Shown here one piece after another: positions 1 through 52,393 of a stretch of 52,393 bases of DNA. The position numbers and the translations under genes are program-made. The stretch lies in IMG/VR virus record IMGVR_UViG_3300048999_000021, positions 1-52,393 of that record, one strand, 5' to 3'. The stretch is from a virus (Duplodnaviria; Caudoviricetes). Position 1 is the first letter of the stretch; every line of letters begins with the position of its first letter. Under the pieces are notes generated by a model. The model was not told the DNA's origin. It ran no database searches and saw only the letters and a list, made by a program, of their open reading frames with translations.

Positions 1-127
1 TCTGCCTCTTGGCCGCCGAACTTCGTGAAGTTGTAGGCCATCGGCTCCACATCTTCATCCGGATTGAATCCCATGTCTTTACTCCTCTATCCGTCCCTGG
101 CTGATTTGTTAGTTGTGGTTCGCCGTG
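1..127. repeat. Exact terminal overlap (1-127 = 52267-52393); circular assembly of a complete phage genome
   Basis: The first 127 nt are identical to the last 127 nt, and the overlap falls across the MTP end and chaperone start. 127 is a common assembler k-mer size. Confidence 0.95.
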
Positions 128-999
128 ATCTCCACAATCTGGATCGCCGACAGGTCGCACACCGAGGTGAATGTGACCGGGATGAGACGCTGCTGAGCGG
201 CCCGACGGAAGTTCGTCCCGACGTTCGCGGCGACGGTCATGCTCGGCACGTAGTACCGACGAGGCATACCCTTCTGGTTCTTGGTCTCCAGGACAGCGGC
301 GACACGCGGCAGGCTGTTCTGCAGCGTGAGCGTCGTCTTGCCAAAGAGAAGGGTGGTCGGGGCCTGTACCGTCTTGACCGCCGAAAGCGCCAGCAGCCAA
401 TTCTCCACAGTGTCCTCGGACAGGTTTGCCACGAACGTAAGCACCGCATCCGTCACCTGAGAGTCAACCGGAGTCGGCTGCTCCTCGATGTTGATGTTCT
501 GCACGTTCGGGTTGTAGTTGACCTGCCAGCCCTGCTCGGTCGCTCCGCTGGGGTTCCACGCGCTGACCGTGATGGCCGCGCCAGCCCCGCCAGTCAGCCC
601 GGTCAGCGTCGCTGTGACGCCCGACGCGTACTTGGCCAGCGGACCGCTCAGCGTCACGACCCAGGGAGTAGCGACCGCGCCGGTGCCGGTGACCGAGACG
701 TACGGGGCCACCTGCGCCGTGGTCAGGCCCAGTAGCGTCGCACAGGCCGCCTCGACAGTGGACTCGACGACCGAGGCCGCAGCTCCGAACGCAATCGTGG
801 CGGTCGTCTGGCCGCCGATGGTCAGTGTGTAGCTGCCAGCCGTGTTGGTGCCGATCGTGACGGAGAAGCCGAGCCACGCAGTCGTGTCGAAGACGGTGAT
901 GCTGTCAGCGGGCAGCGGCGTGTTCTCCGGAGCGTACAGGCCAGCCGCCTGGCCGACGATGACGTTCTTGGAGTTGTAGAGATCTCCGATGCCGCTCAC
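109..999 (-). CDS. Major tail (tube) protein with an inserted Thr/Gly-rich domain
   Basis: 296 aa, between the tail terminator and the tail assembly chaperone. It has GATEQG-W and IEEQ-type tail tube motifs and a central TLTIGGQTT...PWVVT insert. Confidence 0.85.
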   Translation of the reverse strand: MSGIGDLYNSKNVIVGQAAGLYAPENTPLPADSITVFDTTAWLGFSVTIGTNTAGSYTLTIGGQTTATIAFGAAASVVESTVEAACATLLGLTTAQVAPYVSVTGTGAVATPWVVTLSGPLAKYASGVTATLTGLTGGAGAAITVSAWNPSGATEQGWQVNYNPNVQNINIEEQPTPVDSQVTDAVLTFVANLSEDTVENWLLALSAVKTVQAPTTLLFGKTTLTLQNSLPRVAAVLETKNQKGMPRRYYVPSMTVAANVGTNFRRAAQQRLIPVTFTSVCDLSAIQIVEITANHN

Positions 1000-1304
1000 T
1001 TCGCCTCCTCTGCATCATCGCGCGTGATGACAACCCCGACTGAGGCCGCCAGCTCGATCAGGTCATCCGCCTCGTCCGATGGCACCTTCACGCCATCGGC
1101 GGTGACCAGGATGCTCTGCTGGACTTGGACGATGTTGCCATCCTCGTCCATCGAGTCGACCGGGTGCGTCGTGTGAAATTGGAGCGGGTTGATGCTGTTG
1201 AGCTGCTGCACTCGAACAACCACCAGATCCGGCTCAGCCTTGGTGTCCGGCTTGGCCTTCTGCGTGGTGCGTTCCGGCGCAGCAGCTGGAGTGCTGTCGG
1301 TCAT
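996..1304 (-). CDS. Hypothetical protein in the neck/tail operon
   Basis: AAGGGA RBS precedes ATG 1304; the stop overlaps the MTP start (GTGA). Confidence 0.65.
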   Translation of the reverse strand: MTDSTPAAAPERTTQKAKPDTKAEPDLVVVRVQQLNSINPLQFHTTHPVDSMDEDGNIVQVQQSILVTADGVKVPSDEADDLIELAASVGVVITRDDAEEAK

Positions 1305-1321
1305 GCCGGTTCCCTTCTCTC

Positions 1322-1741
1322 TCATATCCCTGATGCGGATTGGACAATGTAGGAACAGTTGAAGCGATACCGGGAGGCCACGTCGTGCTCGACTAGGGCC
1401 GGCCCTCCGCCCGCTCGATTGATGAAGTTGACCCAGGTCCCGTTGACGTCTTGGGATGAGTCGACCCGGTTCCAGATCCGATCGATGGCGGTGGCCATGT
1501 CATAAGCGTCATCGAAGTTGTTCTGCTCCCCGAGCACGTCGAGCATCCAGCCCTGGTTGTCGAACATCTTCTCCGTCGTCATCGGCCCGCCCGACCATGG
1601 CGCCATCAGCACGATCCGGCCGGGGAAGCGCTGCGCGCTGTCCGGGTCGTACGGACCGACATCGAACGGGGGCAGGTCGATGATCCCCTCACCCTCTAGC
1701 AGTTCAAGGGTGTAGTCGCGGAGCGTCGCGAACGCGATCAC
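1322..1741 (-). CDS. Tail terminator / minor capsid-type neck protein
   Basis: 139 aa, canonical position before the MTP; C-terminal RYRFNCSY pattern. Confidence 0.7.
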   Translation of the reverse strand: MIAFATLRDYTLELLEGEGIIDLPPFDVGPYDPDSAQRFPGRIVLMAPWSGGPMTTEKMFDNQGWMLDVLGEQNNFDDAYDMATAIDRIWNRVDSSQDVNGTWVNFINRAGGGPALVEHDVASRYRFNCSYIVQSASGI

Positions 1742-2172
1742 AGCGCACTCCCGCCGGATGGGGCGGCTGGCGGCCGGTCGTACACAACCACGCCATCGTC
1801 AAGGACCTGCGGGTGGGTTGAGCCACGGAGAACCCCGGTCTTGACCGGAGCGAGCTCTGAGTAGCGTCGCGCGATCGCTTCTGCGTTGTCCTCGGCTGCC
1901 GAGATGATGTCAGAACCGCTCTCGGTGATCAGCCCCTCCGCCAGGCGCCGCATGTAGTCGTCAGCGTGGGGGATGACGGAGTCGCGCATGGCGTGCGTCT
2001 GACCGCCTCCGGGGTGGTTGCGGATGGCATGGCCGGCGAGTGGGCCAGTCTCCCAGTAGCCTCGCTCTTGCGGTATGGCATACGGCTGAGCGACTTCAAC
2101 GCGGGACACCAGCGGACCTTCGCCAACGGCAGCGATCAGCTCGTTGACTCGGCTCTCGTATTCAGAAGCCAT
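1738..2172 (-). CDS. Neck protein (HK97 gp10-like tail completion)
   Basis: APVKTGVLRGS motif typical of gp10-like proteins; position in the neck module. Confidence 0.65.
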   Translation of the reverse strand: MASEYESRVNELIAAVGEGPLVSRVEVAQPYAIPQERGYWETGPLAGHAIRNHPGGGQTHAMRDSVIPHADDYMRRLAEGLITESGSDIISAAEDNAEAIARRYSELAPVKTGVLRGSTHPQVLDDGVVVYDRPPAAPSGGSAL

Positions 2173-2674
2173 AGCGGTCCGTCCGATCCCAGCCGAATCG
2201 AGCCGGACGTAGATCGAAGTCGCGGATGCCGAAGAGGTCGCCGATGTAGGGATTGATCGGGTCGCCGGCTCCTGCCGTTGAATCGTCGCTCACATTCGGC
2301 GGGATGTCGAGAGTGGCCTGGCCCCTTGACACCGCTATCAGCAGCGCCATCGCGTCGGCGAACCGGCGATACACCGGGTTGTTATCGCTCATGTCCTGCG
2401 AACCCCGGTACGTCAGCGTGGCCAGGTAGGCCGCGAGGTCCCGGGACAGGAAGGCGATGACGTTGGAGTATGTCAGCGGATTAGCATTCGGATCGAGCGG
2501 GCCGACCGGCGTGACATACCGGCCGCCGATGTAGGAATCGATCCGCGAATCAGCCTGGGCAATTGCATCTTCAAGCTGCTCGTCGGTGAACTCGGCGGCC
2601 GATCCACGGCCTGTGGCCAGATTGGGAGCAGGGGCGAGGGCTGAGCGTACTTCCGCCACCGTCGAGTAGCCCAT
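2162..2674 (-). CDS. Head-to-tail adaptor (Mu gp36/DUF1320-like)
   Basis: MGYSTVAEVR...IAQADSRIDSYIGGRYVTP...DLAAY...RFADAMALL, typical of gp36-like adaptors. Confidence 0.85.
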   Translation of the reverse strand: MGYSTVAEVRSALAPAPNLATGRGSAAEFTDEQLEDAIAQADSRIDSYIGGRYVTPVGPLDPNANPLTYSNVIAFLSRDLAAYLATLTYRGSQDMSDNNPVYRRFADAMALLIAVSRGQATLDIPPNVSDDSTAGAGDPINPYIGDLFGIRDFDLRPARFGWDRTDRYGF

Positions 2675-2697
2675 AACTCACCCCTGCTCCGCCCGAG

Positions 2698-3135
2698 TCA
2701 GTGAGACTCGGGGATGGACGGACCGGCAGCCTCGGGCACGTTCCCCACGCCAGGAACGTTGCTGGCGTCCGCCTCGTTGGCCTCGTCGTCCGCTTCCAGG
2801 ACCGCCACGAGATCAGCCTTGACACCGGCAGTCGACAACAGCTCTTCGTCGTCTCCCTTGGCGTCGTTACGCCGTCCGATCTCTTCCTTCAGCTGCGCCA
2901 CGGTCCACGCCTCGTACGGCGCTTCATCGTCCTCTTCGTCGTCCGCCACGGCCGCATCCTCAGCGGGCACGGGACGGATGGCGCCGAGCTCCAGCAGCCG
3001 GTCCACGTCGGAATACTGAAGATCTTCCGGCGTGAGGACTTCGCCCTTGCGATGGTCCTGCCACTTTCGGTTGACCTTGTCCTCGGGGCTGTGGTGAAGC
3101 CCCACACCTGCCACGACAACGACATGATCACCCAT
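2698..3135 (-). CDS. Acidic protein with SAP/HeH-like motif downstream of the capsid gene
   Basis: GGAGG RBS. RLLELGAI motif plus WTVAQLKEEI...GVKADLVAVLE (SAP-like helix-extension-helix). Confidence 0.65.
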   Translation of the reverse strand: MGDHVVVVAGVGLHHSPEDKVNRKWQDHRKGEVLTPEDLQYSDVDRLLELGAIRPVPAEDAAVADDEEDDEAPYEAWTVAQLKEEIGRRNDAKGDDEELLSTAGVKADLVAVLEADDEANEADASNVPGVGNVPEAAGPSIPESH

Positions 3136-3136
3136 T

Positions 3137-3367
3137 TTACACCTCCGTGAATGCAACGTTGTATGTCTTCGATGGATCGAAGGTGAGCGGGGACAATACC
3201 CCGGACAGATTCGTGTTCTGCTCGACCGTGAGCACCAAAGAGGCGCTTTCTATCGCGGCTGCTGCCAACACAGAGTTCTGGTGGTCCACATTGGTGCCCA
3301 TCAGATCGGCAGAGTACTTCCTCAGCCTTACTCCATTGGCTGAGAGCACTATGTCGCCGCTAGCCAT
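3137..3367 (-). CDS. Small hypothetical protein coupled to the capsid gene
   Basis: ATG overlaps the MCP stop (TGATG); 76 aa. Confidence 0.6.
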   Translation of the reverse strand: MASGDIVLSANGVRLRKYSADLMGTNVDHQNSVLAAAAIESASLVLTVEQNTNLSGVLSPLTFDPSKTYNVAFTEV

Positions 3368-4278
3368 CAGACGCCCGTGATGATGCAAGCCGACAGAGGC
3401 TGGTCGATGAAGATGGCTGACGCCCGGGTGGTGTCCGAGCGCCAGGTCTCAGTGGGCTGGTGTTCGTAGAGGTTGGTCGACCGCAGCGGGCGCTTGTCGG
3501 ACACGCCACCGATGGTCTTGCGCTCCAGTAGCAGCGCCTTCCCGGTCGGCATCCGCCAGGACGTCACGATGTCGAGGTCAAGGAACTTGTTCGGGAGCTT
3601 CCCTGTGTACTGCAGGTTCTCTGAGGCAAGGTTCCCGCCCAGATACACCTTCGCCACGTCATCCGAGTTGAGGAAGTCGTACTTGGAGCCGGTCCCGATG
3701 ATCAAGGTGTCAGCGTTGAATCCGAACTTCTGGTTGCCAGCGGCATCTGCAGCTGCCAGCTCCACAGTCTTGCGAGCTGCATTGAGATCCTTGCGGATGG
3801 TGGTGCTGGTTGCCCAAGCGACACCGCCGGTGACAGCCTGCGTCGGCACGGCCGGGTTCGCGAACACGGCTGCCAGGAAAGCATCCTCCCAGTCCCGGCG
3901 GAACGTGTTGCGGATCTGGATCATGCGAGTGTTGACCGCGTCGAAGTTCTCCTCATCGATCATGTCCTGGGAGATCTTCAGCGCCATACCACGCCGGACG
4001 GCGCGAACGGTTCGGGGAATGCCGAGCGAGCTCGACACAACCGGGATCTCGCCGAACTCCTCGACGACCGACGACGCGTCATCCGCGAACAGCGGCGTGC
4101 TCTCGTTGTACACGATCACGCCGGACGGAGCGGGCGGCCCAGGACGCAAGATCGCGTCCACAAGGAACATCTGATCCATCATGTTGAGGATGCGAGCTGG
4201 GACCAACGCTGGCTGCTTAACCAGAGTGGACACCAGCATACGCTGGCCGTCAACCTTGCTGATGAAAGGCACAGGCAT
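3367..4278 (-). CDS. Major capsid protein (HK97 fold)
   Basis: 303 aa, AGGAG RBS. VEEFGEIP, GMALKISQDM and IFIDQPLSACIITGV match actinophage MCPs; it follows the protease/scaffold and decoration genes. Confidence 0.9.
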   Translation of the reverse strand: MPVPFISKVDGQRMLVSTLVKQPALVPARILNMMDQMFLVDAILRPGPPAPSGVIVYNESTPLFADDASSVVEEFGEIPVVSSSLGIPRTVRAVRRGMALKISQDMIDEENFDAVNTRMIQIRNTFRRDWEDAFLAAVFANPAVPTQAVTGGVAWATSTTIRKDLNAARKTVELAAADAAGNQKFGFNADTLIIGTGSKYDFLNSDDVAKVYLGGNLASENLQYTGKLPNKFLDLDIVTSWRMPTGKALLLERKTIGGVSDKRPLRSTNLYEHQPTETWRSDTTRASAIFIDQPLSACIITGV

Positions 4279-4296
4279 GTCAGTACTCCTTTCTGG

Positions 4297-4767
4297 TTAG
4301 AGGACGTTGATCCAGGCCTTGCCAGTGGCGCCGCCTGATACTCCGGCCTGCTCCTGGCAAGATCCAATGATCGCTTCGACGCTGTCAGTGCCTCGCACCC
4401 ACAGCGCAACCTGGCCAGCTGCGGCCGCCTTGATCTTGTCCCCGTAGGCGCAGGCGTTGTTGTACGTGACCGTCCACTCGCCACGCTTGCCGACAGCCAC
4501 GGCCTCGCTCGGGACCGCCACGTTCAGCGACGGGTATCCATCGCCCGACGTGAACGACTGGAGACCAGCCTGGTTCGCGTTCGCCACGGCATCCTTCGTC
4601 GCGACGCCAGCGACCTTCAGCGAGGTCAGCGTGCTGAGCTGTACAAGCGACAGCCCCGGCTGGGTTGGGGTGCCGGCCACGTACTCAACGATCTGGCCAG
4701 CCTTGATGTTGACCGAGGCCTCGTACGTCTTTGGCCCAGTCTCGAACTTCGGGAGTGCACCTGCCAT
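4297..4767 (-). CDS. Capsid decoration/cement protein (DUF2190-like)
   Basis: 156 aa directly before the MCP; AGVATKDA, GDKIKAAAAG and IIGSC motifs. Confidence 0.75.
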   Translation of the reverse strand: MAGALPKFETGPKTYEASVNIKAGQIVEYVAGTPTQPGLSLVQLSTLTSLKVAGVATKDAVANANQAGLQSFTSGDGYPSLNVAVPSEAVAVGKRGEWTVTYNNACAYGDKIKAAAAGQVALWVRGTDSVEAIIGSCQEQAGVSGGATGKAWINVL

Positions 4768-4803
4768 TCCCTCGTTCCTTTCTTGAGTGGAGTAGGACTG
4801 GGC

Positions 4804-5997
4804 CTACTTGGAGGGGTACTGCTCTTCCCATGTATCGAGGGCAGCCTGGTCCTTGGCCTGCTCCTGCTCGTTGTCGGACGGCACCTCGCCGAAGCCGCGC
4901 TGCACGCCGCTCGCGTCGATCAGGCCCTTGAGGGTGTCGAGGATTTTGCGCATCTGCGCCGATCCGTCGAGACTCTTCCCGTTGGACAGATCGATCATCT
5001 TCGGGTCAACCGTGTGGAGGTACGGCTCGGCCAGATCCACGATCACCTTGGGCACGCCGGCTCGGGCGTACTCCTTCGACTCCACAGCCCAGTCCTTGTC
5101 GGCTGCAGCGGCGAGGGCTCGGTTGGCGCGCTGCTCGGCGTTCGACGCCCGGGTGTTCGCGAGGTCGATCATCTTCTGGGCGCGGGACGACAGCTCGGCT
5201 GGCGCAGCCTCGGCAGTCGCTCCGTCGCCCGGGTCCTCCTCATCACCGATCTCGTCCTCGTCGTCGCTGTCGTCGTCCTCGTCGTCGGAGTCCAGCTCGT
5301 TGTCGACCTCTTCGGCAAATTGCGCCAAGATCGCGTCCAGCTGCTCGTCGGTCAGGTCGTCAGTCGCGACACCGGAGAGGTCCACCTCATCCTCTGCCGT
5401 GTGGTTGCGCTTTGGCATCTTCGTTCCTTTCCAATTGACAGAGGTCAAGTCGATCGTGTCAGATTCCGGAGTGTACCCGGACAGGTCCACTCGCTCCCAT
5501 GGCTTCATTCCGTTGATCTGCGGGTCCATCGTTCCGCAGACATGCACTAGCGCAGCGTCGAAATGCTCTCCGTCGCTACGCGTGTAGTCCTCTTTGATAC
5601 GGACGCTGACGCCGAGCTCCGGATTGTCCAGGACGGCCTGCGCAGCGCGCTTTGAGGGGAAACTCAGTTCAGCGTAGACGCCCGGCTCCTCGCCATCGAT
5701 GGCCTCCCCAACTCGCTCGATCTTCCCTCGGAACTGCTCCGGGTCCATCGAATGCGAATTGTCATCCTTGGCGAGCACGAAAGGGACCGCGTCGAACGCC
5801 TTGGAATTGAAGGACTCGATGACGCGGGTGTTGTACTCGCGGTCGAAGTTGATCTGACGCTGTTTGCCTTCGCTGTCGGTGTAGGTGATCTCGCGCTCGG
5901 GCAGGATCTGCTTCCGGAACTTGAACCCCCGAGATAGCAGCCCTCCCTTGCGCGTGGCCGGCTTCGCCAGGACAGGCGTGAGAACGTCGCGCGCCAT
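4804..5997 (-). CDS. Capsid maturation protease-scaffold fusion
   Basis: N-terminal DNSH...GVSVRI...HVCGTMDP protease-like motifs and an acidic coiled-coil C-terminus. Confidence 0.8.
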   Translation of the reverse strand: MARDVLTPVLAKPATRKGGLLSRGFKFRKQILPEREITYTDSEGKQRQINFDREYNTRVIESFNSKAFDAVPFVLAKDDNSHSMDPEQFRGKIERVGEAIDGEEPGVYAELSFPSKRAAQAVLDNPELGVSVRIKEDYTRSDGEHFDAALVHVCGTMDPQINGMKPWERVDLSGYTPESDTIDLTSVNWKGTKMPKRNHTAEDEVDLSGVATDDLTDEQLDAILAQFAEEVDNELDSDDEDDDSDDEDEIGDEEDPGDGATAEAAPAELSSRAQKMIDLANTRASNAEQRANRALAAAADKDWAVESKEYARAGVPKVIVDLAEPYLHTVDPKMIDLSNGKSLDGSAQMRKILDTLKGLIDASGVQRGFGEVPSDNEQEQAKDQAALDTWEEQYPSK

Positions 5998-6506
5998 CAG
6001 ACAGCCTTCCTGACTCGCGAACGCTTGGCCAACGCCGGGAACTTACGGGACACAGCCGCCAGCACCATCCGCTTCTCCTCGGGCGTGCCGTTCTGGGCGA
6101 CCCGGGATAGAGCGTTCTTGGCATGGGCGAGATCGTTGACCGGGTAGGAATCCGTGCCCGGATTACTGCCCTTGCCCTTCGGCACGGCAAAGCTCGACTT
6201 GGCCAGATTCTTGCGCTTGGCTGCTGTCAGCGTCGCCAGGTCGATTGCCTTGGACCCGTTCGCTACGCGCCAGTCTGCCTCAGCGATGACGGCGGACATG
6301 TTCAGCGCCCGGCGGATCTTGGCAACCTTGTTTGGGTTGCGACGCACGCGGCCCATCGCAATAGCAATCCGCTTCTTGCTTCGCCGGGGCGCAGTCTTTC
6401 CCTTGGGCGCTGGATTGGTCGATATCTTGGACCCGCCAACTGGCAGACGCGGCTTCCCGGGGAAGGCGCCGCGCGAGGGCGGTGGGTTGGTTGACGCCTG
6501 TCCCAT
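5997..6506 (-). CDS. Basic hypothetical protein (DUF6582-like C-terminus)
   Basis: LTAAKRKNLAKSSFAVP...SYPVNDLAHAKNALSRVAQ motif found in phage head modules. Confidence 0.65.
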   Translation of the reverse strand: MGQASTNPPPSRGAFPGKPRLPVGGSKISTNPAPKGKTAPRRSKKRIAIAMGRVRRNPNKVAKIRRALNMSAVIAEADWRVANGSKAIDLATLTAAKRKNLAKSSFAVPKGKGSNPGTDSYPVNDLAHAKNALSRVAQNGTPEEKRMVLAAVSRKFPALAKRSRVRKAV

Positions 6507-6535
6507 TGCTGCCTCCTGTGAGTTTGATGGAGATC

Positions 6536-6868
6536 CTACTTGGAGCGCCGTCCGCCTTTGTTCGGGATGGCGCGAGCCCGAGCTGCCTCAGCTCGGAATT
6601 CAGCAATTGCAGCGGCTGCGGCAGCCTGTACCTTTGGGGATACCTTCTGCCCCCGACCCGTGTGCCCCTCTGCAAAGTTCTTGACATACCCGACGGCTCG
6701 CCGAGTAGCTTCGCCCTCGGGCATACCGTCCTTCATCAGCCCATTGCGAACGATGCGGATATAGCGCGGAAGCTTCAAGCCCTTGATCCGGAACAACCCT
6801 GGCCCACCGGGCTTACCGAGCGTCTTGTCATTGCCCACTCGCCCGCCGGGCGTTATGACAGTGGCCAT
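6536..6868 (-). CDS. Basic hypothetical protein of the head module
   Basis: PGLF...LPRYIRIVRNGL...A..RAVG.VK.FA pattern; 110 aa. Confidence 0.6.
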   Translation of the reverse strand: MATVITPGGRVGNDKTLGKPGGPGLFRIKGLKLPRYIRIVRNGLMKDGMPEGEATRRAVGYVKNFAEGHTGRGQKVSPKVQAAAAAAIAEFRAEAARARAIPNKGGRRSK

Positions 6869-9628
6869 CTACGCCACCACCTGCACGTAGCCAGCGAGCT
6901 TGACAGCCTGCTCCCCGACGCTGCTTGTGATGAGCGTGTTCACGTACCAGGTTCCCTCCGAGGCAAACGGTCCGAGCCAGGCGAACCAATCGCCATCAGC
7001 ATCGACTACCGCCGACTGCCAGGTCGGGGACGCTGGGACCGCATCGACCGGGCCAACGATGTATTGCACATTTACGATCTCAGTGAGCTTGGGCACATCG
7101 ATCTCTAGCCCGATCAGCTCATGCGTGTCCTGCTTCATCGACTTCACCCCTAGCCGTATCTTCCAGCGCTGCCTACCGAACTGAGTTTCCCATCGTTCCA
7201 GGCCTAGATCTACGCGGGATAGCTCGATCCCGCCTCCGCCCGGATTGTAGGAGATGAATAGCGCGTCACCGGAACCGCTGAGATCTGTGATCGTCTGTGC
7301 AAAGAAGTTCGTGCCGCCCTGAGACAGGCTATCGGTAGATCCCGAGCCATCTGTCAGGGCCACGACGACGCTCGATGTAGCCGAGGCATTGTCCGTCGAG
7401 CTAGCGAGGTCTGTCAGCTGCCGTGAATACGCCTTGGACAGCGAGTCGACAGCCCCGGACGAGTCGGTGATCGTGATGTTGTACATGACAGATTGTGTAA
7501 CGCCATCCGTCGCCCCGGACGAGTCGGTGATGTTCTGCGAACCAGCGCCTGACGTCTGCTGCGATACAGCGTCGACTGATCCCGAGCTATCCACGATCGA
7601 GCGTGACACGGCCTCGGCCTGGGTGACAGCGTCCGTAGCCCCGCCGGAGTCCGTCACCGACCGTCCGGCCGACAGCGACTGTGTCAGCGCGTCACTCGCT
7701 CCCGAGGTGTCGGTGAAGGATTGCGAGATAGCTCCGCTGCCAGCTTGCGAGAACGGATCGGTAGCCCCCGAGGTGTCCGTTTCGGTCTCTGAGTAGGCCG
7801 CCGCATAGGTCTGGTCTTGGTCAGTAGCCCCGGAATCGTCCCCGAGAGTCCTTGTCCAGCCCTGGGACGCCACGAACGGATCGGTAGCCCCGCCTATGTC
7901 TGTCAGCGCGCGTACGGCTGCGGCAGCCTGCGCGGCTGGGTCGGTAGCGCCCGAGCCATCAACCGGGGATTGCACAAATGCTGAGGCAGAGCTGAGGAGG
8001 TCTACCGCGCCGGCTGAGTCAGTCATCGAGCGGCCTACGCTGATCGCTTGCGTCAGCGGATCTACCGCCCCAGCGAGGTCTGTCAGCGCCCGGGCTGCCG
8101 AGCTGACCTGGCTCGCGGCGTCTACTGCACCCGAGCCATCAGTGAAGGACTGCACATAGTCTGTGCCGCCGCTAGTGGTGGCCTCCAGGTCAACCCAGTA
8201 GTTCGCCGAGTTGAACGTTGACCCCGGGTAGGCAATAGAGGTTGCAGTGTTGAAGGTGTCCTGGCCATCATCCGATGACGGATTGTCAGGGGCGTGGATG
8301 ATCCCAGCGGTGATCCCGCCGGAGCCCGGGCCAGTCAGCCAGTACGCGCCCGTGGCCGAGTACCATGCCACGCCGGGGTTGGCGAATACAACGACCTTGT
8401 ACACGCCAGCGGCTACCGGGATAGGCGTTGCTAGAGTCACCTTGATCTCGCCGGTGGTAGCCCCGGGATTGGGGAATGCCTCGGGAGCTGCCAGGAGCGT
8501 CTGCGACAGGACGTCATAGAAGCCGACCTGTGAAGGGAACCCAGACGTGGAAGTGGCGCGCCACCAATACACCCCGGTCAGCGTGGCGGCCTGCGACAGG
8601 ACGAACTCCATGCCCATCGTGTAGGAACCGTTGTCGCCTGCATCTGATCCGGGTGCGCCGGCCGCTCCCATGCCACCCGGCCAGAGCCGGTAGGCGGTGC
8701 CTCCGCCCGGCGTGTAAGACTGCGACATCGAATCTGTAGCGCCTGATGCATCAATAATGGCACGGGCGGCTATCTGCGCCTGGGCCAGGACGTCTGTAGC
8801 GCCTGACGGGTCGGTTGGCTGCTGGCTGGCTGCAAGCGCCTGTGCCGGGCTATCGGTAGCGCCCGACAAGTCGATGACAGCGCGTGTGGCTGCGAGAGCC
8901 TGGACCGGAGCGTCCACTGCCCCGGACGTATCGATGACAGCTCGGATGGACGCTGCAACCTGCGCAAGTACCTCTGTAGGCCCTGACAGATCCGTGTTGG
9001 TCTGCGTGAAGTTAGAGGAGCTCACAGGCAGCAGCGCCCCGAGGAACGCCTTCATGCCGGCCGACCCGCCAGCGCAGGTGAATGTCTTGTTCCCTGTCGT
9101 GCCGGATGCAACGTTGTCAGCGGTGTCAAGCGTGGCGTCGGCGCCGGTGTCCTGCCGCTCCGTCAGGCCCGATGCAGGAGTCCACGCGCCGCCGGTGAAG
9201 TTCGTTGCCAAGCCTATGAGGTCATCCCCAGATGCGGCAGGGCTGATCGCGGTTGCGGTGATGTTCCCGGCGCCGGTCGTTTCGTTGGTGCTGGTCAGGT
9301 CGAACGGGTCACCCGACGCGACGCGGCCGGAGAACAGGCCGCATGCGGCTTCGCGCCACTGCGTCGGCGTGGCGATGCTGAACGAGTAGGTCCCGGAGTC
9401 GGCGGCGGTGAGGCGCTTCCAGAACACCACCAGCCCACCCACGGCGGATGGGGTCCCGGTCCGTAGGTCGACCTTCTGCGTGAAGCCCGCTGGCGGAGTG
9501 ATCGCGCCGGTGGACTCGGTGTAGATCCCGACGACCGCGATATCCCCAGACGCCGCCCCGGCCGGAACCGCGACCGCAGCCGTTGCGCTACTCGCGCCCG
9601 TCAGGTAGGTGGAGGACCGGTAGGCCAC
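6869..9628 (-). CDS. Large repeat-rich fibre/adhesin-like protein with a DUF4082-like domain (919 aa)
   Basis: The likely start is GTG 9628 after GGGGGAG; the ORF-track extension to 10027 overlaps the neighbouring gene. It has many DxSGAxD repeats and YTMGMEF...GVYWWR...SANYWVD (DUF4082-like). Confidence 0.75.
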   Translation of the reverse strand: MAYRSSTYLTGASSATAAVAVPAGAASGDIAVVGIYTESTGAITPPAGFTQKVDLRTGTPSAVGGLVVFWKRLTAADSGTYSFSIATPTQWREAACGLFSGRVASGDPFDLTSTNETTGAGNITATAISPAASGDDLIGLATNFTGGAWTPASGLTERQDTGADATLDTADNVASGTTGNKTFTCAGGSAGMKAFLGALLPVSSSNFTQTNTDLSGPTEVLAQVAASIRAVIDTSGAVDAPVQALAATRAVIDLSGATDSPAQALAASQQPTDPSGATDVLAQAQIAARAIIDASGATDSMSQSYTPGGGTAYRLWPGGMGAAGAPGSDAGDNGSYTMGMEFVLSQAATLTGVYWWRATSTSGFPSQVGFYDVLSQTLLAAPEAFPNPGATTGEIKVTLATPIPVAAGVYKVVVFANPGVAWYSATGAYWLTGPGSGGITAGIIHAPDNPSSDDGQDTFNTATSIAYPGSTFNSANYWVDLEATTSGGTDYVQSFTDGSGAVDAASQVSSAARALTDLAGAVDPLTQAISVGRSMTDSAGAVDLLSSASAFVQSPVDGSGATDPAAQAAAAVRALTDIGGATDPFVASQGWTRTLGDDSGATDQDQTYAAAYSETETDTSGATDPFSQAGSGAISQSFTDTSGASDALTQSLSAGRSVTDSGGATDAVTQAEAVSRSIVDSSGSVDAVSQQTSGAGSQNITDSSGATDGVTQSVMYNITITDSSGAVDSLSKAYSRQLTDLASSTDNASATSSVVVALTDGSGSTDSLSQGGTNFFAQTITDLSGSGDALFISYNPGGGGIELSRVDLGLERWETQFGRQRWKIRLGVKSMKQDTHELIGLEIDVPKLTEIVNVQYIVGPVDAVPASPTWQSAVVDADGDWFAWLGPFASEGTWYVNTLITSSVGEQAVKLAGYVQVVA

Positions 9629-9636
9629 TGCTCCCC

Positions 9637-10521
9637 CTACACGTTCGGTGACAGCGGGGTGCCGTCGTCGTAGGTGTTGCCGGTGAACACGTTGCCGTTG
9701 CCGACGAGGAACGCCGTGGTCGTGCCGAACACCCCCGTCGAGCCACCGGGGGAGCGGCGGGTGTGGACGTTGTTGGTGTAGGTGATGTTGGTCGGGTCGG
9801 ACCCGAAAGGCTTGTCGACGTTCAAACCGAGCGCCGCACCGAACCCGCCATCTCCGGCGACGATCTTGCAGTTGTTGACCGTGATGTTCGACAGGTGGTC
9901 GAAGTCGCCGAACAGCGCGACCGGCCCTGTGGGTCCGCCGCCGGATCCGTTGTCTGTGGTGTCGCAGGCGACCGTGCAATGCTCCACGTCGATCGGGGCT
10001 GCACCGGACGTGCCGTTCCCGGAGCACAGGACGCCGTTGTTGTGGGTGCCGGCAGTCGGCCCGAGGTATTGGGAGTGGAACCAGCAGTCCGTGGCATGGT
10101 TCGCCCTCGACATGTTGAACGACGTCCCGCCGCCCCGCACTTGGCAGCGGGTGAGGGTGACGTTCTGGTACCCGATCGCCGCGCCGGAGAACGTCCCCGC
10201 GTCGATGTCGCAGTCGATGAGCGTGATCGATCCACCGGACTGGTCCGCGTCGACGTGCCCGTTCACCTTGCAGCGTTGGAACGTCAGCTGCGCCGTGCTG
10301 CCCGTGTTCAGCACCAGGTCGGAGTTGATCAGCTCGTCGCTGAACGTCAGCGTCCCGACCGACCCGAACCCGCCGTGCGTGGTAGCGCTGAGGTTCGACG
10401 TCAGCCGCGCACCAGCTGGGCCATAGGTGAGGACACCACCCGACTCGCTCGGGGTATTCGAGGCGTCCGGAAACCCAGCAACCGGAGGCGAGCCGATGCG
10501 GACGGCAACGCTGCGTGCCAC
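9637..10521 (-). CDS. Parallel beta-helix (pectin-lyase-like) protein
   Basis: GGAGG RBS, GFPDASNT N-terminus, repeated I/V-x-N/D-C-x-I/V strands, VFTGNTYDDG end. Confidence 0.7.
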   Translation of the reverse strand: MARSVAVRIGSPPVAGFPDASNTPSESGGVLTYGPAGARLTSNLSATTHGGFGSVGTLTFSDELINSDLVLNTGSTAQLTFQRCKVNGHVDADQSGGSITLIDCDIDAGTFSGAAIGYQNVTLTRCQVRGGGTSFNMSRANHATDCWFHSQYLGPTAGTHNNGVLCSGNGTSGAAPIDVEHCTVACDTTDNGSGGGPTGPVALFGDFDHLSNITVNNCKIVAGDGGFGAALGLNVDKPFGSDPTNITYTNNVHTRRSPGGSTGVFGTTTAFLVGNGNVFTGNTYDDGTPLSPNV

Positions 10522-10558
10522 ATCAACCTCCGATCGCCGACGGAACCGCTCCCCGAGG

Positions 10559-11401
10559 TTACGTGCCCAGCACCTTGTAGTTCCAGGTGATCGCGAGGGT
10601 GTCTGTGGCGCCCTTGTTGACGGTCGGCGAGAGCAGCGCTCGGTGGACGGTGCCCTTGGTCGCGCCTGACGTGACGTTGGTGTCGGTGAACGGGTGCTCG
10701 GCGACGATCGCCACCTCAGCGAGCCCGCTCTGCGTGGCCTCCCCGGCTGCCCAGGTGGTCTTGTAGACCGTGTAGCAGCCCAGGTTGTTTCCGAGATTGG
10801 AGAACTGCGGGTAGGTTGCGTCGAACCCCTTGTTGGCGGTGATCCCGGTCACGTACGTGCCAATGTCCATGCCGGCCGGCGTCGCCTTGTTCGGGGTTGT
10901 GGTACCGGTGCCAACCTTCATGCCGTTCGCGGGCGGGTACGTCTGCGCGGCGGCTGTCGCGACGCCCGTCACAGTTCCGCCGGATGTGTACGCACCGGGA
11001 GCGGCCCCGACCGGGACGGTGAACGTCGTCGTCGAGCCAACAGCAGAGATCACCCAGGTGCCATTGACGCCGGTCGACCCGACCACGCCCGCGATCGTGA
11101 CCTTGTCACCGACGCCGAGCCCGTGCGCGGCCGACGTCGTGACTACGGCGCTCGCGGCGTTCGTGACACCCGTGATCGTGACCGTGAGCAGCGTCAAGAT
11201 CGGGAGGTTCCGCGCGGCGTAGTACTGGTCACCCCAGTTGGTGATGATGTTGTGGAACGGCACGAACTGCTTCAGGTCCCCGTTGTCGTCGAACAGTTCG
11301 GCCCAGCCGAACCCGGACACCCCCGCGTCATCCTCGTTGCCCCGCGCAGCCGAGAGGCTGGCGATGAACGAATCGATCTGCTCGGCTGAGTCGATAGTCA
11401 T
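10559..11401 (-). CDS. Putative virion structural protein with an inserted beta-domain
   Basis: HNIIT..G N-terminus and VNKGATDTLAITW C-terminus. The internal ITGVTNAASAVVTTSAAHGL.VGDKVTIAGV domain is E1-FCCH-like. Confidence 0.65.
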   Translation of the reverse strand: MTIDSAEQIDSFIASLSAARGNEDDAGVSGFGWAELFDDNGDLKQFVPFHNIITNWGDQYYAARNLPILTLLTVTITGVTNAASAVVTTSAAHGLGVGDKVTIAGVVGSTGVNGTWVISAVGSTTTFTVPVGAAPGAYTSGGTVTGVATAAAQTYPPANGMKVGTGTTTPNKATPAGMDIGTYVTGITANKGFDATYPQFSNLGNNLGCYTVYKTTWAAGEATQSGLAEVAIVAEHPFTDTNVTSGATKGTVHRALLSPTVNKGATDTLAITWNYKVLGT

Positions 11402-11402
11402 A

Positions 11403-12086
11403 CTATGCTCCTGTCTTGGCAACGCTGAGTCTCGTTGTGCGGGAGTCTACGGTGGCCCGTGTAGCGAACGGTGGGCCAGGAACGCAACGGCAGTGCGGAT
11501 GCACTGACCCTGGGTAGCCAATCGCCGGGCGCTGGCCAGCGCGGAAGTTCGCTCCGTGCGCCGCTTTGCATTCCGGGGACGTCTTCCCATCGTCGCGCGC
11601 GAACCACCCGAGCAGCGCCCCGTACTTGCCCGCTTCGACGTCGACAGCCTGCGCTGTGTCTTGCCGATTGCGGCGCGCGGTCTCATGCGCCCGGTACCAC
11701 GTCCGCTCCCGCCTCAGCGCCTCGCCGAGCGTCGCCCCGCCCTCCATCGCGCTAGCGATCCGCTCAGCCGCATTCGCGACATACCCGGCCCGGTAGCTCG
11801 CCTCGGCCAACTGTGTGGCCCGAGCCGCGTCGCCGCGCCCGCGCAGTCGAGGGGAGTGTCGGGTGGACCGCTTCGCCACGACGTCGTGGTCGGTGAGCTT
11901 GAGAGCTGCGGAGATTGACGCCCGGGTCGCCCGCGCGCCCAGTATGTGCAAGATCGCGTTTGCCGTCGCCCGTGACCCACCGTAGCCGGACGCGCCCTGC
12001 CGACGGGTGAGGATGTCGGTGATGGCCTGGATGGACGAGCTGCTAGCTAGCGGCGGCTGCAGGTGGTGGTGCGGCTGCGTTGCCAT
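11403..12086 (-). CDS. MuF/SPP1 gp7-like head morphogenesis protein
   Basis: GWFARDDGKTSPECKAAHG...YPGSVHPHCRC, immediately after the portal. Confidence 0.8.
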   Translation of the reverse strand: MATQPHHHLQPPLASSSSIQAITDILTRRQGASGYGGSRATANAILHILGARATRASISAALKLTDHDVVAKRSTRHSPRLRGRGDAARATQLAEASYRAGYVANAAERIASAMEGGATLGEALRRERTWYRAHETARRNRQDTAQAVDVEAGKYGALLGWFARDDGKTSPECKAAHGANFRAGQRPAIGYPGSVHPHCRCVPGPPFATRATVDSRTTRLSVAKTGA

Positions 12087-13521
12087 CAGCGCCTCCCTGC
12101 CCCTGCACTAGCTGCATCGCGCGGTTTACCGTGCTACCGAGGCCAGCGGCCTGCTGCTCGGCTGGCGTAGCCCCAGCGGCCCGAGCGGCCGCCTGCGCGA
12201 TCTGGGCAGCGGACCGGAGATCCTCGCGGATCTTGTCGATGTCGAGCCCGAGGTAGCGCGACACGTTGAGTATCAACTCCTCGTTGAAGGACTGCGGGAA
12301 GATCGCCACACCGGCCCGGCTCGCCATCGAGTTGAGCAGGTCCATCGAGATCTGCAGGTCAGCCTCAACCATCGGCGCGAACTTGAGCTTTGGCACGCTC
12401 ACGTCTGGCCCGAAGTTCCATCGGATCAGGTCAGCCAGCATCCAGTTCCGCAGCGCAAACTCCATCTCGCGGACCTTCTTCTGCCGCGACTTGAGGAAGA
12501 AGTTGCTCATAGTGTCGGCGAGCGAGTTGGAGCCCCGCCCGTTCGCCGCAGCGGACGCGAGCCCGGTGAACCCAGCCAGTACGCTGTCCAGCGCGGTCTG
12601 CTCCAGCCAGGCTATTGCGTTCATGAACTCGGCTGACCCCCGGCCCGAGCTGTCGATCGTGTAGATCATCTGCCCTTTGGCCTGGGCTCCGCCGTTGTTT
12701 GCCACCGGGATAACAGAGCTGTTCTTGCTCGCGGCTACCTTCCTCGCGATCCCGGTGGCCGTGCCGATCTCGTTGGCCTCGACCACGGTACGGGGTAGCG
12801 CCTGGCCCTCCAGGAACGTCAGCAGCAAGAATAGCATCTTCTGCTTCTGCTTATAGCACCAGAACGGGATCCGGAGCGAGGACGTCCCTTTGATCGGGTC
12901 GCGATCAAGCCCGTTGATGTGGACGAAGGAGTACTTGGGCTCGAACAGGATCGGCTGCAGCCCTGACTCGGTCTGCTGGGCGACGGTGACTGGGTTCTGC
13001 TGAAAGCCTTGGAACGTTCCGGTCTTGGGATCCCGGATCACGTTGCAGGTCTGCGCCGGTCGGAACGCGACCTTGTCATAGACCTGGTGCCCGTCGCCAT
13101 CAACCGTCCAGACCTTCTCAAAGTACGCCTTGGAGTACGTCTCCGCTGAGGTCATCTGCGAGATGATCAGGTCCATCGGAGTCGTCATACCGCCCTGGTT
13201 GGCGGCTGTACCGAGGAAGTCAGCGAGCCACTTAGTCTGGCCCCGGTCGTCGGGTGGCGCCTTCAGCTCCCAGTCGAGCCCGCTCAGCGGCAGCGTCAGG
13301 ACCGCCTCGATCTGGGACGCCTTCCCGTCGTTGTCGAGCATCTCAGCCATGTCTTTGGCTTGTGCCTCATCGAGGGTGAACAGCCCGCCGGTCGTGAAGT
13401 TGAAGAACAGCACGTCAGCCGGCGTGAAGGTGGTGCCGCGCTCGACGTCGTTCTCAGGCGGTTCGTCAGCTGTCGCGCCTACGCCGCGTACGAACTTCTC
13501 AAGGTCTACTGGCGTTGTCAC
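12043..13521 (-). CDS. Portal protein (DUF935/Mu gp29-like)
   Basis: 492 aa, coupled to terL; FEKVW, GTSSLR, SVLAGF and LIRWNFG...PKLKF motifs. Confidence 0.85.
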   Translation of the reverse strand: MTTPVDLEKFVRGVGATADEPPENDVERGTTFTPADVLFFNFTTGGLFTLDEAQAKDMAEMLDNDGKASQIEAVLTLPLSGLDWELKAPPDDRGQTKWLADFLGTAANQGGMTTPMDLIISQMTSAETYSKAYFEKVWTVDGDGHQVYDKVAFRPAQTCNVIRDPKTGTFQGFQQNPVTVAQQTESGLQPILFEPKYSFVHINGLDRDPIKGTSSLRIPFWCYKQKQKMLFLLLTFLEGQALPRTVVEANEIGTATGIARKVAASKNSSVIPVANNGGAQAKGQMIYTIDSSGRGSAEFMNAIAWLEQTALDSVLAGFTGLASAAANGRGSNSLADTMSNFFLKSRQKKVREMEFALRNWMLADLIRWNFGPDVSVPKLKFAPMVEADLQISMDLLNSMASRAGVAIFPQSFNEELILNVSRYLGLDIDKIREDLRSAAQIAQAAARAAGATPAEQQAAGLGSTVNRAMQLVQGQGGADGNAAAPPPAAAAS

Positions 13522-15233
13522 CAGTCATCATCCTCCTCATTGCCGATCGGCTGATACCCGGTGTAGCGGATCACGCCCTCAGCGGTCTTATCGCTCCATC
13601 GGATCGGGTTGCCCATCACTTCCGACTCGTACCCGGCGTCCATGTGTCCCGCGTCGAGCCCATCAACCCAGAACGCCTGGATGACGGCGTCAGCGGAGTC
13701 CGTCGAGCGTCCGATCCTATCCTTCACGTCGGCCTTGCTCTCAACCACAATCACGCCTCCTGTGCGTAGCTCCCACTGCGGCGCTGTAAGCTCCTCTGTC
13801 AGCTCATCATCCCGAGGTAGCGCGACCGTCGAGCCTCGCGACGGATCCAGTAGCTCTCGCATCCTCCACCACGCCGCTGACCGGTCGTTGAGGAACTTGA
13901 ACTCCCGCAGCGCGTCAGTCCGCCCAGAGTTAGCAGACGCGTTAAAGCCGATCGCCTCGCCACCGATCTCGCCGGTCCGTTGCATCTCGCGCAGGCGATC
14001 GAGGACGCCAGCCCCGATCCCGATCACGTCAACTACCGCCAGCGACCTCGGCCAGTTCACGAGGCTCGCCGCGTAGTTCGCTGTCTGCATAGTGTCAGGC
14101 TGGTTAGACTTGTCAAGCTTCTCGACTACCATACCTTGCCGTACGGCTAGCACGGTCTGGTCTGACCCGGTCCGGGCGACGTCAACCCCGACGATCCGCC
14201 GGCCGACCTGGCCGACCTGTCCCGCCTCCTCCCAGTCGTCCCATCGGTTGTGTGCCAGTTCGACCCATCCGAGCGGGATCACGTTCGTCCCGCCACCGAT
14301 CGGCGGGAACACCCCGCGTACCTTCGCCGTGAACAGCTGGGACGCGCCGGTCTTCTCCAGCAGCACCTTGCGCAGCTTCACGAGCGGTAGCTTGGCCTGG
14401 TCCTTTGTCACGCCAGCCCACCGCTTGATACGCTCCTCGATCCAGTCGGGCGACAGCAGCACATCCCGGACCATCGACGGCACAGGCTCGGTTGCGTACG
14501 GGATCTTCTCTGCCTCCATCAGCGCAGCGAGCAGCGGGAACGTCGGGCGCGAGGCGTCCGCCCCGATAACCAACTCCCGGGTCATGTTCGGCGTGCGCAG
14601 GCCGTCGATGTGGATGACGTTCCAGTCGCTGTTCGGCTCGCATACCTTCGCGAAGTACGACGTCGGATCGTCTGGGTTGCCGATCGCGAGCACTCGCGCG
14701 TTCCGGTTCGTGGCGAAGGTGTCTACGGCATCGAAGATCGCCCGGCTCACGCCTCCCGCCTCGTCGATAATCACAAGGGGGTAGAGCGCGTGGATCCCGG
14801 AGAACGCGGCTACGTTGTAGTCAGCCGGCTTACGGCCTAGACCGACCTGCGTTGACCCGATGAACCACTCGGGCGCCGAGCCCCGGTTGATCCGGCCGGC
14901 GAGCTCGGCGCGCTCGTGGATCTTGGTGATCTCCTGCCACAGGACAGTCTTGACCTGGGCTGCGGTCGGCGCGGTCGTGACGACGAAGGCGGTGCCTACT
15001 GGGTGCGAGTCGATCCACCAAGCCGCGATATCAGCAGCCGAGAAGCTCTTGCCCGAGTCGTGGCAGCTCTTGCACGCGGTGTAGCGGTTCTCGAACACGC
15101 TCATCTTGATCTCGCGCTGCTTCGCCCACAGCCGACTGCCCGCCTTCTCCCGGCTCCACTCCAGCGGCCGGTTTGCCCAGCCCTTCTCGTCGTCAAAGCT
15201 GTCTATCAGCCCTCCCCACACCGACGTCGTCAT
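13518..15233 (-). CDS. terL: Terminase large subunit
   Basis: LWAKQ, SCHDSGKS (Walker A), TAPT, IIDEA (Walker B), IGNP, VGVDVARTGSD nuclease and STDSADA. Start placed at ATG 15233; GTG 15260 is an alternative. Confidence 0.95.
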   Translation of the reverse strand: MTTSVWGGLIDSFDDEKGWANRPLEWSREKAGSRLWAKQREIKMSVFENRYTACKSCHDSGKSFSAADIAAWWIDSHPVGTAFVVTTAPTAAQVKTVLWQEITKIHERAELAGRINRGSAPEWFIGSTQVGLGRKPADYNVAAFSGIHALYPLVIIDEAGGVSRAIFDAVDTFATNRNARVLAIGNPDDPTSYFAKVCEPNSDWNVIHIDGLRTPNMTRELVIGADASRPTFPLLAALMEAEKIPYATEPVPSMVRDVLLSPDWIEERIKRWAGVTKDQAKLPLVKLRKVLLEKTGASQLFTAKVRGVFPPIGGGTNVIPLGWVELAHNRWDDWEEAGQVGQVGRRIVGVDVARTGSDQTVLAVRQGMVVEKLDKSNQPDTMQTANYAASLVNWPRSLAVVDVIGIGAGVLDRLREMQRTGEIGGEAIGFNASANSGRTDALREFKFLNDRSAAWWRMRELLDPSRGSTVALPRDDELTEELTAPQWELRTGGVIVVESKADVKDRIGRSTDSADAVIQAFWVDGLDAGHMDAGYESEVMGNPIRWSDKTAEGVIRYTGYQPIGNEEDDDW

Positions 15234-15268
15234 GGCCAGGAGTCTACGGGCGTAACTCACGACGCAAA

Positions 15269-15303
15269 GGAGCCCTGCCGCGACGACTAGACGGCAGGGC
15301 TCC
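15269..15303 (-). terminator. Intrinsic terminator-like hairpin upstream of terL
   Basis: GGAGCCCTGCCG / CGGCAGGGCTCC perfect 12-bp stem followed by TTTG on the minus strand. Confidence 0.7.
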
Positions 15304-15316
15304 GCGACGTTTGACG

Positions 15317-15478
15317 CTACTCGTCGTCCCCAGCGGCGATCTTGATCTGCTCCGCGATCACGATCATCTCCGCCCGGAGCGCGATCAGATCCGAGTCGAG
15401 CTTGTCGATCTGGTGGTCGATGGCGCTCCGTAGCGCGTCCACCAGCTCGTCGTCACTCATGTCACGAGGCCTCTTCAC
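15317..15478 (-). CDS. Small coiled-coil hypothetical protein
   Basis: GGAAGG RBS then GTG 15478; 53 aa, MKRPRDMSDDELVDALR. Confidence 0.55.
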   Translation of the reverse strand: MKRPRDMSDDELVDALRSAIDHQIDKLDSDLIALRAEMIVIAEQIKIAAGDDE

Positions 15479-16377
15479 TATCGCGCCTTCCTTGCGCCGA
15501 CCGTTGAGGTGAAGTGGATATCGAAGCGGGGCGTGATGCCGCGCTTGATCGCGACGTCGGACTTGAAATCGCGGTCGGTCGCTCCGCAGTACAGGTGGCA
15601 GGTCAGCTGTAGGCTGTAGTGCTGAGCCACCGAGCCACACTGCCCCGCCACCAGGTAGTCCATCCGATAGTAGGTCCGGTCCGGTCCGCTAGCGGTCGTG
15701 AGCTGGTCAGCGGCAGCCGAGAACCCCCGGATGCCACAGGCTGCCCCGTCGCCCGGGAAGGCCCGGACCCGGGTGATCGCCGACGCCGGTACGTAGGCGC
15801 CGTTGTAGGTGATGTAGCCCTGTAGCCCTCCGGTGTTGCCGCCGCCGTCCTGGTACACGACCGGTACGCGCAGCGCCAGGTTGGTTGAGGTGCCCGGAGT
15901 GACCGCGCCCCGGTAGTAGGCGACCGACGCGTACCGGGACTTGTCGGTGACCTGCGGGACGGTCGGGTCCGGGTCTTGTGGCGCCTTCGGGTACACCTCG
16001 ACGTCGAAGCGGGTAACCGCCGAACTGACGCATGCTCCCCACACGTTCGTCGCGGCCGGGTCGGTCGTACCGCCAGCGGCGACGGTCGGGTTGAGCTTGT
16101 CGATCCAGGAGTAACCGGCGTCTGGCCCGGTGGGCGTCCCGTCGGGGTACAGCGTCGCGACGTAGGCGCCGGTCGCGTCACTCGACCCGACCCAGACCCC
16201 TAAGTGCACGTCCAACGCGCGCCCGTCGGTGTAGCCGTTGATGGTGCCGCCGACGTAGGTGGGCTGGGCCATGGTGCAGCCCGGAGCGATCGTGCGCCGA
16301 GCTTGGGCGTCGGCGCTACCTCCTCCGGTTAACAGGCCCGCGACTAGCGCGAGCAGCAAAGCTACGATCTTGAACAT
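15478..16377 (-). CDS. Secreted protein with signal peptide
   Basis: MFKIVALLLALVAGLLTGGGSADA signal peptide (AxA site); beta-rich mature part with six Cys. Confidence 0.75.
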   Translation of the reverse strand: MFKIVALLLALVAGLLTGGGSADAQARRTIAPGCTMAQPTYVGGTINGYTDGRALDVHLGVWVGSSDATGAYVATLYPDGTPTGPDAGYSWIDKLNPTVAAGGTTDPAATNVWGACVSSAVTRFDVEVYPKAPQDPDPTVPQVTDKSRYASVAYYRGAVTPGTSTNLALRVPVVYQDGGGNTGGLQGYITYNGAYVPASAITRVRAFPGDGAACGIRGFSAAADQLTTASGPDRTYYRMDYLVAGQCGSVAQHYSLQLTCHLYCGATDRDFKSDVAIKRGITPRFDIHFTSTVGARKAR

Positions 16378-16401
16378 TCCCGACTCTCCCTCTGTTGGTT
16401 G

Positions 16402-16689
16402 CTACTTGGACTTGCGCTTCCGCCGAGCGGCCTTCCGCTCAGCGCGAACGAGCTTCCGTCTAGCTCGCTCGGCCTTCCGGTTGGCCTTCGCGCGCGCCTC
16501 GTAGGCCACGCTCTCGGGTGTGGGATCTGGCCCCCAGATCCTGGCCATGTTCCTCCTCTGGTTTGGCCGGCTCGGCGATTCGCCGAGCGCGGCGACGTTC
16601 CCTCGCGACGGATCCACCAGTCGTCCATGCTCCCTCCTCTCGTCCCTTGCATCGCGCTCGATCGCCGAGAGGAACTCAGCGAAGATCAT
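16402..16689 (-). CDS. Basic hypothetical protein
   Basis: ATGA coupling to the upstream ORF; Arg/Lys-rich tail. Confidence 0.55.
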   Translation of the reverse strand: MIFAEFLSAIERDARDERREHGRLVDPSRGNVAALGESPSRPNQRRNMARIWGPDPTPESVAYEARAKANRKAERARRKLVRAERKAARRKRKSK

Positions 16690-16934
16690 CCCGGCTGCGG
16701 TTGGCCTCGCCTTGGGCATAGCGCCTCCCAGTCCGTCCACTCGACATCAGCCTCAGTGGCACTGTCAGCTGTCGGCGCAAGCGTAGCTAGCTCGGGCGCC
16801 AGTCGCGGGTGCTCAGCCTCGACAGACACGATCGCCCACGCGCAGCACATCTGGAAGCCACACAGGAAGACCCAGCCCCAGCAGATCGCTCCGGCCTTCT
16901 CGCCGATGACCGCGTACCAGTCGAACGCGATCAC
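16686..16934 (-). CDS. Hypothetical protein
   Basis: GGAGG RBS, with GTGA and ATGA overlaps at both ends. Confidence 0.45.
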   Translation of the reverse strand: MIAFDWYAVIGEKAGAICWGWVFLCGFQMCCAWAIVSVEAEHPRLAPELATLAPTADSATEADVEWTDWEALCPRRGQPQPG

Positions 16935-17146
16935 AGTGAGCCCTCCTCCAGCGCGGCGTTGACGGCCTTCCACTCCAGCCCGAGGATCAGCGAGATCGCC
17001 TTGGCGCCCTCGATCTGCTTGCCGATCTTGACTAGGTCGATCACGCTCCCGCGCTCCGCCTCGATCTTGTGCCAGCGGCGAGCCAGCTCCTCGACCACGT
17101 CGAGGCAGCGCTGGGTCGCGTCGCTGACAGGCAGCCCTGTGGTCAT
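16931..17146 (-). CDS. Hypothetical protein
   Basis: GAGGAG RBS; 71 aa; coupled overlaps. Confidence 0.6.
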   Translation of the reverse strand: MTTGLPVSDATQRCLDVVEELARRWHKIEAERGSVIDLVKIGKQIEGAKAISLILGLEWKAVNAALEEGSL

Positions 17147-17310
17147 CGCTCCTCAACGCCCCAGCCGGCTTCCAGCGCCTGGATGATGTTCTCGCCGGCC
17201 TCGTCCATGATGATGGAAATAGCCAGAGCCAACCCGAAACGAATCTGGGGATGGGTTTCGGCATGGTAGCGCCGTACGAGCTCGTTTACCGTTGCAGCTT
17301 CGTCCGTCAC
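17143..17310 (-). CDS. Small hypothetical protein (55 aa, below the ORF-track cutoff)
   Basis: Read by hand: GTG ACG GAC GAA...GAG CGA TGA. It follows a leader motif and ends in an ATGA overlap. Confidence 0.6.
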   Translation of the reverse strand: MTDEAATVNELVRRYHAETHPQIRFGLALAISIIMDEAGENIIQALEAGWGVEER

Positions 17311-17326
17311 AGCCCGACTCCGATCT

Positions 17327-17344
17327 GGCGGACCCTCATCCGCC
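17327..17344 (-). promoter_or_regulatory. Leader hairpin with UGAGGG loop (copy 5)
   Basis: GGCGGA-TGAGGG-TCCGCC, then GAGTCGGG at 17313-17320. Confidence 0.8.
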
Positions 17345-17353
17345 GATATACAT

Positions 17354-17382
17354 ACTGTACGCCACTATGCAACGTACGTCTA
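17354..17382 (-). promoter_or_regulatory. Sigma70/SigA-like promoter
   Basis: TAGACG-N17-TACAGT. Confidence 0.7.
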
Positions 17383-17583
17383 CCCCGAGTTGCACAAAGC
17401 CCCGACCGGGACTATGAGTTCTAGGCCGCCGCGACCTCGTGGCCGGGTGACGGCCTTATCGCACAGGTCCGTGACGCTTCGCTTGAAGATGGCACCGATG
17501 TGTTCGAGCAGCCACCCCACATCAGCCGAGCTAGGCGTGTTACGCGGATAGATCCTCAGTTTGCCGGTCGGCCTACTCGGCAT
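17380..17583 (-). CDS. Hypothetical protein
   Basis: GGAGGTACCG-ATG; 67 aa. Confidence 0.5.
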   Translation of the reverse strand: MPSRPTGKLRIYPRNTPSSADVGWLLEHIGAIFKRSVTDLCDKAVTRPRGRGGLELIVPVGALCNSG

Positions 17584-17866
17584 CGGTACCTCCACGGGCC
17601 TCGCTTTGGGCGTGCTTGAAGCCGCGATGGTAGGCGTCACTGAGTAGGTGAGCCAGCTCCGATGAGTCCCATATGAACCGTGCCAAGCACACCGTGGTCT
17701 GGCAGTTGTGATCGAAGAACTGGTGCCGAGTGACGAGGTTCAAGATCTGCTGAAAGTCGTCGTACTCGCAAGCCGCGAGCGGCGTGCTGTCCTCAAGTTC
17801 GTACCTCGTCGCGGCGATGTCCTGCGCTGCTGCGGTTTCTAGGAACGGCCGCATATCAAACATCAT
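17573..17866 (-). CDS. Hypothetical protein
   Basis: GGAGGTACCGA-ATG; 97 aa. Confidence 0.55.
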   Translation of the reverse strand: MMFDMRPFLETAAAQDIAATRYELEDSTPLAACEYDDFQQILNLVTRHQFFDHNCQTTVCLARFIWDSSELAHLLSDAYHRGFKHAQSEARGGTDAE

Positions 17867-18179
17867 TCGGTACCTCCACGAACCACCCGATCGGCGGCGT
17901 GCTCCAGGACACCGTTCCAGCCGATGGCGTGGTCGGTGCGCGGCGAGGGCATGCGCCAGCCACGGACCTCGTCGGCGATGTCGTGAGGGCGGTGAGGTCT
18001 GCCATGATCTTGTCTGCCTTTCCATGTAGGGACCATACGAGGTTGCGCAGCGTTGGTTGACGCCGGCGCAGGTATCGCTTCACAGCCGCGAGCTTAGACC
18101 CCGTTTCAGCCCGTCTAGCTGAGCCGCTAGGTGGCATTCTAAGCGATGGGGCTAGCCCTATCCGACGACCGTACGAAAC

Positions 18180-18977
18180 CTACGGCTCCATCGAACTAGC
18201 GGCATCCTCAGGCCGCTCTAGGGCTATGAGCTCATCCCGGATCATGCGCCGAACTTCCGGGGAGTTGGGATCAGCCCCGAGGTTCGCTGCAATGTTGGCG
18301 ATCGCGCCGTTGAGCTGGAGCACCAGCGTCTCTTGCAACCGGATACGGCGCTCTTCCAGGCCGGCCGAGATCCCGATCTTGAGCAATGATGCATAGTGAG
18401 TGCGCTCCTTGAGGTAGATCCCGGCCCAGTTGTGGACCCTGGCCTCCTCAACCTCCATCACATATGAGGCATCCTGTGGCTGCCCGCCATCACCATAGCT
18501 AACAGCGGCGTCCTTGACCTCGCGCTTGGTACGGCCCCAGATGACCTCGCTCGGGTCAAGGTCGGCCAGGTACTCCTCGCAGGTGATGATGTTGCCAGCC
18601 GTGCGCCGCAGCTCCCACAGGTAGCCCGTCACAGGGTTCGCGCCGACGTGGTTCTCGTCGGCAAGGTTGTTGCCATAGCCTCGCTTGGCCAGCGCTATGG
18701 TCGCCTTGGCCAGCCTCGACTTGGCTACCACAGAGGGGAACCGGCCGCCGTGAGTGGGCATCTTGCAGGTATGTGTGCCAACCAGAGCCCGATTCTTGCA
18801 GCGCTCACCATTGCGCTTGATGAAGGTGCAGCGCTTGCCGTCATCCAGCGGCGCATCAAAGCCGTTGCTCCTGACACCCCGTGGCCTTTTCACGACCTCG
18901 CTGACCGGCACAGCCTTCACCGGTGGCTTACGACCTCCAGGTGCAACCTTAGCCATTGACTCCTCCAAGCTCTCCAA
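18180..18977 (-). CDS. Terminase small subunit
   Basis: RCTFIKRNGERCKNRA...CKMPTHGG Cys/HGG motif and ER..Y..L.K..I.AGLEERRIRL C-terminus, typical of actinophage TerS. Exact start uncertain. Confidence 0.75.
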   Translation of the reverse strand: MESLEESMAKVAPGGRKPPVKAVPVSEVVKRPRGVRSNGFDAPLDDGKRCTFIKRNGERCKNRALVGTHTCKMPTHGGRFPSVVAKSRLAKATIALAKRGYGNNLADENHVGANPVTGYLWELRRTAGNIITCEEYLADLDPSEVIWGRTKREVKDAAVSYGDGGQPQDASYVMEVEEARVHNWAGIYLKERTHYASLLKIGISAGLEERRIRLQETLVLQLNGAIANIAANLGADPNSPEVRRMIRDELIALERPEDAASSMEP

Positions 18978-18979
18978 GA

Positions 18980-36751: not shown

Positions 36752-36792
36752 ACGTTACTCCAAATTCAAAAACATGGACACTTTGTTGTCAA
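36752..36792 (-). promoter_or_regulatory. AT-rich promoter region
   Basis: TTGACA at 36787-36792 and TGTCCA-N17-TAACGT, with TGGAG before the -10 as in the 38.9 and 40.5 kb promoters. Confidence 0.6.
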
Positions 36793-36806
36793 GAAAATAT
36801 GGCGAG

Positions 36807-38681
36807 CTAATCCGCCTTGCGACCGGATAGGAGCGCCCGAACCACCTCGACTCCGCGCCTCTCATCCAGCCAGGACCGGGTGTCCTTGTCGCGCATAGAC
36901 GTCGTCCGGGCTATGCCCTCCTCGATTGTGCCGAGCGAGTGCAGGTACCAGACTGTCTTGGCCCGAGCCTCGCCGGTCGTGTTGTCGATACGAAACTCAA
37001 GCTGGACCTGATCATCGGGTATCCATGTCTCATCGATGATGAATATTTCGTCAGCGGCGTTGAGCTCGATCCCGACACCGCCGGTCTTGGTCTGCAGCAG
37101 CAGCACCCGGGCCGCAGGCACGGTCTGGAACTCCTCGATGATCCAGGCGCGATCCTTGTTTGGCACGGCGCCCGTCAGGACGAGATGCGGAATGCCTGCC
37201 ATCTGCGACAGGGTGTGGCTGAGCAGATCTAGCGTCTTCGTCGACTGCGACGCGATCACGATCTTGGAGTCACCTTCCGGGCTCTCGGCCGGCGAGCGGA
37301 TACCGCGCTCCTCCAGCGCACCGAGCAGGTAGTCGACCTTGTTGGACGGTAGCTCGGCCCAGACGTCCTCGCCGTTTGTGTCGAGGTGGTGGTTAGCAAA
37401 CTGCTTCGCCCGGGTCATCTCCGCCAACACGCCGTTCGCCGATAGTTCGCCCGACCCGAGGTCGATCGTCGCCGACTTCGCGAACCGCTCATAGGCTGTC
37501 TTTTGCTTCCCTTCCATCGGCAACCACACCGCGACGGGCGAGCTGGGATCGCTCGGGTCTAGGGGCTCTCCGCCGTACATCCGCGCGGGTAGCTCGGGCC
37601 GGACCTCGGCGGTCGTCCGTCGCAGCATCATCCGGCTCAGCTCCGCCTCCAGCGCCTCCTCGACGCCGGGCAGCTGCTCGCCGATCTCCAGGCCGTAGCC
37701 ACCCTCGATCACGTCCCAGTACTGCTTGATCCAAAACCACTTGCTCGCGTAGAGGTCGGGCCGGAGCCAGTTGAACGTGCCCCAGTAGTTCTGGTTGTTG
37801 CCTCGGGCCGGCGTCCCCGTGAGACAGAAGCGGAATGCCGTGGGGTTGAGCTTCGCGAGATGGACCATGCCCTGCCGGTTGGCTGACATCTTGAGCGTGT
37901 TGGGACCAATCAGGACCTCTTGCGACTCGTCGCAGATCATGCCTTCGAACAGCGCCGGATCGTGGAGAGCCGGATAGTCCGGCGGCAGCAGCTGCACCTC
38001 GCCGGACTTCTCCGTCTTGCGGATGCGCAGCATGGCCGGGTTGGCAAGGATGAATGTGAAGGAGTCGGGGTACTTGATCGAGTACTCGAACGCAGCGGAG
38101 ATCGTTTCCTCGCGCTTGGCGCGGACACCGACAGCCGCAAATGCAGCCCCCAGCCCCGGTAGCCAGCGCGCAATCTGCCGGGCCCACACCGTTTCCAGGG
38201 TGGTAGCGGGCGCGCTGACCAGGTACAGGCCCGGACGGTTGTTCTCGACCACAGCGGCGAGCGCCTGGATCGTCTTGCCGAGCCGTGGCTCATCCGCGAG
38301 GAGCGAGGCCTGCGCCGAGACCAGGTACTTGACGCCTATCGTCTGGTATGGACGGAGCGCGGCGTACAGCTCCGGAGCGAGGCGCGGCAGGTTCTCCAGC
38401 TCGACGCTGTCCCGGCGAGACAGGTCAACGAGCTCGGCGGTTCGCTCCTTCTCGCCGCGCGCCCACTCGGCCAGCTCCGGTCCGATCTCCAGCGCGTCGC
38501 CGAACACCGCGCGTAGCTTCAAGCACACGGACCAATCGAGCGGATAGTTCCACGTCTTCGTGCTCGGCGCCCAACGGGCGCCTGGTACGCGCTTCGCGTA
38601 GACCGGGCCGTCCCCGTTGGCGTACGGGATGCGGGCGACAATCCGTCGCCCGTCCCGCTCGATCGAAACCGTCCCTCGCAT
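36807..38681 (-). CDS. SNF2-family helicase
   Basis: LRPYQ, LADEPRLGKT, CDESQ, LTGTP, MLRRT, GGVGIELNAA and Q...RID. Confidence 0.9.
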   Translation of the reverse strand: MRGTVSIERDGRRIVARIPYANGDGPVYAKRVPGARWAPSTKTWNYPLDWSVCLKLRAVFGDALEIGPELAEWARGEKERTAELVDLSRRDSVELENLPRLAPELYAALRPYQTIGVKYLVSAQASLLADEPRLGKTIQALAAVVENNRPGLYLVSAPATTLETVWARQIARWLPGLGAAFAAVGVRAKREETISAAFEYSIKYPDSFTFILANPAMLRIRKTEKSGEVQLLPPDYPALHDPALFEGMICDESQEVLIGPNTLKMSANRQGMVHLAKLNPTAFRFCLTGTPARGNNQNYWGTFNWLRPDLYASKWFWIKQYWDVIEGGYGLEIGEQLPGVEEALEAELSRMMLRRTTAEVRPELPARMYGGEPLDPSDPSSPVAVWLPMEGKQKTAYERFAKSATIDLGSGELSANGVLAEMTRAKQFANHHLDTNGEDVWAELPSNKVDYLLGALEERGIRSPAESPEGDSKIVIASQSTKTLDLLSHTLSQMAGIPHLVLTGAVPNKDRAWIIEEFQTVPAARVLLLQTKTGGVGIELNAADEIFIIDETWIPDDQVQLEFRIDNTTGEARAKTVWYLHSLGTIEEGIARTTSMRDKDTRSWLDERRGVEVVRALLSGRKAD

Positions 38682-38682
38682 G

Positions 38683-38862
38683 TCAGCGCTCGTTCCAGCT
38701 CTCGACGGCGAACGGGTCAGACTCCGTCACCACGGCCTCCTCCACGCTCACCAGCAGCGAGATCCGGTCAGCCGACATCTCTGCCTCGGCATAGCTGTCG
38801 AAGTCGTGGTCCAAGTTGCGATAGGTCGACTCGCCTGCGTAGCGGTACTCGACTCCGAACAT
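38683..38862 (-). CDS. Small acidic hypothetical protein
   Basis: GGGAG RBS, ATG 38862, 59 aa. Confidence 0.6.
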   Translation of the reverse strand: MFGVEYRYAGESTYRNLDHDFDSYAEAEMSADRISLLVSVEEAVVTESDPFAVESWNER

Positions 38863-38881
38863 GTCTGCTCCCGGCTCTCGG

Positions 38882-38899
38882 GCGGGACCCTCATCCCGC
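38882..38899 (-). promoter_or_regulatory. Leader hairpin with UGAGGG loop (copy 3)
   Basis: GCGGGA-TGAGGG-TCCCGC, then GAGCCGGGA at 38869-38877. Confidence 0.8.
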
Positions 38900-38908
38900 G
38901 TAGCACAG

Positions 38909-38937
38909 ACGCTACTCCACATACTTTGCATTGGCTA
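38909..38937 (-). promoter_or_regulatory. SigA-like promoter
   Basis: TAGCCA-N17-TAGCGT. Confidence 0.6.
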
Positions 38938-39690
38938 GCGGACCTGCACCAGCGCGTCGAGGAACAGCGCCCGGTATCCCTCGCCCGACTCGTCGCAGAA
39001 CGACAAGATCCGCCGGCCTAGCGTGTCCTCAGCCTTTGAGTTGGTGATGAAGGTGGAAGTGTCAGAGACTGTCTTGAAACCTTCCTTGGTCTTGATCTCG
39101 CGAAGCTCAGCCGGCACCCGACCCTCCTCGTACGCGTTCGACATCGAGTTGCGCCACACCAGCTTGCGGCCTCTGATCTTGGCCAGCACGGTGGCGTCAT
39201 CAGCGGTCAAAGGATCGAATGGGACCTTCTGGGTCAGCTGGCGTACGGCAGCCTGGGCCACGCCGACCGGGCGCCGAGTGCTCATCGGAGCGTTCTCGAT
39301 CGCGGTCTGGCTGAGGATCTTCCGGCCCTCGCTCGCGTTGCGGACGTTGCGCGCGTGCTTGGCAGCCTCGTAGCGACCGGGATAGACGAACTGGTCGTTG
39401 GACGCCCAGCTCAGCTCCAGCGCCTCCGTCCCGCGCCGAGCGAGCACCGTCTTTCGCTTGGTCTTCGGATCGCGGATCTTCTCCACGGTCCACCCGGCCG
39501 CCTCTGCATCATCGGCGAACCGGCGTGGCTTGCTCGGAGTGGCGGACTGGCTCGCGCTCGCCATGGGCGCGGCGATCTCGTCCTTGGCTCGGTTCTTCGG
39601 CAGCTTCGAGGTCGCGTTGTTGGCTGCGTGTCTCTCGCTGAGTGCGGCCGCGCGGCGGCGACCTGCACCCTTGACTGTGGTTGTGGCCAT
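38935..39690 (-). CDS. Basic early hypothetical protein
   Basis: AAGGA RBS; 251 aa; PFD...D..VL..IRGRKLVWRN...LDALVQV C-terminal domain. Confidence 0.7.
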   Translation of the reverse strand: MATTTVKGAGRRRAAALSERHAANNATSKLPKNRAKDEIAAPMASASQSATPSKPRRFADDAEAAGWTVEKIRDPKTKRKTVLARRGTEALELSWASNDQFVYPGRYEAAKHARNVRNASEGRKILSQTAIENAPMSTRRPVGVAQAAVRQLTQKVPFDPLTADDATVLAKIRGRKLVWRNSMSNAYEEGRVPAELREIKTKEGFKTVSDTSTFITNSKAEDTLGRRILSFCDESGEGYRALFLDALVQVR

Positions 39691-39708
39691 GTTGGTTCCT
39701 TCCCGACT

Positions 39709-39724
39709 CCCGGCCCTCACCGGA
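39709..39724 (-). promoter_or_regulatory. Leader hairpin with UGAGGG loop (copy 2)
   Basis: TCCGG-TGAGGG-CCGGG abutting GAGTCGGGA at 39701-39709. Confidence 0.75.
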
Positions 39725-39731
39725 TGGATGG

Positions 39732-39760
39732 AGCCTACCGCCCGAGGCGACGGTAGGCTA
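39732..39760 (-). promoter_or_regulatory. SigA-like promoter within an inverted repeat
   Basis: TAGCCT-N17-TAGGCT; arms AGCCTACCG/CGGTAGGCT. Confidence 0.55.
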
Positions 39761-39923
39761 CCTGACCTTGCCGCCAGATCCAGCGGAGCGTCAAACCTGT
39801 GTAGATCACAGCGTAGACGATGCCCGTGATCAGAGCTCCGATAACCCAGCCGATGAGAGCCAGCCAGAACGGCGCTACGTATTCTGGCTGGCCGCCACGG
39901 ATGATGATGGGCAGGGTTACCAC
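39735..39923 (-). CDS. Small membrane protein
   Basis: Long hydrophobic stretch FWLALIGWVIGALITGIVYAVIY. Confidence 0.6.
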   Translation of the reverse strand: MVTLPIIIRGGQPEYVAPFWLALIGWVIGALITGIVYAVIYTGLTLRWIWRQGQVAYRRLGR

Positions 39924-40465
39924 CCCACCTTCGACGCGCAGACCGGGCCGATACCGCGCTGGATTGACTCAGCGTCGGTGAGCGTCCGGTTGCAGATCCC
40001 GCAGCGTCCGAGCTGGTGGCCGTAGGCGATCGCAGCCTGCTTCGCGTCGAACGCGATCGCAGTCAGGATCGTCGCGGCCTTGCTCAAGCTCTTGACCGGG
40101 TGGAAGTCGTCCGAGGCCTGGACCTTGACGAACGTGTAGCCCTTCCAGCGCCCGTCCTGCGGACGATCGATCTTGTAGAAGCGCCACACCTTCTCAGTCG
40201 AGCCGGCGAACTCGCCGAGCTTCATTTCTTCGATCGCGTAGTACGCGGTCGCTACGTTCGGCAGCGAGCGAGCGGCTGCGCGGATCTCGTCGACAGGCGA
40301 GGGACGGTGCTCGCGGACCGGCGCGGCGGGCAGGCGACTCGCGCCTGGGGCGTCATAGACCTGGGGCAGTTCGGCGTTCGGGAGCTTGCCCGAGTTGCCG
40401 TAGCACTGCTTCACGCCCGCGCTGTTCTCGTGGTAGTCCTTGCAGTTTCCGCATTTGACGGCCAT
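39917..40465 (-). CDS. DUF6011-like zinc-binding protein
   Basis: YG...GRCGICNRTLTD.ESI.RGIGPVCA C-terminus and an N-terminal CGNC...H...C. Confidence 0.85.
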   Translation of the reverse strand: MAVKCGNCKDYHENSAGVKQCYGNSGKLPNAELPQVYDAPGASRLPAAPVREHRPSPVDEIRAAARSLPNVATAYYAIEEMKLGEFAGSTEKVWRFYKIDRPQDGRWKGYTFVKVQASDDFHPVKSLSKAATILTAIAFDAKQAAIAYGHQLGRCGICNRTLTDAESIQRGIGPVCASKVGW

Positions 40466-40492
40466 GTCTGCTGGCCCCTTCCCGACTCGTGC

Positions 40493-40510
40493 GCCGGACC
40501 CTCATCCGGC
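40493..40510 (-). promoter_or_regulatory. Leader hairpin with UGAGGG loop (copy 1)
   Basis: GCCGGA-TGAGGG-TCCGGC, then GAGTCGGGA at 40480-40488. Confidence 0.8.
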
Positions 40511-40522
40511 TTCGTAGCTCCG

Positions 40523-40550
40523 ACTGTACTCCAGCAACTATGCATATCAA
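40523..40550 (-). promoter_or_regulatory. Promoter at the start of the early region
   Basis: TTGATA-N16-TACAGT. Confidence 0.65.
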
Positions 40551-40559
40551 AATAGGTGC

Positions 40560-40680
40560 GGGCCGGACCCCTCAGCTTCAGCGGTGAGGGACCACTGTGG
40601 ACGGTAAGCTGAGAGATCCGGCCCAGATCAGGAGAGGTGAGCGGGAGGAGTCGGGAACTCAACCGACTCACACCCTCCTG
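40560..40680 (-). ncRNA. Two-hairpin structured RNA / late-operon terminator after the holin
   Basis: Hairpin A 40629-40680. Hairpin B 40560-40624 has 19-bp and 7-bp stems whose G-U pairs work only on the minus strand, followed by UAUUUU. Confidence 0.65.
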
Positions 40681-40690
40681 CGTCGAGATC

Positions 40691-41152
40691 TTACCCGTTC
40701 GGCGGAGGCGCTGAAACGGGCTTGGGGAACGTTGACAGCGCGGCGCTAAGCGGGGTTTTCTTCCACAGACCGATCCGCCCGGCGATCGCAACGGCCAGCG
40801 AGACGCCGGCCAGCACCAAGGCCTTCTTCCAGTCATAGTGCGAGGCGTCGGACGTGTTCGCCCACTCGGTTAGGAACCCGTTCGCAGTCGCCAACACCAA
40901 CGTGATATAGCCCTCTACCGTCTGACTCCAATGCGGTAGAGAGACCAGCGCCGAGACCAGCGGCATGAAGTACGAGATAGCCACGGCTAGCACAGTCGCC
41001 GTTGAGAGCGGGATGCCGAGGATGGACGGCTGGTTGACCGTCGCGAGCGCTACGGCGTGCGTGGCCGCGAACACCGACTGAATTGGGGCCAGTGTGAAGC
41101 ACGCGAACAGGAACGCCGCGAAGCCGAGCACGACCGCCAGCCGGCGTCTCAC
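40691..41152 (-). CDS. Holin-like membrane protein
   Basis: GTG 41152 overlaps the lysin stop (GTGA); about 4 hydrophobic segments; P.VSALVS...LA.ANGFL.EW. Confidence 0.75.
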   Translation of the reverse strand: MRRRLAVVLGFAAFLFACFTLAPIQSVFAATHAVALATVNQPSILGIPLSTATVLAVAISYFMPLVSALVSLPHWSQTVEGYITLVLATANGFLTEWANTSDASHYDWKKALVLAGVSLAVAIAGRIGLWKKTPLSAALSTFPKPVSAPPPNG

Positions 41153-42060
41153 GACGCACCCAGCTTCGCTTCGATCCGCGCCAGCGTGGCCTCCAGCGAG
41201 TCCACCCGGTCGTAGATCGCATCGATATTTTTGGGGTGGGTGACGGTGACCTTGCCTTTGGCGTCCGGGATACCGCCGTGCAGCACCACCTGGATGTCTT
41301 CGTGGATGCTCTGTGCGTCTGCCATCGAAAGTCCTCCTGGCTCTGGTTTGACTGTGCCGCCTAGGAACAGCGCTTGTAGTTGTTTGACCCCGGTCACCCG
41401 GATCGCGTTCGCGTCGGCAGGGGACTGGCCGGCGATAGTCGCGCTGGAGGTGAACTGCCCGACCGTCGGCGCGATCCCGGAGTAAGGGTTCCAGATCGAG
41501 CCCTTGTCCCCAGGATACAGACGTTGCGGGCTGCCCTGCCCGTTTACGTAGTGCGACGCCCACAGGTTGCGGTACTTCAGGCCTCTGAGCTGCCCGCCAT
41601 ACAGCCACTCTGGAGCGTACACCGTAACCTGGCTGGGTTTGCAGTGCGCCCGGGTCACGATCCGGTCCCCGCAGGCGTTGATCTCGGCCACGGTCGGTGC
41701 ACGGTACGGGCTAAATTCCTGGAACAGCTCAGCGTCGATCTGCCAAACCCAGCATGGGTGGCTGCCCCACCACGGCGCGACGCGGTTGACCGTGTTAAAC
41801 CAGAAGTCGGCCTGTGCGGCCGGGTTGTTCGGCCACAGGACGTGGTATCCGCCCAGCACCGTGAATCTGACCGGCCGAGCCCGGTTCATCGCGTCGTCGA
41901 AGTAAGGGTCTACGAACGTCGATCCCTCGGTGGACTTGTGGGTGAACAGCTCGATACCCTCGCGCTTGGCTCGGGCCAGGTCCATCTTACCCCGGGGCCA
42001 GTCGTGGTTGCTGGCGTCCCAGCCGTATTCAGTCACCGGCCTCGTCCGATGCTTTGGCAT
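41149..42060 (-). CDS. Endolysin, GH25 muramidase
   Basis: GWDASNHD, KSTEG...DP.F, GGYH, IDAE, LWASHY, QFTS and DAN. The start may be GTG 42036. Confidence 0.9.
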   Translation of the reverse strand: MPKHRTRPVTEYGWDASNHDWPRGKMDLARAKREGIELFTHKSTEGSTFVDPYFDDAMNRARPVRFTVLGGYHVLWPNNPAAQADFWFNTVNRVAPWWGSHPCWVWQIDAELFQEFSPYRAPTVAEINACGDRIVTRAHCKPSQVTVYAPEWLYGGQLRGLKYRNLWASHYVNGQGSPQRLYPGDKGSIWNPYSGIAPTVGQFTSSATIAGQSPADANAIRVTGVKQLQALFLGGTVKPEPGGLSMADAQSIHEDIQVVLHGGIPDAKGKVTVTHPKNIDAIYDRVDSLEATLARIEAKLGAS

Positions 42061-42220
42061 CTCCTCCTGTCGCGATCCGCTCTAGGCGTCGCGCTGTCTC
42101 GCGCAGCTTTTCAGCCACGAGCCCTAGATCCTCCGGGTGAATCTCGTTGGGCCTCTCTGGATCCAGATGGTCAGCGACATCCTGCAATTGCCTGGCGTCG
42201 CCCGCTGCTGTTTGCATCAT
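42029..42220 (-). CDS. Small hypothetical protein
   Basis: GGGAG RBS; 63 aa filling the gap before the lysin. Confidence 0.55.
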   Translation of the reverse strand: MMQTAAGDARQLQDVADHLDPERPNEIHPEDLGLVAEKLRETARRLERIATGGDAKASDEAGD

Positions 42221-42230
42221 GAGCTCCCGA

Positions 42231-42956
42231 CTACTGTTGAGTTACGACACACGTATCGTACTTCTTGGCGTCCGTATTCCAAGGGCAGTGAACGTGGTAA
42301 GCGTGGTCTGTGTCCAGCGGGCCAGCGGCTGGCACCGTGAAATCGAAGTCAATGTCAGTTGGCGGTGGCCCTTCTGGCCCCGTCGGTCCCTGGTCACCCT
42401 TCGGGCCTTGGTCGCCTGGGGCTCCTGGCAGTCCTGGATCTCCGGGTATCCCCTGAGCTCCTGCAGCCCCGCTAGCGCCTGGCGCTCCTGGGCCGCCGCT
42501 ATCCCCTGCGGCGCCCGAGGCTCCATCGGCTCCGGCAGGCCCGGGGCTGCCCTGTGGGCCTTGCGGCCCTGGCAGTCCTGGAGGGCCAGCGGGTCCGCGT
42601 GGGCCGGGGATGCCGGCCGCCCCGGTCGGTCCTGGCAGAGGTACGGGGGTTGCCGTCGCGAGCTGCGAAGCTCGGGTGCAGAAGCCGGGATGCTGCGCCT
42701 GGAAGGAAGTGGATTGGCAGAGCTGGTTGATGCCCTTGGCCAAGTCGACACCTTGCGTCACGAGCGGAGCCTGCGCTGAGATTGTGGCCTCTGCTGACTT
42801 CTTGCCCTTCGCATTGTCATTGCTCTGGTCCGACTTATGAGCAAACTGAAGCTGCGAGATGACGATGTAGGCCACCACCAGCACAGCCACTATCCCGCTC
42901 ACTATCAGAGCGCTGTCTACTCGATTTGACTTGCCCTCAAGATGATTGGCCATCAC
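42231..42956 (-). CDS. Membrane-anchored collagen-like protein
   Basis: N-terminal TM, a Cys pair, 30 consecutive G-X-Y triplets, and a C-terminal Cys pair. Confidence 0.85.
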
Positions 42957-43302
42957 TCACCGCCTCCTCCCGCATCTGCCGTATCTCGGCTTCCAGACGC
43001 GTTATCTTCTGGCCTAGCTCAGCAATGCGTTCAGTAAGATCCTGCACGGTCTGTGCAAGTCCAGCCGACTGAGCCCGGGAGACAGCGGCATCTTCTTCGG
43101 CTGCATATTGAGCGCGCCGCGCGCTCGACAGCTTGTCCTCCAGCTCAGCCCGCTCAGCCCGAAGGCTGGCAATGCGCTCCTCGTAGCCCTTGACCTGGCC
43201 GGTCCTGGTACGGTCTGACGACGCGTTAATCCTGATCCAGAACGCAACCGCAACCAACAACGCTCCGCCAATGATGATGGTGGGAGCCTGCTCCACAACC
43301 AT
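42937..43302 (-). CDS. Membrane protein with coiled coil (lysis cassette)
   Basis: N-terminal TM then a heptad coiled coil; the start follows the GAGTCGGGA box. Confidence 0.7.
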
Positions 43303-43353
43303 GTCCCGACTCCCATCGCTCACCATCCCCGTGCTATTAGTCGATCTTATCCG

Positions 43354-52393: not shown

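Follow-up and report, generated by a model that had tools for sequence, protein, structure and literature searches.

The locus raises the question of why the tail and lysis gene block of an uncultured soil phage ends with two strong minus-strand RNA hairpins, and what these hairpins might do. We analyzed it in the window, the whole stretch of 52,393 nucleotides of IMG/VR record IMGVR_UViG_3300048999_000021, following up an earlier note that had read the hairpins as a candidate trans-acting RNA with antisense copies of the leader motifs of the phage. The observation behind that note was confirmed, and its interpretation was partly supported. In our tentative reading, which falls somewhat short of an even chance, the hairpins belong to a putative RNA from the 3' end of the late operon that pairs with leaders and ribosome-binding boxes.

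Structure and surroundings of the hairpin module

Two minus-strand hairpins, A (40680-40629) and B (40624-40560), sit in a 225-nt gap that follows a holin-like gene. This gene, the last ORF of the tail-lysis block (40691..41152, minus strand), encodes a membrane protein with 45% identity to the product of the post-lysin ORF in L024, a metagenome locus described below. We read its start as a GTG at 41152 that overlaps the endolysin stop. The name holin-like comes from its position after the GH25 endolysin, its hydrophobic segments, and the L024 homologue; the longer form 40691-41179 had no match in Pfam or PHROG. The first gene beyond the module is a DUF6011 gene (39917..40465, minus strand). 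A promoter-like site, TTGATA-N16-TACAGT (40523..40550, minus strand), lies ahead of it, with a T-run (40553-40550) adjoining the -35 element.

Two frames in the gap, one of 141 aa on the minus strand and one of 50 aa on the plus strand, were rejected as genes; neither has a counterpart in L024. Rfam covariance models, including those of 6C and C4 antisense RNA, gave no gathering-level match in the whole window or in L024, and nothing relevant appeared at E values up to 1 in 36000-44000 or up to 10 in L024 2600-3100. A weak lysM-Actino match inside the helicase gene was rejected; it scored 29 bits, where the gathering score is 153.8. No sequencing run on record as RNA is listed with the stretch.

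Hairpin B is 65 nt long and has 26 pairs, three of them G-U: 19 bp in the lower stem and 7 bp in the upper stem, which are separated by an 8-nt bulge (40605-40598) and capped by a CCCUC loop (40590-40586). Its apical CCCUC(A) (40585..40590) is the complement of the invariant UGAGGG loop in five promoter-proximal leader hairpins, and both the structure and this complementarity are as the earlier note had drawn them. The anti-loop belongs to the block GGUCCCUCACCGC, 12 of whose 13 nt are also in L024, and it is fully open in both phages (probability of being unpaired, 1.0). The genome holds two minus-strand hairpins that combine a CCCTC loop with a stem of at least 6 bp. The outer stem of hairpin B, GCCGGA/UCCGGC, is also the stem of the adjacent leader, and a sense UGAGGG (40569..40574, minus strand), which L024 lacks, is buried in the 3' arm.

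The minus-strand module RNA has a predicted energy of -79.0 kcal/mol (z -7.1, equalled by none of 200 shuffles), compared with -68.8 kcal/mol (z -4.4) for the plus strand. For hairpin B, which has three G-U pairs in each of the two phages, the opposite strand loses 9.1 and 2.9 kcal/mol of folding energy, in agreement with the claim that the minus strand is the one that folds. The 80-nt window of hairpin B has the joint second-lowest energy in a genome-wide scan of such windows at steps of 10, and it is the only one among the top four that sits in a clear intergenic gap.

Hairpin B is a stable GC-rich hairpin at the presumed end of a transcription unit, as an intrinsic terminator would be. The U-tract of such a terminator was defined as 7-9 U-rich nucleotides directly 3' of the stem with at least three U adjacent, following passages of PMC3993855. 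In the window, GCACCUAUUUUG follows hairpin B and Ts begin 6 nt past the stem; in L024 they begin about 20 nt past it and are part of the -35 region. Judged by its sequence, hairpin B is not a canonical terminator because neither phage has an adjacent U-tract, and a terminator scan of the window did not list the module site.

Hairpin A is closed by CAGGAGGG/CUCUCCUG, and its outer CAGGAG...CUCCUG is also found in L024. It carries the anti-box UUCCCGACUCCUCCC (40643..40657, minus strand), the complement of GGGAGGAGUCGGGAA, in which a ribosome-binding GGAG is joined to the box. The anti-box is complementary over 13 nt to GAGGAGUCGGGAA at 36180-36168. Exact copies of GAGTCGGGA number seven on the minus strand of the whole genome against a single one on the plus strand, which lies within hairpin A (40648-40656). 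An internal sense GAGUCGG (40663..40669, minus strand), absent from L024, would be able to mask the anti-box. These elements had been correctly described, whereas the fold drawn for hairpin A was not exact: the lowest-energy fold is a longer hairpin of 21 pairs. The anti-box is partly buried in the window, with an opening cost of 4.7-10.9 kcal/mol, or 4.7-6.6 kcal/mol for its core.

Leader units and start-associated boxes

At least five promoter-like sites carry a 5' hairpin in which the UGAGGG loop is invariant and the stem covaries, with the box GAGUCGGGA after it. All five leader units are on the minus strand. The unit adjacent to the module has the hairpin GCCGGA-UGAGGG-UCCGGC (40493..40510) and the box GAGUCGGGA (40480..40488). 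The second unit (39699..39726) consists of CCGG-UGAGGG-CCGG and a box, with TAGCCT-N17-TAGGCT before it, and the third (38866..38900) has GCGGGA-UGAGGG-UCCCGC and the box variant GAGCCGGGA. The fourth (24944..24973) has the stem GGUCAGA/UCUGGCC and the box GAGUCGGAA. The fifth (17312..17345), with GGCGGA-UGAGGG-UCCGCC and the box GAGUCGGGC, heads the block leading to terminase. The units show aligned -35/-10-like hexamers followed by the hairpin, the promoters being consensus matches only. In a covariation table of six rows (the five leaders and the plus-strand reading of the hairpin B tip), 83% of the stem cells pair, compared with 63.5% in shuffles (none of 500 as high), and four of the six pairs have changes on both sides.

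At least five non-leader genes also have the box at their ribosome-binding site. Five copies are 0-3 nt from an ATG (43312, 36177, 32109, 30706, and 16386); leader boxes are 11-16 nt upstream of the starts. The copy fused to a ribosome site as GAGGAGUCGGGAAUG (36168..36180, minus strand) is the best complement of the anti-box. Another minus-strand copy abuts a start codon in the late (tail) region (43304..43312). Further copies at starts on this strand are found at 32101-32109, 30698-30706, and 16378-16386, and a copy with one mismatch (42225-42233, minus strand) precedes a late gene. When one mismatch is allowed the box is not enriched, with 31 copies against 23 expected and at least 31 in 6 of 100 shuffles.

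Given the distribution of these signals, the early-gene shut-off that had been proposed is too specific. A leader unit (17345-17312) stands before the block upstream of the terminase, and boxes stand before late genes (43312, 42233, and 16386). Because the late genes have boxes and the late block has its own leader, a simple early-to-late switch does not follow.

Conservation in a distant relative

The metagenome locus L024 has flanking proteins 45-53% identical to those of the window phage, the same gene order, and the module in the same place. Hairpin B again has 65 nt and 26 pairs. When its 16 basal pairs are compared between the two phages, six are the same, four differ on one side, six are compensatory, and none is broken. 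The apical GGNCCCUCACCGC is kept despite the rewritten lower stem, and CCCTCACCGC is located 100 nt from the stop codon in both phages. The two gaps have 19 common 7-mers against 4.7 expected (1 of 2000 shuffles), and the modules alone have 8 against 1.95 expected (27 of 2000).

In L024, all six sense boxes read GAGTCGA[AG], the single reverse copy is TTTCGACTC, and the anti-loop reads CCCCUCA. The longer exact complement of an anti-box is to its own boxes at 9 of 11 window targets (with one tie and one reversed) and at all six L024 targets. Conservation or covariation in a relative had been set beforehand as a check, and at the sequence level L024 speaks for the proposal, with a preserved anti-loop and an anti-box that matches its own box variant. 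Because L024 rewrites the stems, keeps the anti-loop, and shifts the anti-box in step with its own box, the comparison favours selection on the antisense motifs and not on the hairpin alone, on a covariation basis of two genomes and two or three positions.

Complementarity and predicted pairing

The complementarity of both antisense motifs exceeds chance. Among 3484 windows of 135 nt, a 13-nt complementary run was found in only eight, all of them overlapping the module, and runs of at least 9 nt to 8 of the 10 leader and box targets were likewise confined to module-overlapping windows. Together with the scan for CCCTC hairpins, these results bear out the claim that both motifs are real and non-random. 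The 5'-to-3' order of anti-box and anti-loop is the order needed for antiparallel pairing to one leader.

Interaction energies were calculated as windowed duplexes corrected for opening costs. The predicted accessible interaction averages -9.1 kcal/mol at six box-bearing starts and -3.7 kcal/mol at 49 others (Mann-Whitney p 7.7e-5). These accessibility-corrected energies show no preference for own over foreign modules: the window targets gave -8.4 kcal/mol with their own module and -9.3 kcal/mol with the foreign one, and the L024 targets gave -6.7 and -7.8 kcal/mol in the same cross test. The proposed kiss between loops is marginal in the window, as the leader tends to fold its loop down to the four nucleotides GAGG (probability of UGAGGG being unpaired, 0.03).

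Proposed role and alternative explanations

We suggest that the tail-lysis (late) transcription unit may end in the two hairpins, which would form its last ~130 nt, conserved and structured, and serve as an anti-leader RNA. The module would be co-transcribed with the late genes, and the 26-bp hairpin B would guard or set the 3' end so that the RNA accumulates. Contact could begin at the C-rich open loop of hairpin B, which would meet G-rich sequence in leader loops or at ribosome sites; the anti-box of hairpin A would then pair with the box and GGAG over 9-13 bp, with a predicted net energy of about -7 to -15 kcal/mol after opening costs. Such pairing might block ribosome binding or make a double-strand cleavage site. 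Box-bearing messages would be damped in proportion to late transcription, and this would apply to several messages rather than to the adjacent one only. The RNA might lower the output of these messages or raise it, and might act in trans or, by read-through, in cis.

It is possible, with the balance against it, that the module is instead a structural 3'-end element. It could be a polymerase stop or pause, a 3' exonuclease block, or a double-strand RNase target, and in each case it would insulate the late unit from the next early promoter. The antisense motifs would then lack any role in pairing and would be remnants of an inverted or direct leader duplication or C-rich partners of G-rich stems. 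The location agrees with this, as the module comes after the last late gene and directly before the promoter-like site. By eye, the same junction has a plain hairpin in other DUF6011 phages (a stem and T-run in L046, hairpins in L028 and L048), and hairpin plus T-run sites occur elsewhere in the genome, at 36816-36801 and ~15300. Intrinsic or hairpin-cluster terminators likewise have GC-rich hairpins ~10-130 nt from the last-gene stop with the next promoter after them. Hairpin clusters without U-tails have been put forward as terminators (PMC8355165). However, neither phage has a U-tract at hairpin B, and mycobacterial RNA polymerase needed a U-tract in vitro in the experiments described in passages of PMC3993855. 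The adjacent leader hairpin, together with the GCAC after it, recurs in the outer stem and 3' arm of hairpin B, which looks like a local duplication. L024 does not share the sense copy in hairpin B, so this resemblance to a duplication is specific to the window. In L024 the stems have fully diverged, whereas the loop and the anti-box are the best-kept parts. A sequence-blind hairpin would be expected to show the reverse; unlike in terminators, the loop and the inner strand keep their sequence here and the stems change.

We consider it unlikely that the motifs are duplex-DNA sites of an orientation-blind phage regulator, with the module and the adjacent leader forming a four-site operator or looping cluster around the first early promoter. 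In our reading of the positions, the reverse copies do flank the promoter roughly symmetrically in both phages, and a co-evolving DNA-binding protein would equally explain the joint change of box and reverse box. DNA-binding proteins were favoured for the extended start-associated repeats of Cluster K phages by the authors in passages of PMC3203893. On the other hand, an invariant leader loop with covarying arms is the signature of a folded single strand, the G-U pairs of hairpin B are strand-specific in both phages, and at start codons the boxes are fused to ribosome sites. A scan of 36 ORFs between 13518 and 45579 gave no helix-turn-helix or other DNA-binding family.

Even less probable is pairing in cis alone, an option that the earlier note had kept beside its main proposal. 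Late read-through past hairpin B would then fold so that the anti-box and anti-loop sequester the DUF6011 leader, and the first early gene would go untranslated from late RNA. The module adjoins this leader in both phages, and no canonical terminator lies between them. The better matches elsewhere argue against it in both phages: the best anti-box match is to a non-adjacent box, with 13 nt compared with 10 nt for the adjacent leader in the window, and 9 nt compared with 7 nt in L024. In addition, the hairpins are all local in the lowest-energy fold of the whole gap, which has no long-range helix except a 7-bp UCUCGAC/GUCGGGA contact absent from L024.

The least credible alternative, which the earlier note had named as grounds for refutation, is that the plus strand is simply another sense leader: a UGAGGG-loop hairpin is followed by GAGGAGUCGGGAA in the order of the leaders, but promoter-like sites were not found on the plus strand in 36000-45000, the recognisable genes are all on the minus strand, no start codon follows the box, no ORF is conserved (the window has one of 50 aa, and the 187-aa frame of L024 is unrelated to it), hairpin and box are 57 nt apart compared with 2-6 nt in the leaders, and the plus-strand fold is the weaker one, A-C mismatches taking the place of the G-U pairs of the minus strand.

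Comparison with known systems

The closest analogue of the boxes that we found is the start-associated sequence (SAS) and its extended form (ESAS) in Cluster K mycobacteriophages, repeated motifs described in 2011 (PMC3203893). In passages of PMC3203893 and PMC11373665, as here, a private asymmetric GGAG-containing motif stands a few bases before the starts of a subset of genes, and an upstream inverted repeat with a promoter is present at about half of the SAS copies. The Cluster K SAS is also nearly all in one orientation with a single reverse copy away from gene starts, according to passages of PMC3203893. The same orientation bias is seen in the window, with seven exact sense copies and one reverse copy, and in L024, with six sense GAGTCGA copies and one reverse copy. 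[quoted passage not shown] A scan of 49 kb of the subcluster K3 phage Pixie (12000-61000) gave no reverse copy, so the reverse copy is not family-wide in Cluster K.

Differences are also evident. The 13-bp Cluster K SAS consensus GGGATAGGAGCCC differs from GAGTCGGGA, which makes the boxes here an analogue and not a member by sequence. Here the upstream repeat is an RNA hairpin whose arms covary around an invariant loop; for the ESAS, the authors saw little support for RNA pairing, in passages of PMC3203893. Compared with the Cluster K SAS, two antisense elements, to box and loop, are present here directly after the lysis genes. Start-associated sequences are still called ill-defined in passages of papers of 2011, 2024, and 2025 (PMC3203893, PMC11373665, and PMC12699233). 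The word "antisense" occurs nowhere in PMC12699233. In a brief search of the open-access literature we found no proposal of an antisense RNA against start-associated sequences.

Small structured phage RNAs with exposed segments complementary to two short ribosome-site boxes are represented by the C4 antisense RNA of P1 and P7 and the CI RNA of P4, which are encoded on the same strand as their targets. They arise by processing of the 5' leader of the operon under their control, and their role is in immunity. The module here is alike in its two-box complementarity and its strand; unlike these RNAs, it sits at the 3' end of an operon, and it has no Rfam match. Actinobacterial 6C and RsaE/RoxS use open C-rich loops to pair with the G-rich ribosome-binding regions of several messages, and they need no chaperone to do so. 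They are free-standing chromosomal genes, and the loops of 6C have at least six Cs. The loops here (CCCUC, and CCCCUCA in L024) are shorter than those of 6C and again without an Rfam match.

The lambda nut and HK022 put sites combine a hairpin with a conserved loop and a linear box just downstream of several promoters. Element order and sequences differ from those here, and an N-like protein was not identified. We know of nothing like an antisense copy at an operon end in the nut or put systems.

Wider implications

Cluster K phages serve as genetic tools. The window phage and L024 represent an independent lineage with the same logic and, in addition, a conserved RNA module antisense to both leader signals, and the question of what reads the motif thereby turns into a definite hypothesis open to mutational testing. 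One generalization, which we regard as possible though doubtful, is that start-associated motifs of actinobacteriophages are docking sites of a dedicated phage antisense RNA. Each lineage would have a private ribosome-site tag and, here, a leader loop, and one RNA from the late-operon end would show their complements and set the translation of the tagged genes. In a bolder variant, the leader hairpin and box may stay with the travelling RNA polymerase as an antitermination signal of the nut or put type, which the operon-end module would strip off to let transcription stop. Either the docking-RNA or the antitermination version would supply a mechanism for the SAS/ESAS puzzle, which dates from 2011.

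If the proposed base pairing is correct, a single late RNA would coordinate a dozen or so phage genes by this means, and the motif/anti-motif pair would be a portable, orthogonal translation switch for actinobacteria. To our knowledge, the hosts of such phages lack Hfq. If it is false, the module is still a well-defined and conserved terminator-like element without a U-tract, and it bears on how actinobacterial transcription units end.

Searches for further relatives

Gene-level matches to GenBank phages were weak, and the gap itself was unmatched there even at E values up to 1. Searches of IMG/VR by protein and pattern gave distant phages only, without the motifs (L003-L005, L006-L023, and three of seven later loci examined). 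Two viral matches to the leader pattern, L022 and L023 (the same as L058 and L059), have a 3-bp stem only, look like chance, and were rejected. Among prokaryote genomes, 72 loci with 74 motif matches were obtained, none with the upstream features of the module; L112 and L122 are leader-like with one copy each and were also set aside. The first metagenome pattern scan gave no match, and the second gave 27 loci with the motifs only in L024. Close relatives of the DUF6011 protein, P0001 (82% identity) and P0002 (70%), are encoded on contigs of Logan assemblies. In the DNA contigs of the four sequencing runs examined, run X5 contained a diverged relative that spans the module, and an extra A after 40636 is among its listed differences from the window.

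Hairpins at the junction of the lysis and replication genes

The window is 52,393 bp long with direct terminal repeats and a GC content of 63%, and every gene that could be recognised is on its minus strand. In minus-strand order, the tape measure and tail genes, among them a collagen-like fibre gene (42956-42231), come first and are followed by a GH25 endolysin (42060-41149), then by a hydrophobic ORF that resembles a holin and ends at 40691, by a gap of 225 nt and by the DUF6011 gene (40465-39917). SNF2 helicase, nuclease, ThyX, Pol III alpha and primase-helicase genes follow in that order, and the block after 17345 runs to the terminase (15260-13518) and then the head genes. Because of this gene order, the 225-nt gap is the divide between the end of the tail-lysis block and the replication genes. 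We found no close cultured phage; the best GenBank matches, Cluster B mycobacteriophages, reached only 68% nucleotide identity across 277 nt of the DUF6011 gene. The sequencing runs containing the window sequence are labelled soil metagenome.

Two minus-strand hairpins in the gap form the module studied here, and rereading the window showed that the earlier note had their sequences and coordinates right. The lowest-energy fold of hairpin A (40680-40629) has 21 pairs closed by CAGGAGGG/CUCUCCUG. Hairpin B (40624-40560) has a lower stem of 19 bp and an upper stem of 7 bp, separated by a bulge of 8 nt, and ends in the loop CCCUC. On the minus strand the two hairpins together fold at -79.0 kcal/mol (z -7.1, with 0 of 200 shuffles as good), and on the plus strand at -68.8 (z -4.4). 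In a genome-wide scan of 80-nt windows at a step of 10, the window with hairpin B tied for the second-lowest energy and was the only clearly intergenic one among the top four.

Leader units and boxes

Five minus-strand sites share one aligned leader unit. A -35-like hexamer (TTGATA, TAGCCT, TAGCCA, TAGACG and TAGACG) is followed 16-17 nt on by a -10-like TAnnnT, 8-13 nt further by a hairpin with a UGAGGG loop, and 2-6 nt beyond that by the box, a start-associated motif reading GAGUCGGGA or a near variant. When these leaders and the plus-strand reading of the hairpin B tip were counted as six rows, 83% of cells were paired; shuffled controls gave 63.5%, and 0 of 500 were as high. Four of the six stem pairs changed on both sides and the loop was constant in all rows. 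Because of the paired cells, the two-sided changes and the unvarying loop, the leader hairpin bears the signature of an RNA that folds and whose loop is recognised.

At 43312, 36177, 32109, 30706 and 16386 the box stands alone, joined to GGAG and at a distance of 0-3 nt from ATG, with no hairpin, and a one-mismatch box (42233-42225) lies 5' of the small gene preceding the endolysin. Exact GAGTCGGGA has seven minus-strand copies and one plus-strand copy, the latter within hairpin A; one-mismatch matches were not enriched (31 versus 23 expected). A leader unit heads the block preceding the terminase and boxes also stand 5' of tail and lysis genes. Therefore, the system extends beyond the early genes to which the earlier note had confined the regulation.

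Complementarity between the module and the leaders

We compared ten leader/box targets with 3484 windows of 135 nt. Only eight of these, all overlapping the module, contained a 13-nt exact complementary run, and the same eight also had runs of at least 9 nt to 8 of these ten targets, which no other window did; those ranking next matched a single target. Minus-strand hairpins with CCCTC within the loop and a stem of at least 6 bp number two in the genome, hairpin B (7 bp) and one within a gene at 20975. The complementarity is not due to chance, and the observation of hairpins carrying antisense copies of both leader motifs was confirmed and strengthened.

Energies were calculated from windowed duplexes plus opening costs. 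The module is predicted to pair with the ten targets at -4.5 to -16.1 kcal/mol. The mean was -9.1 at six box-bearing gene starts versus -3.7 at 49 other starts (p 7.7e-5), and the best of these others was the one-mismatch box at 42233. Against this contrast, a cross test of own and foreign modules showed no specificity in the window or in L024, a metagenome locus from a distant relative: the mean for window targets was -8.4 when paired with the window module and -9.3 with the L024 module, and for L024 targets it was -6.7 with the L024 module and -7.8 with that of the window. Closure of the leader loop to GAGG is favoured (probability of an open UGAGGG, 0.03), and in the lowest-energy fold of the whole gap every hairpin is local. 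Because of these mixed energetics, module-target pairing is predicted to be feasible but is not compelling by thermodynamics alone.

Conservation in a distant relative

A metagenome search with a profile built from the DUF6011 protein and homologous sequences gave 27 loci, and L024 was the only one with the motifs. It has the gene order of the window: collagen-like tail gene, lysin, holin-like ORF, gap, DUF6011 gene and, further on, the gene for a 248-aa protein. Identity to the window at the protein level is 45% (holin-like), 52% (DUF6011) and 53% (248-aa protein), a divergence at which unconstrained DNA should be randomised. The endolysins (L024 1511-2428 and window 41149-42060) belong to different families, that of L024 being judged by eye from its translation. 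With the holin-like gene, module and DUF6011 gene in unchanged order, this resembles a mosaic exchange of just the lysin. At L024 4686-4711, directly 5' of the homologue of window gene 39690-38935, UGAGGG is flanked by two boxes (GAGTCGAATGAGGGATGAGTCGAATG), a compacted variant of the leader unit.

The two gaps align in conserved blocks: CAGGAG...CUCCUG closing hairpin A; CGGUUG, 6 nt and CGACUCC; GGNCCCUCACCGC at the hairpin B tip; AUUUUGA at the -35 element; CGGAUGAGGGUCCG in the leader; and GAGUCG in the box. They have 19 common 7-mers versus 4.7 expected (1 of 2000 shuffles as high), and the modules alone 8 versus 1.95 (27 of 2000). CCCTCACCGC lies exactly 100 nt past the holin stop codon in both phages. 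Hairpin B has 65 nt and 26 pairs in each (-45.8 kcal/mol in the window, -46.7 in L024). Among the 16 basal pairs of the hairpin none is broken: 6 are identical, 4 differ on one side and 6 on both. Each phage has three G-U pairs in this hairpin, and the opposite strands are weaker (-36.7 and -43.8). Because of the pair changes, the G-U strand bias and the conserved tip, the stem is kept as coding-strand RNA structure and the loop as sequence. Among the structural details of the window, the hairpins, the anti-loop (CCCUC(A) at the hairpin B tip) and the anti-box (the box complement inside hairpin A) are kept in L024. The bulge of 8 nt, the internal GAGUCGG masking the window anti-box, and the sense UGAGGG of the hairpin B 3' arm with the leader-like outer stem are not.

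All six sense boxes of L024 read GAGTCGA[AG], each 5' of a plausible start codon, and those of the window read GAGTCGG[GA]. The reverse copy is TTTCGACTCCCCTCC in L024, where it is single, and TTCCCGACTCCTCCC in the window. At 9 of 11 window targets (one tie, one reversed) and 6 of 6 L024 targets, the box is matched over a longer exact complement by the anti-box of its own phage. The conservation that the earlier note had proposed to check in relatives is thus seen in these two genomes, L024 keeping the anti-loop (CCCCUCA, 7 nt) and its anti-box differing in step with its own boxes. The L024 anti-box lies in a loosely paired interior, with a core opening cost of 2.5-2.7 versus 4.7-6.6 kcal/mol in the window.

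Possible roles of the module

A sequence-specific antisense role, exerted by a candidate RNA, is tentatively the best single explanation of these patterns. The regulator proposed in the earlier note is partly borne out: its antisense motifs are conserved in one relative, but an energetic preference for own targets is absent and the early-gene scope was too narrow. A multi-target mode is somewhat favoured over action in cis only. The earlier alternative of pairing with the adjacent leader alone fits poorly, as other boxes match the anti-box over longer runs in both phages (13 versus 10 nt in the window, 9 versus 7 nt in L024).

It is less likely that the module is a purely structural 3' end, a terminator or protector of the late RNA. 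Its position suits a terminator, and plain hairpins were seen by eye at the same junction in three other DUF6011 phages (L046, L028 and L048). However, GCACCUAUUUUG stands directly 3' of hairpin B in the window, the first U-run in L024 is about 20 nt off, and the Ts past hairpin B form the conserved 5' edge of the -35 hexamer. A terminator scan did not list the module site; it listed a hairpin and T-run at 36816-36801. In vitro, mycobacterial RNA polymerase failed to terminate when no U-tract was present (PMC3993855), and RNA-seq has led to the proposal that clusters of hairpins lacking U-tails act as terminators (PMC8355165). A sequence-blind role also leaves the conservation of loop and anti-box unexplained. 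Even so, hairpin B may end the late RNA or protect it.

A cluster of DNA sites, read in either orientation by a DNA-binding protein, would account equally for the box/anti-box co-change. We consider it improbable, given leader arms that covary around an invariant loop, strand-specific G-U pairs, boxes fused to ribosome sites, and no DNA-binding family among 36 ORFs scanned in 13518-45579. The region read from the plus strand as a sense leader copy has no promoter-like site (36000-45000 scanned), start codon or conserved ORF and a spacing of 57 nt rather than 2-6 nt, and the minus-strand assignment is upheld.

Comparison with known systems

No Rfam family matched the module. Further systems compared were P1/P7 C4 RNA, P4 CI RNA, 6C, RsaE/RoxS, and the nut and put sites. 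Among described systems, the start-associated sequences (SAS/ESAS) of Cluster K mycobacteriophages come closest. SAS are a 13-bp motif at the start codons of 11-19 genes in a single orientation (PMC3203893), about half of the copies having an upstream inverted repeat that was later shown to contain promoters (PMC3203893, PMC11373665). The function of SAS/ESAS is still called ill-defined (PMC3203893, PMC11373665, PMC12699233), and Pope et al. noted in each of the four K1 phages one reverse site away from gene starts (PMC3203893). In phage Anaya (K1), we counted 16 forward SAS and one reverse SAS within two mismatches, the reverse site lying between gp96 and gp97. Its core CCUCCUAUCC forms a 10-nt apical loop (probability unpaired, 0.70) in a hairpin closed by GCGCGG/CCGCGC, and the gap containing it folds with z -7.3. 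This hairpin lies at 39840-39915 of the Anaya locus L132 (about 59,839-59,914 of the record), in a highly structured 385-nt gap that opens with a canonical terminator. In Pixie (K3), we counted 17-18 forward copies but none in reverse orientation within 12000-61000. The parallel with the window is therefore real for K1 but not general.

Other structured sites in the window

Several further minus-strand sites are structured. A hairpin pair lies side by side at 32203-32124, 5' of the box-type start at 32109-32101, and this gap contains no antisense motif. Directly 3' of the SNF2 helicase gene (36816-36710), a short hairpin and T-run (GGCGGATTAGCTCGCC ATATTTTCTT) precede an AT-rich stretch with TTGACA-N17-TTGAAT; unlike the module, this looks like a canonical terminator plus promoter. 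The gap 3' of the AAA_25 primase-helicase gene (19109-18978) contains one long hairpin as well as GGTCGAACTGAA in three copies (19057, 19004 and 18989), which resemble iterons and are possibly a replication origin or operator set. A perfect 12-bp hairpin GGAGCCCTGCCG...CGGCAGGGCTCC at about 15330-15270 is followed by TTTGCG and then the large terminase gene. Tail-chaperone frameshift signals usually lie just before the tape-measure start, and a very stable hairpin (GAGACCCCGGCCACGGG...CTCGTGGTCGGGGCTC, 51673-51594) abuts that start in the window.
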